DNA of 64,000 nt from an uncultured Candidatus Saccharibacteria bacterium (GTDB taxonomy: Bacteria; Patescibacteriota; Minisyncoccia; Minisyncoccales; Staskawiczbacteraceae): assembly GCA_964427585.1 (NCBI GenBank), contig CAYRVC010000001.1, positions 34,220-98,219 of the forward strand. Reading direction: 5' to 3'. The notes under the pieces were generated by a model. The model was not told the origin of the DNA and did not search any database. It saw only the letters and a list, made by a program, of their open reading frames with translations. This document shows, piece by piece, positions 1 to 64,000 of this stretch. The position numbers and the translations under genes were made by a program. Positions within the stretch are counted from its first letter, which is position 1; each line of letters starts with the position of its first letter.

Positions 1-2
1 AC

Positions 3-146
3 CATCCTCACGGAGGAGGAGAAGGCAGACAGCCTATTGGCTTGAAATATCCTAAAACGCCGTGGGGAAAGCATGCCTTGGGAGTAAAAACAAGAAAAAG
101 AAACAAACGGTCAAATAAATTTATCATTCAAAGAAGAAAGAAATAA
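3..146 (+). CDS. rplB: 50S ribosomal protein L2, C-terminal fragment (gene runs off the window's 5' edge)
   Basis: Frame 3 reads [47 protein letters not shown], the conserved L2 C-terminus. It lies directly upstream of rpsS. Confidence 0.9.
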
Positions 147-147
147 T

Positions 148-486
148 ATGTCACGAAGTTTGAAAAAAGGTCCGTATGTTGACCAAAAATTATTGAAAAA
201 AGCGCTGAATACCAGGAAAGACGAAAAGAAAATCATAAAAACCTGGGCCAGGGGGTCTTCTATCTCGCCGGAAATGGTGGGTTTTACTTTTGGCGTGCAC
301 AACGGGAAAGAATTCGTTTCCATTTATATTTCAGAGGACATGGTGGGCCATAAGCTGGGCGAATTCGCTCCCACCACCAAGTTTATAAGGCACGGAGGCA
401 GGATGCAGAGGGAAATTGAGCAGGGAGCTGAACAAAAAGAAGCGGTTAAAACGGAAGCCTTGAAAAAAGGACCGGTTAAAAAATAA
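148..486 (+). CDS. rpsS: 30S ribosomal protein S19 (with a Lys/Glu-rich C-terminal tail)
   Basis: SLKKGPYVD...[12 protein letters not shown]...GHKLGEF matches the S19 pattern, and the gene is in operon position. Confidence 0.95.
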
Positions 487-488
487 CA

Positions 489-863
489 ATGGAAGTAAAG
501 GTTAAATTAAGCAATTTAAGGATAGCCCCGAGGAAGGTAAGGCAGGTTGTGGACATGGTAAGGGGAAAGAAAGCTGATGAAGCCCAGTCGATTCTTTCGT
601 TTACGATAAACAAGCCAGCCGGCCATGTTTTAAAGCTTTTGAACAGCGCCTTAGCTTCGGCTCGCCATGATTTTTCGCTTGACGAATCAAAACTTTACAT
701 ATCAAAAATTTTAACGGACGAAGGCCCGAAATTGAAAAGGTGGCATCCGATGTCCCGCGGAAGGGCGTATCCCATAGAGAAAAGAACATCGCACATAACG
801 CTGGTGTTAAGTGAAATAAATTCAGAGAAAATAAAGAAAAATAAAAGAAAAAATAAAAGTTAA
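489..863 (+). CDS. rplV: 50S ribosomal protein L22
   Basis: RIAPRKVRQVVDMVRGK... matches the L22 pattern. The gene sits between rpsS and rpsC. Confidence 0.93.
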   Translation: MEVKVKLSNLRIAPRKVRQVVDMVRGKKADEAQSILSFTINKPAGHVLKLLNSALASARHDFSLDESKLYISKILTDEGPKLKRWHPMSRGRAYPIEKRTSHITLVLSEINSEKIKKNKRKNKS

Positions 864-875
864 AAATTCGCCGCT

Positions 876-1529
876 ATGGCTCACAAAGTCAATCCAAAAT
901 CATTCAGAATAAGGGGAATGGAAGACTGGAATACACGGGGTTTTTACGGAAAAAAAATGTTCCTGCATTTGAAGGAGGATTTTTTGATCAGGGATTTTTT
1001 AAAGAAAAGGCTGGCTGAAGCATCGGTGGCAGGCATTCAAATAGAGCGTTCAGCCAACAAAGTGAATATAATAATTGAAACAGCCAGGCCAGGCCTCATC
1101 ATAGGAAGGGGAGGAGGCGGAGCTGAAGCATTGAAAAAAGAAACAGAAAAGATGATTAAAAAAAGCATTTCGCAAAAAAGCGTTTTGGAATTAAGAATAG
1201 AGATAAGGGAAATAAAAGACCCCTGGACATCGGCTTCCCTGGTGGCCCAGATGGCGGCCCAGCAGATAGAAAAAAGGATACCATTCCGTCATGTTTTGAA
1301 AAAAAGCATGGAAAGGGTAATGCAGAATAAGGATATGAAGGGCGTAAAAATGGAACTGTCCGGCAGGCTGAACGGCGTGGAAATAGCAAGGAAAGAGTGG
1401 TTAAAACAGGGCAGGCTTCCAAGAAATACCATAAGGGCGGACATTGATTACAGTCAAAGCGAAGCCCATTGCACCTACGGCGCGATTGGAATAAAGGTGT
1501 GGATATATAAAGGAGATAAATTTGAATAA
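876..1529 (+). CDS. rpsC: 30S ribosomal protein S3
   Basis: [14 protein letters not shown] start, a KH-type GLIIGRGG motif, and operon position. Confidence 0.95.
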
Positions 1530-1537
1530 ATATTGCC

Positions 1538-1948
1538 ATGGGAATACTAATGCCAAAAAAAGTTAAACACAGGAAATGGCACAGAGGAAAGTCGAAAGGG
1601 ATTGAAAACCGCGCGACCGATCTTAATTTCGGAATTTTTGGATTGAAGGCCTTGGAAACCAAATGGATAACCGCCCGCCAATTGGAATCGGCAAGGAGAT
1701 GCATAATAAGATATTTTAAAAAAGGCGGAAAGCTCTGGATAAGAATTTTTCCGGATAAGCCGGTAACAGCCAAGGGGGCGGAAGTGGGAATGGGCGGAGG
1801 AAAAGGCGCTGTCGACCATTATGTTTACCCCGTAAGGCCGGGCAGGATTATTTTTGAAATAGACGGAATCAAGGAAGATATGGCCAGAGAGGCTTTGAGG
1901 GGAGCGGCAAACAAGTTGCCTATCAAAACAAGATTTATTAAAAAATAG
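1538..1948 (+). CDS. rplP: 50S ribosomal protein L16
   Basis: [14 protein letters not shown]...ARQLESARR matches L16. The true start may be the ATG at 1550. Confidence 0.93.
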
Positions 1949-1950
1949 AC

Positions 1951-2136
1951 ATGAAAGCAAGCGAATTGAGAAAAAAAGACAAAAAAGAGCTGGAAAAGCA
2001 GGCTCAAGACTTGCGGAAAAAATTGGCTGACATCAGGTTTAAGTTTTCTTCCAACAAGTTGAAAAACGTAAAAGAAATAAGCAATTCAAAAAAAGAAATA
2101 GCAAGAATTTTAACTGTTTTAAAAGAAATAAAATGA
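1951..2136 (+). CDS. rpmC: 50S ribosomal protein L29
   Basis: 61 aa; [24 protein letters not shown] matches the L29 pattern; operon position. Confidence 0.9.
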
Positions 2137-2363
2137 AGAAAAAATTAGCAGGAATTGTGGTTTCAGACAAGATGAAAAAAACAGTAGTGGTTGAGGTTGA
2201 AAGGATAAAAGAAGCTAAAAAGTATAAGAGAAGGTATAAAGTCCACAAAAAATATAAAGCCCACGACGAAAACCAGGAATACCATGCCGGGGATAAGGTT
2301 TTAATAGAAGAAACAAAACCTTTGTCAAAGGACAAAAGGTGGAAAGTAATACAAAAAATTTAA
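2133..2363 (+). CDS. rpsQ: 30S ribosomal protein S17
   Basis: [18 protein letters not shown]...[27 protein letters not shown] matches S17. There is an ATGA overlap with rpmC. Confidence 0.93.
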
Positions 2364-2367
2364 AAAT

Positions 2368-2736
2368 ATGATACAGTTAAGGTCAATGTTAAAAGTGGCT
2401 GACAACTCCGGAGCAAAAATTATCCAGGTTATTAACGTTCCGGGCGGGACTCGCCGGAGATACGGCGGCTTGGGGGATATAGTAGTGGCCGCGGTAAAGA
2501 AAGCCGAACCCAGAAAACTGGTTAAAAAACACGAAAAAGTGAAAGCGGTCATCATAAGGCTGAAAAAAGAGTATAAAAGAGCCGACGGATCGTATATCCG
2601 TTTTGACGACAACGCGGCTGTGATTTTAGGCGACGGAAAGCTTCCCAAGGCAACCAGGATTTTCGGGCCCACTGCCAGGGAATTGAAAGAAAAAGGCTTT
2701 GATAAAATAGCGACGATGGCCAGCGAATTGTTGTAA
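2368..2736 (+). CDS. rplN: 50S ribosomal protein L14
   Basis: [17 protein letters not shown]...IRFDDNAAV matches L14. Confidence 0.95.
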
Positions 2737-2857
2737 CCCCCACACCATAACGAGCCATTTTTTGGGGGTGTAATAGTATTAATTTTATAACACAGACGTA
2801 TGCTGAACAAATCAATTTTTTTAAAAATTTGATTTGGTGGCTCGTTTGGTGTGGGGG
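2737..2857 (+). promoter_or_regulatory. Structured 120-nt element with about 20-bp GC-rich terminal inverted repeats filling the rplN-rplX gap
   Basis: CCCCCACACCATAACGAGCCA (2737-2757) is complementary to TGGCTCGTTTGGTGTGGGGG (2838-2857) with a 1-nt bulge. An inner hairpin pairs 2808-2820 with 2823-2836. Confidence 0.6.
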
Positions 2858-3162
2858 TGAAAATAAAAAAGGGAGACAATGTTTTGGTGCAGTCAGGGAA
2901 AGACAGGGGTAAAAGCGGAAAAGTGCTTAGAGTTCTTGTTAAAAGAAACAGGATTTTGGTTGAAGGCGTAAATTTCAGAAAAAAACACGTAAGGCCGAAA
3001 AAAAGCGGGGAAAAGGGACAGATTGTGGATGTTTTATCGGCCTTGGATATTTCCAGCGTTAAAATAATCTGCCCCCGATGCGGGAAAGCGGCCAGGGTGG
3101 GTTATAAAATTGAAAATGAAAAAAAATTAAGGGTTTGCAAAAAATGCGGCCAGCAGATATGA
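2857..3162 (+). CDS. rplX: 50S ribosomal protein L24 (C-terminal CxxC..CxxC ribbon)
   Basis: The GTG at 2857 gives MKIKKGDNVLVQSGKDRGK, a canonical L24 N-terminus. The ORF track starts 6 nt earlier, at 2851. Confidence 0.92.
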   Translation: MKIKKGDNVLVQSGKDRGKSGKVLRVLVKRNRILVEGVNFRKKHVRPKKSGEKGQIVDVLSALDISSVKIICPRCGKAARVGYKIENEKKLRVCKKCGQQI

Positions 3163-3167
3163 CAAAT

Positions 3168-3731
3168 ATGACCAGCCTTAGAGAAAAATATAAAAAAGAA
3201 GCGGCGCCCCAGATGATGAAGGTTTTCGGCTATAAGAATGTTATGGCGGTTCCTTCCGTTAAAAAGGTTGTGATAAACAGCTGTTTTGGAAAAAACATCG
3301 CGGGCAAGTCGGCCGGGGAGAGGGAAAAGATACAGAATGCCATTGTGCATGACCTGTCTTTGATTTCCGGTCAAAGGCCGAAACTGGCAAAATCAAAAAA
3401 ATCAATTGCCGGGTTCAAATTGAGGGAAGGGCTGGAAATTGCCGCGGTGGCGACATTGAGAAAAACTAAAATGTGGGATTTTTTAGAAAGGCTTATTTAT
3501 CTGGCATTGCCAAGGTCTCACGATTTTAAAGGAATAGACCCAAAATCAATCGACAAAAGAGGAAACCTTAATTTAGGCTTTAAGGAGCATATTTCGTTTC
3601 CCGAAATTTTTGCGGAAAAGGAGAAAACAATTTTCGGGCTGGAAATAACAGTGGTGACAAACGCAAAGAGCAAAGAAGAAGGCTCAGAATTGTATAAATT
3701 ATTAGGATTTCCCATTAAAGATATCAAATAA
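3168..3731 (+). CDS. rplE: 50S ribosomal protein L5
   Basis: [37 protein letters not shown] aligns to L5 N-termini. In-frame ATGs at 3135, 3144 and 3159 are alternative starts. Confidence 0.92.
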
Positions 3732-3732
3732 C

Positions 3733-3918
3733 ATGGCAAAAACATCACAAGTGGCGAAAACAAACAAAAAACCGAAATATTCCACAAGAACGGTAAGGCG
3801 GTGTTTCAAATGCGGAAGGAGAAGGGGCTTTATGAGAATCTTCGGGCTTTGCAGAATATGTTTTCGCGAATTGGCGAACAAAGGAGAGATACCCGGCGTG
3901 AAGAAATCAAGCTGGTAA
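3733..3918 (+). CDS. rpsN: 30S ribosomal protein S14, zinc-binding short (type Z) form
   Basis: 61 aa; [38 protein letters not shown]. Confidence 0.95.
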
Positions 3919-3968
3919 TTAACGAAATTAAAATTTAAAATTAAAAATTTTTTTACAAGGTAAAAGCT

Positions 3969-4403
3969 ATGACAGACCCGATTACAGACATGTTAAACAG
4001 AATAAGAAACGCAAGCCTTCTTTTAAAAGAAGATGTTTTGGTTCCTTTTTCAAAAATAAAATATGAAATCGCCGTGATTTTGGCAAAGGAAGGTTTTGCC
4101 GGAGAAGTCAAAAAAATAATCAAACCTCAAAGACAGCCCGTAAAATCCGCCTCAGCAAAAACCGGCAAGGAAAAGAACAAGGCGATAAAAATAACCTTGA
4201 AATATGAAAACAACGCTCAGGTTATTTCAGGATTGAAAAGGGTTTCAAAGCCCGGCCAGAGAATTTACGGAAAATCGCCTGAAATTAAAAGGGTCAAAGG
4301 GGGATACGGGTTATCAATTATTTCAACGTCCAAAGGCCTGATGACCAGCAAGGAAGCTAAAAAAAATAAAATCGGGGGTGAAATATTATTAGAAGTTTGG
4401 TAA
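3969..4403 (+). CDS. rpsH: 30S ribosomal protein S8 (with an internal Lys-rich insertion)
   Basis: MTDPITDMLNRIRNA...GGEILLEVW matches S8. There is extra sequence around KPQRQPVKSASAKTGKEKNK. Confidence 0.93.
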   Translation: MTDPITDMLNRIRNASLLLKEDVLVPFSKIKYEIAVILAKEGFAGEVKKIIKPQRQPVKSASAKTGKEKNKAIKITLKYENNAQVISGLKRVSKPGQRIYGKSPEIKRVKGGYGLSIISTSKGLMTSKEAKKNKIGGEILLEVW

Positions 4404-4404
4404 T

Positions 4405-4956
4405 ATGTCAAAAATAGGCAAAAAGCCGATAGAAATTTTAGAAGGCGTAAAAGTGGAATCGGACGGGAATAATGTTAAGGTTTCAGGGCCCAAAGGAGAG
4501 CTCAAAGCCTCTTTTCCCCCGGCCTTAAACATGGAAATAGCTGGCAAGGAGATTTTGATTTCCGTAAAGCAGGAAAATCCTTCAAACAAAATAAGGGCGC
4601 TTTGGGGATTGTACAGGTCTTTGGTTTTTAATATGGTTTTGGGCGTGAGCAAAGGGTTTGAAAAGAAGCTGGAAATAGAAGGCGTCGGATATAAAGCGGT
4701 TGTTGACGGGGAATCTTTGGTTTTGAACGTCGGATTTATAAATCCCGTAAGGATAAAAAAACCTGAAGGCATTACTTTTTTGGTTGAAAAAAACGTGATT
4801 ACGGTTTCGGGCATAGATAAGGAAAAAGTGGGCCAGATAGCGGCTATAATCAGAAAAGCCAAAAAAGCGGAGCCGTACAAAGGGAAGGGCATAAAATATC
4901 AAGGAGAAAAAATAAGGAGGAAAGAAGGCAAAAAAATAGTTGCGGCAAAGAAATAA
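4405..4956 (+). CDS. rplF: 50S ribosomal protein L6
   Basis: MSKIGKKPIEILEGVKV...EPYKGKGIKY matches L6. Confidence 0.94.
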   Translation: MSKIGKKPIEILEGVKVESDGNNVKVSGPKGELKASFPPALNMEIAGKEILISVKQENPSNKIRALWGLYRSLVFNMVLGVSKGFEKKLEIEGVGYKAVVDGESLVLNVGFINPVRIKKPEGITFLVEKNVITVSGIDKEKVGQIAAIIRKAKKAEPYKGKGIKYQGEKIRRKEGKKIVAAKK

Positions 4957-4971
4957 CCAATTAGAATATTT

Positions 4972-5328
4972 ATGAATAAACAGCAAAAAAGGGAAAAAAG
5001 GCATAAAAAGATAAGGGCAAGAATCAGCGGCACCAAGGAAAAGCCCAGGCTTTTTGTGTTCAGGTCAGATAAGCACATATATGCCCAGATTATTGACGAT
5101 GACACGGCAAAAGTTTTGCTGGCCGCTTCAGACAAAGAGGTGAAGAAAACGGAAAAAAAGGAAAAGGGAGGCAAAACAAATATCGCTTTCCAGGTTGGAA
5201 AAATAATAGCCAAAAAAGCAGCTGAAAAATCAATTGAAAAAGTGGTTTTTGACAGGGGAGGTTTTATCTTCCATGGCAGAATTAAGGCGCTGGCAGAAGG
5301 AGCCAGGGAAGGGGGTTTAAAATTTTAA
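4972..5328 (+). CDS. rplR: 50S ribosomal protein L18
   Basis: [18 protein letters not shown]...[26 protein letters not shown] matches L18. Confidence 0.94.
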
Positions 5329-5337
5329 TATTGAAAT

Positions 5338-5886
5338 ATGGCAGAATCAAAGAATAAAATTGAAGAAATAAAAGAAAAACCAAAGAAAGACGACGGATTT
5401 AGAAAATTCAGCGGTCGGAGTTACGGCCGCGGGCGGCCTGACGCGCCCATTAAAGATGATATCGAATCAAAGCTTTTGGATCTTGCCAGGGTTACCAGGG
5501 TTACCGGAGGAGGGAAGCGTTTGAGGTTCAGGGCTGTCGTGGCCGCCGGCGACAAGAAAGGCAGGGTCGGCCTTGGCGTAGACAAGGGAAAAGATGTGTC
5601 GCAGGCAATAGAAAAAGCCACAAGAAGAGCCAGAAAAAACTTAATTTTAGTTCAGATAGCGGGGGAAACCATTGCCTATGAGGTGCAGGCGAAATCAGGC
5701 CCGGCGGTTGTTTTATTAAAACCGCAGAAAAAAGGAAGGGGTTTGGTTGCCGGCGGAGCCGTAAGAATAATCTGCGAGCTGGCCGGAATTAAAAATATCA
5801 GTTCGAAAATACTTTCCGGATCGAAAAACAAGCTTAACAACGCCACGGCGACAATAGAGGCGTTAAAAAAACTTAAAGCAAAATAA
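5338..5886 (+). CDS. rpsE: 30S ribosomal protein S5 (N-terminal extension)
   Basis: VTRVTGGGKRLRFRAVVAAGDKKGRVGLGVDKGKDV...GRGLVAGGAVR matches S5. Confidence 0.94.
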   Translation: MAESKNKIEEIKEKPKKDDGFRKFSGRSYGRGRPDAPIKDDIESKLLDLARVTRVTGGGKRLRFRAVVAAGDKKGRVGLGVDKGKDVSQAIEKATRRARKNLILVQIAGETIAYEVQAKSGPAVVLLKPQKKGRGLVAGGAVRIICELAGIKNISSKILSGSKNKLNNATATIEALKKLKAK

Positions 5887-5887
5887 T

Positions 5888-6319
5888 ATGCAGATTAACG
5901 AATTAAAACCTTATCACAAGAATAAAGGCAAAAAAAGAGTGGGCAGGGGAGGAAAAAAAGGCACTTATTCAGGAAAAGGATTAAAAGGCCAAAAATCAAG
6001 GGCAGGCAGAAAAATGGTTCCGATTATCAGGGAGCTTATTAAAAGATATCCCAAATTAAAAGGATACAGAAGTTTTTCCCTGGAGGATTTTTCAGTTGTG
6101 GTTAATATTGATCTTCTGGAAAAAACATCGGAAAAGGGGGAAACCATCAGCCCCGAAAGCTTGCTGAAAAAAGGAATTATCCGTAAAATAAAAGGAAGAA
6201 ATCCCGATGTTAAAATTTTAGGGTCGGGAAAACTGACAAAGCCATTGGTTATAGAAAATTGCAGTGTTTCCAAATCTGCAAGGGAGGCCATAGAGAAAGC
6301 CGGCGGCAATGTGCGATAA
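5888..6319 (+). CDS. rplO: 50S ribosomal protein L15
   Basis: KKRVGRGGKKGTYSGKGLKGQKSRAG matches L15. It starts 1 nt after the rpsE stop, so no L30 gene lies between them. Confidence 0.93.
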   Translation: MQINELKPYHKNKGKKRVGRGGKKGTYSGKGLKGQKSRAGRKMVPIIRELIKRYPKLKGYRSFSLEDFSVVVNIDLLEKTSEKGETISPESLLKKGIIRKIKGRNPDVKILGSGKLTKPLVIENCSVSKSAREAIEKAGGNVR

Positions 6320-6336
6320 TTTGAAATATAAAAGTT

Positions 6337-7614
6337 ATGTGGCACGAAAAAATACTATTTCTTTTCAGAAACAAAGAATTAAGGAATAAAATTTTATTTA
6401 TAATTTTCCTTTTTGTTGTTTTCAGAATCGCCGCCAATATCCCCATTCCCGGAATCGGAACTGAAAATTTAAGGAAATTTTTTGCCGAAAATCAGGTTTT
6501 CGGCCTTTTAAATGTTTTTGCCGGCGGAGCTTTGAGCAATTTTTCAATAATTCTGCTGGGGCTCGGGCCTTATATCACAGCCACCATCATCTTGCAATTG
6601 CTTACCATGATTTTTCCGGCGCTGGAAAAAATGTACAAAGAAGAAGGCGAGGCCGGCCGCCATAAATTCAACCAATATTCAAGATTACTGACCATTCCCC
6701 TGGCTTTTTTTGAAGGATACGGAATGCTGACTGTTTTCCAAAGGCAAGGGATAATTTCCGGCCTTTCTCCAGAAATTTTATTGAGCTCCGTCATCACCAT
6801 TGCCGCGGGAGCTATGTTTTTGATGTGGCTGGGAGAAATTATTTCCGAGCAGGGCATGGGGAACGGCATTTCTCTTTTGATATTTGCGGGAATAGTGGCC
6901 AATCTTCCGATAAACATATTCCAGACATTCGTAAGCTGGGATCCTTCCAAAATCCCTTCTTATCTGCTGTTTTTTTTCCTGTCTTTGGTTATAATCGCCG
7001 GCGTTGTTTTAATTACGGAAGCCCGCAGGAACATACTTGTTTCCTACGCCAAAAGGGTGAGGGGGTCAAAGATGTACGGCGGGTTCTCGACATATCTGCC
7101 TTTGAATGTAAACCCGGCCGGAGTCATTCCTATTATCTTCGCCCTTTCAGTTCTTTTGTTTCCGGGGATGATTGCTAACTTTTTGGGAGGGGTTCCGGGG
7201 GCAGTGGGGAATGTCGCCAACTCCATGGGAAATTTTTTCAATAATATTTGGGTCAACGGCATTTTGTATTTTATTCTTGTGATTATGTTTACCTATTTTT
7301 ACACTGCCGTTACTTTTGACCCGAAAACCATAGCTGAAAATCTGCAAAAAATGGGCGGGTTTATTCCAGGCGTAAGGCCGGGCAGGCCCACGGCTGATTT
7401 TTTAAAGCATATTTTAAACAGGGTTTTGTTCACCGGCGCCATTTTTCTGGCCTTAATAGCCGTTCTTCCGTCTATTGTTGCCGGACTTACCGGGGTAACA
7501 GGCTTCACTTTTTTGATAGGAGGAACATCGCTTTTAATAGTTGTAAGCGTTGTGCTGGAAACAGTGCGGCAGATAAACGCCCAGCTCGAGATGAGGGAAT
7601 ACGACACTTTTTAA
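6337..7614 (+). CDS. secY: Preprotein translocase subunit SecY
   Basis: 425 aa, multi-TM; IPIPGI, GGALSNFSIILLGLGPYITATIILQLL, GISLLIFAGIV; operon position. Confidence 0.95.
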   Translation: MWHEKILFLFRNKELRNKILFIIFLFVVFRIAANIPIPGIGTENLRKFFAENQVFGLLNVFAGGALSNFSIILLGLGPYITATIILQLLTMIFPALEKMYKEEGEAGRHKFNQYSRLLTIPLAFFEGYGMLTVFQRQGIISGLSPEILLSSVITIAAGAMFLMWLGEIISEQGMGNGISLLIFAGIVANLPINIFQTFVSWDPSKIPSYLLFFFLSLVIIAGVVLITEARRNILVSYAKRVRGSKMYGGFSTYLPLNVNPAGVIPIIFALSVLLFPGMIANFLGGVPGAVGNVANSMGNFFNNIWVNGILYFILVIMFTYFYTAVTFDPKTIAENLQKMGGFIPGVRPGRPTADFLKHILNRVLFTGAIFLALIAVLPSIVAGLTGVTGFTFLIGGTSLLIVVSVVLETVRQINAQLEMREYDTF

Positions 7615-7660
7615 TCTGTTGATTAAAAAGTGAATTTTAAATTTTTAATTTTAAATTTTT

Positions 7661-8350
7661 ATGAAACAGGTTATAATTTTATTCGGGCCTCCGGGGGCGG
7701 GCAAAGGCACGCAGGCCGAGCTTCTGGCAGATAAACTGGGGTATTATCACTTTGAATCAAGCAAGGTTATCGAAGCCTGTTTTCAAAACGAACAGCAGGA
7801 AAAAGTTTTCAGCATAGAAGGAAACGATTACAAAGTAGGCGACGAAAAAAAAAGATGGGAGCAGGGCTTGCTCAACAGCCCTCCTTTTGTTGTTTTTTTG
7901 ATGGCTGAAAGGATAAAGGAATTGGCGGAGATGGGAAAATCAATTATTTTTTCCGGTTCCCCCAGAACGGTTTACGAGGCCGAAAGGGAAATTCCTCTTT
8001 TAAAAGAGCTTTACGGTCTGGAGAATATAAATTTTCTTTTTTTAGAAATTTCTCCTAAAACCACTATTTTTAGGAACTCTAACAGGAGGATATGCGAGCT
8101 TATCCGTCATTCTATTTTGTTTACTCCAGAAACGGAAAAATTAACCTTTTGTCCTTTAGACGGGTCAAAACTGGTAAGGAGAAAGGGTTTAGATGAACTG
8201 GCGACAATTAAAAAACGCTTGGAAATTTTCAAAGAGCAAACGTTTCCCGTTTTAGAGACAGTCAAAAGAGCGGAGATAGAAATTAAAAAAGTGAACGGCG
8301 AACAGTGGGTGGCGGATGTTTTTCAGGATGTTCTCGGAGCGCTTAAATAA
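7661..8350 (+). CDS. adk: Adenylate kinase
   Basis: P-loop ILFGPPGAGKGTQAELLA, followed by a lid-like segment. It follows secY. Confidence 0.85.
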   Translation: MKQVIILFGPPGAGKGTQAELLADKLGYYHFESSKVIEACFQNEQQEKVFSIEGNDYKVGDEKKRWEQGLLNSPPFVVFLMAERIKELAEMGKSIIFSGSPRTVYEAEREIPLLKELYGLENINFLFLEISPKTTIFRNSNRRICELIRHSILFTPETEKLTFCPLDGSKLVRRKGLDELATIKKRLEIFKEQTFPVLETVKRAEIEIKKVNGEQWVADVFQDVLGALK

Positions 8351-8355
8351 ATATC

Positions 8356-9102
8356 GTGATAACAATAAAAACCGAGGAAGAAATAAATATAATGAGGGAG
8401 GGCGGCCGGATTTTGGCTGGAGTTTTGGAAAAAATAAGCCGATTGGCAAAGCCGGGCGTCGCCACAATGGAATTAGACAGGGCCGCTGAGGCCCTTATTT
8501 TAAAGCATGGGGCAAAGCCGTCTTTTAAAGGATATCACGGTTTTCCCCATTCAGCCTGCATTTCCGTAAACGATGAAGTCGTGCATTGTTTTCCGTCAGG
8601 CAGGATTTTAAAAGAGGGCGACGTTGTGTGCTTAGACCTCGGCGTTTTTTACAAGGGATACCATACCGATATGGCAAAAACAGTTATAGCAGGCAAGGGA
8701 ACATGGCGGGCAAGAAGGCTGGTTTCTGTCACTGAAAGATCTTTGGATGTTGGCATTAAAAAGGTTAAAATCGGAAACACGTTGGGAGACATCGGCCACG
8801 CTGTCCAAAAATATGTCGAATCCCGCGGATTTTCAGTGGTAAGGGATTTATGCGGCCACGGCATAGGAAAAGAAATCCATGAGGAGCCCCATATCCCCAA
8901 TTTCGGCGAGAAGCATAGCGGCGAAAAGCTTTCGGAAGGCATGGTAATCTGCATAGAGCCCATGGTAACGGCGGGAGACTGGCATTTAAAAAAAGCCGGG
9001 GACGGCTATGGATTTGCCACCAAAGACGGCTCGCTGTCCGCCCATTTCGAACACACAATAGCCGTAACCAAACATGGCCCTAAAGTATTGACAGAGCTAT
9101 AA
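8356..9102 (+). CDS. map: Methionine aminopeptidase type I
   Basis: GTG start; IKTEEEINIMREGG...GYHGFPHSACISVNDEVVHCFP...DLGVFYKGYHTDMAKT...GHGIGKEIHEEP...FEHT. Confidence 0.93.
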   Translation: MITIKTEEEINIMREGGRILAGVLEKISRLAKPGVATMELDRAAEALILKHGAKPSFKGYHGFPHSACISVNDEVVHCFPSGRILKEGDVVCLDLGVFYKGYHTDMAKTVIAGKGTWRARRLVSVTERSLDVGIKKVKIGNTLGDIGHAVQKYVESRGFSVVRDLCGHGIGKEIHEEPHIPNFGEKHSGEKLSEGMVICIEPMVTAGDWHLKKAGDGYGFATKDGSLSAHFEHTIAVTKHGPKVLTEL

Positions 9103-9170
9103 TTGCAATGTACTATTATACCAGCACACGGAGTTTTAGTTTTGACAATTTTGCCGGAATGAAAGGAGAT

Positions 9171-9425
9171 ATGATGTGTTCAAAACCGAAAAAATCTAAA
9201 TCAAAATCAACCCGGATGCGCCAGGAAAAAAAAGAGCAGCAAGTTCGAAATGATATGAAAATTAGCTTGCAACGCTCAGAGGAGAATGAACAATTAGAAC
9301 AAGCGATAAATATCGGATACGGATTTGCTGATCCAAATGACGACCATGATTCAGACTATGAAGGTGATGATTGGCGAAGTCCATATCGTTCTGATTCTGA
9401 TATTGACGAAGAAGACGAACAATAA
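9171..9425 (+). CDS. Orphan small protein with a basic N-terminus and a hyper-acidic C-terminus
   Basis: AGGAG sits ahead of the ATG pair at 9171/9174. Sequence runs MMCSKPKKSKSKSTRMRQ...DDHDSDYEGDDWRSPYRSDSDIDEEDEQ. The ORF track extends it to 9108. Confidence 0.45.
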   Translation: MMCSKPKKSKSKSTRMRQEKKEQQVRNDMKISLQRSEENEQLEQAINIGYGFADPNDDHDSDYEGDDWRSPYRSDSDIDEEDEQ

Positions 9426-9495
9426 AATTTTAAAATAAAAAAACTCCGCCAGAAAGCCCGAGATAACATCAACGGCTTTTTTTATATATTGCATT

Positions 9496-9519
9496 TTAAT
9501 GCGCAACTTAATGCGCAAC
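9496..9519. repeat. Tandem direct repeat, 2 x TTAATGCGCAAC (plus a degenerate AAGGCGCAAAG)
   Basis: Two exact adjacent 12-mers read directly, located upstream of the PaaX-like gene. Confidence 0.8.
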
Positions 9520-9529
9520 CAAAGGCGCA

Positions 9530-9567
9530 AAGTGAGGTTTTTTCACTCGAGTGAAAAAACCTCACTT
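9530..9567. repeat. 38-nt perfect palindrome, copy 1 of the TTTTTTCACTCGAGTGAAAAAA family
   Basis: AAGTGAGGTTTTTTCACTCGAGTGAAAAAACCTCACTT is its own reverse complement. Confidence 0.95.
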
Positions 9568-9616
9568 TAATCGTCATTTTTATGTTATAATAAAAATAAG
9601 CATAAGAAAATAAAAA

Positions 9617-10159
9617 ATGAAAGACTCGGTGATAAAACAAATATTATTGCATTTATATGATTGTATAGATTATGGTTTCAGTTACAGGGTGAAAAAAGGT
9701 CTTTTTATTGATAGTTTATTTCCCGGCGGCTGGAAAAAATTTAGCAAAGAAGAAATAAAAGAAGGCATTAAATATTTAAAAACAACTAATTTTATTACAA
9801 GAAAAGAAGGGTATGATGGTTCGGTGATTATTTCATTAACCGAAAAAGGCAAACTTCGAGCGCTTAATATAAGATTCAAAAGATTAAATTATAAAAAAGA
9901 GCCTTGGGATAAAAAATGGCGAATGGTTGCATTTGATATTCCAAACACGCATAGAAAGGGAAGGGATGCTGTGAGGTATCGCTTGCGCACCGCAGGATTT
10001 TATGAATTGCAGGAAAGTATACTTATATATCCTTATGATTGCGAGAGTGAAATTAGAGATTTTATAACGCTGTTTAAACTCGAAAAATACGTCCGTTTTG
10101 CATTATTGGATTTTATTGATGGAGAGGATTATCTTGTAAAATTATTCAAGCTGGTTTAG
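9617..10159 (+). CDS. PaaX-like / Cas2-fold putative transcriptional regulator
   Basis: The N-terminal half is wHTH-like. WRMVAFDIPNTHRKGRDAVRYRLRTAGFYELQESILIYPYD matches the PaaX-type middle-domain pattern. The gene is visibly AT-rich. Confidence 0.55.
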   Translation: MKDSVIKQILLHLYDCIDYGFSYRVKKGLFIDSLFPGGWKKFSKEEIKEGIKYLKTTNFITRKEGYDGSVIISLTEKGKLRALNIRFKRLNYKKEPWDKKWRMVAFDIPNTHRKGRDAVRYRLRTAGFYELQESILIYPYDCESEIRDFITLFKLEKYVRFALLDFIDGEDYLVKLFKLV

Positions 10160-10193
10160 GTATGTTTTTTCACTCGAGTGAAAAAATATACCT
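10158..10193. repeat. 36-nt palindrome (1 mismatch), copy 2 of the TTTTTTCACTCGAGTGAAAAAA family
   Basis: AGGTATGTTTTTTCACTCGAGTGAAAAAATATACCT. It overlaps the TAG stop of the preceding gene. Confidence 0.95.
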
Positions 10194-10256
10194 ATTGCAC
10201 ATTTATTTTTGTGGTAGAATAAAATAAGAATATTTTTAAATTTAAATCTAAATTTT

Positions 10257-11012
10257 ATGAAAAATTTGATTGCGGGGAATTGGAAGATGAATCCGGAAAC
10301 CGAAAAAGAAGCTAAGGCTCTTTTTTTAAAAATTAAAAAAGGAATAAAAAATATAAAGAATGCCGAGGTGGTTTTGTGTCCGCCGTTTTTGTATTTGCCC
10401 GTGTTGGCCAATATTCAGCCTGGCAAGATTTTTTTAGGTTCGCAGAATTGCTTCTGGGAAGAAAAAGGCGCTTTTACCGGCGAAATTTCAGCCTTAATGT
10501 TGAAGGATTTTAAGGTAAAGTACATTATTTTGGGGCATTCTGAGCGCCGGAAATATTTTAATGAAACAAACGAGCTAATTAATAAAAAAATAAAAAAAGC
10601 ATTGGATGAGGGCCTTAAAGTTATTTTTTGCGCAGGCGAGACGGCTGAGGAGAAAAGTAGCGGAAAAAAATTAGATGCTTTAGGCCGTCAGCTTAGGGAA
10701 GGGTTAAAAAATATTCCAAAAAACAAAATAAATGGCATAAGCATTGCCTATGAACCCGTCTGGTCGATTGGAACAGGGAATAATTGTTCCGTTGAAGAAA
10801 CGATGACTTCTGTTTTATCCATAAGAAAAATAATCGCGGATTTATACGGCAGGAAATCAGCTACCGGAATGAGGATTCTTTACGGCGGAAGCGTAAACAG
10901 CAAGAATGCAGGCCACTATATAAAGGAATCTAAGGCCAACGGCCTGTTGGCAGGAGGAGCTTCAACGAACGCGGAGGAGTTTATAAAAATTGTAAAATCT
11001 TCAGAACCTTGA
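10257..11012 (+). CDS. tpiA: Triosephosphate isomerase
   Basis: IAGNWKMN, ILGHSERR, AYEPVWSIGTG, YGGSV. Confidence 0.93.
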   Translation: MKNLIAGNWKMNPETEKEAKALFLKIKKGIKNIKNAEVVLCPPFLYLPVLANIQPGKIFLGSQNCFWEEKGAFTGEISALMLKDFKVKYIILGHSERRKYFNETNELINKKIKKALDEGLKVIFCAGETAEEKSSGKKLDALGRQLREGLKNIPKNKINGISIAYEPVWSIGTGNNCSVEETMTSVLSIRKIIADLYGRKSATGMRILYGGSVNSKNAGHYIKESKANGLLAGGASTNAEEFIKIVKSSEP

Positions 11013-11169
11013 GTTACGAAATGCCTTACGAATTATTTTATTTTGGATTGCGGGCGAGACTTTGCAAAAATTTTGAGGCATATACGGAGTATTCTGCCTC
11101 AAAATTTTTACAAAGGCGCAGCCCAAGCCAAAATATAAATAATTTAAGCGCATTTTGTAACTCAAGGTT
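11005..11169 (+). repeat. Family-A nested-hairpin element (MITE-like), copy 1, about 165 nt
   Basis: Near-identical to 44273-44434. Terminal inverted repeats are AACCTTGAGTTACGAAATGCC and their complement. The central hairpin is AAAATTTTGAGGCA/TGCCTCAAAATTTT. Confidence 0.9.
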
Positions 11170-11249
11170 CATAATAAAAAGTCGTTGGATGTATCTCAAA
11201 ATATATTCGCTGATTGACATAAGGGATATTTTTTAATAGCATAAGTAAT

Positions 11250-11789
11250 ATGTCTAATATTGAGGAAAGTCAAATACTTAGCGGGGGGTTTTACAGCCCC
11301 AGCAAAGGAAATTTGGAATTTAAGGAAGTCATAAAAGATATTTTCGGGTATATGGCGGAATTTCCGGAAAATCAGTATGAAATTGTAGTTGGTTGCGATT
11401 CTCCGTCTTCAGACAAGCCGTTTTTTCCTATTGCCATAGTGGTTTTAAAAGTAGGTTTTGGCGGCCGGTTTTTTTTAAAAAAAATGAGTTATCCGGAAGC
11501 TTTTTTAAAAAAATTTGCCAATATTAACTGGAAAAACAGAATTTTGCAGGAAGTTTATTTGTCTTGCGAGCTGGCCCTTTGTTTGAAAGAAGCGCTGGAA
11601 AAAGAAGCGAAAAAGAATGCTCTAAATTTTAATTATCAATTCCAGTATATTCATGCCGACGTCGGGGAACAGGGGAAAACAAAAGAAATGGTCAAAGAAG
11701 TGGTGGGCCTGATAAGAAGCAACGGCTTTGAAGCAAGAATAAAACCCCAGTCGTTTGCCGCATCTGTGGTGGCCGACCGCTATACATAG
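11250..11789 (+). CDS. YkuK/DUF458-type RNase H-like family protein
   Basis: YEIVVGCDS...AIVVLKVGFGGRFF and HADVGEQGKTKEMV...IKPQSFAASVVADRYT match the family pattern from memory. Confidence 0.55.
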   Translation: MSNIEESQILSGGFYSPSKGNLEFKEVIKDIFGYMAEFPENQYEIVVGCDSPSSDKPFFPIAIVVLKVGFGGRFFLKKMSYPEAFLKKFANINWKNRILQEVYLSCELALCLKEALEKEAKKNALNFNYQFQYIHADVGEQGKTKEMVKEVVGLIRSNGFEARIKPQSFAASVVADRYT

Positions 11790-11962
11790 CCAATTTTATA
11801 AAAGTAAAAGTGGAATTTTTAATTTTAAATTTTTAAATAATTCTTAAATTTTTTAATTTTTAAACAACGCCGGAAACGGCGTTTTTAGTTGAACAGGGAA
11901 GAGTAAAAAATGGGTGGCTGGGCATTATTGCGTTGTAAAAATTTTTGGTATAAAATAGTTAA

Positions 11963-13837
11963 ATGACTTCAAAAGAATTACGCCAGAAATTTTTGGATTA
12001 TTTCGAAAAACACGGACACAAAATAGTGCCATCTTCTTCGCTTTTGCCGACTGACCAGAGCGTGCTTTTTTCGACTGCCGGAATGCAGCAGTTTAAGACG
12101 TATTACTTGGGGGAAAAGTCGCCTTACGGAAAAAATGTTGCTTCCTGCCAAAAGTGCATCAGAACTTCAGATATTGACGAAGTGGGCGATGAGCGACATC
12201 TAACATTTTTTGAAATGCTTGGTAATTTTTCTTTTGGCGGATATTTTAAAGAAGAAGCAATAAAATTGGCACATGATTTTATCGTTAGAGATTTGGGATT
12301 GGAAATTGATTATGTCACGGTTTTTAGCCCCGAAAAGGTTGCAGAAGGAGATTGGAGAAAGGGAGTGGAAGAAGACAAAAAATCGTTTGAGATTTGGAAA
12401 GAAATAGGTGTGCCGGAAGAAAAAATAAGAAAAGAAGGAATTGATAATTTTTGGGGGCCGACGGGCGAGGAAGGACCTTGCGGACCAACAACAGAAATTT
12501 ATGTGAATGGCATTGAAATTTGGAATATTGTTTTTAACGAATTTTTTTGTGATAAGAATAAAAGACTTAAAAAGTTAGGGCAGGAAGGAGTTGATACTGG
12601 CATGGGACTAGAAAGATTAGCAATGGTGATACAAAAAAAAGAAACAGTTTTTGAAACAGATCTATTTCAGCCTATAATTTCTAAAATTTTGTCTTTGACT
12701 GGAATAGTACACGATAGTAACAATATTCCGCTGTCTGTTTACCCACATGGTGCTATAGGGTCAAATTTAAGCCAAGAGGAATCTGTTATATCAGTGAGGG
12801 TAGCCGTTGACCATATTAAAGCAGCGACATTCTTAATCGCTGACGGCGTTGTGTCATCTAATAAGGGTAGAGGGTATATTTTAAGGCGTTTAATTCGAAG
12901 AATAATTACGCGTGGTAGGCGGATAGGAATTATGAAGATTGGGTCAGAAAATTTTCTATCAGAGTTAGCGGAAGTAGTTATAAAACAATATGGATCACAT
13001 TATCGAGAACTAATTAATAATCGTAGTAAAATTTTATCTGAACTTGATAAAGAAGAAACTAAATTTAGAGTAACCTTAACGGCCGGGTTGAGAAAAATGG
13101 AAGAGTATGTTGCGAAAAAAAATAATAATAGTCAATTTGCAGAAAGGGATAGAACTGATTTTAGATCTAAAAGTGACGATTTTATTAATTTAATTTCCGG
13201 CAAAGATGCATTCGATTTATATCAAACTTATGGATTTCCTCCAGAATTGTTAAATGAAGAATTGGCTCGATATGCAATGGGTTATCATAAAGAAGAATTT
13301 AAAGAAGAATTTAAAAAAGAACTAGAAAAACACCAAGAACTTTCGCGCACCGCTTCAGCCGGGATGTTCAAAGGAGGATTGGCGGATGAAAGCGAAAAAA
13401 CCGTAAAACTCCATACTGCGGCTCATTTGATGCTGGCCGGTTTAAGGAAGATTTTGGGGGAAACAGTGGTCCAGAAAGGAAGCAATATTACCAGAGAGAG
13501 ATTAAGGTTTGATTTTTCTTATGGTAAAAAAATGACAAAGGAGCAGATAGACGAGACAGAGAAGTTTGTAAATGATATAATAAAAAAAGACCTGCCTGTA
13601 TGGTTTGAAGAAATGCCATTTCAAAAAGCCAGAGAGATAAACGCCACAGGAGTTTTTGAATCGAAATACAGAGAAATGGTAAAGGTTTATTTCGCAGGCA
13701 AGGGAGAGGAAAATGTCAGCAAAGAAATTTGCGGAGGGCCCCACGTTGAGAGAACGGGAATTTTAGGGCATTTTAAAATACAAAAAGAAGAATCTTCTTC
13801 CGCCGGAATAAGAAGGATAAAGGCGGTGTTAGAATAA
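11963..13837 (+). CDS. alaS: Alanine--tRNA ligase, short form (ends after the editing domain)
   Basis: MTSKELRQKFLDYFEKHGH...SLLP...LFSTAGMQQFK...FEMLGNFSFGGYFK...GMGLERL; editing-domain motifs HTAAHLM and CGGPHV. Confidence 0.93.
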   Translation: MTSKELRQKFLDYFEKHGHKIVPSSSLLPTDQSVLFSTAGMQQFKTYYLGEKSPYGKNVASCQKCIRTSDIDEVGDERHLTFFEMLGNFSFGGYFKEEAIKLAHDFIVRDLGLEIDYVTVFSPEKVAEGDWRKGVEEDKKSFEIWKEIGVPEEKIRKEGIDNFWGPTGEEGPCGPTTEIYVNGIEIWNIVFNEFFCDKNKRLKKLGQEGVDTGMGLERLAMVIQKKETVFETDLFQPIISKILSLTGIVHDSNNIPLSVYPHGAIGSNLSQEESVISVRVAVDHIKAATFLIADGVVSSNKGRGYILRRLIRRIITRGRRIGIMKIGSENFLSELAEVVIKQYGSHYRELINNRSKILSELDKEETKFRVTLTAGLRKMEEYVAKKNNNSQFAERDRTDFRSKSDDFINLISGKDAFDLYQTYGFPPELLNEELARYAMGYHKEEFKEEFKKELEKHQELSRTASAGMFKGGLADESEKTVKLHTAAHLMLAGLRKILGETVVQKGSNITRERLRFDFSYGKKMTKEQIDETEKFVNDIIKKDLPVWFEEMPFQKAREINATGVFESKYREMVKVYFAGKGEENVSKEICGGPHVERTGILGHFKIQKEESSSAGIRRIKAVLE

Positions 13838-13846
13838 AATATCAAT

Positions 13847-15205
13847 ATGGCAAAAAAAATATATGACATCAAGCCGCCGGAATTGGCAGACAAACTTCAA
13901 GAGAAGGCGGAGATTGGCGTAAAAAAAGACAACCTAAAGAGCAAAACCAAAAAACCCGATTTTTTGGCATTAAAGAAAAAAACCGGCAAAAAGAAATCAC
14001 AGCCCGCCTTCGCTAAAGCTATAGCGGGCAGGCAAAAGAGCGATAAAAATATTCTGCTTGTTAAAATTTTTACGGGAGCAGGGATATTCGCCGCAATATT
14101 TATCATATATTTGTTTTTTAAGCTGCCCATGGCGAAAGTGGACATTTGGCCTAAAACGGAAACAGTAAATTTTCAGGAAACAGTGGTGGCCGATACTTCG
14201 ATAGTTTACGTTGACGTGGACAATAAAGTTATTCCGGCCGCCTATTTTGAAGAAGAAATGGAATTTTCCAGGGAATTTCCGGCCACGGGGAACAGTTCAA
14301 ACGACGGGAAAGCCGGAGGGACATTCATAATTTACAATAAATGCGATTTTTTCCAGCCCGTTATATTAAAAACAGGAACGCATTTTATTTCCGATTCCGA
14401 CAAATATTTCAAAATACTTTCAAAAGCCGTTGTGCCCTCGGCCAGGAAAGAAGGGGGAAAAATAATTCCCGGATCTGTTTTGGCAGAGGTTGAGGCGTCA
14501 GAAGGAGGAGAGGAATACAATATAAAACCGGCAAGTTTTTCGGTTCCCAAATTCGCCGGTACGGTTTATTATTACTGCATATACGCCCAGTCAAAAGACG
14601 CAATGGCCGGGGGATTTTCTTCGGCAGTCAAAAAAATTACGGAAGAAGACATCCAAAACGCCAGGGATGCGGTTGAAAAGCAACTTTTGACAGATATTGA
14701 AAATTCTTTGAAAAGCAAAATTTCATCCGATCATGTTATTATAAGCAACGCCATTTCGTCAAAGATAGTTTCAAGGGAAAGCGCCACGAAAGCCGGAGTA
14801 GCGATAGACAAATTCAATTACAGCGCCAAAGCAAAGGCGAGCTCTTTGGTTTTTAAAAAGGCGGATTTGGACAAGTTCGCGGCAGGTTATATCGTTTCCA
14901 AAATGGAAGAGAAAAAGAGGCTGGTTCAGGAAAGCCTCGATGTCAAATACAACGCGGATACTGTTGACTTTGATTGGGGTAAAATCGCCCTTAAGCTGGA
15001 ATTTTCAGGAAAAATATACGGAGAAATAGATAAAAATTCCCTGGCATTTTTATTAAGGCGAAAAACAGGCGACCAGATAAACGAAACGGTAAACAACAAC
15101 CTGGGAGACAGGGTTTCAAAAGTCAAGGTTAATTTTTGGCCATTTTGGGTGAAAAAATCCCCCAAAAACCAGAAATCAATTACTGTTGAATTGAGGTTTG
15201 ATTGA
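13847..15205 (+). CDS. Membrane-anchored orphan protein (Lys-rich N-terminus, one TM, large extracytoplasmic domain)
   Basis: 452-aa ORF with the TM segment IFTGAGIFAAIFIIYLFF. I recognised no catalytic motif. Confidence 0.6.
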   Translation: MAKKIYDIKPPELADKLQEKAEIGVKKDNLKSKTKKPDFLALKKKTGKKKSQPAFAKAIAGRQKSDKNILLVKIFTGAGIFAAIFIIYLFFKLPMAKVDIWPKTETVNFQETVVADTSIVYVDVDNKVIPAAYFEEEMEFSREFPATGNSSNDGKAGGTFIIYNKCDFFQPVILKTGTHFISDSDKYFKILSKAVVPSARKEGGKIIPGSVLAEVEASEGGEEYNIKPASFSVPKFAGTVYYYCIYAQSKDAMAGGFSSAVKKITEEDIQNARDAVEKQLLTDIENSLKSKISSDHVIISNAISSKIVSRESATKAGVAIDKFNYSAKAKASSLVFKKADLDKFAAGYIVSKMEEKKRLVQESLDVKYNADTVDFDWGKIALKLEFSGKIYGEIDKNSLAFLLRRKTGDQINETVNNNLGDRVSKVKVNFWPFWVKKSPKNQKSITVELRFD

Positions 15206-15221
15206 ATCGTTCAAAATACTA

Positions 15222-15250
15222 TTGACTATTATAAGCTTATCTGATATCAT
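15222..15250 (+). promoter_or_regulatory. Sigma-70-like promoter for infA
   Basis: TTGACT (15222-15227), a 17-nt spacer, then TATCAT (15245-15250). Confidence 0.5.
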
Positions 15251-15270
15251 TAAAAATATTAAATTTATAA

Positions 15271-15507
15271 ATGATTGCCGGAGGCAATAAAAATTCCAAA
15301 GATATTATCAAAAGAGAAGGAAGGGTGATTGAGGCTTTGCCCAATGCCTTTTTTAAAGTAATTTTGGACGACCAAAAAGAGATTTTAGGCTTTCTTTCAG
15401 GGAAGATGAGAATGAATAAAATAAGTATTTTGCCAGGAGATAAAGTAATGATAGAGATGACTCCTTACGACGAAAATAAGGGGAGGATTGTTTACAGGCT
15501 AAGGTGA
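15271..15507 (+). CDS. infA: Translation initiation factor IF-1
   Basis: EGRVIEALPNAFFKVILDD...GKMRMNKISILPGDKVMIEMTPYD...GRIVYR. Confidence 0.94.
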   Translation: MIAGGNKNSKDIIKREGRVIEALPNAFFKVILDDQKEILGFLSGKMRMNKISILPGDKVMIEMTPYDENKGRIVYRLR

Positions 15508-15513
15508 GAATCC

Positions 15514-15556
15514 GAACCGAGTTTGCCCGGCACTTGATTTTTTGAGTGCTCGGTTC
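15514..15556 (+). terminator. Imperfect hairpin or attenuator between infA and rpmJ
   Basis: GAACCGAG pairs with CTCGGTTC, with inner GCACT/AGTGC pairing, followed by TTGATTTTATT. Confidence 0.3.
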
Positions 15557-15585
15557 TTGATTTTATTCGTTGAAGTTCTGATATT

Positions 15586-15702
15586 ATGAAAACAAGGCCA
15601 TCAATAAAAAAAATTTGCAAAGATTGTAAGCTCGTCCGCCGCGAGGGGCGCATTTATATTATCTGTAAAAAAAATCCCAAACACAAACAACGTCAGGGTT
15701 AA
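15586..15702 (+). CDS. rpmJ: 50S ribosomal protein L36
   Basis: Absent from the ORF track (under 60 aa). Manual translation gives [38 protein letters not shown]. Confidence 0.92.
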
Positions 15703-15712
15703 TATATACAAT

Positions 15713-16102
15713 ATGCCGAGATTAGTAGGGGTGAATATACCCGAAAATAAAAGAATAGAAATTGCTTTAACCTATGTTTACGGAATAGGCCGGGCTTTGA
15801 GTAAAAAAATATTGGAGCAGGCAAAGGTTGATTTTAATAAAAAGGCTAAAGATTTGACAACCCAGGAGATCAACGGATTAAAAGAAATCATTGAAAAAAA
15901 TCATAAAATAGAGGGAGATTTGAGAAGGCACGTGATGATGAACGTAAAAAGGCTGAAAGACATCGGCGCGTGGAGGGGCATGAGGCACATAAAAGGCCTG
16001 CCCGCAAGAGGCCAGAGGACAAAAACCAACACGAGAACAGTCAGGGGAAATGTAAGGAAGACAATGGGTTCTGGCCGCCGGTCTCCATCAGCGCCGACAT
16101 AA
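15713..16102 (+). CDS. rpsM: 30S ribosomal protein S13
   Basis: MPRLVGVNIPENKRIEIALTYVYGIG...WRGMRH..GLPARGQRTKTN. Confidence 0.95.
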   Translation: MPRLVGVNIPENKRIEIALTYVYGIGRALSKKILEQAKVDFNKKAKDLTTQEINGLKEIIEKNHKIEGDLRRHVMMNVKRLKDIGAWRGMRHIKGLPARGQRTKTNTRTVRGNVRKTMGSGRRSPSAPT

Positions 16103-16113
16103 AATAGAAATCT

Positions 16114-16569
16114 ATGGGGAAAAAACATATTGTAAAAACAAATCAGGAAGAGATTATAAAAGAGGGAGAGAAGGTGGAGCAGGCAGTAAAAAAAGAAGTC
16201 AAAGTAAAGTCTGCCTCTGTTGACGCCAGAAACTGTAAAATATACATATCTTCTTCGTATAATAATACGTTGATGACCCTTACAAATTTAAAGGGCCAAG
16301 TTTTGGCTTTCAAGTCCGCGGGATCAGTGGGTTTTAAAGGAACGAAAAAGGCCACTTCTTTTGCCGCCTCAAGGGTGGCTGAAGCCATAGCCAATATCTG
16401 TAAAAAGTTTAATGTTGAAAAAACCGAGGTTCTGGTCAAGGGAATAGGGGCCGGCCGAGAATCGGCAGTAAGGACTTTGGTTAACCAGGGAATAAATATT
16501 ATCGCAATCAGGGATATAACGCCCTCTCCCCACAACGGTTGCCGGCCCAAAAAAGTAAGGCGCGTATAA
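16114..16569 (+). CDS. rpsK: 30S ribosomal protein S11 (N-terminal extension)
   Basis: IYISSSYNNTLMTLTNLKGQVLAFKSAGSVGFKGTKKATSFAA...PHNGCRPKKVRRV. Confidence 0.94.
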   Translation: MGKKHIVKTNQEEIIKEGEKVEQAVKKEVKVKSASVDARNCKIYISSSYNNTLMTLTNLKGQVLAFKSAGSVGFKGTKKATSFAASRVAEAIANICKKFNVEKTEVLVKGIGAGRESAVRTLVNQGINIIAIRDITPSPHNGCRPKKVRRV

Positions 16570-16596
16570 AATTAAGACCGCGCAAATGCCACAAAT

Positions 16597-17226
16597 ATGA
16601 AAGACGATCAATGTAAAATTTGCAGGACATTCGGCCAGAAGCTCTTTTTGAAAGGAGAGCGTTGTTTGTCTCCAAAATGCGCCATTACCAGAAGGGCATA
16701 CTCTCCCAATGCTCAGAAAAAAAGAAAAAAAGGCGCGCCTTCCGGATATAAAAAATCGCTGGAACAAAAACAGGCTATTAAAAAATGGTATGGTCTTTCT
16801 GAAAAACAATTTAAGAAATATGTTAATGAGACATTGAAAAAAATAGGCAAGGTGGAAAATGTTTCAGAAGAGCTTGTAAAAAAGCTGGAAAAAAGGCTGG
16901 ATAATGTCATTTTTCGGCTGGGGCTTGCCAAATCCAGGCCGCAGGCCAGGCAAATGGTCAGCCACGGATATTTTTTGATAAACGGCAAACGGGTCAATAT
17001 TCCATCTTATTCGGTTAAAAAAGAAGACAAAGTTTCTTTGAAAGAATCGAAGAAGAAAAAAACAATTTTAAAAGACATATCAGCCGAATTGAAAAATAGG
17101 GAAGCTCCAGTGTGGCTTTTGCTGGACAGGGAAAAGCTGGAAGCAAAGGTGGTGGCTGACCCAACTATGGAAGAAGCCAATCCGCCCGCTGAAATCTCTT
17201 TAGTTTTTGAATTTTATTCACGTTAA
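16597..17226 (+). CDS. rpsD: 30S ribosomal protein S4
   Basis: CKICRTFGQKLFLKGERC.SPKC...RLDNVIFRLGLAKSRPQARQMVSHGYFLINGKRVNIPSY. Confidence 0.94.
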   Translation: MKDDQCKICRTFGQKLFLKGERCLSPKCAITRRAYSPNAQKKRKKGAPSGYKKSLEQKQAIKKWYGLSEKQFKKYVNETLKKIGKVENVSEELVKKLEKRLDNVIFRLGLAKSRPQARQMVSHGYFLINGKRVNIPSYSVKKEDKVSLKESKKKKTILKDISAELKNREAPVWLLLDREKLEAKVVADPTMEEANPPAEISLVFEFYSR

Positions 17227-17371
17227 AATACGAATTTTATAATTTTTAATTTTATAATTTTGCAAATAATTTTTTAATAACAGAATTTTTAAACACGACA
17301 GCGTTGTTTAGAAATTTAAAAATTAGAGAATTACTTAAAAATTAAAAATTGGAAATTAAAAATTTAGCAAT
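17227..17371. repeat. AT-only imperfect long inverted repeat in the rpsD-rpoA spacer
   Basis: Arms built from AATTTTTAATTTTATAATTTT-type units flank a central AAACACGACAGCGTTGTTT. Confidence 0.5.
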
Positions 17372-18334
17372 ATGATTCCTCTCCCACTGCCCCCAAAAAT
17401 AATAAAAAAAGGAAAAAACCAGGCGCTTTTTGAAATTGAGAATCTTTACCCTGGTTACGGCGTTACCGTAGGCAATGCCTTAAGAAGAGTATTATTGTCT
17501 TCTTTGGAAGGAGTTGCTGTCACGGAAGCTAAAATAAAAGGGGTATCGCACGAATTTTCAACGATTTCAGGAGTTCTTGAAGACGTGATAATGATTCTTT
17601 TGAATTTAAAGAAGCTGAGATTTAAAATCCATGAGGGGGGAAGCCATAGATTAAGTTTGAACGTGAAAGGCGAAAAAGATGTAAAGGGATCTGATTTCAA
17701 ATTATCTCCGGAAGTGGAGCTTGTTAACCCTGATGTTCATATTGCCACGGCAACAGACAAGAAAACGGAACTGGATATAGAGATACAGATTGAAAAGGGC
17801 TTAGGATACGAGCCAAAAGAATTGAGAAAAGCAAAAAAGGAAAAAATCGCAGCCAACGCCAAGCCGGAAATAGGAATAATAGTGCTGGACGCCATTTTCA
17901 CGCCTGTTAAAAATGTTAATTTCCATGTGGAAAGTATGCGCGTCGGAGATAGAACAGACTTTGACAGGCTTAGCCTGGAAATAGAAACCGATGGCGCCGT
18001 TGCCCCGGAAGAAGCGTTTTTTGAGGCCTGCGATCTACTTTTAAAGCATTTTAACGTCATTTTCGAGGGAAAAGCGCCCAAAAAAGAGACGGCCAAGGAA
18101 AAAACAGAAGCAGGAGAAGGACAAGATTTAACTAAAATGAATGTTGAAGATTTAAAGCTGTCGGGCAGGACGCTGAATGCCTTATTAAAAAACAATATTA
18201 AAACTGCCGGCGGGCTTTTGAGAAAATCTGAAAAAAGTCTGCAGGAGCTGGAGGGAATGGGAGAGAAGGCCATTTTGGAAATTAAGAAGAAATTAAAAAA
18301 ACTGGGCCTGGAAATAAAATCAAGCGAAGAATAA
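17372..18334 (+). CDS. rpoA: DNA-directed RNA polymerase subunit alpha
   Basis: GYGVTVGNALRRVLLSSLEG in the N-terminal domain; C-terminal domain LSGRTLNALLKNNIKTAGGLL. Confidence 0.94.
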   Translation: MIPLPLPPKIIKKGKNQALFEIENLYPGYGVTVGNALRRVLLSSLEGVAVTEAKIKGVSHEFSTISGVLEDVIMILLNLKKLRFKIHEGGSHRLSLNVKGEKDVKGSDFKLSPEVELVNPDVHIATATDKKTELDIEIQIEKGLGYEPKELRKAKKEKIAANAKPEIGIIVLDAIFTPVKNVNFHVESMRVGDRTDFDRLSLEIETDGAVAPEEAFFEACDLLLKHFNVIFEGKAPKKETAKEKTEAGEGQDLTKMNVEDLKLSGRTLNALLKNNIKTAGGLLRKSEKSLQELEGMGEKAILEIKKKLKKLGLEIKSSEE

Positions 18335-18335
18335 T

Positions 18336-18686
18336 ATGAGAAAGCTTAATAAAGGGAGAAAATTATCAAGGAAAAAAGGGCCGAGGGAGGCGCTGTTGAG
18401 AACACTGGCAAACAGCCTCTTTTTGCGTGAAAAAATAAAAACAACCGAGGCCAAGGCCAAAGAATTGAGGATTTTAGCCGAGAAGATAATCACCAAAGCT
18501 AAAAAGAACGATCTTTCCGGCCGAAGAGCGATAGCCAAAACATTGGCGCCGGCCATGGCGAAGAAAGCCACTCAAGACATGGCGGGAAGATATAGCCAAA
18601 GGCAGGGTGGATACACCAGAATTATAAAACTGGGCCCCCGGCATTCTGACGGAGCCAAAATGGTTATAATAGAATTTGTGAAATAA
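18336..18686 (+). CDS. rplQ: 50S ribosomal protein L17
   Basis: LNKGRKLSRKKGPREALLRTLANSLFLREKIKTTEAKAKELR...GGYTRIIKLGPRHSDGAKM. Confidence 0.93.
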   Translation: MRKLNKGRKLSRKKGPREALLRTLANSLFLREKIKTTEAKAKELRILAEKIITKAKKNDLSGRRAIAKTLAPAMAKKATQDMAGRYSQRQGGYTRIIKLGPRHSDGAKMVIIEFVK

Positions 18687-18691
18687 TTTTT

Positions 18692-19054
18692 ATGGAAGAA
18701 AATAACAGGCAAACTCATATAATTGATGCCGATGGAAAATCCTTGGGCAGATTGGCGGTTGAGGTAGCGGTTTTGCTCAGAGGAAAGCAAAAGCCTGATT
18801 TCGCGCCCCACAAGGACGACGGCGATTTCGTTGTTGTCAGAAATTTAGAAAAGATAAAATATACCGGAAAAAAGTTTGACAATAAGATTTATTACCGCCA
18901 TACCGGGTATCCGGGAGGATTGAAAAAAGCCACCATGAAAGAAATTTATGAAAAAAAAGGCGCGTCCCAAATTTTAAAAATGGCTGTTTTCGGGATGCTG
19001 ACAAAAAACAAATTAAGGGCAAAACAAATAAAAAGGCTTAAATTCGAAAAATAA
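18692..19054 (+). CDS. rplM: 50S ribosomal protein L13
   Basis: HIIDADGKSLGRLAVEVAVLLRGKQKPDFAPH.D.GDFVVVRN...YYRHTGYPGGLK. Confidence 0.93.
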   Translation: MEENNRQTHIIDADGKSLGRLAVEVAVLLRGKQKPDFAPHKDDGDFVVVRNLEKIKYTGKKFDNKIYYRHTGYPGGLKKATMKEIYEKKGASQILKMAVFGMLTKNKLRAKQIKRLKFEK

Positions 19055-19055
19055 C

Positions 19056-19556
19056 ATGGAAACAGACATAAGAGACGATATTCTTAAAAAAAACCAGGAA
19101 GACGCGGGAGATGAGGCATTGGCCAATGAAGTGGCGGCAAAAATAAAAGAAGAATCCGGCAAGCCCGACCGTTATTTTGCGGCAATAGGAAGAAGAAAAA
19201 CAGCAATGGCCAGGATAAGACTTTTTACCAAAGGAGAGAAAGGGCTTTTTGTGAATAATAAGCCTTATGAACAGTATTTCCGCTCCGAAGAAGACCAGCA
19301 TACAGCCGCTTCATCCCTGAAAAAAATGAAATGCTTCGACAAATTCATGGTTACCGTAAACGTGAAAGGAGGAGGCCGCAGTTCGCAGGCGGAAGCCATA
19401 AGGCACGGCACAGCCAGGGTTTTGGTTGTATTCAATCAGAATTTCAGGAAGAGGCTTAGGAAAGCGGGATTTTTAACAAGGGACCCGAGAATGAGGGAAA
19501 GGAAAAAATTCGGGCTGAAAAGAGCAAGAAGGGCCCCCCAGTGGTCAAAAAGATAG
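19056..19556 (+). CDS. rpsI: 30S ribosomal protein S9 (acidic N-terminal extension)
   Basis: GRRKTAMARIRL...GGGRSSQAEAIRHGTARVL...LTRDPRMRERKKFGLKRARRAPQWSKR. Confidence 0.93.
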   Translation: METDIRDDILKKNQEDAGDEALANEVAAKIKEESGKPDRYFAAIGRRKTAMARIRLFTKGEKGLFVNNKPYEQYFRSEEDQHTAASSLKKMKCFDKFMVTVNVKGGGRSSQAEAIRHGTARVLVVFNQNFRKRLRKAGFLTRDPRMRERKKFGLKRARRAPQWSKR

Positions 19557-19573
19557 TCTACACTCAGAAACCA

Positions 19574-19610
19574 ACCCGTCAGCCATTACCCGGCTGGCGG
19601 GTTTTTGTTG
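19574..19610 (+). terminator. Rho-independent terminator closing the r-protein operon
   Basis: ACCCGTCAGCC / GGCTGGCGGGT stem (one G-U pair) followed by TTTTTGTTGTTT. Confidence 0.75.
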
Positions 19611-19647
19611 TTTAGGCCAGAAATTTTATAAAATTTAACAATTTTTG

Positions 19648-19667
19648 ACTAACTTTATAAAGTTAGT
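19648..19667. promoter_or_regulatory. 20-nt perfect palindrome upstream of the methyltransferase (candidate operator)
   Basis: ACTAACTTTATAAAGTTAGT overlaps a TTGACT hexamer, 46 nt before the MTase ATG. Confidence 0.4.
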
Positions 19668-19712
19668 TGTTGATTTTGAAGTGAGAAAAAGGTAAACTAT
19701 ATTAAAGAAAGC

Positions 19713-20993
19713 ATGAAAACGAATCATAAGATAATAATTGGAGACTCCAGGAATATGGCGGAATTAGAAAATAATTCTGTACATTTAGTTGTTACTTCAC
19801 CACCATATTGGCAATTGAAAGATTATGGGACAAAAGATCAGATCGGCTTTAATGATAGTTATGAGAATTATATCAATAATCTGAATTTAGTATGGAAAGA
19901 ATGCTTCAGGGTTTTAAATGATGGGTGTCGTCTATGTATAAATATCGGTGATCAATTTGCGCGGTCTGTTTATTATGGAAGATATAAAATCATTCCAATA
20001 AGGATAGAAATAATAAAGTTTTGTGAAAGTATAGGATTTGATTATATGGGTTCTATTATTTGGCAAAAAGCAACAACAATGAACACAACTGGTGGAGCGA
20101 CCATAATGGGTAGTTTTCCCTATCCAAGAAATGGGATTGTAAAATTAGATTATGAGTTTATATTGATTTTTAAAAAAATAGGAGATGCTCCAAAAGTTTC
20201 CAGAGAAGTTAAAGAAAAATCTAAAATGTCTAAAGAGGAATGGAATCAATATTTTACAGGACATTGGAATTTTAATGGAGTTAAACAAATTGAACATTTA
20301 GCGATGTTCCCAGAAGAATTGCCAAAACGGTTGATAAAAATGTTCAGCTTCGTGGGAGACACTGTTTTAGACCCGTTTTTAGGAAGTGGTACAACTACTC
20401 TCGCTGCAAAAAATTTAGGCAGAAATTCAGCAGGATATGAAATTAACAAGGAATTTTTACCGCATATGAAGGAAAAAATAGAAGTCTCGAATAATGATGC
20501 TAATTTTGATTTTATCAAACAAGAAAAAATCCTTACTGATTATGAAAAAGAAATATTAGATTTACCATACATTTTTAAGGACGCGGTAAAATTTGAAAGA
20601 AAAATTGACCCTAAGAAATTACAATTTGGTTCGAAAATAGACTCAACAAGGGAAGAAGATATTCAGTCATACTATGTAAAAGGAATTATGAGTCCTGAAA
20701 AATTATTGTTAAATAATGATTTAGTAGTAAAATTAATTGGAGTTAAGACAAAAAAAGAGAAAATAGACGAAGCTATTAAATTTTTGCAGAAAAAATTAAA
20801 AAATCAGCAGGTTTTCATTAGATTTGATACGCTGAAATATGACGGGAAAAATAATTTACTTTGCTATTTATATTTGAAAAATAAAACCTTCATAAACGCC
20901 CATTTAATAAAAAATGACCTTGTTGATGTTGACCAAGAATTTGATTATAAATATAAACTTAAATTTTTAAATTTAACTAAAAATTATGCCTAA
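19713..20993 (+). CDS. Beta-class N4-cytosine/N6-adenine DNA methyltransferase with a C-terminal degenerate SNase-like domain
   Basis: Motif IV VVTSPPYW comes before motif I DPFLGSGTT, which is the beta order. The C-terminus has an SNase-like pattern, VKLIGVKTKK...LLCYLYLKNKTFINAHLIKNDLVDV. Confidence 0.85.
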   Translation: MKTNHKIIIGDSRNMAELENNSVHLVVTSPPYWQLKDYGTKDQIGFNDSYENYINNLNLVWKECFRVLNDGCRLCINIGDQFARSVYYGRYKIIPIRIEIIKFCESIGFDYMGSIIWQKATTMNTTGGATIMGSFPYPRNGIVKLDYEFILIFKKIGDAPKVSREVKEKSKMSKEEWNQYFTGHWNFNGVKQIEHLAMFPEELPKRLIKMFSFVGDTVLDPFLGSGTTTLAAKNLGRNSAGYEINKEFLPHMKEKIEVSNNDANFDFIKQEKILTDYEKEILDLPYIFKDAVKFERKIDPKKLQFGSKIDSTREEDIQSYYVKGIMSPEKLLLNNDLVVKLIGVKTKKEKIDEAIKFLQKKLKNQQVFIRFDTLKYDGKNNLLCYLYLKNKTFINAHLIKNDLVDVDQEFDYKYKLKFLNLTKNYA

Positions 20994-21618
20994 TGAATGG
21001 ATTTTAAACCAAGCTAATATGAGGTGGGGATTAACCAAAAAGAACAAGGTTGGTCCCGTCGCGGAATTAATAAGAAAGTGCTCTCCCAAAACACTCGATG
21101 AGTGGGAAAAATTTTATTTAGAAAGAGCTTATCCAAAGGAGCATCTTGAACAGCTTGGGAAAATTTTATTTATTAAAGTTACAGATGTTTGTAAAGCCGA
21201 AATAGAAGATGTCACAGAAGCAGATTGCATAGATTTTATCTATAATTTAGTAATAAATAGGACTTTTGATGGTTATCAATCAGAGATACAAACCATTTAC
21301 GGACAACTTGAGGAAAAGCTCGGAGTCAAAATTGAAGCCGCGCCAGATGCGTGGGATAGGGGATACAATGTAGATTATTTTATTAAGATAAACGACAAAT
21401 ATATTGGTCTCCAGATAAAGCCGGCTGGATATGAATATATTACTCAAATTATAAACGAACGAGATCAGCAGAAAAAGACTCATGAAAAATTTACTGAAAA
21501 ATATGGAGGCAGAGTTTTTTATGTAATCTCTATAACTGATGGGAAAAATAAAATAATTCATAATCTCGAGGTAATTGAGGAAATAAATAAGGAAATCGCA
21601 AAATTATCTGAAAAATAA
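20986..21618 (+). CDS. Putative type II restriction endonuclease (partner of the MTase)
   Basis: Overlaps the MTase by 8 nt. 210 aa with a PD-(D/E)xK-like segment, NVDYFIKINDKYIGLQIKP. Same AT-rich composition as the MTase. Confidence 0.55.
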   Translation: MPNEWILNQANMRWGLTKKNKVGPVAELIRKCSPKTLDEWEKFYLERAYPKEHLEQLGKILFIKVTDVCKAEIEDVTEADCIDFIYNLVINRTFDGYQSEIQTIYGQLEEKLGVKIEAAPDAWDRGYNVDYFIKINDKYIGLQIKPAGYEYITQIINERDQQKKTHEKFTEKYGGRVFYVISITDGKNKIIHNLEVIEEINKEIAKLSEK

Positions 21619-21778
21619 AATGGGCTAAATAATAATAAAACACATCGTAGAGACCAGGCTACTTAAAAGAATTTTTTCCTTCTCAAATTTCGGTGGATAA
21701 TTGGCGGATTGGTTTGTCAAGGAATTGGACGGAGAAAAAGTTAGAATTTCAATGGGGTCGAAGAGGTAATTTTAAAGA

Positions 21779-21817
21779 CAAAAAAAACAACCCCGCCTAG
21801 ACGGGGTTGTTTTTTTT
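21779..21817. terminator. Bidirectional rho-independent terminator
   Basis: A-run, CAACCCCG-loop-CGGGGTTG, then T-run. It sits between convergent genes. Confidence 0.8.
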
Positions 21818-21824
21818 GGTTGAT

Positions 21825-22955
21825 TTAAGGCAGGATTTTTTCTGATAAAAAAGTTTTATCGCCATCAAGGATATATAATTTCTTATCCTGCTGGCTAAAA
21901 TATATTTCAGCCTCTTTCCCGTTGCCAGGATTAAACAGCCTGGCAGATGTTCCGTTCAAAAGAGCCAAATTTTCAGGCAGGGTAACGATATTTATGTTAT
22001 TTTTATTGTCGGTTTCGGAAATTTTTATTCTTCCCTCAACAGTGAAAACAATGTAATCATTGTTAAGCCACTGGCATTGGCTGATTTTTTCCGAAAACCT
22101 GTTTAAAAATATTTTTTCATAATCTGATTGGTCAGACAATTGCCATACATAAGAGAACAGTATTTCATAATCATTGTAAAACAGCAGTTTTTTTTGGTCA
22201 GGGGACAATTCAATCTCTTTCACCGGCCCGTAAAAATTAAGGAACTCTTTTATTTTTTGATCAAAAAGAAGAAGATTGTCGTTTTCAAAAAGGAAAATAT
22301 TTTGGAAGACAGAGTTCAGTTTATAATTATTTTTTTTGTTAATTTTCAGGGGAATAGAGCTTAATTTTTGATTATCCCCGCTGGAAATATCAAAATCGTA
22401 AAGAAATCCATCCAGCCCCAGCCAGGTTATTTTATTGTTGCCAGCTAATTCAAAAGCAGCCGAGTTTTTTAAAATTAATAAAGGCCCAGAATCCGGATTG
22501 TTTTGATATAAAGCCCCGTTTTTTATGAAGAATAATTCATTCGGCTCCTGTTTTTTTCCAGGCCATGGCTTCCCGCTTTCCAACTCATCAAACAAAATAT
22601 TTTCTTTAAACAGCAGGATGTGTTCAAGTTTTACCACTTCTTTTTCTTTTATGTCCAGGGTTTTTTGATAAGGGAAATACCCCTCTTTTTTAACCAAAAC
22701 ATTGTGCTGTTTTGGCAGTAGATTCTGGGCGAAAATAGAGCCTGCGAACATTTTTGTTCTTCCAACGAATTCAGAATCAACGAAAACCTCGGCTGATTCT
22801 GGCCATGCCTTTATGAACACTCCGCCGGTGGCCGATATCTTTTTTTGTTCAAAATCAATTCTGTATCCTAAAGAATAAACAACAACCGCGGGGGCCGCGA
22901 TAAAAAAGAAAATGGCGCAGGATAGCAGTATTATTAAGCGGACTTTTTTAGTCAT
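21825..22955 (-). CDS. Membrane-anchored PEGA-domain protein
   Basis: N-terminal TM segment. VFIKAWPESAEVFVDSEFVGRT...HNVLVKKEGYFPYQKTLDI matches the PEGA pattern. This is the only long minus-strand gene. Confidence 0.55.
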   Translation of the reverse strand: MTKKVRLIILLSCAIFFFIAAPAVVVYSLGYRIDFEQKKISATGGVFIKAWPESAEVFVDSEFVGRTKMFAGSIFAQNLLPKQHNVLVKKEGYFPYQKTLDIKEKEVVKLEHILLFKENILFDELESGKPWPGKKQEPNELFFIKNGALYQNNPDSGPLLILKNSAAFELAGNNKITWLGLDGFLYDFDISSGDNQKLSSIPLKINKKNNYKLNSVFQNIFLFENDNLLLFDQKIKEFLNFYGPVKEIELSPDQKKLLFYNDYEILFSYVWQLSDQSDYEKIFLNRFSEKISQCQWLNNDYIVFTVEGRIKISETDNKNNINIVTLPENLALLNGTSARLFNPGNGKEAEIYFSQQDKKLYILDGDKTFLSEKILP

Positions 22956-23006
22956 AATAATCTCAATTATTCTATGATGATAACATAGAATTTTAAAATT
23001 TCATCA

Positions 23007-23034
23007 TTGACATTATTATAATTTATGATAAAAT
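23007..23034 (+). promoter_or_regulatory. Sigma-70-like promoter (extended -10)
   Basis: TTGACA (23007-23012), a 16-nt spacer ending in TGA, then TAAAAT (23029-23034). Confidence 0.45.
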
Positions 23035-23093
23035 AAGATATTTTCCGGATGGTCTGGAAAAAATGGTTTAATTCAGTTCTTTGAAAAGGAGAA

Positions 23094-23795
23094 TTGGCCG
23101 TGGCCGAACATTTTGACTGCATAATAGTTTTAGGCTCTCAAATAGGGATAAATGAGAAAGGCAAGATGGTCCCTGCTTTTCATACGGAAATGAAAGCAAG
23201 GGCGGCAGGCATTGCCTGGCAACAACTATCAAATAATAAATTTATTTTGACCGGCGGATATAATATCGGGGTTCGATACGCGATGGAATTGGATGTTCCG
23301 GTTTATGGAACGCCGGGTTCGGACAAAAAGCCGGATTTCTCAGAAGAGGCTAAACAGAGGGCGAGCCGTTATCGTTCCGAGGCCTCGGTAATTGCCGAGG
23401 TAATGAAAAAAGAATATGGTATCCCGCTGTGGGCATTGCTTTTAGAGGAAGAATCTGCCACAACCCAGCAAAACGCGGAGTTTTGCGCCGATATTGTGGA
23501 AGATTTGTTTTGGAGCAGAGTCGGCGGGCAAAGGGCCAGAATAGGGATTCTTACCCTTCTTTATCATATGGAGAGGGCGTTAAAAGAATTTAAAAAGGCG
23601 TTTGCCGAAAAAAAGGTGGATGATGTTGCGTTTGTTTATCCGCTTTTTGCGGAAAATTTGCTAAGCTTTGAAACCCAGTGGGTTGATAAAATATGCCAGT
23701 ATTACAGCGTTCCCAAAGGCGGCAAGCAATGGGACGTGAAAAAAATAAGACGATTGTTGTCAAAGGGAAAGAGCCTGAATTCCTTATTAACGTAG
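23094..23795 (+). CDS. DUF218 (YdcF/SanA-like) domain protein
   Basis: CIIVLGSQ...GG...ESATTQQNAEF matches the DUF218 pattern. The start is TTG at 23094 or GTG at 23100, after AAGGAG. Confidence 0.55.
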   Translation: MAVAEHFDCIIVLGSQIGINEKGKMVPAFHTEMKARAAGIAWQQLSNNKFILTGGYNIGVRYAMELDVPVYGTPGSDKKPDFSEEAKQRASRYRSEASVIAEVMKKEYGIPLWALLLEEESATTQQNAEFCADIVEDLFWSRVGGQRARIGILTLLYHMERALKEFKKAFAEKKVDDVAFVYPLFAENLLSFETQWVDKICQYYSVPKGGKQWDVKKIRRLLSKGKSLNSLLT

Positions 23796-23808
23796 AAAGG
23801 GCGACATT

Positions 23809-24036
23809 ATGTTTTGGAGCAGAAAATATAAAGAAGTCAGCGAAGATGGCGTTGCTATGTTGGCTGGAGTATTAATTGTTGAGGCGACAAACATAGAGGA
23901 GGCAAAGAAAATGATTTTTGAAACAGAAATGAGATGGACGGACGCGTACTGCATAGGCCCTGTTGATGGGCCGTATCAAACAGAAGAAGAAGCAATAGAA
24001 AAAGCCAGAAAAAGGGCGAAAAAAATCAAAAAATAA
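23809..24036 (+). CDS. Hypothetical small protein
   Basis: 75-aa ORF with no recognisable motif. Confidence 0.4.
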   Translation: MFWSRKYKEVSEDGVAMLAGVLIVEATNIEEAKKMIFETEMRWTDAYCIGPVDGPYQTEEEAIEKARKRAKKIKK

Positions 24037-24072
24037 TGATTTCAAAATTGCCCGCGGGCAATTTTGAAATCA
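24037..24072. repeat. 36-nt perfect loop-less palindrome centred on CCGCGG
   Basis: TGATTTCAAAATTGCCCGCGGGCAATTTTGAAATCA is its own reverse complement and begins right after the stop codon. Confidence 0.95.
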
Positions 24073-24083
24073 CTTCAAAATAT

Positions 24084-24114
24084 GCCGTTTCTAAACAGAA
24101 ACGGCTTTTATTTT
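24084..24114 (+). terminator. Rho-independent terminator
   Basis: GCCGTTTC-TAAACA-GAAACGGC followed by TTTTATTTT. Confidence 0.8.
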
Positions 24115-24149
24115 GCGAATTTTTCGAAAATTAGTTATAATGCAAAAAT

Positions 24150-24986
24150 ATGAAAATAAATATTTTTTGCGCCACATATTCTGATTTCGTAAAATTCAAC
24201 AAAAAGCCCAATGAGGATTTTTATCTGGTTTCAGAAAAATTCCCTATTTTTGTTTTGGCTGACGGAGTCACCCAGTCATCGTTTCTTTCGGGAGAATACA
24301 GCTATCCTGAAGGAGCGAGAACGGCGGCAAAAATTTTCTGCTACGAAACGCTATCTTGCATGGAAGAAAATTTTAAAAAAAGAGAAGACGAAATTTTATT
24401 CAAAGAATCTTTCAAAAAAGCGAATAAAAAAATAAAAGAGCTTAATGAAACGGAAGGTATGGCAAAAAAACTTGATTACCTTGTTTTTGATTATTTTGAC
24501 GCGGTGGGCATTGCCGGTTTTCTAAAAAAAGATATTCTTCATTACGGATTTGTGGGGGATTGCGGGCTTATTGTTTTTGACAAAAACAATGAAATAAAAT
24601 TCCAAACAGAAGACCAAGTCGAGCCGGCAATGATAAACGCGAGAGATAAATATAAAAATTGGAAGGAGCTGGACAAAAGGCAAAGAACAATAATAATGCA
24701 CAAAGAATTCAGAAATTTAAAAGGAGGATCAGGATACGGAAGCTTTTCTGGCGAAGATGGGATAGAAGATTATTACATTACCGGAAAAACAAAACTTTCA
24801 GCAGGCGACTTGGCTGTTTTCTATTCAGACGGATTTTTGCCCTATTTCCAATTTATAGAGTTTATTGATATTTTAAGGAAGCAGAACCAGAATATATTAG
24901 ACAGTTTTGTTGTTAAGAAAGCCGAAGAGAATCCCGAAGAATTAGGTTGTGACAGGACGTTGATTTCTTTTAATTTTAACCGTTAA
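24150..24986 (+). CDS. PP2C/SpoIIE-like (PPM family) phosphatase-domain protein
   Basis: NEDFY..VLADGVT, GDCGLIVF, FYSDGF and GCDRTLI resemble the PPM metal-binding motifs. Confidence 0.5.
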   Translation: MKINIFCATYSDFVKFNKKPNEDFYLVSEKFPIFVLADGVTQSSFLSGEYSYPEGARTAAKIFCYETLSCMEENFKKREDEILFKESFKKANKKIKELNETEGMAKKLDYLVFDYFDAVGIAGFLKKDILHYGFVGDCGLIVFDKNNEIKFQTEDQVEPAMINARDKYKNWKELDKRQRTIIMHKEFRNLKGGSGYGSFSGEDGIEDYYITGKTKLSAGDLAVFYSDGFLPYFQFIEFIDILRKQNQNILDSFVVKKAEENPEELGCDRTLISFNFNR

Positions 24987-25014
24987 AACATAAAACTCTG
25001 ATTAGGCCGGGTAA

Positions 25015-25040
25015 GGTTTTTTCACTCGAGTGAAAAAACC
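25015..25040. repeat. 26-nt perfect palindrome, copy 3 of the TTTTTTCACTCGAGTGAAAAAA family
   Basis: GGTTTTTTCACTCGAGTGAAAAAACC is identical to the inner 26 nt of copy 1. Confidence 0.95.
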
Positions 25041-25069
25041 GCGCCAATATTAAAAATTAAAAATATAAT

Positions 25070-25100
25070 AAAAAAAGCCCGGCTACCTGAGTAGTCGGGC
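25070..25100 (-). terminator. Rho-independent terminator oriented for the minus strand
   Basis: GCCCGGCTAC-CTGA-GTAGTCGGGC preceded on the + strand by A7, which is a U-run on the minus strand. No T-run follows on the + strand. Confidence 0.55.
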
Positions 25101-25158
25101 GTATAATAAATATAATCATATTGCTTTTATTTTGTCAAATTTTTTGGAATTTCTTGAA

Positions 25159-25188
25159 TTTGACATTAAAATAAAATTGAGATAGCAT
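25159..25188 (+). promoter_or_regulatory. Candidate promoter for murA
   Basis: TTGACA (25159-25164), an 18-nt spacer, then TAGCAT (25183-25188). Confidence 0.4.
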
Positions 25189-25210
25189 TAAACATATTAT
25201 TGTTATAAAT

Positions 25211-26488
25211 ATGCCGGATAAATTTATTATCAAGGGAGGAAAACCTTTGAGGGGAGAGATTGAGGTTGGAGGGTCAAAAAATGCGGCCTTTCCTGTTTTG
25301 GTTGCGACTATTCTGACAAAAGAGCCATGCGTAATAGGCAATATTCCCCTGATAGAAGACGTATTAAAAATGATTGGCATATTAAAGGCCCTGGGGGCGG
25401 ACGTAGAATGGCTCAGCGAAAGAAAAATAAAAATACAATGCAAAAACATTGACCCTGAAAAACTTCCCCATGATGTTGTAAGCAACTTTCGGGGTTCTGT
25501 TTTATTTTGGGGCCCGCTGTTGGCGAGGTTTGGCAGTTTTAAAACAAAATCTCCAGGGGGATGCATCATCGGCGCCAGGCCATTAGACACCCATTTTGAC
25601 GCTTTTTCACAAATGGGCGTTAATGTTTCAGAGAAAGGAAAATTTTATCAATTTGAAAAAAATAATGCAGATGAGTTAAAAGACGGCCACGAAGTGGTCC
25701 TTGAAGAATTCAGCGTTACGGCAACGGAAAACGTTTTGTTATTTGCCAGCGCCTTGAAAAATAAAATAATTTTAAAAATTGCCGACCAGGATTATCAGGT
25801 GCAGGAGTTGATTAAGGTTTTAAACAAAATGGGGGCTGAAATAAAAATTTCAGGCCCGCATATTTTTAAAATTGAAAAAGGCGGAAATCTTAAAGGATTC
25901 AGCCACGAGCTGGTTGCGGATCCCATTGAGGCAGGCACATTTATTATCGCGGCAATCGCTACAAAGGGCGAAGTTTTGGTTAAAAATGTCGAATTAACCC
26001 ACTTGACGCTTTTTCTAAAAAAAATGAAGGGATTTGGAGCCAATATTGAATTTCAAGACAGCAGGTCTGTCAAAGTTATGCCTTCGCCAAAACTTATAAT
26101 AAATAAAATTCAGAGCTTGCCGTATCCTGGCATACATACCGATTTACAGCCCGAATTCGGGGTTTTGGCGACCCAAACAAAGGGCTCTACTTTAATACAC
26201 GATCCTCTTTATGAAGGCAGATTGAAATATCTTGATGAATTGAATAGAATGGGAGCAGATATAATTTTTTGCGACCCTCACAGGGCGATAATAAACGGCC
26301 CGACGCATCTGCGGGGCGTGGAAGTGCCAAGCTTGGATTTAAGGGCCGGAGCCGCGTTGATTATAGCAGGGCTGTTGGCCCAGGGCGTAACCACAATTAA
26401 CAACGCTTACCAGGTGGACAGGGGGTATGAAAAAATCGAGGAAAGGCTGCAAAAATTGGGAGCGGATATCAAACGCGTTAATTCTTAA
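25211..26488 (+). CDS. murA: UDP-N-acetylglucosamine 1-carboxyvinyltransferase
   Basis: FIIKGGKPLRGEIEVGGSKNAA.PVL...GGCIIGARPLDTH...DLRAGAALIIAGL. Confidence 0.93.
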   Translation: MPDKFIIKGGKPLRGEIEVGGSKNAAFPVLVATILTKEPCVIGNIPLIEDVLKMIGILKALGADVEWLSERKIKIQCKNIDPEKLPHDVVSNFRGSVLFWGPLLARFGSFKTKSPGGCIIGARPLDTHFDAFSQMGVNVSEKGKFYQFEKNNADELKDGHEVVLEEFSVTATENVLLFASALKNKIILKIADQDYQVQELIKVLNKMGAEIKISGPHIFKIEKGGNLKGFSHELVADPIEAGTFIIAAIATKGEVLVKNVELTHLTLFLKKMKGFGANIEFQDSRSVKVMPSPKLIINKIQSLPYPGIHTDLQPEFGVLATQTKGSTLIHDPLYEGRLKYLDELNRMGADIIFCDPHRAIINGPTHLRGVEVPSLDLRAGAALIIAGLLAQGVTTINNAYQVDRGYEKIEERLQKLGADIKRVNS

Positions 26489-26499
26489 ATTAAATATTT

Positions 26500-27507
26500 A
26501 TGTTCAGCGCTAAAATTGCCATTGATTTGGGAACATGCAACTCTTTAGTTTATGTTTTGGGCAAAGGCATTGTTTTATACGAGCCTTCGGTGGTTGCCGT
26601 GTCTTTGACCGACAATAAAATCCTGGCAGTGGGGGAAGGGGCAAAGGAAATGATCGGCCGCACTCCAGCTGACATCAAGGTTTACAGGCCGTTAAAAGAC
26701 GGGGTCATAGCCGACTACCGCGTAACCCAGGCAATGATCCGCTATTTTATTGACAAGACGGCAGGCCGGTTTAAATTTTTTAAGCCGGAGCTGGTGATAT
26801 CTGTTCCGGCCGGCATTACCAGCACGGAAAGGAGGGCGGTTATTGAAGCGGCTTTGTCTGCCGGGGCAAAGCAGGCATATGTGGCCAAAGAGCCCATATT
26901 GGCTGCCATTGGAGCCGGCATTCCCATTAACTCATGCTCAGGACATATGATTATTGATATTGGAGGGGGCACTTCGGAGGTGGCTGTCATTTCTTTGGGC
27001 GGAATAGTCACATCGCATTCGGTAAGGGTGGCCGGAGACAAAATGGACGCGGCAATAGGGGAGTATATAAAAAGAAAATATAACCTGGCAATAGGAACGC
27101 AATCGGCGGAAGAAATAAAAATAAAGGTAGGCGCCGCCCTTTTGCAGAAAGAGTCGAAATATTTGGAAATACAGGGCAGGGATTTGATTTTGGGACTGCC
27201 CCGCAATATCAAGGTTTCAAACAACGAAATTTGCGAAGCGGTTTCCGACGTGCTGGCTGAAATAGTGCAGGCCGCCAAACACGTGCTAAGCGAAACTCCT
27301 CCAGAGCTTTCCGCAGATATAATGAACAAAGGGATAGTAATGGCCGGAGGAGGATCTTTGCTTCCCAAAATAAACGAGCTTGTTGCGAACAGCACGGGCG
27401 TTCCTTGTTTTGTGGCCGAAGAGCCTTTGTTTTGCGTGGTAAAAGGAACGGGAATAGTTTTAGAGCATTTGGACGAATACAAGAAAGTGGTAATGTCTAA
27501 AAAATAA
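26500..27507 (+). CDS. mreB: Rod-shape/actin-like protein MreB (paralogue 1)
   Basis: IAIDLGTCNSLVYV...EPSVVAV...RPLKDGVIADY...IIDIGGGTSEVAVISLGGIV...GIVMAGGGSLL. Confidence 0.9.
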   Translation: MFSAKIAIDLGTCNSLVYVLGKGIVLYEPSVVAVSLTDNKILAVGEGAKEMIGRTPADIKVYRPLKDGVIADYRVTQAMIRYFIDKTAGRFKFFKPELVISVPAGITSTERRAVIEAALSAGAKQAYVAKEPILAAIGAGIPINSCSGHMIIDIGGGTSEVAVISLGGIVTSHSVRVAGDKMDAAIGEYIKRKYNLAIGTQSAEEIKIKVGAALLQKESKYLEIQGRDLILGLPRNIKVSNNEICEAVSDVLAEIVQAAKHVLSETPPELSADIMNKGIVMAGGGSLLPKINELVANSTGVPCFVAEEPLFCVVKGTGIVLEHLDEYKKVVMSKK

Positions 27508-27511
27508 GTTT

Positions 27512-28453
27512 ATGATGATTGGGCACCAGAAGCAGTGGGATTTTCTGAAAAATAAGTTTGAATCAGGAAAGCTTGGTCATGCTTATTTGTTTTCGGGGGA
27601 GAGCCAGTTGGGAAAAAGAACCTTTGCAAAGGAATTCGTCAAGCTGATAAACTGCCAGGAAAAAAAAGAAAAGCCCTGCCAGAAATGCCAGAATTGCAAA
27701 ATGATTGAAGGGGAAAGGTTTCCAGACCTTTTTACAATAAAAAACAACGGACAGGAAATAACGATTGACAAGGCAAGGGAGGCGCAGAATTTTTTAAGCT
27801 ATAAATCGTATTACGGCTCTTTCAAATCTGTTATAATAGACGAGGCTGAAAAAATGAACCAGGAGGCTCAAAGCTGTTTTTTAAAAACAGTAGAGGAGCC
27901 CAAAGGAAAAACAATAATAATTTTTGTTTCTTTGAGGCCCGAAGCCCTTTTGCCGACCATATTCTCCAGATGCCAGCCAATAAAATTTTTTCTTGCGCGA
28001 AAAGGCCTGATTGAAGATTATTTGAAAAATCAGGGAGTAGGCAAAGACAAAGCGGAAACGCTGGCCTTGGCTTCTGAAGGAAAACCGGGGAGGGCTATGG
28101 AATTATTTTTTAATCAAGGAATAATTGAAAAAGAAAAAAAGTTATTGAATCAACTGTCTGAAATAATCAATTCCAGCCTGGCTGAAAAATTCCAATATGT
28201 AAAAAAACTTGAATTGGAAAACAACGAATTGAATGAAATTTTGGCGGTTTTGATAAAATATTTCAGAGAAATTTTATTTTTAAAAACAGGGGCGGGTTTA
28301 GGCCAAAAAATCCAGGCTCCGATTCCTTTAACGGATTATTCGTTGCAAAAGATTAAAAAAAACATAGAGCTTATAGATTATATCCAGAGGCAGGCTTCCG
28401 TTTATAATATAAACCCGAAATTAGCTTTAGAATACATCTTAGCAGAAATTTAA
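27512..28453 (+). CDS. holB: DNA polymerase III delta' subunit
   Basis: HAYLFSGESQLGKRTFAKEF...C..C..C...VIIDEAEKMNQEAQSCFLKTVEEP...PTIFSRCQ. Confidence 0.85.
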   Translation: MMIGHQKQWDFLKNKFESGKLGHAYLFSGESQLGKRTFAKEFVKLINCQEKKEKPCQKCQNCKMIEGERFPDLFTIKNNGQEITIDKAREAQNFLSYKSYYGSFKSVIIDEAEKMNQEAQSCFLKTVEEPKGKTIIIFVSLRPEALLPTIFSRCQPIKFFLARKGLIEDYLKNQGVGKDKAETLALASEGKPGRAMELFFNQGIIEKEKKLLNQLSEIINSSLAEKFQYVKKLELENNELNEILAVLIKYFREILFLKTGAGLGQKIQAPIPLTDYSLQKIKKNIELIDYIQRQASVYNINPKLALEYILAEI

Positions 28454-28473
28454 ATTAAAATTATTAAAAAAAT

Positions 28474-29025
28474 ATGCATAAAGAGATAATAAATAAAGCA
28501 AAACCGGAATTTGAAAAAACAATGAAATTTTTAGAAGGGGAGATGGCGAAAATACGCGCTTCAAGAGCCTCTCCCGCTTTGATTGAAGATATAGAGGTTG
28601 ACTGCTTCGGTTCGAAATTCGCCTTAAAGCAGCTGGGCGCTATTTCTTCACCTCAACCAAATCAGCTTTTGGTCCAGCCATGGGATGTTTCATATATAGA
28701 CCCGATACAAAAAGCCATTGCTTCAGCCGGGCTTTCGCTGTCTTCTGCTGTTGATAAAAATGTGATTCGCTTAAACCTGCCCCTTCTTACGGAAGAATAC
28801 AGGCAGGGATTGGCAAAGCTTTTGAGCGAAAAAGCGGAAGCAGCCAGACAAACGGTGAGGCGCCAGAGGGAGCGCTGTTGGAACGAAATCCAGGATGCCT
28901 TCAAAGAAAAGAAAATTTCAGAAGACGACAAGTTCCGCGGCAAAAACGAATTGCAGAAAATAATAGACGAGTATAACGAAAAAATAAAGGAACTGGTGGA
29001 GAAAAAAAAGAACGAAATAGTATAA
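28474..29025 (+). CDS. frr: Ribosome recycling factor
   Basis: MKFLEGEMAKIRASRASPALIEDIEVDCFG....LKQLGAIS...LTEEYRQGLAK. Confidence 0.92.
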   Translation: MHKEIINKAKPEFEKTMKFLEGEMAKIRASRASPALIEDIEVDCFGSKFALKQLGAISSPQPNQLLVQPWDVSYIDPIQKAIASAGLSLSSAVDKNVIRLNLPLLTEEYRQGLAKLLSEKAEAARQTVRRQRERCWNEIQDAFKEKKISEDDKFRGKNELQKIIDEYNEKIKELVEKKKNEIV

Positions 29026-29046
29026 AATAAAATTAGGTTAATTTTT

Positions 29047-30171
29047 ATGATTTTAATATTGCTTGTTGCTATTTTCAGTTTGGTGGCCCTGATGGTTATC
29101 CATGAATTCGGGCATTTTATCATAGCCAAAAAATTCGGAATAAAAGTGGAAGAGTTCGGCATAGGGTATCCGCCGCGTATTTTTGGAAAAAAATTCGGAG
29201 AAACGATTTATTCCATAAATTTACTGCCGTTGGGCGCCTTTGTTAAAATTTACGGAGAAGAGGGCGGCGTTGATGATTACCGGAGTTTCACGGGGCTGGC
29301 CATCTGGAAAAGAATCCTTATTGTGCTGGGAGGGGTTGCGGCTTTTTGGCTGGCCGCCATAGTCATTTTTTCCGTTGTTTTTGCCATTGGCGTGAATATT
29401 CCGGTGGTTGATGAAGATATCCCGGGATTAACCAATCCTGAAGTGAGGGTTATAGGAATTTCAGAGAATTCTCCGGCAGAAAAAGCGGGGTTGAAATCCG
29501 GCGACATAATTTTAAAAGCCAAAACCCAGGATTCGCAATCTGTTGAAATCAAAAAAATAAAAGATTTCCAGGAAATAACAAAGAATAATCTCGGCAAGGA
29601 TATTTCTTTTACCGTAAACAGGAAAGGAAATAATTTTGAAATTTCATTGGCTCCGCGCCTTGAATGGCCGGAAAACGAAGGTCCTGCCGGCCTGGTGCTG
29701 GAAAGAACCGCCGATATCATCGGAAAACATCCCCTATATATAGCTCCCTTCAAAGGAGCTGCCTACACCTGGGAAATAACAGTAAACTCAACCTTGGGAT
29801 TATTCCAGGTTTTTTCGCAATTGTTTTCGGGAAAGGGCGTTCCGCAGGGGGCGGAATTCGCCGGACCATTGGGCATTACCGTGTTTTTGGCAAGGGCGGC
29901 TGACTACGGCATCGGGTATTTCCTGTATTTCGTGGGAGTCATTTCGGTTCTCGTCGCCATATTCAACCTGTTTCCCATTCCGGCCTTAGACGGAGGAAAG
30001 CTGGTGTTTTTGCTCATTGAAAAAATAAGGAAAAAGCCAGTTTCGCCCCTGATCGAGCAACGGATGACTGTTTTCTTTTTTATCCTGCTTATCAGCCTTT
30101 CTATTTTCATAACAGTAAAATTTGACATCCCGCGTTTTTCCGAATTTTTGAAATCAAGCATCCAAAAATAA
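29047..30171 (+). CDS. rseP: RIP metalloprotease RseP (site-2 protease, M50) with a PDZ domain
   Basis: HEFGHFIIAKKFG zinc motif, PDZ-like SPAEKAGLKSGDIIL, C-terminal NLFPIPALDGG. Confidence 0.9.
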   Translation: MILILLVAIFSLVALMVIHEFGHFIIAKKFGIKVEEFGIGYPPRIFGKKFGETIYSINLLPLGAFVKIYGEEGGVDDYRSFTGLAIWKRILIVLGGVAAFWLAAIVIFSVVFAIGVNIPVVDEDIPGLTNPEVRVIGISENSPAEKAGLKSGDIILKAKTQDSQSVEIKKIKDFQEITKNNLGKDISFTVNRKGNNFEISLAPRLEWPENEGPAGLVLERTADIIGKHPLYIAPFKGAAYTWEITVNSTLGLFQVFSQLFSGKGVPQGAEFAGPLGITVFLARAADYGIGYFLYFVGVISVLVAIFNLFPIPALDGGKLVFLLIEKIRKKPVSPLIEQRMTVFFFILLISLSIFITVKFDIPRFSEFLKSSIQK

Positions 30172-30176
30172 TTAAA

Positions 30177-30815
30177 ATGTCTTTTATCTTTTTAGACGAA
30201 TCAGGAGATTTAGGATTTAATTTCAAAAAAAGAAAAACTTCAAAGTTTTTTATAATAACTTTTTTAGCCACTGGAAATAAAAAAATAATCGAAAAGATTG
30301 TCAAAAAAACTCATTCAGAATTAAAGAAAAAATACAAAAAAAAGTTCAGTGTTTTGCATGCTTCAAAGGATAAACCAATAATCCGCCAAAGGTTGTTAAA
30401 AAGATTAAGCGATAAAGATTGTATTATTATGGCGATTTATTTAAACAAGAAAAAGGTTTATACTAATTTGCAAGAAGAAAAAGCCGTTCTTTATAATTAT
30501 GTTGCAAATATATTATTGGACAGAATATGCGCAAAAAAAATTATTACTGGAAAAGATAATATTGAACTCGTGGCATCTAGAAGGGAAACAAATAAATTTT
30601 TAAATGAAAATTTTAAAAATTATATAGATAATAAAGCAAGAAATCAGCACAAAATTAATATTAATGTTAAAATCAAAACGCCTTTTGAGGAAAAATCGTT
30701 GCAGGCGGCAGATTTCGCGAGTTGGGCTATTTTTAGAAAATATGAGCATGGAGACGACAGCTATTATAATTTAATCAAAAATAAAATAACGGAGGAGAGT
30801 CCGCTATTTCCATAA
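30177..30815 (+). CDS. DUF3800-family protein
   Basis: The MSFIFLDESGDLGF start is typical of DUF3800. The gene is visibly AT-rich compared with its neighbours. Confidence 0.55.
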   Translation: MSFIFLDESGDLGFNFKKRKTSKFFIITFLATGNKKIIEKIVKKTHSELKKKYKKKFSVLHASKDKPIIRQRLLKRLSDKDCIIMAIYLNKKKVYTNLQEEKAVLYNYVANILLDRICAKKIITGKDNIELVASRRETNKFLNENFKNYIDNKARNQHKININVKIKTPFEEKSLQAADFASWAIFRKYEHGDDSYYNLIKNKITEESPLFP

Positions 30816-31023
30816 AAAACAAAACCCCGTACGCTATTTACGAGCAACCATCCGGAAGCCCACGCACGAGGATTTACTTGTTATACTGTCATTATACTTT
30901 ATTATAGGTATGTGTCAAGAGCGGATTATTTTTTACAAAAAGATAAATTTTTATTAAAGAATAAAAGTAAAAAAAGAAGACAAAGGAAAAAAAGTGATAA
31001 TGTTAATTTGAATTTTTAAAAAT

Positions 31024-32277
31024 ATGCTTCAATCAAAATTATTCTATAAAACAGCGAAAGAAAAGTCGGCCGATACCGAATCTATTTCACATGAATTGCT
31101 GACCCGCGCCGGGTTTGTTGACCAGCTTATGGCCGGGGTTTACACATTTTTGCCGCTGGGTTTTATGGTTTTGAAAAAAATTGAAAATATAATAAGAAAA
31201 AATATGGAAAACGCGGGCGGACAGGAAGTTTTAATGCCGGTTTTACAGCCGAAAGAAAACTGGCAGAAAACAGGCAGGTGGGAAACCCTGGACATACTTT
31301 TTAAAATAAAAGCCAGCGGCGAAAAAGAATATGCCTTAGGGCCTACCCACGAAGAAGTTATTTCTCCTCTGGCAAAGAAAATTATTTTTTCATATAAGGA
31401 CCTGCCTTTTTATCTTTTCCAGATACAGACAAAATTCAGAAACGAGCCAAGGGCGAAATCCGGCATTCTAAGGACGCGGGAATTTTTAATGAAAGACCTT
31501 TATTCTTTTCACGCAGACCAGGGAGATTTGGATAAATACTATGAAAAGATGCTAAAAGTTTATTTCAATATTTTTAAAGAATGCGGCATTTACAAAGGAG
31601 GAAAAAATCCGCATACTTACAGAACGCTGGCTTCCGGAGGAAGTTTTTCAAAATATTCAGACGAGTTTCAAACAATTACTGAAGCTGGAGAAGACATAAT
31701 TTATATCTGTAAAAAATGCCAGACTGCCGTCAATAAGGAAATTATAAGCGAAAATAAAAATTGCCCCAATTGCAAATCCGCAGATTTTGAAGAAAAAAAG
31801 GCGATTGAGGTGGGGAATATTTTTAAACTGGGAACAAAATATTCTTTGCCCTTTGATTTAAAATTCAGGGATAAGGACGGATCGGAAAAACCGGTTTTAA
31901 TGGGCTGTTACGGAATAGGGATTTCAAGGCTGATGGGCGCCGTTGCGGAGGCAAGTCACGACAACAAAGGAATAATCTGGCCTAAAAATATTGCTCCATT
32001 TTCAGCGCATTTGATTCTCGTGGAAAACAGCCGAAAGGTAAAACAGGCGGCTGATAAGATATACGACAATTTTCAAAAACAAAAAATTGAAATATTATAT
32101 GACGACAGGCAGGGAAAGTCGGTTGGAGAAAAATTTGCGGTTTCGGACTTGATTGGAATTCCGCATAGGATAGTGGTGTCTGAAAAAACACTGGCAAAAA
32201 ATTCGGTCGAAGTAAAGGAAAGGACAAAAAACCAGGCAAAATTAGTTAAGATAAAAGAATTAATAAAATTATTCTAA
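31024..32277 (+). CDS. proS: Proline--tRNA ligase, short form without an INS editing domain
   Basis: HELLTRAGFVDQLMAGVYTFLPLG, FRNEPRAKSGILRTREFLMKDLYSFH, GCYGIGISRL. A CxxC..CxxC insert lies between motifs 2 and 3. Confidence 0.9.
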   Translation: MLQSKLFYKTAKEKSADTESISHELLTRAGFVDQLMAGVYTFLPLGFMVLKKIENIIRKNMENAGGQEVLMPVLQPKENWQKTGRWETLDILFKIKASGEKEYALGPTHEEVISPLAKKIIFSYKDLPFYLFQIQTKFRNEPRAKSGILRTREFLMKDLYSFHADQGDLDKYYEKMLKVYFNIFKECGIYKGGKNPHTYRTLASGGSFSKYSDEFQTITEAGEDIIYICKKCQTAVNKEIISENKNCPNCKSADFEEKKAIEVGNIFKLGTKYSLPFDLKFRDKDGSEKPVLMGCYGIGISRLMGAVAEASHDNKGIIWPKNIAPFSAHLILVENSRKVKQAADKIYDNFQKQKIEILYDDRQGKSVGEKFAVSDLIGIPHRIVVSEKTLAKNSVEVKERTKNQAKLVKIKELIKLF

Positions 32278-32284
32278 TTAACCT

Positions 32285-32412
32285 AATTATTCTAATTGTT
32301 CTAATCAATGTCTAATTTCTAATGACTAATTCAAAAACCCGTTTCAGACATTAGACATTTTATCATTTAGATTTGATTAGAATAATTAGAGTAATTAGAA
32401 TAATTAGACATT
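32285..32412 (+). repeat. Family-B long-hairpin element (MITE-like), copy 1
   Basis: Highly similar to 38525-38661. The left arm is made of TTCTAAT-type units and the right arm of ATTAGA-type units, which are mutually complementary. Confidence 0.9.
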
Positions 32413-32423
32413 AGTGAAAGGTT

Positions 32424-33485
32424 ATGTTTAAAAAACTATTTTCATTCTTATCTATTGACATGGCGATTGATTTGGGAACCGCTAATTCTTTGGTATATGT
32501 TAAAGACAGAGGCATAATTATAAATGAGCCGTCGGTGGTGGCAGTTAACAACAAAACAGGCCAGGTGCTGGCTATTGGCGAGGAAGCCAAAAAAATGGTG
32601 GGCCGCACGCCAGCATATATCACGGCCACCAGGCCCCTTGTGAACGGGGTAATTTCGGACTTTGAGGTAACCGAGCAGATGCTCAAATACTTTATTGAAA
32701 AAGCGGCTTCTTCAGGCAAAAAAGCGCTGGGGGTGGGTTCTTTGCCGAGGGTAATTATCGGTATTCCCTGCGGAGTCACGGAAGTTGAAAGAAGGGCGGT
32801 AAGGAACGCCGCCAAGTCAGCTGGAGCAAAAACTGTTTTTTTGATTGAAGAGCCCTTGGCTTCGGCCATTGGGGCCAAGCTTCCCATTCAGGAGGCTGGC
32901 GGAAATTTCATTGTTGATATAGGCGGAGGGACAACCGAGGTGGCCGTAATATCCTTGGGGGGAATAGTGGCTTTCAAAAGCCTGAGGGTTGCCGGCGACA
33001 AATTGAACGATGATATCGTGCAATTCGCCCAAAAAGAGTATAAGCTTTTAATAGGAGAAAGAACCGCGGAATTCATTAAAATAAGCATTGGTTCGGCCAT
33101 ACCATTGAAAGAAAAAAAGGAGATGCCGATGCGCGGCAGAAACCTGATTACCGGCCTGCCAGAAGAGGTGGTTGTTTTCAACGACGATGTCCAAAGGGCT
33201 TTGGACAGGTCGGTAAAACAGATTGTTTTGGCCATTAAAACGACAATTGAGGAAACTCCGCCGGAATTGCTGGCCGATGTGATGACGAACGGCATTTATC
33301 TGGCAGGGGGAGGCTCTCTTTTAAGGGGGCTTGATCTTCTTATCGCCAGGGAAACCAAAATGCCCTGCAAAATTATTGACGATCCTTTGACATCGGTTGT
33401 AAGGGGGGCCGGCATAGCCTTGGAAAACATAGAAAAGCTTTCGGAAGTTATGTCAAAAGACGAAGAGGAAGAAGCATTTACGTAA
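32424..33485 (+). CDS. mreB: Actin-like protein MreB (paralogue 2)
   Basis: MAIDLGTANSLVYV...EPSVVAV...RPLVNGVISDF...IVDIGGGTTEVAVISLGGIV...GIYLAGGGSLL. Confidence 0.9.
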   Translation: MFKKLFSFLSIDMAIDLGTANSLVYVKDRGIIINEPSVVAVNNKTGQVLAIGEEAKKMVGRTPAYITATRPLVNGVISDFEVTEQMLKYFIEKAASSGKKALGVGSLPRVIIGIPCGVTEVERRAVRNAAKSAGAKTVFLIEEPLASAIGAKLPIQEAGGNFIVDIGGGTTEVAVISLGGIVAFKSLRVAGDKLNDDIVQFAQKEYKLLIGERTAEFIKISIGSAIPLKEKKEMPMRGRNLITGLPEEVVVFNDDVQRALDRSVKQIVLAIKTTIEETPPELLADVMTNGIYLAGGGSLLRGLDLLIARETKMPCKIIDDPLTSVVRGAGIALENIEKLSEVMSKDEEEEAFT

Positions 33486-33489
33486 TTTA

Positions 33490-33768
33490 ATGATCAGCAA
33501 AGACGAAGTAAAACATATAGCGAAGCTGGCGAGGATTGAATTGACCGAACAGGAAATAGAAAAAATGCAAAAAGATTTGTCGTCTGTTTTGGATTATTTT
33601 GATTTGTTGAAAAAAGCCGGAAAACCCGGAAAAGAAGAGGCGATTTCCAAAAAGGTTGAAAATGCAACCAGGAAAGACGAGGCCTGCCATAGCGGTTTGG
33701 CAGACGAACTGGTTTCAGCTTCGCCTGACAGGAAAGACGATTATATCAAAGTAAAAGCAATATTATAA
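33490..33768 (+). CDS. gatC: Asp/Glu-tRNA amidotransferase subunit C
   Basis: ISKDEVKHIAKLARIELTEQEIEKMQKDLSSVLDYFDLL. TAATG overlap with gatA. Confidence 0.88.
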   Translation: MISKDEVKHIAKLARIELTEQEIEKMQKDLSSVLDYFDLLKKAGKPGKEEAISKKVENATRKDEACHSGLADELVSASPDRKDDYIKVKAIL

Positions 33769-35186
33769 TGCATTTAGTAGGCTTAACAATCAAACAGGCC
33801 CACGAAGGTCTTTTAAAAAAAGATTTTTCAGCCGTTGAGCTGGCCCGGGCGTATTTATCTGAAATTAAAGCAAAAGACAAGGAACTCAACGCATTTTTGG
33901 CAGTAACGGAGGAATTGGCTTTGAGGCAGGCCGAATCGGTTGATGAAAAAATATCATCCGGCGGCGACATTCCTTTTCTGGCCGGAATTCCCTGTGCCAT
34001 AAAAGACGCAATCATGGTAAAAGACCAAAAGTGCACTGCCGGTTCTAAAATTCTGGAAAATTATACGGCTTCTTATGATGCTAAGGTAATCAAAAAACTT
34101 AAAAAAGAGGGGGCTGTAATTTTGGGGAAAACAAACCTTGATGAGTTTGCCATGGGGGGGTCTGGGGAAAATTCCGCTTTCGGCCCTACAAAAAATCCCA
34201 ATGACGAAAGCCGTGTGGCTGGCGGCAGTTCATCGGGTTCAGCCGCTTCCGTGGCGGCAAACGAGGCTTGTTTTGCCTTGGGTTCTGACACCGGGGGATC
34301 CGTGCGTTTGCCTTCGTCTTTTTGCGGCATCGTGGGATTGAAACCGACTTACGGAGCGGTTTCCCGCTTCGGCCTTATATCCTTAGCTTCTTCCTTGGAC
34401 CAAATAGGCCCCATGGCAAAAACAGTTGAAGACTGCAAAATAGTGTTTAATGCGATTAACGGTAATGACCCGCTTGATGCGACTTCCTTAGAATCAAAAA
34501 TTTCAAATTTCAAATTTCAAATTTCAAATTTAAAAATTGGCGTTCCAAAAGAGTATTTTGTAAAAGGAATGGAGCCTGAAGTTGAAAAAATAATAAACGG
34601 AACCATTAAAAAAATAGAGAGGCAGGGAGCAAAAATAGAGGAGATAAGCCTGCCGAATACTTCTTACGCCCTGGCTTGTTATTATATAATATTGCCCGCG
34701 GAAGCGTCGGCTAACCTCGCCCGCTTTGACGGCATAAAATACGGCTTGTCAAAACAGGAGAAAGATCTTTTGGATGTTTATTTAAAAACCCGGGGCAAGG
34801 GCTTTGGAGATGAAGTTAAAAGAAGGATTATGCTGGGAACATACAGCTTGTCGTCAGGCTATCATGACGCTTATTACAAAAGGGCGGTCCAGGTAAGGCA
34901 GCTGATAAAAAATGATTTTAAAGAGGCGTTCAAAAAAGTTGATTTGATAGTTTGCCCGGTTTCGCCGACCGTGGCTTTCAAGCTGGGTGAAAAAACAGCC
35001 GACCCTCTTTCAATGTATCTGGTTGACATTTATACCGTTTCCGTCAATCTGGCAGGATTGCCTGGCATCTCCTTGCCCGCAGGCAAAGCGGGAAACCTGC
35101 CCGTGGGCATCCAGCTCATAGCAAACCATTTTGAGGAGAACAAAATTTTTGCTATGGCGTCCCTAGTTGAAAAAATGGTAAAATAA
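33768..35186 (+). CDS. gatA: Asp/Glu-tRNA amidotransferase subunit A
   Basis: Amidase signature GGSSSGSAASVAA...GSDTGGSVRLPSSFCG. Confidence 0.93.
   Translation: MHLVGLTIKQAHEGLLKKDFSAVELARAYLSEIKAKDKELNAFLAVTEELALRQAESVDEKISSGGDIPFLAGIPCAIKDAIMVKDQKCTAGSKILENYTASYDAKVIKKLKKEGAVILGKTNLDEFAMGGSGENSAFGPTKNPNDESRVAGGSSSGSAASVAANEACFALGSDTGGSVRLPSSFCGIVGLKPTYGAVSRFGLISLASSLDQIGPMAKTVEDCKIVFNAINGNDPLDATSLESKISNFKFQISNLKIGVPKEYFVKGMEPEVEKIINGTIKKIERQGAKIEEISLPNTSYALACYYIILPAEASANLARFDGIKYGLSKQEKDLLDVYLKTRGKGFGDEVKRRIMLGTYSLSSGYHDAYYKRAVQVRQLIKNDFKEAFKKVDLIVCPVSPTVAFKLGEKTADPLSMYLVDIYTVSVNLAGLPGISLPAGKAGNLPVGIQLIANHFEENKIFAMASLVEKMVK
34498..34532 (+). repeat. Heptamer tandem repeat (AAATTTC x4 plus a partial unit) inside gatA
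   Basis: Read directly. It encodes SNFKFQISNLK in a variable linker. Confidence 0.9.
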
Positions 35187-35213
35187 TAATAATTATTTTG
35201 CGAAGTAAAATCT

Positions 35214-35756
35214 ATGGATTGGGAATCATTATACAACAATCTTCAGGTCAGGGATTTTATTTATTTCATTTCTTCTGCGGATATCCAGGATATGCTTTTT
35301 CCGGTAAAAGTCATCTTTATCGCTTTTGCGATATTTTTTTTAACGGCGATAATTTATTTCATGATGAACTCCAGCTATTTGAAATACCAGTTGCTTGAGG
35401 ATGTCACGGAATTTTTTTCCTGGCAGGCCTACGGACTGAAAGAGGTTTCCAAAAGATGGAATAAAATCAAAAGCAAAATAAAAGAGGATTCGGAAGCATC
35501 GTATAAGCTTGCTATAATAGAAGCCGATGAATTTTTGACCGACGTGCTGGAAGACAGAGGATATTCGGGAAAAAGCTTTGAAGAGGCGGTTGAAAAAATA
35601 GACAAAGAAACATTTTTAAACATCGGCCAGTTAAAAGAGATCCACCAGGTGCGCAATTCCATTGTTTACAATCCGGATTACAAGCTTGACATTAACCAGG
35701 CAAAAAAGATTTTAGCCACATACGAACAGGCAATCAATAACATCTGGGTATCGTGA
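35214..35756 (+). CDS. Hypothetical membrane-anchored protein
   Basis: 180-aa ORF with the TM segment VKVIFIAFAIFFLTAIIYFMM. Confidence 0.5.
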   Translation: MDWESLYNNLQVRDFIYFISSADIQDMLFPVKVIFIAFAIFFLTAIIYFMMNSSYLKYQLLEDVTEFFSWQAYGLKEVSKRWNKIKSKIKEDSEASYKLAIIEADEFLTDVLEDRGYSGKSFEEAVEKIDKETFLNIGQLKEIHQVRNSIVYNPDYKLDINQAKKILATYEQAINNIWVS

Positions 35757-35816
35757 CATAATGCATTTTAATATGCGCTAAAAACAAAAAAATGATAATA
35801 TAAAATCAAATAATAG

Positions 35817-35924
35817 CTATCTGTAAAATAACGGCCCGGCTGACCACATAATCATGCTTAAAGCAACCAGGCTTATCAGGAAGATCCATACTATTCTGAA
35901 AATTGTCTTGGGTTTTATTTTCAT
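35817..35924 (-). CDS. Possible 35-aa single-TM micro-protein
   Basis: Manual translation gives MKIKPKTIFRIVWIFLISLVALSMIMWSAGPLFYR*. I found no RBS or promoter support. Confidence 0.25.
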   Translation of the reverse strand: MKIKPKTIFRIVWIFLISLVALSMIMWSAGPLFYR

Positions 35925-35942
35925 ATTTTTCTATTTTATTGC

Positions 35943-36356
35943 ATGGTATCACATTTTACAAAAAAGCAAAAGGGAAAAACTATAAAGAACGGGTTATTCC
36001 AGGCTATAAGCATTTTTTTGGCGGTTATTCTGGTATTTTTGGTTTTTGCGGATATTAAAATTTATAAAAACAAAAAAAAACTCAATTCCCAGCTTAAGGA
36101 ATACCAGAGGCAGATTGAAGAAATAAAAAAAAGCAACGAGGAAATGGAAGAGGGGATAGCTATGGCGGATGACAGGGAATATATTGAGAAAATAGCCAGG
36201 GAGGAATTTTCAATGCAGCAGCCAGGGGAAAAAGTAGTGGCCTTTTTAACGCCTGAGAGAGAAGAAGAACCGCAACCGCCAGATAACGATAATTTTTGGA
36301 ACAGAAATTTTTTTCTAAAATGGGTAAATAATATGTGGAAGTCAGTTATAGAATAA
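35943..36356 (+). CDS. Septum formation initiator (FtsB/DivIC-like)
   Basis: TM segment, then coiled coil, then DDREYIEKIAREEFSMQQPGEKVVAF, the FtsB/DivIC signature. Confidence 0.75.
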   Translation: MVSHFTKKQKGKTIKNGLFQAISIFLAVILVFLVFADIKIYKNKKKLNSQLKEYQRQIEEIKKSNEEMEEGIAMADDREYIEKIAREEFSMQQPGEKVVAFLTPEREEEPQPPDNDNFWNRNFFLKWVNNMWKSVIE

Positions 36357-36360
36357 TTTT

Positions 36361-36431
36361 GCGGGTATGGTTCAATGGCAGAACATATCCTTCCCAAGGA
36401 TATGATACGGGTTCGATTCCCGTTGCCCGCT
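36361..36431 (+). tRNA. tRNA-Gly (anticodon CCC)
   Basis: Manual cloverleaf: acceptor GCGGGTA/TGCCCGC, anticodon loop TTCCCAA, T-arm ACGGG-TTCGATT-CCCGT. No encoded CCA. Confidence 0.9.
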
Positions 36432-36457
36432 CAAAAATTTGCGCGCAAATTTTTGAG
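36430..36457. repeat. 28-nt perfect loop-less palindrome centred on GCGCGC
   Basis: CTCAAAAATTTGCGCGCAAATTTTTGAG overlaps the tRNA-Gly 3' end. Confidence 0.9.
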
Positions 36458-36496
36458 CGAGGCTCGCCCGCCCCGAGGTATTATTATTTTAAGTTG

Positions 36497-36568
36497 CCGG
36501 AGTAGCTCAGTGGCAGAGCAACTCTTTCGTAAAGAGTAGGCCGCGAGTTCGAATCTCGCCTCCGGCTC
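36497..36568 (+). tRNA. tRNA-Thr (anticodon CGT)
   Basis: Acceptor GCCGGAG/CTCCGGC, anticodon loop TTCGTAA, T-arm GCGAG-TTCGAAT-CTCGC. Confidence 0.9.
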
Positions 36569-36579
36569 ATTGTGCGACA

Positions 36580-36625
36580 ATAGCGGTCAAAAATCTCACG
36601 ATCGTGAGATTTTTGACCGCTATTA
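36580..36625. terminator. 46-nt perfect palindrome centred on CGATCG, likely terminator of the tRNA pair
   Basis: AATAGCGGTCAAAAATCTCACGATCGTGAGATTTTTGACCGCTATT followed by ATTTCTTCTTTTT. Confidence 0.65.
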
Positions 36626-36704
36626 TTTCTTCTTTTTCTAATATTTGCGATGCTAATGCGGTTCATTGCCAGCAGGCTTAACCCCTTTTTTATTTATTGA
36701 AAAT

Positions 36705-37836
36705 ATGTTAAATTTAACCCATATGGCAGATTTAACTCCGCAAATAAAAGAGCTTGAAAAACGCCTCCGGCATTTGGGAGACTGTCTTTGAGTTGGATAG
36801 AAAGGAAATTGAAATGAAAGAGCTGGAAAAAGACACGCAAAAAATCGGTTTTTGGGATAACAAGGAAAAAGCGGCGGAGAAGACGCAAAGGTTGTCGGAT
36901 TTAAAAGAGGAAACAGAAAGAATAAAAGAATTGGAAAAAAAAATTTACGAGCTTTCAGAATTGAATGATTTGGCATTCACTGCCGGAGACGAAAATTTAG
37001 CAGAAGATTTGTTGATAAGGCATAATGAATTGAATGTTGAAATACAAAAGGAAGAGATGGAAACATTTTTGGCCGGCAAATACGATAAAAGCAACGCCAT
37101 AATGGAAATATCTTCAGGGGCAGGAGGCCAGGATTCCCAGGATTGGGTGACGATGTTATTAAGGATGTACCAGAGGTATTGCTCAAAAAAAGGATTCAAA
37201 ACGGAAATTCTTCAGCAGTCTTTCGGGGAGGCAGGCGGGCCTGAAGGCAGAATAGGCACAAAATCAGTTGCCTTGGAAATACGGGGAAGACACGCTTACG
37301 GATTTTTAAAAAAAGAAACAGGGGCGCACAGGCTGGTAAGGATTTCGCCTTTTTCCGCCCAAAAATTGCGCCACACTTCTTTTGCCCTGGTGTCTGTTCT
37401 GCCTGAAATTAAAGAGAATGATAATGAGATAAAAATAAATTCGGAAGATTTGAAAATAGACACGTTTAAGTCGTCTGGGCCGGGCGGACAATATGTAAAC
37501 AAAACGGAATCGGCCATAAGGATAACCCATATGCCAACGGGCATTGTTGTTTCATCTCAAACGGAAAGGCTTCAAGGAAAAAACAGGGAAAACGCAATGA
37601 AGATATTGTACGCCAAGCTTTACCGGCTGAACGAAGAAAAACGCCTTAAAGAACTGAAAAAAATAAAAGGAGAAAGGGTTTTGGCGGATTTCGGCAGTCA
37701 GATAAGGTCTTATGTCCTGCACCCATATAAGCTGGTGAAGGATTTGAGAACCCAATATGAAACATCGGACACCGAGGCGGTGCTCGACGGCGATTTGGAT
37801 AAATTCATAGAAGCGGAAATTCACTCGGTCAAATAA
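36705..37836 (+). CDS. prfB: Peptide chain release factor 2, requiring a programmed +1 frameshift (36705..36788 joined to 36790..37836)
   Basis: Frame 0 reads M(LNLTHM)ADLTPQIKELEKRLRHLGDCL then TGA. The +1 frame continues ELDRKEIEMKE...FWDN...SGPGGQYVNKTESAIRITH. An alternative start is at 36723. Confidence 0.9.
36775..36792 (+). promoter_or_regulatory. RF2 autoregulatory +1 frameshift site
   Basis: GGGAG (SD-like), ACTGT, then CTT TGA G. The slippery CTT is at 36786-36788 and the in-frame TGA at 36789-36791. Confidence 0.85.
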
Positions 37837-38516
37837 TGATAAAATTCGATAAAGTAACAAAAGTTTACCCCCCCGACAGCCTTGTGCTGGAAGATATTTC
37901 TTTTGAAATAAAAGAAGGGGAGTTTGTATCTATAGTGGGAAAATCCGGAGCCGGAAAAACAACCTTAACCCGCCTGCTTTTAGGGCTGGAAGAGCCGACC
38001 TCCGGCCGTGTGTATTTTGAAGGCGTAAATGTCCATGAAGCCAGCCCGCCCGAACTCCAGGCTATCAGGAGAAAAATAGGGGTGATCTACCAGGATTATA
38101 AGCTCCTTCCGGCAAAAACAGTTTATGAAAATGTCGCCTATATAATGGAAGTTGAAGGCAAGGAAAGCAGTGATATTTCAGGATATGTCAATAACATTTT
38201 AGACATAATCGGATTAAGCGGAAAAATGAATAATTTTCCAAAAGAGCTTTCCGGCGGGGAACAGCAGAGGCTGGCCATTGCCAGGGCGCTGGTTAAAAAT
38301 CCCTTGGTGATTGTGGCCGACGAGCCTACCGGCAACCTTGATCCTTACAACACATATGAAACCATTTCCCTTTTAGAGAAAATGAACAAAGCCGGAAAAA
38401 CAGTAATGCTTCTGACCCATGACAGGGAAGTGGTGAATAAGCTTGGCAAAAGGGTCATTACTTTAGATAGCGGAAGAATCGTAAGGGACGAAGATGAAGG
38501 AAGATTTATAATATAA
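37836..38516 (+). CDS. ftsE: Cell division ATP-binding protein FtsE
   Basis: Walker [13 protein letters not shown] signature LSGGEQQR, Walker [18 protein letters not shown] overlap with prfB. Confidence 0.9.
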
Positions 38517-38524
38517 ATTATTCG

Positions 38525-38661
38525 AATTATTCTAATTGTTCTAATTATTCTAATAAATGCCTAATTTCTAATGCCTAATTCAAAAATGGTTTTTAGACAT
38601 TAGACATTTTGTCATTGGGATTTGATTAGAATAATTAAAATAATTAGGTTAATTAGACATT
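38525..38661 (+). repeat. Family-B long-hairpin element, copy 2
   Basis: Aligns to 32285-32412 with one extra TATTCTAAT unit and a few substitutions. Confidence 0.9.
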
Positions 38662-38669
38662 TTCAAAAC

Positions 38670-39584
38670 ATGCTTACTAATTTTAGAAGAATATGCAAAT
38701 TCGCCGTTGTTGATTTCAACCGCAACAAAGGCATATCCATTGCCGCAGTTTTCGTTTTGATGGTTACCATTATGCTGGTAACCGGTTTGCTGTTCTTTGA
38801 GGGAATAGCCAATTTTTTGATTTTGCAGGTGCAGGAAAAAATAGACATAACGGCCTATTTTAAAGAAGCGGCAACGGAAGAAGACATCCTAAAAGTAAGG
38901 GACGGAATCCTGAATCTTTCTCCGGAAATTAAAAATGTGAAAGTAGTTTTTAAAGAAGAAGCGATGCGGATTTTCGTTGAAAAACACAAAAACGAAGAAG
39001 TATTTTTAAAAGCCTTGGAAGAAGTGGGGACAAATCCTTTCTTCAATTCATTGAACATACAAACCGATGCCGATCCGGCCCAATACGAAGAGATTTCCAA
39101 TATTTTAGAAACGGGAGAGTTTAGCAGTTTCATTGAAAAAGTTGATTTTTCGCAGAAAAAAACCACTATTGAAAAGATTTTTTCCATAACTTCCAATATA
39201 TACAAACTCGGATTGATTTTGAGCCTTATTTCTGTTATTATTGCCGCATTGGTGGTTTTTAGCCTGATAAAGCTGGCCATAGACAATTCCAGGGAAGAAA
39301 TAAGCACAATGAGGATGGTTGGCGCATCAAACTGGTTTATCAGGGGGCCTTTCATCGTGCAGGGGGCTATTTACGGATTTCTGGCTTTTATCATCTGCCT
39401 TGTAATTTCCGCCTTGTCAGCCTATCTTTTGTCGCCGAAAATAGGGATTGTTCTGCCCGGCTTTAATATGTTTGATTATTTTTTGAGGAATTTGTTCTTC
39501 TTCGCCTTAATGCAGCTTGTTTTTGGAATCGGCCTTGGCATGATATCCAGCTTCATCGTTGTCAGGAGATATCTGAAAAATTAA
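38670..39584 (+). CDS. ftsX: Cell division permease-like protein FtsX
   Basis: The ATG at 38670 gives MLTNFRRICKFAVVDFNRNK, a typical FtsX start. The protein has 4 TM segments. The ORF track's 38622 start lies inside the repeat. Confidence 0.85.
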   Translation: MLTNFRRICKFAVVDFNRNKGISIAAVFVLMVTIMLVTGLLFFEGIANFLILQVQEKIDITAYFKEAATEEDILKVRDGILNLSPEIKNVKVVFKEEAMRIFVEKHKNEEVFLKALEEVGTNPFFNSLNIQTDADPAQYEEISNILETGEFSSFIEKVDFSQKKTTIEKIFSITSNIYKLGLILSLISVIIAALVVFSLIKLAIDNSREEISTMRMVGASNWFIRGPFIVQGAIYGFLAFIICLVISALSAYLLSPKIGIVLPGFNMFDYFLRNLFFFALMQLVFGIGLGMISSFIVVRRYLKN

Positions 39585-39590
39585 AATCAT

Positions 39591-39664
39591 TCCGAGGTCG
39601 TCTAATGGTAGGACGTTGCGCTCTGGACGCAAAAATTGGGGTTCGAGTCCCTGCCTCGGAGCCA
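39591..39664 (+). tRNA. tRNA-Gln (anticodon CTG), CCA encoded
   Basis: U1:A72 pair and G73 discriminator, D-arm GTCTAATGGTAGGAC, anticodon loop CTCTGGA. The T-stem has two wobble pairs. Confidence 0.8.
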
Positions 39665-39727
39665 GTCAACTATAAAAACCGGCTGAAGAAGCCGGCTTTT
39701 ATTATTTTATTTACATTTTTTATGTTG

Positions 39728-39799
39728 TGGGTGTGGAAGGAATCGAACCTTCGACCTCTATCTTATCAGGATAGCGTTCTGCCACTGAACTACACACCC
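39728..39799 (-). tRNA. tRNA-Ile (anticodon GAT)
   Basis: The reverse complement reads GGGTGTG TA GTTCAGTGGCAGAAC G CTATC CTGATAA GATAG AGGTC GAAGG TTCGATT CCTTC CACACCC A. Confidence 0.9.
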
Positions 39800-39859
39800 A
39801 GTTAATATTATCTATATGTTATCAAAAACAAGCCGACAAGTAAACCCTGCTCTATAGCC

Positions 39860-39887
39860 TTGCATATTTTAATAATTTTGCTATAAT
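39860..39887 (+). promoter_or_regulatory. Sigma-70-like promoter
   Basis: TTGCAT (39860-39865), a 16-nt spacer, then TATAAT (39882-39887). Confidence 0.5.
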
Positions 39888-39914
39888 TTAAGCCAGTTCT
39901 TTTTTAACGCCGAT

Positions 39915-40172
39915 ATGGAGGAGCGCTTTATGATTATGGGATGCTTATATTGCGACAAACCGGCTCGTTATATGCTTGTATATAAAGGACAAGATATCTA
40001 TGTTTGCGCGGAACATAGAAAAAAATTTATCGGCAGGACATGTATTGAATTTATTAACGAAGCGGAAAGGGCGATTAAGCTCTATAAAGAGCTTGAAGAA
40101 ATGGAAAAGCAAAGAGAAGATATAGGTGACGGATTTGAAAGGGAAATTAAAAAAATCAGTAAAAATTTTTGA
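39915..40172 (+). CDS. Hypothetical small Cys/His protein
   Basis: 85 aa; CLYC...C.EH could bind a metal. Followed by a terminator. Confidence 0.4.
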   Translation: MEERFMIMGCLYCDKPARYMLVYKGQDIYVCAEHRKKFIGRTCIEFINEAERAIKLYKELEEMEKQREDIGDGFEREIKKISKNF

Positions 40173-40203
40173 ATATTAAAAACAGAAAAACGCGATTAAT
40201 AAT

Positions 40204-40229
40204 AGCGGAGGATTTTTCCTCCGCTTTTT
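40204..40229 (+). terminator. Rho-independent terminator
   Basis: AGCGGAGG-ATTTTT-CCTCCGCT followed by TTTTTA. Confidence 0.7.
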
Positions 40230-40345
40230 ATTAATTTTACATATTAACTTGCCAAAAATTCAAAGCAGAGTAAAATAAATTAATAGCAAGAAGCTTGCTT
40301 CTAAATGATTTTCAATGGTTTAGAGGCGGAGCGCTCTTTTATCGC

Positions 40346-40726
40346 ATGTTTTTAAAAAAAGACAGAAAAATTTTAATGTTTTCTGCTGCCGGGCTGGTTA
40401 TTTTCGCCGCGGCAGGATTTTTAATTTTTGATTATTCAGAGCAAGCCAAAACAACAGCTGAGAATTCATCAAACATGGAAGCGGAGGAGCAGTACGACGA
40501 GGATTTTTTGCCCAGGCAGGACGCAGTAGAGCAGGCTGAAAATTCCGGAGAGCAGAATGCCAATCTTCCGGAAATAAAAATAGAAGCAATTCAAGGCACA
40601 GGCCTTTCCATATGCCAGGATAAATGCGGAGACGGCGTCTGCCAGGCCGAGGAATCAGAATGCGATAAAGGAATGAACTGCATATGCAAGGAAACAAAAG
40701 AAGAGTGCCCGGCTGACTGCAAATAA
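40346..40726 (+). CDS. Secreted or membrane-anchored Cys-rich protein
   Basis: The internal ATG gives MFLKKDRKILMFSAAGLVIFAAAGFL (signal or anchor). The C-terminus is CQDKCGDGVCQAEESECDKGMNCICKETKEECPADC. Confidence 0.5.
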   Translation: MFLKKDRKILMFSAAGLVIFAAAGFLIFDYSEQAKTTAENSSNMEAEEQYDEDFLPRQDAVEQAENSGEQNANLPEIKIEAIQGTGLSICQDKCGDGVCQAEESECDKGMNCICKETKEECPADCK

Positions 40727-40741
40727 AAGCAATCAATAATT

Positions 40742-40972
40742 ATGAACAATATTTTAAAAAAATTCAGAACATCGGCTCTTTTATCGCTTCTGCTGTTTTT
40801 TACGGTAGCTTTCTTTCTATATAAGCAGTACTGGCTGGCATTTTTCAGCCTGGCATTGATACTTATATTTCCGCGCTGGGGTCAGGTTAAGAAAATAATC
40901 ATTGGCAAAGACAAGGTTGAAGTGCAGATTCCGGAGGATGTGATAAAAAAAGAGCAAAAAAATAAGGAATAA
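40742..40972 (+). CDS. Small two-TM membrane protein
   Basis: 76-aa ORF with two hydrophobic segments. Confidence 0.4.
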   Translation: MNNILKKFRTSALLSLLLFFTVAFFLYKQYWLAFFSLALILIFPRWGQVKKIIIGKDKVEVQIPEDVIKKEQKNKE

Positions 40973-40976
40973 AGCC

Positions 40977-41240
40977 ATGGCTAATTTTGTGATCAAAAGA
41001 GACGGGAAAAAGGAGCCTTTTAATATAGAACAGATTAAAAAAAGCATCATGGAAGCCGCCATAAGGGCGGGCATAAAAGAAAACGCGGCAAGGCTTTTGG
41101 CAAAAGAAGTTTCAGCGCCCATAGCAGATTCCCTTAAAAATGCCAATGAAGTGTTGGCTTCAGAATTAAGAGCAAGGATTGTTTCGGCCCTCGATGACAT
41201 ATCCCCGGAAGTTTCAGAACAGTGGAAAAATTACCGTTAA
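40977..41240 (+). CDS. Stand-alone ATP-cone domain protein
   Basis: VIKRDGKKEPFNIEQIKKSIMEAAIRAG...ELRARIVSAL matches the ATP-cone pattern. No zinc ribbon and no RNR body. Confidence 0.6.
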   Translation: MANFVIKRDGKKEPFNIEQIKKSIMEAAIRAGIKENAARLLAKEVSAPIADSLKNANEVLASELRARIVSALDDISPEVSEQWKNYR

Positions 41241-41277
41241 TTTTGATAAATGCCTTGACGACCAAGGCGTTTTTAAC

Positions 41278-42786
41278 ATGGCAAAAAAAATATTTTTTAT
41301 CATATGCTTTTTCCTGCTGTTTTCTTTCGCTGAGAACGCATCGGCCCATCAGCCGAATGTTGTTTATTACCTGAAAGGGAACATTAAAATAACCGGCCCT
41401 GAAATTTCCCGGGCGTTTTACGATAAGCTGAAAGGGGAGCCGAGAACTTATATTATAAGTTCTGAAAGTGATTTCACCCTTTACCTTAATATTCTGGTTC
41501 CGGCTCCGCAGAACATAAAAGGGAGATATTCCGTTAATGTATTTTTATTGGATGAGGAGAAAGAAGAGCCGATTGCCTTAATTGACGGCAATTCGGCCGG
41601 GTGGGAAGTTTTTTACGAGCCTTTCGGCAGGGATTATTATCTTAAAGGCCCGGAGTTTGAAAAAGCGGTGAAAGCGGGGAATTATAAGATTACGGTGTTT
41701 TCGGAGAAAAACTGGGGGGAATATGTTTTGGCCGTGGGGAAACAGGAATATTTTGGCGTTTTAGAAATGATTAATGTTTATTGGCAGCTGCCTCTGTTAA
41801 AATATGATTTTTTTAAAACGCCGGTGTGGCAGTTTTTTCTTACGCCATTGGGCATATACGGGGTTATCGCGATTTTAGGCATTTTTATAGCGCTTTCAAC
41901 AGTAAGGCTTTTGATATCTTTAATTTCCAAAAAAGTAAGGATTAATATGGCTAAAACATTGCTGCTGACTTCAACGGGGATGGATATGAAAGAAGAAATC
42001 AAAAATTTGCTTCATAAGCCAGCTTACGACATATTGGTGGCTTTTATCACCACGGCGGCTAAAAAAGAGCAGGATTTGTCTTTTGTGTTAAAAGACCTGG
42101 AGGCGATGACCGAAGTGGGTTTTAATGTTGAAAAAATCGATATAGAAGGCAAAAAAGAATACGAACTTAGAAAGATGCTGGCTAACAAAGACATTATTTT
42201 TGTCGAAGGTGGGAATGCTTATTATTTGCTGGAAGCCATGAAAAAGAGCGGATTTGAAAAGGTGATAAAAGACCTGATGAAAAAGGGCGTGGTTTATCTG
42301 GGAGTTTCCGCCGGAAGCATTGTTGCCGGCCAAACAATAGAAACAAGCATGGATGAAAACATAACGGGCCTGAAAAAAACAGACGGCCTGAAGATTGTGC
42401 CGTTTAATGTTTTTGTTCATTACAGGCCAGAATACGAAGAACTGGCAAAGCAGAAGCTTAAAAATTCAAAATATCCCTTGCATGCCCTTAAAGACGATCA
42501 GGCCTTGCTTATCCAGGGCGAAAATATGGTTATGCTGGGAAAGGGAGAAGAAATAATCTTTAAAAAAGAAGAGCCGAAGCTGATGCTTGTTTTAAAAATT
42601 ATTACAGCTTGCCTGATGATTTTGACAGTATCTTTTTTTGTTTTTGTCTCGTTCAACCAGGATATGTTTTTGCCAAAGAGACCGGTTGCCAGTTTCGAGG
42701 ATTGCGTTAAAGAAGGAAATCCGGCGCTGGAAACGTATCCGGAAAGGTGCAAAACCCCCGACGGTCAAATGTTCGTTAATGAGTAA
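41278..42786 (+). CDS. Multi-domain membrane protein: signal peptide, extracytoplasmic domain, TM, peptidase S51 (dipeptidase E-like), TM, small Cys-containing C-terminal domain
   Basis: Signal peptide MAKKIFFIICFFLLFSFAENASA. S51 core FVEGGNAYYLL...LGVSAGSIVAG...VFVHY. C-terminus FEDCVKEGNPALETYPERCKTPDGQMF. Confidence 0.6.
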   Translation: MAKKIFFIICFFLLFSFAENASAHQPNVVYYLKGNIKITGPEISRAFYDKLKGEPRTYIISSESDFTLYLNILVPAPQNIKGRYSVNVFLLDEEKEEPIALIDGNSAGWEVFYEPFGRDYYLKGPEFEKAVKAGNYKITVFSEKNWGEYVLAVGKQEYFGVLEMINVYWQLPLLKYDFFKTPVWQFFLTPLGIYGVIAILGIFIALSTVRLLISLISKKVRINMAKTLLLTSTGMDMKEEIKNLLHKPAYDILVAFITTAAKKEQDLSFVLKDLEAMTEVGFNVEKIDIEGKKEYELRKMLANKDIIFVEGGNAYYLLEAMKKSGFEKVIKDLMKKGVVYLGVSAGSIVAGQTIETSMDENITGLKKTDGLKIVPFNVFVHYRPEYEELAKQKLKNSKYPLHALKDDQALLIQGENMVMLGKGEEIIFKKEEPKLMLVLKIITACLMILTVSFFVFVSFNQDMFLPKRPVASFEDCVKEGNPALETYPERCKTPDGQMFVNE

Positions 42787-42789
42787 ATT

Positions 42790-43065
42790 ATGTATGACAC
42801 TGTTATAAAATTTATTATTTATTTCATAGTGGGAGTGATACAGGATTTTTTCTTTACTTTGAATTCAAGGTATATTGCCGAAAAAAAAGTGTGGCCGGCG
42901 ACAGCTTTTTCTTTTCTGACCATTTTAATGAGCATGGTTGTTTTATACAACATCTTAAACGAACTGGATTCGGAAAAAAGCATTGCTGCGATATTTTTTT
43001 ATTCCGTGGGAATCAGCCTGGGAACATACCTGGCTATGAAATTTGAAGGATTCAAAAAAGGTTAG
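42790..43065 (+). CDS. Small membrane protein (possibly UPF0316/DUF5698-like)
   Basis: 91 aa, about 3 TM segments; GVIQDFFFTLNSRYI. Confidence 0.35.
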   Translation: MYDTVIKFIIYFIVGVIQDFFFTLNSRYIAEKKVWPATAFSFLTILMSMVVLYNILNELDSEKSIAAIFFYSVGISLGTYLAMKFEGFKKG

Positions 43066-43142
43066 AAAGTTGATTTTTCCAGATAACCTGTTAAGCTTAT
43101 AAAAAGATTTTTTTATGCACCTTTACAATTTTGGAGGGCTCT

Positions 43143-43294
43143 ATGGGATATTTAAGCCTGAAACCGCATGAAAGGATTATTTTAGCTCTTGACGTGAGCT
43201 ATATAAGAAAAGCCAAAAATCTGGTTGCAGAATTATCTCCGCATGTGGGGGTTTTTAAAATCGGCTAAGAAAAGCGTTTAGATCGGAGGGATGA
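43143..43294 (+). pseudogene. pyrF: Relic of orotidine-5'-phosphate decarboxylase, N-terminal ~50 codons, frameshifted
   Basis: GGAGGG RBS, then MGYLSLKPHERIILALDVSYIRKAKNLVAELSPHVGVFKIG*. The +1 frame continues LRKAFRSEG*, which mimics the PyrF ...ALD...KVG.ELF..EG pattern. Confidence 0.6.
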
Positions 43295-44157
43295 AGTATG
43301 ACTGCATCATGGATTCCCAGGATAAGGAGGAGAAAATGAATGAAGAGCAGGAAAAAAAAGATTTGCTTGAAACAAAAGAAATTTTTGCCAAAGCCGGAGC
43401 GATAATAACCGGCGACCATTTTGTTTATGCTAAAAAGCCTGATGGCTGGTATCACGGTTTAGATTACGTGAATAAAGACGCGATATATCCTTTTGTAAAC
43501 TCGGTCAGCGAGTTGTGCCGGAAGCTTGCCCGCCGTTTTTGGGATTATAGCGTTGAAACGGTTGTGGGCCCGACTGTCGGCGCCGTGGTTTTGTCGCAGT
43601 GGACAGCCTACTGGCTGGCCCGGGCATTTAAACAGGATGTTATGGCGGTTTTTGCAGATCCAGAAGAAATATTTGAAGAAAGAAAAATCGGTTTGCAGGC
43701 TGAAATGGAATTCAACGCCTTCGGAAAGGTGAGAATAAAAGGCGAACAAATTGATATGGAAAGAGGCCTGGCAAGCATAGCTTTTTTTGATAAAATTTAC
43801 AGCCGAAGAGTTATCAGGCGGGGATATGACAGGCATGTAACGGGAAAAAAATGCCTTATTGTTGAAGATATTATCAATTCCGGGGAAACGGTCAGGATGA
43901 CCATTGACGCCGTGAAACGGGCCGGCGGAGAAGTCTTGGGCGTCGCCTGCCTTTGCAATCGCAGCGGCAAAAAGGTATCGGCTGAAACCCTTATTGTGCC
44001 GGAACTCGTTTCTTTATTGGATTTGGATATGAAAATGTTTAAGGAAGAAGAATGTCCCATATGCAGGGAAAAAGGGAAGAGGTCCGTACGCACGGATTTG
44101 GGCAAGGGAAAGGAATTTTTAGACAGGCTGGCTGAAGATTTCTGCCAGAGAAAATAA
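43291..44157 (+). CDS. Type I phosphoribosyltransferase, orotate PRTase-like
   Basis: PRPP loop CLIVEDIINSGETV. The N-terminal region is OPRT-like. The C-terminus has a CPIC motif. Confidence 0.65.
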   Translation: MKYDCIMDSQDKEEKMNEEQEKKDLLETKEIFAKAGAIITGDHFVYAKKPDGWYHGLDYVNKDAIYPFVNSVSELCRKLARRFWDYSVETVVGPTVGAVVLSQWTAYWLARAFKQDVMAVFADPEEIFEERKIGLQAEMEFNAFGKVRIKGEQIDMERGLASIAFFDKIYSRRVIRRGYDRHVTGKKCLIVEDIINSGETVRMTIDAVKRAGGEVLGVACLCNRSGKKVSAETLIVPELVSLLDLDMKMFKEEECPICREKGKRSVRTDLGKGKEFLDRLAEDFCQRK

Positions 44158-44191
44158 AAAATTTAAGGTTTAAAATTTGAACTGAAAGCAG

Positions 44192-44223
44192 AACCGCCGG
44201 GCACCGCTTGGCGGTTTTTTTAT
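44192..44223 (+). terminator. Rho-independent terminator
   Basis: AACCGCC-loop-GGCGGTT followed by TTTTTTT. Confidence 0.75.
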
Positions 44224-44272
44224 TTCTTATTATCGCGGCTTGATTTTATTTTAGAACGAGGTAAACTGAATA

Positions 44273-44434
44273 AACCTTGAGTTACGAAATGCCTTACGAA
44301 TTATTTTATTTTGGCTTGCGGGCGAGCCGAAGTAAAAATTTTGAGGCATATACGGAGTATTCTGCCTCAAAATTTTTACAAAAGCGTAGCCCAAGCCAAA
44401 ATTAAAGAATTTAAGGCATTTCGTAATTCAAGGT
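44273..44434 (+). repeat. Family-A nested-hairpin element, copy 2, about 162 nt
   Basis: Same orientation and near-identical to 11005-11169. It ends 8 nt before the ftsZ ATG. Confidence 0.9.
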
Positions 44435-44441
44435 AGTATAA

Positions 44442-46043
44442 ATGAAAAAAATAAAAAGAAAGGCTAAAATAAAGCAGATAAGGAAAAAAAGGCTTAAAAT
44501 TCCTAAAAGGAAAAAGCGCTTTTTCGTTAAAAAAACTAAAAAAGTGAAAAGCATAAATAGAAAAAGGCCGGCAAAAAGGAAAATGAAAACTGTCCGCCTC
44601 CGAAAAGCCGTTGCCGAAAACGCAGGAGAGTTTTTTTCGCCAAAGTCTCTTTTTAAGGCAAAAATAAAAGTCATTGGAATAGGCGGGGGAGGGGCGTCGA
44701 TTGTTTCTGAAATAGGCAGGTCTTTAGACAGGGCGACTTTTGTGATAGCCGACACGGATATCAGGGCTTTGAGGAAAAGGCAGGGAATAAAATATTTTTG
44801 GTTCGGCGAGGAGCTGGCCCACGGCTTAGGCACGGGCGTTAATCCGGGTTTGGCAAAGGAGGCCGCTCTGAAAGAAAAAGAAAAAATATCCGAATTTTTC
44901 AAAGGCCAGGACATTGTTGTTTTTATAGCTTCCCTGGGGGGAGGAGTGGGGTCGGGGGCAACGGAAATTTTTGCAAGGGCCGCTGAAGAATCAGGCGTTA
45001 TCAGCTTTGGGATATTTACCTTGCCCTTTAAGTTTGAAGGCGACAATAAAGCTAAGATAGCCAGGAACGCCCTGAAAAAAATAAGGGAATCGCTTAATGT
45101 TTCCGTTGCCATACCCAATGAAAAAATATTCAAAGTGATAGACAACAGCACCCCGATAGTGGAGGCATTTTCGGTTGTCAATAAAAATCTGGCTGATTCT
45201 TTGGAAAGCCTTATAGACCTTATTTATAATCCGGGAGTCATAAACATTGATTTTGCCGATGTGAGGACGATTTTAAGCGGCAGGGGGAATTTCGCCTTTT
45301 TGAATTCAGCTGAAGCTTCGGGCAAAAACAGGTCAGACGACCTCATTAAAAAAATAGCCGTAAACCCGCTGTACCAGAACAACAATTTTATTGCTGAAAA
45401 AATTCTTTTTAACATTGCGGGGGATTATTCGTTGAGCATGTCGGAAGTGGAAAAGATAAGCAGTTCTGTTTCAGGGCTGAATCCTGCGGCCAAAATCATT
45501 TTCGGAGTATCAAAAAATCCAAAACTCAAAAAGAAAATAAAAGCCACCCTGTTGATGGCAGGTCCCTCAAAAACGGATGCTTCGCCTGTTGAAAAGAAAG
45601 GCATAAAGGCTTTGAAAGAAGATAAGATATCGGCGGAAAAAGAAAAAGAAAAGAAGGCGTTGAAAGAATCTTTTAAACAAAAAAAGCCGAAAAAAGCTGA
45701 AAGCAAAGCCAAAAAACAAAAAAACAAAAGCAAGAAAGCGGTGGGCCAGGCGCAAGATAAAGAAGGCAAAGAAAACGCGCCGTTTATGATTCCGCCCTCC
45801 GGAGAGAGTTTTCCTAAAATTCCGGCGGAGGCTCCGGGAATATTCAGGCCAGAGAGGCTGGACTCCGTTTTGAAGCTTGAAGAAGATGGCGGAAGCGAAA
45901 AAAAACTTGCAGTAAAAAAAACAATAAGAAGGAACGCCCTGGAAATAAAAAAAGCGGAAGCGCTGGAGGAAGATAAAAGATTTTTGCAGGAGAAAGAATG
46001 GGAAATCCCCGCTTTTTTAAGAAAAATTAAATTCAAGCCGTAA
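44442..46043 (+). CDS. ftsZ: Cell division protein FtsZ (divergent; poly-basic N-terminal extension, long K/E linker)
   Basis: IKVIGIGGGG, GLGTGVNP, GGGVGSG, PFKFEG, C-terminal peptide IPAFLRK. An alternative start is at 44583. Confidence 0.88.
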   Translation: MKKIKRKAKIKQIRKKRLKIPKRKKRFFVKKTKKVKSINRKRPAKRKMKTVRLRKAVAENAGEFFSPKSLFKAKIKVIGIGGGGASIVSEIGRSLDRATFVIADTDIRALRKRQGIKYFWFGEELAHGLGTGVNPGLAKEAALKEKEKISEFFKGQDIVVFIASLGGGVGSGATEIFARAAEESGVISFGIFTLPFKFEGDNKAKIARNALKKIRESLNVSVAIPNEKIFKVIDNSTPIVEAFSVVNKNLADSLESLIDLIYNPGVINIDFADVRTILSGRGNFAFLNSAEASGKNRSDDLIKKIAVNPLYQNNNFIAEKILFNIAGDYSLSMSEVEKISSSVSGLNPAAKIIFGVSKNPKLKKKIKATLLMAGPSKTDASPVEKKGIKALKEDKISAEKEKEKKALKESFKQKKPKKAESKAKKQKNKSKKAVGQAQDKEGKENAPFMIPPSGESFPKIPAEAPGIFRPERLDSVLKLEEDGGSEKKLAVKKTIRRNALEIKKAEALEEDKRFLQEKEWEIPAFLRKIKFKP

Positions 46044-46048
46044 GTTTT

Positions 46049-46924
46049 ATGGATGAAATAAAAAAGGTTATTATTCCCATAGCTGGTTTGGCAACCAGAT
46101 TTTTGCCGTTTTCCAAATCGCTGTCAAAAGAGTTTTTTCCTTTGGCAGACAAGCCGATGGTTCAGTATTTGGTCAAAGAAGCAAAAAATTCAGGAATATC
46201 GGAAATAATTTTCGTGGTCAGCCCGAATCAGAAAATGATTTTAAGCTATTTTAAGGAGTCTGCCGAACTGGAAAAAGTTTTGATTTCCAGAAAAAAGGAA
46301 GAGATTTTAAAAGAAATGAAGGAATTTGAAGAAATTTTCCAGGGGATTTCTTTTTCGTTTGCCGTGCAGAAAACCCCATTGGGGGACGGCCACGCCATTC
46401 TGCAGGCGCAGAAGTTTTTAGACGATGAGCCCTCGGGCGTTTTGTTCGGAGACGACATCGTTGACTCCGATACGCCAGCCTTGGCGCAATTGATAAACAT
46501 ATTTAAAACTTGTTCCGCCCCTGTCGTGGCTTTAAAACAGCTCCCCCGTGAAAAACTTCCCGCTTACGGGGTGGTGGCTGTTGAAAAAATAGCCAACCGT
46601 TTGTATAAAATAAAAAAAATCGTGGAAAAGCCGGATGCCTCAAAACTGCCGTCTGACCTGGCTATTGTGGGAAAGTATGTTTTGACTCCTGAAGTTTTTG
46701 ATTATTTGAAAAAAGCTTCTCCTTCCAGGAAAGGGGAAATAATTTTAGCCGAAGTTTTTGACAAAATGCTTTCGGAAGGAAAAACAATTTACGGCTATGA
46801 ATTCAAGGGAGAATGGTTGGAGTGCGGGGATAAATTGAAATGGATGAAATCGTTTTTCTATTTTGCCCTGAAAGACCCGAGATTCGGCAGTGAATTAAAA
46901 AAGTATCTCAAAGAATTAAAATAG
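46049..46924 (+). CDS. galU: UTP--glucose-1-phosphate uridylyltransferase
   Basis: KKVIIPIAGLATRFLPFSKSLSKEFFPLADKPMVQYLVKEA...GDGHA. Confidence 0.88.
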   Translation: MDEIKKVIIPIAGLATRFLPFSKSLSKEFFPLADKPMVQYLVKEAKNSGISEIIFVVSPNQKMILSYFKESAELEKVLISRKKEEILKEMKEFEEIFQGISFSFAVQKTPLGDGHAILQAQKFLDDEPSGVLFGDDIVDSDTPALAQLINIFKTCSAPVVALKQLPREKLPAYGVVAVEKIANRLYKIKKIVEKPDASKLPSDLAIVGKYVLTPEVFDYLKKASPSRKGEIILAEVFDKMLSEGKTIYGYEFKGEWLECGDKLKWMKSFFYFALKDPRFGSELKKYLKELK

Positions 46925-46940
46925 TGTATAATTGATTTAA

Positions 46941-47939
46941 ATGAAAATCGGTTTTTTTGAAACAGAGGGATGGGAAAAAGATTATTTATCGAAAGAGCTT
47001 TCCTTGCATGAGCTTTGTTTTTTTCCAGAGCCCCTTTCAGAGGGCAACGTTGATTTGGCCGGTGATTGCCAAATTGTTTCTCCTTTTATTTATTCAAGTT
47101 TTTCAGAAGGGATTTTTTCAAAATTGCCGGCGCTTAAAATGATAGCAACAAGGTCAACCGGTTTTGACCATATTGAAATCAAAGCGGCGAAAAACAGAAA
47201 AATCATTGTTTCCAATGTTCCTTTTTACGGGGAAAACACGGTGGCCGAGCATACGTTTTCCCTTATACTGGCTATTTCCAGAAAAATTTTTGATTCCGTG
47301 GAAAGGGCTAAAGCGGGCGATTTCTCGCTGGAGGGATTAAGAGGATTTGATTTGAAAGGAAAAACCTTAGGCATCATAGGCCTTGGTCATATAGGATTTA
47401 ATGTTGCCAGAATCGCTAAGGGGTTTGAAATGAATATTTTGGCTCTTGATGTAAAAAAAGACAATAAGGTTACCAGGAAGCTGGGCGTTAAATATGTCAA
47501 ACCAGAAGAGTTATTGAAAAAATCAGATATTATAACCCTGCATGCTCCTTACAATGAGAACACCAGGCATTTGATAAATTCAGAAAATATAAGCCTCATA
47601 AAAAAAGGGGCCTATCTGATAAACACCGCCAGGGGAGGGCTGGTGGAAACATCCGCCTTATTGAAAGCCCTTTCTGAAGGGATATTGGCAGGGGCGGCAC
47701 TGGATGTTCTAGAGGAGGAATGCTTTATCAAAGAAGAGGCCCAGCTTTTATCAAGAGAATTTCCAAAGCAGTGCGACATTAAAACCGCTTTGCAAAACCA
47801 CATACTGCTTTGCCGTAAAAACGTGATTGTCACGCCCCATAACGCTTTCAATTCAGAAGAAGCGCTGAAAAGAATCCTGGAAACAACGGTTCAAAACATA
47901 AAAGCTTTTTCTAAAAATAAACCAATAAACAAAGTTTAA
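46941..47939 (+). CDS. D-isomer-specific 2-hydroxyacid dehydrogenase (D-lactate/glycerate dehydrogenase-like)
   Basis: NAD-binding site GIIGLGHIGFNVA, followed by the catalytic RGGLV...DV..EE...H pattern. Confidence 0.8.
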   Translation: MKIGFFETEGWEKDYLSKELSLHELCFFPEPLSEGNVDLAGDCQIVSPFIYSSFSEGIFSKLPALKMIATRSTGFDHIEIKAAKNRKIIVSNVPFYGENTVAEHTFSLILAISRKIFDSVERAKAGDFSLEGLRGFDLKGKTLGIIGLGHIGFNVARIAKGFEMNILALDVKKDNKVTRKLGVKYVKPEELLKKSDIITLHAPYNENTRHLINSENISLIKKGAYLINTARGGLVETSALLKALSEGILAGAALDVLEEECFIKEEAQLLSREFPKQCDIKTALQNHILLCRKNVIVTPHNAFNSEEALKRILETTVQNIKAFSKNKPINKV

Positions 47940-47941
47940 AT

Positions 47942-48859
47942 ATGAGAGATTTAATTATCATAGGAGCCGGACCGGCCGGGGTTTCTGCCGGAATTTATGC
48001 TTCAAGGCAGAAACTGGATTTGCTCATGATTTCAAAAGAAATCGGAGGCCAGGTGGCGAAAAAAGCTGTTGATATTGAAAATTATCTTGGATTCGGCAAG
48101 ATTTCAGGCCCCGAACTGGCCAAAATTTTTCACGAGCAGATAAAAAGCAATGAAATAGAGGTTATTTTAGACGAAGTTTTAAAAATAGAAAAACAAGGGG
48201 AAAAATTTATTGTTTCCATGGCGAAAGGTAAAATCCATGAATCATTGGCCGTTATCATCTGCTCTGGGGCAGACCCCAGGCCGCTGGAGGTTGAGGGTGA
48301 AAAGGAATTCATAGGAAAAGGCGTAAGTTATTGCGCGTTGTGCGACGGACCGGTGTTTTCAAACAAGACAGTGGCTGTGATCGGAGGAGGAAATTCCGGA
48401 TTCGAATCGGCCATGTTTTTGTCAAATTATGTTAAAAAAATCCACATATTGGAATATGGAGAAAAGCTTAAAGCCGATAAAGAAAACCAGGAGCTGGTTT
48501 ATAAAACAAAAAAGGCGGAAATAATCCTTAACGCCAAGATTTTAAAAATTGAAGGAGGCAGTTTTGTAAAGTCGCTCAGTTATCAGGATTTAAAATCTGA
48601 ACAAAAAAAAATACTGCCGGTTGACGGAATTTTCGTTGAAATAGGATATTCGCCGGCAACGGCTTTTGCCAAAGGCCTTGTTGATTTTTCCGACAGAGAT
48701 GAGATAATTACAGAAAGAGAGACCTATGAAACAAAAACTCCCGGTCTTTTTGCCGCCGGCGACTGCAACTCGGGCAAATACAAGCAAATTGTCACGGCTG
48801 CCGGAGAAGGGGCAAAGGCGGCATTGGCGGCATATGAATACCTGCAAAAAAGCAGATAA
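47942..48859 (+). CDS. trxB: Thioredoxin-disulfide reductase
   Basis: IIIGAGPAG, redox-active CALCDG, GGGNSG, FAAGD. Confidence 0.85.
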   Translation: MRDLIIIGAGPAGVSAGIYASRQKLDLLMISKEIGGQVAKKAVDIENYLGFGKISGPELAKIFHEQIKSNEIEVILDEVLKIEKQGEKFIVSMAKGKIHESLAVIICSGADPRPLEVEGEKEFIGKGVSYCALCDGPVFSNKTVAVIGGGNSGFESAMFLSNYVKKIHILEYGEKLKADKENQELVYKTKKAEIILNAKILKIEGGSFVKSLSYQDLKSEQKKILPVDGIFVEIGYSPATAFAKGLVDFSDRDEIITERETYETKTPGLFAAGDCNSGKYKQIVTAAGEGAKAALAAYEYLQKSR

Positions 48860-48873
48860 GACCGGTTCAATAA

Positions 48874-49350
48874 ATGAATAATATCAAAAAAACAAAAGGT
48901 TTTACCATAATAGAAATCGTGGTGGTTATCGCCATAATCGCAGTTTTGGCTGGAATTGTTATGGTTAACGTAAGCTCTTTTACCAAGAAAGCCAAGGTGA
49001 CGGCGGCAAGGGCCGATGTCCGCCAGCTGGTAATAGCAATGGAGCTTTATCGCGCGAAAAATGGACAACTTCCTCCTCTTGGGGATTCATGTTCGGCTTG
49101 TTCCAATCCCTGCGACGCCGGTGTCTGGAACGCGGTTGTAGACGCCATGATAAACAGCGAAGACGGAAACAGGGGGATGTATATAGACCCCTGGGGCCGC
49201 CCATTTTGCTATGATGACAACGACAAAGTTCCCGCCGGGCCCTGCAGTCCTGTTTTTTCAATGGGAGAAGACGGAGTGAATAATACGGGGACAGGATGCG
49301 CCATTTCAGGCGACGATATAGGCCAAATCCTGCCTTACGGCGGGCCGTAA
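48874..49350 (+). CDS. Type IV pilin / type II pseudopilin-like protein
   Basis: Prepilin N-terminus KGFTIIEIVVVIAIIAVLAGIV (G/F cleavage-methylation motif with E at +5). Confidence 0.8.
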   Translation: MNNIKKTKGFTIIEIVVVIAIIAVLAGIVMVNVSSFTKKAKVTAARADVRQLVIAMELYRAKNGQLPPLGDSCSACSNPCDAGVWNAVVDAMINSEDGNRGMYIDPWGRPFCYDDNDKVPAGPCSPVFSMGEDGVNNTGTGCAISGDDIGQILPYGGP

Positions 49351-49372
49351 ATAAAGAGCTTGGTGAATTTCA

Positions 49373-50641
49373 ATGAACATATTAAAATCACGCGCCAGAA
49401 TCGTTTTTGCAAAAGGAAAAGAAATTCTGGATTCACGGGGAAAACCAACAATAGAAGTTGAATTAAAAACCGATAAGGGAATTTTTTTTGCTTCGGTTCC
49501 GGCAGGCGTTTCCACTGGAAACGATGAAGCGTCAGAATTAAGGGATGATGACGGCAGGGGAGTGAAAAAAGCCATTGAAAACATAAACAAAATTATCGCT
49601 CCGAAGTTAAAAGGAAAAAATCCGGCAGAACAAAAAGAGATTGATGAAATAATGATTAATCTTGACGGCACGGAAAATAAATCAAAATTGGGAGCCAACG
49701 CCATGCTAGCCGTTTCAATGGCCGCGTGCCGGGCGGGAGCGGGCGCTAAAAAAATTCCGCTTTATCAGCACATTTTTAAGTTCGGGGGATCTCCGACATC
49801 CCCCGAAATAGAAATGGGGGGGTGTCGGAGATCCCCCGAACTTCCGTTTCCGATGTTTAATATAATTGAGGGCGGAAAACATGCGGATAATGATTTGGGT
49901 ATCCAGGAATTTCTGCTGGTTTGCCAAAAGAAAACGTTTTTGGAAAATTTAATCCTGGGAAATAAAATTTTCGGCGTTCTTAAAGAAACCATTGAAAAAA
50001 ATCATGGACCGGATGTAAGGCTGGGAGACGAGGGCGGATTCGCCCCTGATATTTCAAAAACAGAACAGGCATTGTATTTGTTAAAAAACGCGATAGCAAA
50101 AGAGCCGGACGCGAAAATCGCTTTGGATGCGGCTTCCTCGCAGTTTTATAAAAACGGAAAGTATGGAATAGACGGAGAGGAATTTACAAGGCAAGGCCTT
50201 TTGGAATTTTACGGGAATTTAATAAATAATTTTCCGATTATTTCCATTGAAGACCCGTTTTCAGAAGATGACTGGCAAGGATTTGAGTTTATTATGCGAC
50301 AAATGGGAGATAAAATATTGGTGGTTGCGGACGACCTTACGACAACTAACGCAAAAAAGATAAGGGAGGCAAAAAGCAGGTCGGCCTGCAATGCCGTAAT
50401 TATAAAACCGAACCAGATTGGCACGGTAAGCGAAACGATTGAGGCGATAAAAACAGCTAAACAAGCTGGCTTTAAAATCATAATCAGCCATAGGGCAGGG
50501 GAAACAGCGGATACATTTATTGCCGATTTGGCAGTAGGGGCTGAGGCCGATTTTATAAAATCAGGTTCTCCCTTAAAAGAAGAAAGAATGGTAAAATATA
50601 AAAGATTGCTGGAAATAGAAAAAGAATTAACATATGGCTAA
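49373..50641 (+). CDS. eno: Enolase (carrying a 20-aa in-frame insertion)
   Basis: ILDSRGKPTIEVE, GANAMLAVSMA, NIIEGGKHADN, DDLTTTN, IKPNQIGT, SHRAGET. Confidence 0.93.
   Translation: MNILKSRARIVFAKGKEILDSRGKPTIEVELKTDKGIFFASVPAGVSTGNDEASELRDDDGRGVKKAIENINKIIAPKLKGKNPAEQKEIDEIMINLDGTENKSKLGANAMLAVSMAACRAGAGAKKIPLYQHIFKFGGSPTSPEIEMGGCRRSPELPFPMFNIIEGGKHADNDLGIQEFLLVCQKKTFLENLILGNKIFGVLKETIEKNHGPDVRLGDEGGFAPDISKTEQALYLLKNAIAKEPDAKIALDAASSQFYKNGKYGIDGEEFTRQGLLEFYGNLINNFPIISIEDPFSEDDWQGFEFIMRQMGDKILVVADDLTTTNAKKIREAKSRSACNAVIIKPNQIGTVSETIEAIKTAKQAGFKIIISHRAGETADTFIADLAVGAEADFIKSGSPLKEERMVKYKRLLEIEKELTYG
49781..49840. repeat. 60-nt GC-rich hairpin inserted in-frame in eno
   Basis: TTCGGGGGATCTCCGACATCCCCC, loop GAAATAGAAAT, then GGGGGGGTGTCGGAGATCCCCCGAA. 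The stem is about 24 bp with one G-U pair. Confidence 0.9.
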
Positions 50642-51317
50642 ATTATTTTTGCTTAGACATTTAAAATCGCAATGGAACGAAGAAAACAGGTTTGCCGGCT
50701 GGACAGACGGGCCTTTGGCAAAAGGCCAGGAAGAAACAATAAAAGAGCTGGCTTTTGAAATTTTTAAATTCAGGATAGATAAAATTTACACTTCTCCTTT
50801 GTTCCGCAATATGAATACCGTGGCTGAAATTTTTGAATACGGCATAAATAAATACCCGCTTTTTATCCATATGGATGGAGGAAAAATGCAGGAATGGGGA
50901 AATTATGCGGACCTGACCGATAACGATGTTTTGGCGTATGTCACGGAAAACTTAAACGAAAGATATTACGGAAAACTGCAGGGGCTCAATAAAGAAGAAA
51001 TTATCAATAAATACGGCGGGGAACAGGTCAGGCTGTGGAGAAGGGATTTCAATTCATCGCCCCCCGAAGGAGAATCTTTGAAAGACGTGTATAAAAGGGT
51101 TGTTCCTTTTTATAAAAAATTCGTTGAAAAGGATTTGAAAGAAGGAAAAAACGTTTTAATCGCGGCAAGCCATAACAGCTTGAGGGCGCTGATAAAATAC
51201 ATAGAGAAAATATCAGACGAAAACATAGCCGATTTCGAACTGCCGTTTAGCGGCTTGATTGAATATGATTTCCATGATAATCTGGACATGAAAAGCAAAA
51301 ATATATTCAGGCCTTAA
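50634..51317 (+). CDS. gpmA: Histidine-phosphatase family phosphoglycerate mutase (dPGM-like)
   Basis: LFLLRHLKSQWNEENRFAGWTD...ERYYG...SHNSLRAL. Overlaps the eno stop by 8 nt. Confidence 0.75.
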   Translation: MAKLFLLRHLKSQWNEENRFAGWTDGPLAKGQEETIKELAFEIFKFRIDKIYTSPLFRNMNTVAEIFEYGINKYPLFIHMDGGKMQEWGNYADLTDNDVLAYVTENLNERYYGKLQGLNKEEIINKYGGEQVRLWRRDFNSSPPEGESLKDVYKRVVPFYKKFVEKDLKEGKNVLIAASHNSLRALIKYIEKISDENIADFELPFSGLIEYDFHDNLDMKSKNIFRP

Positions 51318-51391
51318 AGTCGGAGCATTGCAGGAAAATTAAAATATAATATAATAAATTTATTAAAATTAAATAAATTAACCTAAATTTT

Positions 51392-52435
51392 ATGAAAAAT
51401 TTAAACAGAAATCTTTTATTGACGTCTATTGCCGTGGCCGGAATTGTTATTACCGGACTTTTGGTTTTCAGCGGTTCGAATCCGTCCAAATTTTCTTTAA
51501 ATCTTGGCTCGAATTCGTCAAAAGAAGATATCGCAAAAAAAGCCCTTGATTATATAAATAAAAACCTGCTGAACGGCCAGACAGCCAGCCTGGGCGGTTT
51601 TTCAGAGGAAAGCGGAATAATAAAATTGATAGTAAAGATTGAAGATACCGAATATGATTCTTACGTGACTAAAGACGGAAAGTTTTTAATGCCGTATAAG
51701 GCTATAAATATGGATGAAAGTTCCGAAGGTTTAGAGACCGGCAGCGCCTCTAACACAGACGCGGGGAACACGGCGGCAACCGCCCAGCAAACCTGCGAAA
51801 CTTTGGAAAAAACAGACAAGCCAGTGTTGGAAGCCTATGTGGTAAGCAAATGCCCATTCGGCCTGCAGATGCAAAGGGTTTTGGCTGATGTTATAAAAAA
51901 TGCGCCCGATCTTAAAGATAATATTCTGGTCAGATACATTGGAGCTGTTTCGGGAGGAAAAATAACAGCCATGCACGGGGATGCCGAAGCCCAGGAGAAT
52001 TTAAGGCAGATCTGCATCAGGGACGAGCAAAACAGCAAATACTGGGATTATATTTCCTGCCACATTAAGTCGGGAGATGTGGATAATTGCCTTGCCACAG
52101 CCAAGATTGATAAGAACAAACTCGGCAGTTGTATTTCAGATCCGAATAAGGGATTGAAATACGCAAAAGAGGATTTTGATTTGAATGCCGAATACGATAT
52201 TAAAGGGTCTCCCACTTTGGTTATCAATGGAAAGAAAGTTTCGGAATCGTCTTTTGGCGGAAGAACATCAGAATCTTTAAAATCAATAATTTGCTGTTCT
52301 TCTTCTGAAAAACCCGGCGTTTGTTCTGAAACTTTGGATACTGCCCAGGCGGCTACTTCTTTTTCCGAGGCATATGCCAATTCATCGTCAGGCGCGGGCA
52401 GCAGCGCAAATACGAATTGCGCCCCGGCTCAATAA
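51392..52435 (+). CDS. Membrane-anchored thioredoxin-fold (DsbA-like) protein
   Basis: N-terminal TM segment. A thioredoxin-like block VSKCPFG...GSPTLVING has a single active-site Cys, with several other Cys residues downstream. Confidence 0.45.
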   Translation: MKNLNRNLLLTSIAVAGIVITGLLVFSGSNPSKFSLNLGSNSSKEDIAKKALDYINKNLLNGQTASLGGFSEESGIIKLIVKIEDTEYDSYVTKDGKFLMPYKAINMDESSEGLETGSASNTDAGNTAATAQQTCETLEKTDKPVLEAYVVSKCPFGLQMQRVLADVIKNAPDLKDNILVRYIGAVSGGKITAMHGDAEAQENLRQICIRDEQNSKYWDYISCHIKSGDVDNCLATAKIDKNKLGSCISDPNKGLKYAKEDFDLNAEYDIKGSPTLVINGKKVSESSFGGRTSESLKSIICCSSSEKPGVCSETLDTAQAATSFSEAYANSSSGAGSSANTNCAPAQ

Positions 52436-52465
52436 TATTTCTTCTTGTAATTAACTTTTAAAAAA

Positions 52466-52693
52466 ATGGTAAAAATTTATTCGACTCCAACTTGCGTATA
52501 CTGCTCAACATTAAAAGAATATCTCAAAAGCCGTAAAATTGATTTTTCCGATTTGGACGTTTCTAAGAACGAGAAAGACCTCCAGGAAATGATAAAGATT
52601 TCCGGCCAAATGGGCGTGCCGGTAATTGATATTGACGGAGAGATAATAGTCGGCTTCGACAAAGAAAGAATAGACCAATTCTTGAAAATTTAA
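52466..52693 (+). CDS. Glutaredoxin-like protein (NrdH/YruB type)
   Basis: 75 aa; IYSTPTCVYCSTLKEYL...GVPVIDIDGEIIVGFD. Confidence 0.8.
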   Translation: MVKIYSTPTCVYCSTLKEYLKSRKIDFSDLDVSKNEKDLQEMIKISGQMGVPVIDIDGEIIVGFDKERIDQFLKI

Positions 52694-52703
52694 TCTAAGT
52701 TTT

Positions 52704-53714
52704 ATGCCGATAAAAGTCGCCATCAACGGTTTTGGCAGGATAGGCCGCCAGACATTCAGGATAATTTTGGAAAAGCATCCTCTGCTTGAAGTCGTTGCGA
52801 TAAATGATTTGACGGACAACAAAACTCTTGCCCATCTTTTGAAATACGATTCCGTTTACGGAATTTTGGATAAAAAGGTAAGTTTTTCCGAAAACAGCAT
52901 TTTAATTGACGGAAAAGATTTCCAGGTTTTAGCGGAAAAAGATCCGCTAAAACTGCCCTGGAAAAAATTAAAAGCTGACATCGTATTGGAATGCACCGGA
53001 GTTTTTACAGACGGGGAAGGGGCGAGAAAACATTTGAAGGCCGGGGCGAAAAAAGTGATAATTTCAGCTCCCTGCAAGGAAAAAACAACTCCGGGTTTTG
53101 TGCTGGGAGTGAACGAAGACAAATATAATTCCAAAGAAGTTGATGTTATGGATATGGGATCTTGCACCACAAACTGCTTGGCTCCCATGGCAAAGGTTTT
53201 AAACGATAATTTTAAAATCAAAAACGGTTTTATGACAACCGTGCACAGCTACACCAACGACCAGAGGATTTTAGACCTTCCCCATAAAGATTTAAGAAGG
53301 GCCAGGGCCGCCGGCTTGAATTTGATTCCAACCAGCACCGGAGCCGCCAAAGCCATTGGAAAAATAATCCCGGAATTAGAGGGGAAGTTGGACGGCATTG
53401 CCATAAGAATCCCCACGCCCGCTGTTTCCGTGCTTGATTTGATTGTTGAAGTCGAGAAAGAGGCGACAAAAGAAGAAGTTAACGAGGCCTTTCTGACAGC
53501 GGCCTCCTCGGAAAATTTCAAAGGAATTTTAAGAGTGGAGAAATCCCCCCTGGTTTCAACTGATTTTGTGGGAGACACATATTCAGCCATTGTTGACTTT
53601 AAAGAAACAATGGCAAAGGGGAACCTCATAAAAGCAATGGGCTGGTATGACAACGAATGGGGGTATGCTTCGCGTTTAGCTGAATTTGCTGAATTCGTTG
53701 GGAAAAAAATATAA
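52704..53714 (+). CDS. gap: Glyceraldehyde-3-phosphate dehydrogenase
   Basis: KVAINGFGRIGR, SCTTNCLAP, WYDNEWGY. Confidence 0.94.
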   Translation: MPIKVAINGFGRIGRQTFRIILEKHPLLEVVAINDLTDNKTLAHLLKYDSVYGILDKKVSFSENSILIDGKDFQVLAEKDPLKLPWKKLKADIVLECTGVFTDGEGARKHLKAGAKKVIISAPCKEKTTPGFVLGVNEDKYNSKEVDVMDMGSCTTNCLAPMAKVLNDNFKIKNGFMTTVHSYTNDQRILDLPHKDLRRARAAGLNLIPTSTGAAKAIGKIIPELEGKLDGIAIRIPTPAVSVLDLIVEVEKEATKEEVNEAFLTAASSENFKGILRVEKSPLVSTDFVGDTYSAIVDFKETMAKGNLIKAMGWYDNEWGYASRLAEFAEFVGKKI

Positions 53715-53757
53715 AATAGAAATTCCTCCGAAAATGCCGGATTCATATATTCACAAT

Positions 53758-53791
53758 AAAAAAGAGCATAACTGCTCTTTTTTATTTTTTT
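53758..53791 (+). terminator. Rho-independent terminator
   Basis: AAAGAGCA-TAAC-TGCTCTTT followed by a long T-run. Confidence 0.8.
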
Positions 53792-53859
53792 GAAAAGGTA
53801 TAAAATATAGCAATAGAATATTCTCACAGTTCTTTAACATTAGAAACGGAGAGCCAAAC

Positions 53860-54417
53860 ATGGATAATGTGTCTATGTATCTATTTATCCTTCTTTCTTT
53901 TTTCTTTGCAGATGAGCAGGCAAAAGTCGCCGAGGAAAATACCGCGGTTTTGCAAAAAGAAATGACTGCTTTGGTTGAAAAATTCGGAGATAATCGTTTT
54001 AAAATACGCCAGCAGGCCTATGAAAGGCTGGTGGAAATAGTAGAAGAAGACGAAAAAATGGTCTTTCTGCCCTTTTTAAAAGATGCTGTCCGCTATAAGG
54101 ACAGTGAAACGACTCGCAGGATCAAAGGGGCAATGGATTATTATTATGTCTTTAAACCCGATAATTATTCTTTGATTCCCTGGATTGATATGCTACCGGA
54201 AGATTTTCCGGACAGGAAAAATGTTATTATTAAATATTTAAAAAAATCGCCGCCGCTTTTCGGTGATGGCTGGGATTATCCAGATTACCGGTGGGCGACC
54301 ACGTTGCTTATTTGCGATTTATTGGACAACGGAACGGCGCGCCATGAAGCGATCAATCTTTTAAATGCAATGGCTGAAAAAGAAAAACGCCATAAAGGGG
54401 GGCATAATTGGAAATAA
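53860..54417 (+). CDS. Hypothetical secreted protein
   Basis: 185-aa ORF with a hydrophobic N-terminus and GGAGAG upstream. Confidence 0.45.
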   Translation: MDNVSMYLFILLSFFFADEQAKVAEENTAVLQKEMTALVEKFGDNRFKIRQQAYERLVEIVEEDEKMVFLPFLKDAVRYKDSETTRRIKGAMDYYYVFKPDNYSLIPWIDMLPEDFPDRKNVIIKYLKKSPPLFGDGWDYPDYRWATTLLICDLLDNGTARHEAINLLNAMAEKEKRHKGGHNWK

Positions 54418-54495
54418 GTTAAATTTTGCACATTAACATAAAAAGTGGGGATATTCTCCATTTTTTTATTTTTTAAAAGTTGTATAATAAAATAT

Positions 54496-56424
54496 ATGAT
54501 AAAAAAAGGAGACTTATATTATCCTTCAAAAGAATTTCAGAAAAAAGCCCTGGTAAATAACAGGGCGGTTTATAAAAAGGCGGAAAAAAATCCCTTGAAA
54601 TTTTGGGAAGGGCTGGCCAAAGAATTAAAGTGGCAAAAAAAATGGAAAAAAGTTTTTGAGCAGAAGCCCCCTTATTTTAAATGGTTTTTGGGAGGTAAAA
54701 TAAATATCGCGGAAAATGCCTTGGACAGGAATCTGGAAAAATTGGGAGATAAAATCGCTTTGATATGGGAGCCTGAGCCCGCGGGGGAAAAAGAGAAAAC
54801 TTTTACTTATAATGATCTTTCAAAAGAGGTCAATAAATTCGCCAATGCCTTGAAAAAACTGGGGGTGAAAAAAGGCGACAGGGTGGGAATTTATCTGCCG
54901 ATGATTCCGGAAATCGTAATTTCAATGCTGGCTTCAGCCAGGATTGGAGCTGTTCATTGCGTTATTTTTTCCGCTTTCAGCCCGCAGGCGTTAAAGGTAA
55001 GACTGCAGGATACGGGAGCTAAAATTTTAATTACCGCTGACGGATATCATCGCCGGGGAAAAATTATAAGCTTGAAACAATTAGCTGATGAAGGAATAAA
55101 AGAAACCGAGGTTGAAAAAGTGGCAGTGGTAAAAAGAGCCGGCAACGATGTTTTGATGGAGAATGGCAGAGATTTTTGGTGGAATGATTTGGTTTTGGAA
55201 GAAAGCCCCGAATGCGAGCCGGAACCAATGGATTCAGAAGACCCGCTTTTCATCCTTTACACATCAGGGTCAACCGGAAAGCCGAAAGGATGCGTTCATG
55301 TTTCCGGAGGATACGCGGTGCAGGCATATTGGACGGGAAAATGGATTTTTGATTTGAAAGATGACGATGTTTTCTGGTGTACGGCTGATATAGGCTGGGT
55401 TACGGGCCACACTTACGGTGTTTATTCTCCTTTAATGAACGGAATGACTTTCGTTATGTACGAAGGCAGTCTTGACTGGCCCAATCCGGACAGGTGGTGC
55501 GACATAATTGAAAAGCATAAAATTACCACTTTTTATACCGCTCCCACGGCCATAAGGATGTTTGAAAAATACGGGGCCGAGTTTGTAAGAAAACATAAAT
55601 TGGATAAATTGCAGATATTAGGGTCGGTAGGCGAGCCGATTGACGAGTCAGCCTGGCTTTGGTATTTCACGGAAGTGGGAAAAAGCCGGTGCCCTGTGGT
55701 GGATACCTGGTGGCAGACGGAAACAGGCGGAATTTTAATCAGTTCTTTGCCTGGCACAGGCCCTTTCAAGCCGACTTTTGCAGGCATTCCTTTTCCAGGG
55801 GTAAAGTTTGACATCTTGGATGAAAAAGGGAAATCATTGAAGAAAAACAAAGAAGGCAACCTGGTGATAAAGCCCCCTTTCAGCCCCGGGCTTTTTCGGA
55901 ATATTTATAAAAATCCTGAAAAATATCTTGAAACTTATTGGAGCCAGTATGACAAGAAGTTTTATTTCACCAGCGACGGAGCCTACCGGGATGAAAACGG
56001 CCTCATAAGGATAATAGGAAGAGTGGACGATGTTATAAAAGTTGCCGGCCACAGGATTACGACAGGCGAGCTGGAAAGCGCGGCGGCCCTTCATAAAGAC
56101 ATTACGGAGTCAGCCGCCATAGGCTTGCCCGACGAAATAAAAGGAGAGGTTCCGGTTATTTTCGTCTGCGGAAATAAAATTTTTGATGAATCGGGAAATC
56201 CCAATGAGAACATAAAGCAGGAAGTCGTTGATTTGATAAGGAAACAGATAGGCCCGATCGCTTCCCCGAAAGAAGTTTATCTGGCAAAGGATCTTCCGAA
56301 AACAAGGTCAGGCAAAATAATGAGGAGGATTTTAAGGAAGCTGTTCACTAATGAGGATTTGGGCGATTTAAGCACCCTTTCCAACCCGGAAAGCGTGGAA
56401 GAATTAAAAAAAATAATAAGGTGA
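54496..56424 (+). CDS. acs: Acetyl-CoA synthetase (AMP-forming)
   Basis: The internal ATG gives MIKKGDLYYPSKEF. FILYTSGSTGKPKG, WWQTETGG, YFTSDGAYRDENG, PKTRSGKIMRR. Confidence 0.92.
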   Translation: MIKKGDLYYPSKEFQKKALVNNRAVYKKAEKNPLKFWEGLAKELKWQKKWKKVFEQKPPYFKWFLGGKINIAENALDRNLEKLGDKIALIWEPEPAGEKEKTFTYNDLSKEVNKFANALKKLGVKKGDRVGIYLPMIPEIVISMLASARIGAVHCVIFSAFSPQALKVRLQDTGAKILITADGYHRRGKIISLKQLADEGIKETEVEKVAVVKRAGNDVLMENGRDFWWNDLVLEESPECEPEPMDSEDPLFILYTSGSTGKPKGCVHVSGGYAVQAYWTGKWIFDLKDDDVFWCTADIGWVTGHTYGVYSPLMNGMTFVMYEGSLDWPNPDRWCDIIEKHKITTFYTAPTAIRMFEKYGAEFVRKHKLDKLQILGSVGEPIDESAWLWYFTEVGKSRCPVVDTWWQTETGGILISSLPGTGPFKPTFAGIPFPGVKFDILDEKGKSLKKNKEGNLVIKPPFSPGLFRNIYKNPEKYLETYWSQYDKKFYFTSDGAYRDENGLIRIIGRVDDVIKVAGHRITTGELESAAALHKDITESAAIGLPDEIKGEVPVIFVCGNKIFDESGNPNENIKQEVVDLIRKQIGPIASPKEVYLAKDLPKTRSGKIMRRILRKLFTNEDLGDLSTLSNPESVEELKKIIR

Positions 56425-56523
56425 TTTTTTTCGCAGGGCAACAAATTTTTCTCCGGCTGTGAATGCTTCGCGTTCAGGCCTGCGAAAAATTTATTGCCTC
56501 GTTCAAAAATTAAGTCTAGTTTT

Positions 56524-57102
56524 ATGATAGAAATTCCCATTGAAACATCGGGCAGGCATGTCCATCTGGCAAAAAAAGATTTGGAAAAGCTTTTTGGCAA
56601 GGGACACGAACTTAAAAAGATGAAAAAACTTTTCCAGCCATCCGATTTTGCCGCCAGGGAAACAGTTGATATTGAGGGGGAGAACGGAAGAATTTTGAAA
56701 CTACGGGTTATAGGCCCCGTCAGAAGCAGAACGCAGGTGGAGCTTTCAAAAACAGATGCCATATATTTGGGCATTACGGCTCCAGTAAGGGAATCCGGAA
56801 ACATTAAGGAGACACCGGGAGCCGTTTTGCGGGGGCCTGAAAATAAAATAAGAATAAAGGAAGGCATTATTAACAGCCAGCGTCATATCCACTGCTCGTT
56901 TGCCAGGGCAAAAAAGCTCGGCCTTAAAGACAGGATGATGGTTTCGGTTGAGACTGACGGGCCTGTTGCGGTAACTTTTCATAATGTTTTGGTGAGGCTC
57001 GGCGAAAATTATCGCCTTTGTGTGCATTTGGATACCGACGAAGGCAACGCGGCCGGAATAATAAGAAAAGGAAAAGGAAAAATAATAATTAATAATATTT
57101 AA
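56524..57102 (+). CDS. pduL: PduL-type phosphate acyltransferase (phosphotransacetylase)
   Basis: MIEIPIETSGRHVHL...FAARETV...GPVRSRTQVELSKTDA..LGI...QRHIH...VHLDTDEGNAAG shows the duplicated PduL motif. Confidence 0.85.
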   Translation: MIEIPIETSGRHVHLAKKDLEKLFGKGHELKKMKKLFQPSDFAARETVDIEGENGRILKLRVIGPVRSRTQVELSKTDAIYLGITAPVRESGNIKETPGAVLRGPENKIRIKEGIINSQRHIHCSFARAKKLGLKDRMMVSVETDGPVAVTFHNVLVRLGENYRLCVHLDTDEGNAAGIIRKGKGKIIINNI

Positions 57103-57117
57103 AATTATTTTTTAAAT

Positions 57118-59550
57118 ATGGCGGAAAAAAATAATAAAAATATATTATGGTTTTCGGAAATATTAATAGGAGACGTCCCTTTGGTGGGAGGGAAGAACGC
57201 TTCACTGGGGGAAATGATAAAAAATTTAACTTTAAAGGGAGTTAATATCCCGGATGGTTTTGCCACGACGGCCGGAGCGTATTTCAATTTTTTGGAAAAA
57301 ACCGGGTTAAGCCAAAAAATTGATGAAATTTTAAAAGATTTGGATATCCATGACTTAAAACAGCTTTCCTTGAAAGGAAAAGAGGCAAGAGGTTTGATTT
57401 TATCCGCACAATTGCAAGAAAATCTAAAGAATGAAATCATCCAGGCTTATAAAAAACTTTCCTTGCAATACGGCTCGGAAAATACAGACGTAGCAGTGCG
57501 TTCGTCCGCAACCGCGGAAGATTTACCTAACGCCAGTTTTGCCGGCCAGCAGGAAACTTATTTGAATGTTTCGGGCGAAAAGAATGTTTTGGATGCGGTT
57601 AAAAAATGTTTTGCTTCCCTTTTTACGGACAGAGCCATTGTTTACCGCCAGGAAATGGGATTTTCCCATACAAAAGTGGGGTTGTCGGCCGGAATACAAA
57701 AAATGGCAAGGTCTGACCTGGCCTCCTCCGGCGTGATGTTTTCATGCGATACGGAGTCGGGATTCGGAGACGTGGTTTTAATAAACGCCAGTTACGGGCT
57801 TGGCGAAAATATTGTGCAGGGCGCGGTGGAGCCGGACCAGTATTATGTTTTTGAAACAACATTGAAAAAAGGCGCGCGGCCCATTATTGAAAAAAGAATC
57901 GGTTCAAAGCTTATTAAAATGGTTTATGGGTCGGGAAAAAGGTTTACCGAAAACATCGCCACGACAAAAAAAGAAAGGGAAAATTTTGTTCTGTCAGAAG
58001 ATGAAATTTTGCAGCTTGCCAAATGGTCGGTAATCGTGGAAGAGCATTATAAAAAATCAATGGACATGGAATGGGCGAAAGACGGTCAAACCGGAAAACT
58101 GTATATCGTGCAGGCCAGGCCGGAAACAGTGCAAAGCAGGAAAAATTTAAAGGTGTTGGAGGAATTTATAATAAACAAATCAAAAATTGGAAGAATTTTG
58201 GCAAAGGGAATGAGCGTCGGAAATAAAATCGGGCAGGGAAAGGCGAATAAAATAATGGACGCTAATGATATCGGCAGGTTTAAAAAAGGAGAAATTTTGG
58301 TTACAGGCATGACAGACCCTAATTGGGTTCCTGCCATGAAGCTGGCTTCGGCTATTGTTACTGATTCAGGGGGAAGGACGGCTCATGCCGCAATTGTTTC
58401 CCGAGAATTGGGAATCCCCTGTATAGTGGGAGCTGACAACGCGACAAAGAAAATAAAAAGCGGGCAGGAAATTACAATTGATTGTTCTGAAGGCGAGGAA
58501 GGAAAGGTTTACGAAGGAATAATTCCTTTTGAAATTAAGAAAACAGACATCTCTAATATACCGGAGACAAAGACAAAAATTTTAATGAATGTAGGCGAGC
58601 CTTCAAACGCCTTTAATTTAAGTTTTATCCCGAATGACGGCGTGGGTTTGGCGCGCGAGGAATTTATCATCGCCAACGAAATAAAAGCGCATCCCTTAGC
58701 CCTGTTAAATTATAAATCATTGGAGCCCGCTTTAAAGAAAAAAATAGACCTGATTACTCCAGGCTATGAAGACAAAGCGCAGTTTTACATTGACAAGCTG
58801 GCAGAGGGAATTGGAAAAATAGGAGCGGCTTTTTATCCGAAAAAAGTGATCGTCCGTTTTTCCGATTTTAAAACAAACGAATACAGGTCTTTGTTGGGAG
58901 GTGAATTATACGAGCCAAAAGAAGAAAATCCAATGCTTGGATTCCGCGGGGCTTCCAGATTTTATAGCCCAAAATTCAAACAAGCATTCATTTTAGAATG
59001 CAAGGCAATTAAAAAAGCAAGGGAGCAATTTGGTCTGGATAATATCCAGCTGATGATTCCTTTTTGCAGGACTGTGGAGGAAGGTAAAAAAGTTTTGGCA
59101 ATAATGGAAGAACAGGGGTTGAAAAGAGGAGGCTGGGCGATAGCCGACAGTTCGCTTTCCGTTGAAGGCGGGCTGGAAGTTTACGTTATGGCGGAAATTC
59201 CGTCAAATATCATTATGGCTGAAAAATTTTTGGAAATTTTCGACGGATTTTCCATAGGATCAAACGATTTGACCCAGCTTACCCTGGGATTAGATCGCGA
59301 TAATTCTGAAATCGCCCCCGTGGGAAACGAAAAAAACGAGGCGGTAAAAGAGCTGATTGAAGAGGCTATAAGAGCGTGCAAAAACAATGACAAATACATC
59401 GGCATTTGCGGCCAGGCGCCTTCAGATTTTCCGGATTTCGCCCAGTTTCTTGTTGAAAAAGGGATCGAATCAATTTCTTTAAATCCAGATTCTGTTTTAA
59501 AAACTAAAATCGCAATTTCTCAAACAGAGAAAAATCTGCCTCCAAAATAA
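57118..59550 (+). CDS. ppsA: Phosphoenolpyruvate synthase (pyruvate, water dikinase)
   Basis: VGGKNASLGEM, VAVRSSATAEDLP.ASFAGQQETYLN, phospho-His loop GGRTAHAAIVSRELGIPC, GFSIGSNDLTQL. Confidence 0.93.
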   Translation: MAEKNNKNILWFSEILIGDVPLVGGKNASLGEMIKNLTLKGVNIPDGFATTAGAYFNFLEKTGLSQKIDEILKDLDIHDLKQLSLKGKEARGLILSAQLQENLKNEIIQAYKKLSLQYGSENTDVAVRSSATAEDLPNASFAGQQETYLNVSGEKNVLDAVKKCFASLFTDRAIVYRQEMGFSHTKVGLSAGIQKMARSDLASSGVMFSCDTESGFGDVVLINASYGLGENIVQGAVEPDQYYVFETTLKKGARPIIEKRIGSKLIKMVYGSGKRFTENIATTKKERENFVLSEDEILQLAKWSVIVEEHYKKSMDMEWAKDGQTGKLYIVQARPETVQSRKNLKVLEEFIINKSKIGRILAKGMSVGNKIGQGKANKIMDANDIGRFKKGEILVTGMTDPNWVPAMKLASAIVTDSGGRTAHAAIVSRELGIPCIVGADNATKKIKSGQEITIDCSEGEEGKVYEGIIPFEIKKTDISNIPETKTKILMNVGEPSNAFNLSFIPNDGVGLAREEFIIANEIKAHPLALLNYKSLEPALKKKIDLITPGYEDKAQFYIDKLAEGIGKIGAAFYPKKVIVRFSDFKTNEYRSLLGGELYEPKEENPMLGFRGASRFYSPKFKQAFILECKAIKKAREQFGLDNIQLMIPFCRTVEEGKKVLAIMEEQGLKRGGWAIADSSLSVEGGLEVYVMAEIPSNIIMAEKFLEIFDGFSIGSNDLTQLTLGLDRDNSEIAPVGNEKNEAVKELIEEAIRACKNNDKYIGICGQAPSDFPDFAQFLVEKGIESISLNPDSVLKTKIAISQTEKNLPPK

Positions 59551-59581
59551 GAATTATCATGATAATAGTTATTATGAATTC

Positions 59582-59607
59582 ACACCTGTGCACCGGTGCA
59601 CAGGTGT
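59582..59607. promoter_or_regulatory. 26-nt perfect palindrome (two GTGCAC units), candidate operator of the YerC-like gene
   Basis: ACACCTGTGCACCGGTGCACAGGTGT lies 14 nt upstream of the ATG at 59621. Confidence 0.5.
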
Positions 59608-59620
59608 ATGGGTATAAAAT

Positions 59621-60148
59621 ATGACTACGTTTCATCTTAACAATCTTCCAAAAGAAAAAAGAATTCAGATGATAGGCGAATTCTATGATATGATTGATTC
59701 ATTGAATAACCGAAATGAGGTCCGTCTATTTATTAAGAGCTTATTAACCGCTGATGAGATTGCTAATTTGATGAGACGAATAGAGGTGGCTGTGCTTTTG
59801 TCGGGAAATTATAAATATAACGATATTAAAAAAATATTGGGCGTGGGAAATGAAAAAATTTCTAGCGTCCATAAGTGCCTACTGCAGGATGATAGCGGCT
59901 ATAAAATTATTGTTAAAAGATTAATTGGAAATCGCAAGAAAAGATTAAAAAGAATAAAGAAAATAGAAAAAGAAATGGCAAGCGATTCTCCGTTAAAAAG
60001 AATTAAAAAATTACCCTCGGCTAGAGTTTTACCCAGTTTACTGGATGCGGTTATAGAAAAATTAGAAGATGATAAAGATTTGGAAAGAGAAGCATTGTTA
60101 TTTACTCCATCATCAGCGCCATTTAATAATAGAAAAAATGGAAGATAA
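59621..60148 (+). CDS. TrpR-like YerC/YecD-family DNA-binding protein with a long basic C-terminal tail
   Basis: LLTADEIANLMRRIEVAVLL..GNYKYNDIKKILGVGNEKISSV matches the YerC/YecD pattern. AT-rich. Confidence 0.6.
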   Translation: MTTFHLNNLPKEKRIQMIGEFYDMIDSLNNRNEVRLFIKSLLTADEIANLMRRIEVAVLLSGNYKYNDIKKILGVGNEKISSVHKCLLQDDSGYKIIVKRLIGNRKKRLKRIKKIEKEMASDSPLKRIKKLPSARVLPSLLDAVIEKLEDDKDLEREALLFTPSSAPFNNRKNGR

Positions 60149-60227
60149 CCAAATTAAGCCACTTTATAAGTTTTCTAAAGAGTAGAAAATTCAAAAATTA
60201 AAAATCATATATTTATTTAAAATTATT

Positions 60228-61214
60228 ATGTTTGATATAATTACATTTGGGTCGGCTAGCAAGGATATTTTTATAAAATCAGGCGCTTTTAAAGTTCTGC
60301 ATAACAACAATGATTTTATAGCGGGTAAAGGGATTTGCCTTGATTTGGGTTCTAAAATTGATGTTGACGATATTGTTTTTGCATCGGGCGGAGGAGGGAC
60401 CAATACAGCCGCCACTTTCGCAAGACAGGGGTTTAAAACCGCTTTTTGCGGGGCGGTGGGGGATGATATTGCTGGGAGAGAAATTATTGAAGAGTTAAAG
60501 AAAATCAGCGTTGATACGAAATTTGTTTTGAAAAAAGAAGAAAAATCGACCAATCATTCTATCATTGTTTTAAGCGGCAAAGAAGACAGGACAATTTTAG
60601 TTTATCGGGGAGCGGCTGAATTAGCGGACATCAAAGACATTCCGATAGAAAAGTTAAAAACAAGGTGGATATATTTAGCTCCTTTGTCGGGTTTATTATG
60701 CGACAATTTTGCGTCTATCGTGGATTTTGCCTCAAGGAATAAAATAAAAATTGCCTTAAATCCCTCAAAGCAGCAGCTGGATTTGCCGGCTAAAACATTG
60801 AAAAATATCCTGCAAAAAACAGATATCCTCTTTTTAAACCAGGAAGAAGCTTCAATCTTGGCAAAAATTCCTTTTTCACAGGAAATGGAAATATTCAGAA
60901 AAATTGACGAAATGTTTCCCGGGATTCTTGTGATGACCAAAGGAGGGAAGGGAGTTGCGGTTTCCGACGGAAAATTATTTTATTCTGCAAAGCCGGATCC
61001 CGGAAGAAAAATTGTCGATACGACGGGCGCCGGCGACTCTTTAGCTTCAGGCTTTCTTTCCGAGTTTATAAAAACCAAAGGAAATATCGAGTCGGCCATA
61101 CAATTCGGCCTTGCCAATTCCGCGGCCAACCTTTCAAGAGTCGGCGCAAAAACTGGCCTTCTGGATAAAGAATCAAAATTTGAAAGGGTCCAGGTTTTAA
61201 AAGAAAATAACTAA
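60228..61214 (+). CDS. PfkB-family carbohydrate kinase
   Basis: GGGGTNTAATFARQG...DTTGAGDSLASGF. Confidence 0.8.
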   Translation: MFDIITFGSASKDIFIKSGAFKVLHNNNDFIAGKGICLDLGSKIDVDDIVFASGGGGTNTAATFARQGFKTAFCGAVGDDIAGREIIEELKKISVDTKFVLKKEEKSTNHSIIVLSGKEDRTILVYRGAAELADIKDIPIEKLKTRWIYLAPLSGLLCDNFASIVDFASRNKIKIALNPSKQQLDLPAKTLKNILQKTDILFLNQEEASILAKIPFSQEMEIFRKIDEMFPGILVMTKGGKGVAVSDGKLFYSAKPDPGRKIVDTTGAGDSLASGFLSEFIKTKGNIESAIQFGLANSAANLSRVGAKTGLLDKESKFERVQVLKENN

Positions 61215-61219
61215 AGCAT

Positions 61220-62086
61220 ATGAATAATTTAAAATTTTATCTAAAAAAAGCAAGAAAAGAAAAGTGGGCAATCGGGCAGTTTAATTTTTCAACGGAATCC
61301 CAGTTAAAAGGCGTCGTTTCAGCCGCGCAAAATTTAAAATCTCCCGTAATATTGGGAACCTCCGAAGGCGAAAGCAGGTTTTTTGGCTTGGAGGAGGCGG
61401 TTGCCTTGAGAAATGTCTTGAGAAAAAAAACAAGATTGCCGATTTTCTTGAATTTAGACCACGGCAAATCATTGGATTATCTTGAGGAAGCAATCGATGC
61501 GGGCTATGACATGGTTCATTTCGACGGTTCAAAACTGCCGTCAGAGGAGAATATAAACGAAACAAAAAAGATTGTTAAATACGCCAGAAGAAAGGGCGTT
61601 TTAGTTGAAGGGGAAGTAGGCATGTTTGCCACCGATTCGTCAAAGATGTATCAAGAAAAATTTGAAATCAAAGAAGAATTATTGACTAATCCTGAAGAAT
61701 CTGTAAAATACATAGATAAGTCAAAAGTTTTGCTTTTGGCGATTTCGGTGGGGAATTTCCACGGGATTGAAATTTCGGGGCAGAATCCCCGCCTTCTGCT
61801 GAACAGGCTGGCTGAAATAAAAAGAACGGCAAAGGATGTTTTTTTGGTTTTGCACGGCGGGTCAGGCATTTTAGAGGAAGATATCAGGCAGGCGATCAGC
61901 CTGGGAATTGTAAAAATCAATATCAACACGGAAATCAGGCTGGCCTTCACAAAAAGTTTGAAGGATTATTTAGAAGAAAATTTAGAAGAAATAACTCCTT
62001 ATAAATATCTGCAAAATTCAACCGAGGCGGTTTTAAAGCTTGCTGAAGAAAAAATGTTATTATTTGGAAGCAATAACAAAATATAA
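61220..62086 (+). CDS. fba: Class II fructose/tagatose-bisphosphate aldolase
   Basis: LNLDHGKS, HFDGS, VGNFHG, LVLHGGSG. Confidence 0.85.
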   Translation: MNNLKFYLKKARKEKWAIGQFNFSTESQLKGVVSAAQNLKSPVILGTSEGESRFFGLEEAVALRNVLRKKTRLPIFLNLDHGKSLDYLEEAIDAGYDMVHFDGSKLPSEENINETKKIVKYARRKGVLVEGEVGMFATDSSKMYQEKFEIKEELLTNPEESVKYIDKSKVLLLAISVGNFHGIEISGQNPRLLLNRLAEIKRTAKDVFLVLHGGSGILEEDIRQAISLGIVKININTEIRLAFTKSLKDYLEENLEEITPYKYLQNSTEAVLKLAEEKMLLFGSNNKI

Positions 62087-62298
62087 TGGCAAAAATAATT
62101 TTAGAAAAAGACAAGTGCATCTCCTGCGGGTCGTGCTGGGCGATTTGCGAAGAATATTTTGAAATGGGGGATGACGGAAGATCCCATATTAAAAACGTGA
62201 ATAAGGCGGAATTAGAAGAACTGGAAACAGACGATTTAAAGTGCGCAGAAGCTGCTGTTGAAGCCTGCCCCGTGCAATGCATAATAATAAAAAAATAA
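62086..62298 (+). CDS. Small ferredoxin
   Basis: CISCGSCWAIC...CP motif; 70 aa; TAATG overlap with fba. Confidence 0.75.
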   Translation: MAKIILEKDKCISCGSCWAICEEYFEMGDDGRSHIKNVNKAELEELETDDLKCAEAAVEACPVQCIIIKK

Positions 62299-62303
62299 AA
62301 TAT

Positions 62304-62966
62304 ATGGCAATACTATCAGTAAAAACCAGAAAAGAAACTGGCAAAAAAACAGAAAATTTAAGAAAAAAAGGCATAATTCCCGCCGTGCTTTACGGACCGG
62401 GAGTCAAAGATGTTTTAGTGGAGGTTGGCGAAAAGGATTTTGAAAAAGTATTCAAGCAAACCGGAGAGAGTTCCCTGGTTGATTTGAAAATAGACGGGGA
62501 AAAAGAAAATAGAAAAGTTTTTATCCATGATGTCCAGAAAGACGCGGTTACTGATAAATTTATGCATGCTGATTTTTTCCAGGCGTCTTTGAAAGATGAA
62601 ATTGAGGTAAAGATTCCCTTGGTTTTTGAAGGAGTGTCTTTTGCGGTTAAGGATCTGGGGGCGAATCTGGTTAAAAACATCACAGAAATCGAAGTAAAAG
62701 CCCTGCCGCACAATCTGCCCCATGATATTAAAGTCAGCATAGACGGGCTTTTGAAAATAGGAGACCATATTCTGGTTAAAGACTTGATTGTTCCAAAAGA
62801 AATAAAGATTATGAAAAAACCGGACGAAATAATTGTTTCTGCCGTGGAGCCTGAAAAAGTGGAAGAAGAGCTGGAAAAGCCGATAGAAGAGAAAGTGGAA
62901 GAGGTGGAAAAAGTGGAAAAAGAGAAAAAAGAAGAAATTGTCGAGGAAGAAGACCAAAAAAAATAA
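62304..62966 (+). CDS. rplY: 50S ribosomal protein L25 / general stress protein Ctc (acidic C-terminal tail)
   Basis: The ATG at 62304 gives MAILSVKTRKETGKKTENLRKKGIIPAVLYG, a canonical L25 start. Confidence 0.88.
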   Translation: MAILSVKTRKETGKKTENLRKKGIIPAVLYGPGVKDVLVEVGEKDFEKVFKQTGESSLVDLKIDGEKENRKVFIHDVQKDAVTDKFMHADFFQASLKDEIEVKIPLVFEGVSFAVKDLGANLVKNITEIEVKALPHNLPHDIKVSIDGLLKIGDHILVKDLIVPKEIKIMKKPDEIIVSAVEPEKVEEELEKPIEEKVEEVEKVEKEKKEEIVEEEDQKK

Positions 62967-62979
62967 TAGAAATTCACAG

Positions 62980-63010
62980 CCAGCCCATTGCCATCAGGGC
63001 TGGTTTTTTT
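62980..63010 (+). terminator. Rho-independent terminator
   Basis: CCAGCCC-loop-GGGCTGG followed by TTTTTTT. Confidence 0.8.
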
Positions 63011-63027
63011 GTATAAATAAGATAGTA

Positions 63028-64000
63028 ATGGAAATTGGAATGAAGAATGACAGCAAAATTATAATTTCGCTTACGGTGATTATCTTTTCGGTTTTAATGT
63101 CGCCGGTTTTAGTTTTGGCGGAGGATTTGGCGGCAAGTTGCGCCTTGATTTCAGAATCTGAAAACGACTGCCAGGGTTTAAGTTCTGCAGAATGCCGCCT
63201 TGTTTTGGAAAAATGCGCCGATTATTACGAACAGCAGTCATCTGCAATAGCGAAAGACATTACTAAAACCGAAAAAGAGAAAAAAACCCTTCAGTCGCAA
63301 GTGAGTTCTCTTAAAAAGAAAATCCAGAATTTAAGCTATCAGATAAAACAAGGAAACGTTATGGTAAAAAACCTTGGCATGCAGATTGACGATACCCAAG
63401 TTTCCATTAACAAGACTTCTTTGAAGATAAAGGATTCGGAAGGCCAACTGGCCGATATCTTGAGGTCTATTTATGAAGAAGATCAGAAGTCGTCTATTGA
63501 AATACTGCTTGAAGGAAACCTTTCTGATTTTTTCAGCAATTTAGTCCATATAGAAAATCTTAACTTAAAACTTAGCGAGCTTTTAGACAGCACCAGAAAT
63601 TTGAAATCGTACCTGGAAGGCCAAAAGGGAAAAATGGACAGCGAAAAAGAAGAGCTGGAGGGCGTGGTGAAAGTGAGGGGTCTGCAAAAACAGGAATCGG
63701 AAAAAACCAGGAAAGAGCAGGAAAATTATTTGAAATTAACCGAGGCGCAGTATCAAAAGCAGATGCAGGAAAAGCAGGCCGCGCAAAAAAAGGCGGCCTC
63801 GATCCGGGCCAGAATCTTTGAGTTGTTGGGCGTTTCGAAAGCGCCTACTTTCGGGGAGGCATATGAAATCGCAAAATATGTTTCAGGGTTAACCGGCATA
63901 CGGCCCGCTTTCATTCTGGCGGTTTTAACTCAGGAATCGAATATAGGCAAGAACGTGGGCCAGTGCTATGTTACCAATTTTGACACCGGAGCAGGCATTG
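63028..64000 (+). CDS. Secreted coiled-coil protein with a C-terminal lytic-transglycosylase-like region, 5' partial (open to the window edge)
   Basis: Manual translation is open to nt 64000. Signal peptide IIISLTVIIFSVLMSPVLVLA, long Q/K/E coiled coil, ending ...AFILAVLTQESNIGKNVGQCY. Confidence 0.6.
   Translation, partial: MEIGMKNDSKIIISLTVIIFSVLMSPVLVLAEDLAASCALISESENDCQGLSSAECRLVLEKCADYYEQQSSAIAKDITKTEKEKKTLQSQVSSLKKKIQNLSYQIKQGNVMVKNLGMQIDDTQVSINKTSLKIKDSEGQLADILRSIYEEDQKSSIEILLEGNLSDFFSNLVHIENLNLKLSELLDSTRNLKSYLEGQKGKMDSEKEELEGVVKVRGLQKQESEKTRKEQENYLKLTEAQYQKQMQEKQAAQKKAASIRARIFELLGVSKAPTFGEAYEIAKYVSGLTGIRPAFILAVLTQESNIGKNVGQCYVTNFDTGAGI

Follow-up and report, generated by a model that had tools for sequence, protein, structure and literature searches.

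The window, the whole 64-kb stretch of DNA analyzed here, contains an enolase gene (eno) with a long hairpin inside its coding sequence (Table 1). Pfam placed Enolase_N at residues 14–134 and Enolase_C at residues 157–420 of the product, which was 100% identical to the NCBI entry 'phosphopyruvate hydratase [Candidatus Staskawiczbacteria bacterium]' and matched PDB enolases with E values of about 1e-109. Its AlphaFold 2 (AF2) model had a pLDDT of 89.4 and a pTM of 0.90.

Table 1. Features of the eno locus (positions in the window).
Feature	Position	Strand	Basis
eno ORF, enolase, host gene	49373..50641	+	422 aa; Pfam, identity and structure matches
REPIN-like inverted doublet forming the long hairpin	49778..49843	.	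27-nt arms 49778-49804 / 49817-49843
Left unit, extra REP-like unit AAGTTCGGGGGATCTCCGACATCCCCCGAAATA, forward	49778..49810	+	31/33 consensus match; covariance model 52.3 bits
Apical loop / spacer GAAATAGAAATG	49805..49816	+	Fold; codon comparison with L019
Right unit, apparently resident, reverse GAAATGGGGGGGTGTCGGAGATCCCCCGAACTT, fills the canonical enolase loop	49811..49843	-	Covariance model 46.3 bits

The hairpin arms are complementary at 26 of 27 positions (96%) and enclose a 12-nt apical loop. The minimum free energy of the RNA was −59.2 kcal/mol (z = −8.5), and none of 200 shuffled sequences folded as well. It was the top 80-nt fold of the window, with the runner-up at −37.6. A search against Rfam gave nothing above threshold; the matches were to generic hairpins, namely Plastid-psbJ-5 (36 vs 53 bits) and miRNA precursors. 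The hairpin occupies codons 136–157, in frame and without a stop codon, and encodes the 22-aa peptide K136-FGGSPTSPEIEMGGCRRSPE-L157. The stretch FGGSPTSPEIEMGGCR is part of the insert peptide. A preliminary description had already noted the position in frame in eno and the mirrored minus-strand ORFs 49715–49927 and 49765–49992, both of which exist. It had given the stem as about 24 bp; the inverted repeat is real, and it extends 3 nt further on each side. The same description called a 60-nt segment strikingly GC-rich, which was overstated: its GC content was 62% vs a window mean of 39.5% (sd 9.5%), and 34 other window stretches listed by the scan had at least the same value.

As that description had proposed, the insertion was viewed on an enolase structure, where it fell in a low-confidence coil between the two domains. 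In the AF2 model, residues 138–158 were coil and residues 141–151 had pLDDT values below 50; the rest of the model was confident. The insert sits between Enolase_N and Enolase_C, opposite a gap in human enolase near ADLAGNPD-L-ILPVP. The model predicts K136–L157 to be a disordered surface linker loop leading from the N-terminal domain to the barrel.

A 33-nt unit, AAGTTCGGGGGATCTCCGACATCCCCCGAACTT, makes up the hairpin as an inverted doublet; the hairpin is not a single 60-nt insert as first described. The unit is an imperfect palindrome with a 13-bp stem and a 7-nt loop (CTCCGAC), within the 20–40 nt size of REPs. The folding energy of a single unit was −21.2 kcal/mol under RNA parameters and −13.6 under DNA parameters. 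It has no stop codon in any of the six frames and its length is 3 × 11 nt; it can therefore be tolerated inside genes without breaking them. The six-frame openness had a p value of about 0.06, and of 0.16 for palindromic shuffles, suggestive and not significant alone. A GTAG/CGTC tetranucleotide at the hairpin foot defines the REP tag (PMC3733652, PMC6006769). Neither this tag nor its complements were present in the unit, and the 5′ flanks are A-rich (AAAG/AAAA).

The left unit was compared with the consensus unit seen in L012 and L014. It lies between TTT and GAA codons, and its 33 nt make up the entire net 11-aa excess of the window enolase over its relatives. Its inner foot, GAA, is that of the unit, and plain mirroring of the right arm would not produce it. 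The spacer codons ATA-GAA-ATG correspond to native I-(A)-E-L codons in relatives (ATT GCT GAA TTG in L019). The right unit has the same position and orientation as the single eno units of L019 (7238–7270) and L023 (3390–3422). It runs G7/C5 vs G6/C6 in L019, which shifts the local frame (GGCRRSPE vs GGVGDPPK).

The same loop was compared among enolases of relatives. In the alignment of 120 homologs, relatives have 12 residues where removal of the 60 nt would leave the window with FK-L only, so the proposed restoration of an ordinary enolase junction was wrong. Removing 33 nt (49778–49810) gives HIFEMGGCRRSPELPFP, equal in length to YIAELGGVGDPPKLPLP of L019 and HISILAGVGSPLTIPLP of L008. The relatives supplied loops shorter by 33 nt (L019 and L008) and no clean 60-nt empty site. 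A hairpin unit at this loop was also found in L019 and L023, and a decayed one in L008. These comparisons indicate that the right unit is most probably the coding sequence already resident in the canonical loop, with the left unit alone being extra. The resident unit has the canonical loop length; insertion plus loss, conversion and origin in situ are candidate origins for it.

Loop hairpin units occurred in enolases that are only 62–70% identical, and their stems differ by paired changes: TTAGCGGGT/ACCCGCTAA in L023, GGGAC/GTCCC in L004 and TTTGTGG/CCACAAA in L001, vs TTCGGGGGAT/ATCCCCCGAA. The covariation score of the unit alignment was 0.138 vs 0.095 in shuffles, a modest signal in an alignment that includes related copies; 14 of 500 shuffles reached 0.138. 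At this loop, L004, L005 and L006 have doublets that are specific to each lineage and whose arms pair perfectly; no other copies were found within 4–21 kb. In L007 and L022, the hairpin was absent or tandem 7- or 8-nt repeats stood in its place.

The preliminary description had proposed a search for other copies, and the unit was found both between genes and in frame in other genomes and metagenomes, on contigs of Staskawiczbacteria type. In GTDB genomes, an exact 20-mer scan gave three copies, which share a single contig of a different Ca. Staskawiczbacteria MAG. On CAIWKF010000035, a 248-aa ORF has one unit 10 nt ahead of its start codon, one in frame within it (KTGGSPTPPELL) and one 4 nt past its stop codon. 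These three were the only exact 20-mer matches in that GTDB representative genome, each of them at the RAYT gene; such matching misses diverged copies. In metagenomes, the full 33-nt unit turned up both within and beside RAYT-like ORFs of L012 and L014. In L014 a unit directly follows the stop codon of the RAYT-like ORF, and in L012 an inverted pair of variant units lies 3′ of the corresponding stop. In L013, two in-frame units sit in an ORF of 428 aa or more that is truncated by the contig end. The L014 contig, besides its RAYT, has a unit in frame in a 2323-aa ORF; over the 33 nt it equals the copy inside that RAYT except for the last base. In-frame units therefore occur in unrelated genes: enolase (the window and L019, a single unit in the same loop), RAYT-like genes (L011, L012, L014 and L020), the L013 ORF and the 2323-aa ORF of L014. 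The unit is read in differing frames within these intact ORFs.

Besides the eno doublet, the window gave no further unit, whether searched with the covariance model at E ≤ 1 or with an 18-mer allowing 3 mismatches or fewer. The covariance model was also run on enolase neighborhoods from 11 genomes, about 170 kb in total, and found units only in the eno loop. A word search among predicted proteins, which had two candidates only, gave no match to the doublet peptide in other proteins. An exhaustive HMMER search of predicted proteins with the 31-aa loop peptide returned one spurious repetitive protein (P0241). Some DNA-scan matches were discarded as chance. L016–L018 did not match the full 27-nt unit even at up to 5 mismatches and had GC contents of 59–73%; the high-GC match L009 (Streptomyces) was set aside on its organism alone.

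The 248-aa ORF on CAIWKF010000035 scored 39.7 bits with Pfam Y1_Tnp (cut-off 23). With NCBIfam NF047646 REP_Tyr_transpos it scored 39.1 bits, below the curated RAYT equivalog threshold (cut-off 80 bits) but better than the 18.2 bits with IS200 NF033573. Judged from these profiles, it is a putative Y1/HUH tyrosine transposase of the RAYT/IS200 superfamily, RAYT-like and apparently widespread in Patescibacteria. The family has 778 database relatives at E ≤ 1e-10. Among the 120 RAYT homologs listed, the HUH motif was present in all and YxHxN[PR] in 98. Their variable segment has recurrent GSPTP- or GCRTP-type peptides, which correspond to the two unit orientations. A unit-like peptide was seen at one gene position in many of the listed homologs, and a loose 4-residue motif in 60 of the 120. 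The transposase gene has units at three places: just 5′ of the start, in frame within the gene and just 3′ of the stop.

No RAYT homolog was found inside the 64-kb window by tblastn. One homolog, P0125, appears to be on the window's own 298,688-bp contig, as its longest contig and that of the window's enolase P0001 are both given as 298,688 bp. P0125 has 242 aa, a precomputed Pfam PF01797 assignment, and HUH (NHIHLL) and YIHANR motifs. L020, which encodes a protein identical to P0125, has units 16 nt upstream, in frame inside and 5 nt downstream of the gene; compared with the eno unit, each has 2–3 mismatches in the 21-nt core. In this core, the eno units had 0 mismatches with units of other genomes, vs 2–3 with the P0125-type flanking units.

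We consider it probable that the eno doublet is a REP/REPIN-like palindromic repeat that is associated with a RAYT and is translated into a disordered loop in the linker. This reading rests directly on what was observed: how the element is built, where else the unit occurs, its link with the transposase gene, in-frame copies in several unrelated ORFs and the linker position. The unit family would belong to a Y1/HUH transposase of the RAYT/IS200 superfamily. One reverse unit would already have encoded the canonical linker loop in this enolase lineage; a second, forward unit of 33 nt would then have been added directly upstream in the window's lineage, creating the long hairpin and a net 11 extra residues. 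The RAYT-like enzyme may mobilize the unit as single-stranded DNA, a process established for IS200/IS605 TnpA and proposed for RAYTs. The doublet would simply be translated as a surface loop and may be neutral for the enolase. Mobility by way of the RAYT, a translated insert and any functional role are what we infer from these observations. Points that weigh against the REP/RAYT reading are the apparently low copy number, the absence of a tag, the partial RAYT assignment, the mismatch with units flanking the RAYT assigned to the same genome and, from weak tests, the failure to find a second doublet in predicted proteins.

It is unlikely that the left arm arose at the locus itself, by inverted duplication of the resident loop hairpin through replication template switching and without a transposase. 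The likeness to units elsewhere would then reflect common descent of a small sequence family. Such an origin fits a right arm of native loop sequence facing a near-perfect mirror of 26/27 bases, and it fits the doublets of L004–L006, each specific to its lineage and alone in its neighborhood. Low unit copy numbers point the same way, and so does the failure, in two weak tests, to find a second doublet copy in predicted proteins. However, the extra segment is exactly one unit, and its inner foot (..ATCCCCCGAA) fits the dispersed consensus, whereas the mirror of the right unit's inner flank is ..ACCCCCCCATTTC. Identical units in unrelated genes and around the transposase gene of other genomes also argue against a purely local event.

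Another view, also improbable, is that the loop hairpin is an old, vertically inherited resident unit whose paired substitutions across Staskawiczbacteria lineages and repeated lineage-specific doublings into REPIN-like hairpins reflect a domesticated RAYT/REP system in ultra-small genomes. This view also rests on the in-frame unit at one RAYT gene position in many homologs. If it were true, hairpins in coding sequences might control eno and RAYT expression, and protein loops would perhaps be safe harbors for repeats where intergenic space is scarce.

We regard it as rather improbable that the eno hairpin is kept for an RNA or DNA function such as translation tuning, mRNA decay or RAYT binding, and is more than selfish DNA that the gene tolerates. 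Hairpins at the same loop of enolases 62–70% identical, with stems changed in pairs, a covariation score above that of most shuffles, and the recurrent unit-like peptide in RAYT homologs are consistent with selection on structure. Yet other close relatives have no hairpin or have tandem repeats (L007 and L022), the L008 unit has decayed, no Rfam family reached threshold, and the covariation is modest in an alignment that contains related copies. Seen as DNA, the arms are complementary and no G-U pair occurs, a pattern that speaks for recent copying over selection at the RNA level.

Programmed bypass by the ribosome is exemplified by T4 gene 60 and the mitochondrial byp elements. A stable GC-rich hairpin within an AT-rich gene could suggest such skipping, or an intron-like excision, and we find either very improbable. 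Unlike those bypass elements, the eno hairpin has no in-frame stop, and its flanking codons do not match as take-off and landing sites (AAG/TTC before, CTT/CCG after). The segment is in frame throughout, the unit is open in six frames and present in different frames of intact ORFs, and the loop would be about 9 residues too short once the hairpin was removed. An assembly artefact is hardly credible: palindromes can come from chimeric reads, but a second NCBI contig of different size (L021, GCA_016181665.1) carries an identical 3.3-kb stretch including the hairpin, the unit is present in JGI, ENA, Logan and NCBI assemblies, and the reading frame is kept everywhere.

The RAYT-associated repeat remains our preferred explanation. 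An in-frame palindromic repeat is a known kind of thing; we found no report of one in this phylum, and no literature linking RAYT or REP to CPR/Patescibacteria. The preliminary description knew of no CPR equivalent; such equivalents were found here, tied to a Y1/HUH RAYT-like transposase. REP/RAYT-type repeats would reach into the candidate phyla radiation. CPR genomes have very little intergenic DNA, and the repeats were found there largely inside genes, where they would be translated as extra loops. The unit accounts for odd GC-rich, Gly/Pro/Ser/Arg-rich predicted CPR peptides such as FGGSPTSPE, GGCRRSPE, GVGDPP and GISDIP. Annotators and assemblers should be cautioned that such hairpins are real. 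The enolase offers a natural case of a surface linker absorbing selfish DNA in a housekeeping enzyme, and a transposase family with its candidate cognate DNA hairpin is now defined as a pair that can be tested biochemically.

PATEs are palindrome-only derivatives of IS200/IS605 elements. The IS200/IS605 family itself (PMC6006769) shares the Y1 HUH transposase gene, hairpins near both ends and a mechanism based on single-stranded DNA hairpins. However, it has two distinct subterminal hairpins (LE and RE) in the same orientation, whereas the eno element pairs a single kind of unit with its inverted copy and lacks a gene.

Rickettsia palindromic elements (RPEs; Ogata et al. 2000, 2002; PMC10969869) also lie in frame in unrelated genes that stay intact. 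They are translated as extra surface peptides, and the eno insert is likewise in a predicted fold-compatible surface region. RPEs are about 100–150 bp long, have tens of copies per genome and no transposase, and are restricted to Rickettsia (PMC10969869). In contrast, the eno unit measures 33 nt (66 nt as a doublet), has a Y1 transposase linked to it and comes from Ca. Staskawiczbacteria. The likeness to Rickettsia, put forward at the outset, holds for the occurrence of the unit in unrelated genes and in a surface loop, and a closer kind exists.

In the REP/REPIN-RAYT system (Bertels & Rainey 2011, PMC3116915; Bertels et al. 2017, PMC5581495), a REPIN is a REP doublet in inverted orientation that forms a hairpin (PMC3116915). 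Shared features are the short imperfect palindrome, two inverted copies with a short spacer giving a long hairpin (the forward and reverse units of Table 1), units flanking a Y1/HUH transposase gene (CAIWKF010000035 and L020), and unit sequences that differ among lineages. The differences are as follows. REPINs are extragenic, whereas the eno doublet is in coding sequence; REPs have tens to hundreds of mostly extragenic copies, whereas the window has two units and many copies elsewhere are intragenic. The Patescibacteria unit has no GTAG tag, its transposase falls under the curated RAYT cut-off, the unit is also in frame within the transposase gene itself, and the host is a CPR/Patescibacteria bacterium.

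REP monomers and dimers occur in frame in known proteins, where dimers encode 20–30 aa (Di Nocera, De Gregorio & Rocco 2013, PMC3733652), and the 22-aa peptide of the eno doublet falls in this range. RAYT genes flanked by REPs, called 'REPtrons', also occur in species without large REP families (PMC3733652). The intragenic REPs described there are GTAG/CGTC-tagged and come from Proteobacteria, Verrucomicrobia and similar groups, whereas the eno unit is untagged; in addition, one eno unit replaces the native loop at equal length, at a site common to many relatives. The closest known kind is therefore the REP/REPIN-RAYT system together with its intragenic REPs (PMC3733652), and not RPEs alone.

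In the window, two arms of 27 nt each (49778-49804 and 49817-49843) formed an inverted repeat with 96% complementarity across a 12-nt spacer. Its RNA fold (−59.2 kcal/mol, z = −8.5) was equalled by none of 200 shuffles and ranked first among the 80-nt folds of the 64-kb window, the runner-up being −37.6. The hairpin is real, as the preliminary description had claimed. An identical 3.3 kb including the hairpin was found on another NCBI contig (GCA_016181665.1), which differed in length; this counted against an assembly artefact. The hairpin was in frame in a 422-aa ORF (49373..50641) and encoded K136-FGGSPTSPEIEMGGCRRSPE-L157. This ORF was an enolase, with Pfam Enolase_N at residues 14-134, Enolase_C at residues 157-420 and matches to PDB enolases (E about 1e-109), and its product matched a protein from a Candidatus Staskawiczbacteria MAG at 100% identity. 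Two minus-strand ORFs described earlier also existed, as mirror by-products of the hairpin. The 60-mer first delimited (49781-49840) had been called strikingly GC-rich; this was an overstatement, as its GC content of 62% (higher than the window mean by about 2.3 sd) was reached or exceeded by 34 other stretches in a GC scan of the window.

The window enolase was aligned with 120 homologs, all CPR enolases (60-71% identity). In the relatives, HI and P[LF][PA]MFN were separated by 12 residues, for example AELAGVGSPLKI. Excising the 60 nt left only FK-L at this place, and the net excess over the relatives was 11 residues (33 nt). A clean 60-nt insertion was therefore not borne out, and the element's boundaries had been misplaced. 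Removal of 49778-49810 left HIFEMGGCRRSPELPFP, equal in length to the loops of two other enolase loci, L019 (YIAELGGVGDPPKLPLP) and L008 (HISILAGVGSPLTIPLP). Thirty-one of the 33 bases of the left unit agreed with the consensus. The right unit aligned base for base with the single L019 unit (GAATTGGGGGGTGTCGGAGATCCCCCCAAACTT); outside the unit, the two enolase genes shared just 66% DNA and 62% protein identity. The local frame difference (GGCRRSPE in the window, GGVGDPPK in L019) was due to run lengths of G7/C5 versus G6/C6.

GTDB genomes, one per species, were scanned with GGGGGATCTCCGACAYCCCC. Three matches fell on a single contig, from another Ca. Staskawiczbacteria MAG; one Streptomyces match was set aside as chance on organism alone. 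On that contig the unit was a single hairpin, [T/C]TCGGGGGATCTCCGACATCCCCCGAA, at three sites in and around a 248-aa ORF. The same scan of JGI metagenomes gave the full unit as AAGTTCGGGGGATCTCCGACATCCCCCGAACTT, 33 nt with a 13-bp stem, with copies in L012, L013, L014 and L019. Fifteen units were used to build a covariance model, which recovered the known copies, three new variants in L012 and L013 and the enolase loop of L023, and found nothing in the 64-kb window beyond the eno element. The unit is 3 × 11 nt with zero stops in all six frames; by shuffling, p was about 0.06-0.16, and this openness is suggestive only.

The 248-aa ORF was a Y1/HUH transposase (Pfam Y1_Tnp, 39.7 bits, cut-off 23). 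It scored 39.1 bits against the NCBIfam REP-associated tyrosine transposase (RAYT) model, under the cut-off of 80 and over the 18.2 bits of IS200. The RAYT-like protein had 778 database relatives at E ≤ 1e-10, and the few source labels given were Patescibacteria, Parcubacteria, Staskawiczbacteria or plain 'bacterium'. One relative, P0125, is very probably encoded on the window's own contig, because it and the window enolase are both recorded with a longest contig of 298,688 bp. L020, a Logan contig encoding a protein identical to P0125, had units 16 nt upstream of the gene, inside it in frame (KFGGSPRPPEI) and 5 nt downstream, each with 2-3 mismatches to the eno unit's 21-nt core. Among the 120 listed relatives (P0121-P0240), all had the HUH motif and 98 had YxHxN[PR]. 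In their alignment, a short, variable peptide of the G[SC][PR]T[PS] type was present in many of them, flanked by EIWKRRRDR..EKK and RDK.VEILAF. It occupied one position, after the N-terminal strand region and before the HUH motif, and occurred in either orientation (GSPTP or GCRTP); SPT and CRT correspond to the unit's loop read in its two orientations. A loose 4-residue motif for this peptide occurred in 60 of the 120, and some relatives (e.g. P0169, P0194) had apparent doublets. The transposase gene seems to host its own hairpin. In L012, a RAYT-like gene was apparently split, and an ORF between its halves (YVYILKS..YVGIT) resembled a GIY-YIG nuclease.

The enolase loop was also variable in relatives. 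That of L023 (AGVRDPLK), of canonical length, contained a perfect 9-bp hairpin, TTAGCGGGT-GTCAGAG-ACCCGCTAA, and that of L008 a decayed version. Judged by the hairpin units, doublets and tandem repeats across relatives, this loop is a length-variation hotspot and usually holds a hairpin unit. The palindromic element of L003 and L002 (TCATTGCGAGG..CGACGAAGCAATCT..AGATTGCTTCG..CTCGCAATGACG; peptides SLRGG.SRRSNL...EIAS..LAMT) had at least 4 sites within 21 kb and lay in frame in the same loop in enolases P0021, P0037 and P0042.

Coordinates and positions of repeat units and other features
Locus	Position	Strand	Feature
Window	49778-49810	+	left unit, AAGTTCGGGGGATCTCCGACATCCCCCGAAATA
Window	49811-49843	-	right unit, GAAATGGGGGGGTGTCGGAGATCCCCCGAACTT
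Staskawiczbacteria contig	10 nt upstream of 248-aa ORF start		unit copy 1
Staskawiczbacteria contig	within 248-aa ORF		unit copy 2, in frame (KTGGSPTPPELL)
Staskawiczbacteria contig	4 nt past 248-aa ORF stop		unit copy 3
L012, L014	inside RAYT-like ORFs and just after them		unit copies
L012	963-995, 1019-1051		inverted pair of variant units after RAYT-like stop
L012	1055-2229	-	split RAYT-like gene (N-terminal frame 1726-2229, C-terminal 1055-1408)
L012	1457-1714		nuclease-like ORF
L013	open frame ≥428 aa running off contig end		unit, in frame; second, variant unit in same frame
L013	1405-1436		variant unit
L014	2323-aa ORF adjoining RAYT gene		unit, in frame
L019	7238-7270		single unit, other enolase, same loop, AELGGVGDPPKLPLPSFN
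L001	enolase loop		doublet, lineage-specific, GGATGTCCGACATCC / GGATGTCGGACAT
L004, L005, L006	enolase loop		lineage-specific doublets, perfect 40-44-nt palindromes
L002, L003	enolase loop		different palindromic element, multi-copy
L003	3443, 10388-10422, 17298-17354, 18391-18448		TCATTGCGAGG-type element
L002	773-832		TCATTGCGAGG-type element
L022	3391-3444		enolase loop lengthened by tandem 7-nt repeats (AAATTCA), no hairpin
L007	6144-6197		enolase loop lengthened by tandem 8-nt repeats (CCAGAAAA), no hairpin
Window	2733-2862		ACCCCCACACC-type element, rplN-rplX spacer
L007	6228-6305		ACCCCCACACC-type element, second enolase loop
Window	11023-11148, 44290-44415		MITE-like repeat
Window	9529-9568, 10157-10194, 21779-21818, 24037-24072, 36428-36459, 36579-36624		zero-loop palindromes
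Window	36361-36568		tRNA-Gly/tRNA-Thr pair
Window	32258-32408, 38516-38657		AT-rich inverted arrays
Window	48874-49350		type IV pilin-like gene
L023	4236-5781		restriction enzyme and methylase genes

In the best-supported account, the canonical linker loop would have been encoded by a resident reverse-orientation unit, addition of a second complete unit between codons TTT and GAA would have given a REPIN-like doublet, and the entire doublet would be translated. On sequence grounds, insertion of an entire unit is favoured, because the additional DNA has precisely the length of one unit and includes the unit's own inner foot, ATCCCCCGAA. Simple mirror duplication of the right unit is less favoured as the source of the left unit, since mirroring the inner flank of that unit would give ACCCCCCCATTTC in place of the ATCCCCCGAA observed. 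The inserted unit might have been mobilised by the Y1 enzyme as single-stranded hairpin DNA, by analogy with IS200/IS605 TnpA, for which this is established, and RAYTs, for which it is proposed (PMC6006769, PMC3116915). Within the protein, the linker connecting the two enolase domains contains the insert, which falls opposite a gap when aligned with human enolases. In an AF2 model (pLDDT 89.4, pTM 0.90), residues 138-158 were coil and 141-151 had pLDDT <50.

Other repeats were observed. A second palindromic family (..ACCCCCACACC(A)NAACGAG ... CTCGTTNTGGTGTGGGGGT..) formed a 130-nt hairpin (−55.5 kcal/mol) in the window; its L007 copy was shorter and in frame (GGAHIHPHTKRDD...SRSGVGVN), and this insert peptide type also occurred in P0075, P0098 and P0107. 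A palindromic, MITE-like repeat (AATTATTTTATTTTGG.TTGCGGGCGAG...GTAAAAATTTTGAGGCA / TGCCTCAAAATTTTTAC...CAAGCCAAAAT) was present at two intergenic sites, the copies sharing 92% identity across 126 nt. Between ORFs lay several perfect or near-perfect zero-loop palindromes of 32-46 nt, which may represent terminators or a further repeat family; two shared the core TTTTTTCACTC/GAGTGAAAAAA, and two flanked the tRNA pair. Two intergenic sites had arrays of TCTAATTATTCTAAT-like words. In the window and other loci, eno and a phosphoglycerate mutase-like gene were adjacent or nearly so (≤ about 140 nt apart); in L023, genes for a ThaI-like restriction enzyme and an N6/N4 DNA methylase lay between them. 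Immediately upstream of eno, the window and L006 had the pilin-like gene (N_methyl/T2SSG); several relatives had a Trp_repressor-family gene upstream instead, adjacent or a few small ORFs away.

The eno element is a REP/REPIN-like repeat within a gene, linked to a RAYT-like transposase. The earlier likening to Rickettsia palindromic elements (RPEs; properties summarized in PMC10969869) was right in spirit, as this is an in-frame palindromic repeat, but not in its boundaries. The statement that no CPR equivalent was known did not hold, given the units in and around RAYT-like genes of Ca. Staskawiczbacteria; our literature search found no paper tying RAYT or REP to CPR/Patescibacteria. REPINs are defined by RAYT-associated inverted REP doublets that form hairpins (PMC3116915). 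Intragenic REPs, including dimers encoding 20-30 aa, are known in Opitutus terrae, Rickettsia conorii (corresponding to RPE-4 and RPE-6), Thauera and others, and REP-flanked RAYT genes in species without large REP families (PMC3733652). The kind of repeat is thus already known, and the eno element adds a CPR case. It differs from known examples in that the unit lacks a GTAG/CGTC tag and has an apparently low copy number, the transposase is divergent with an internal in-frame unit, in many relatives one unit takes the native loop's place at an orthologous site, and the host phylum is CPR.
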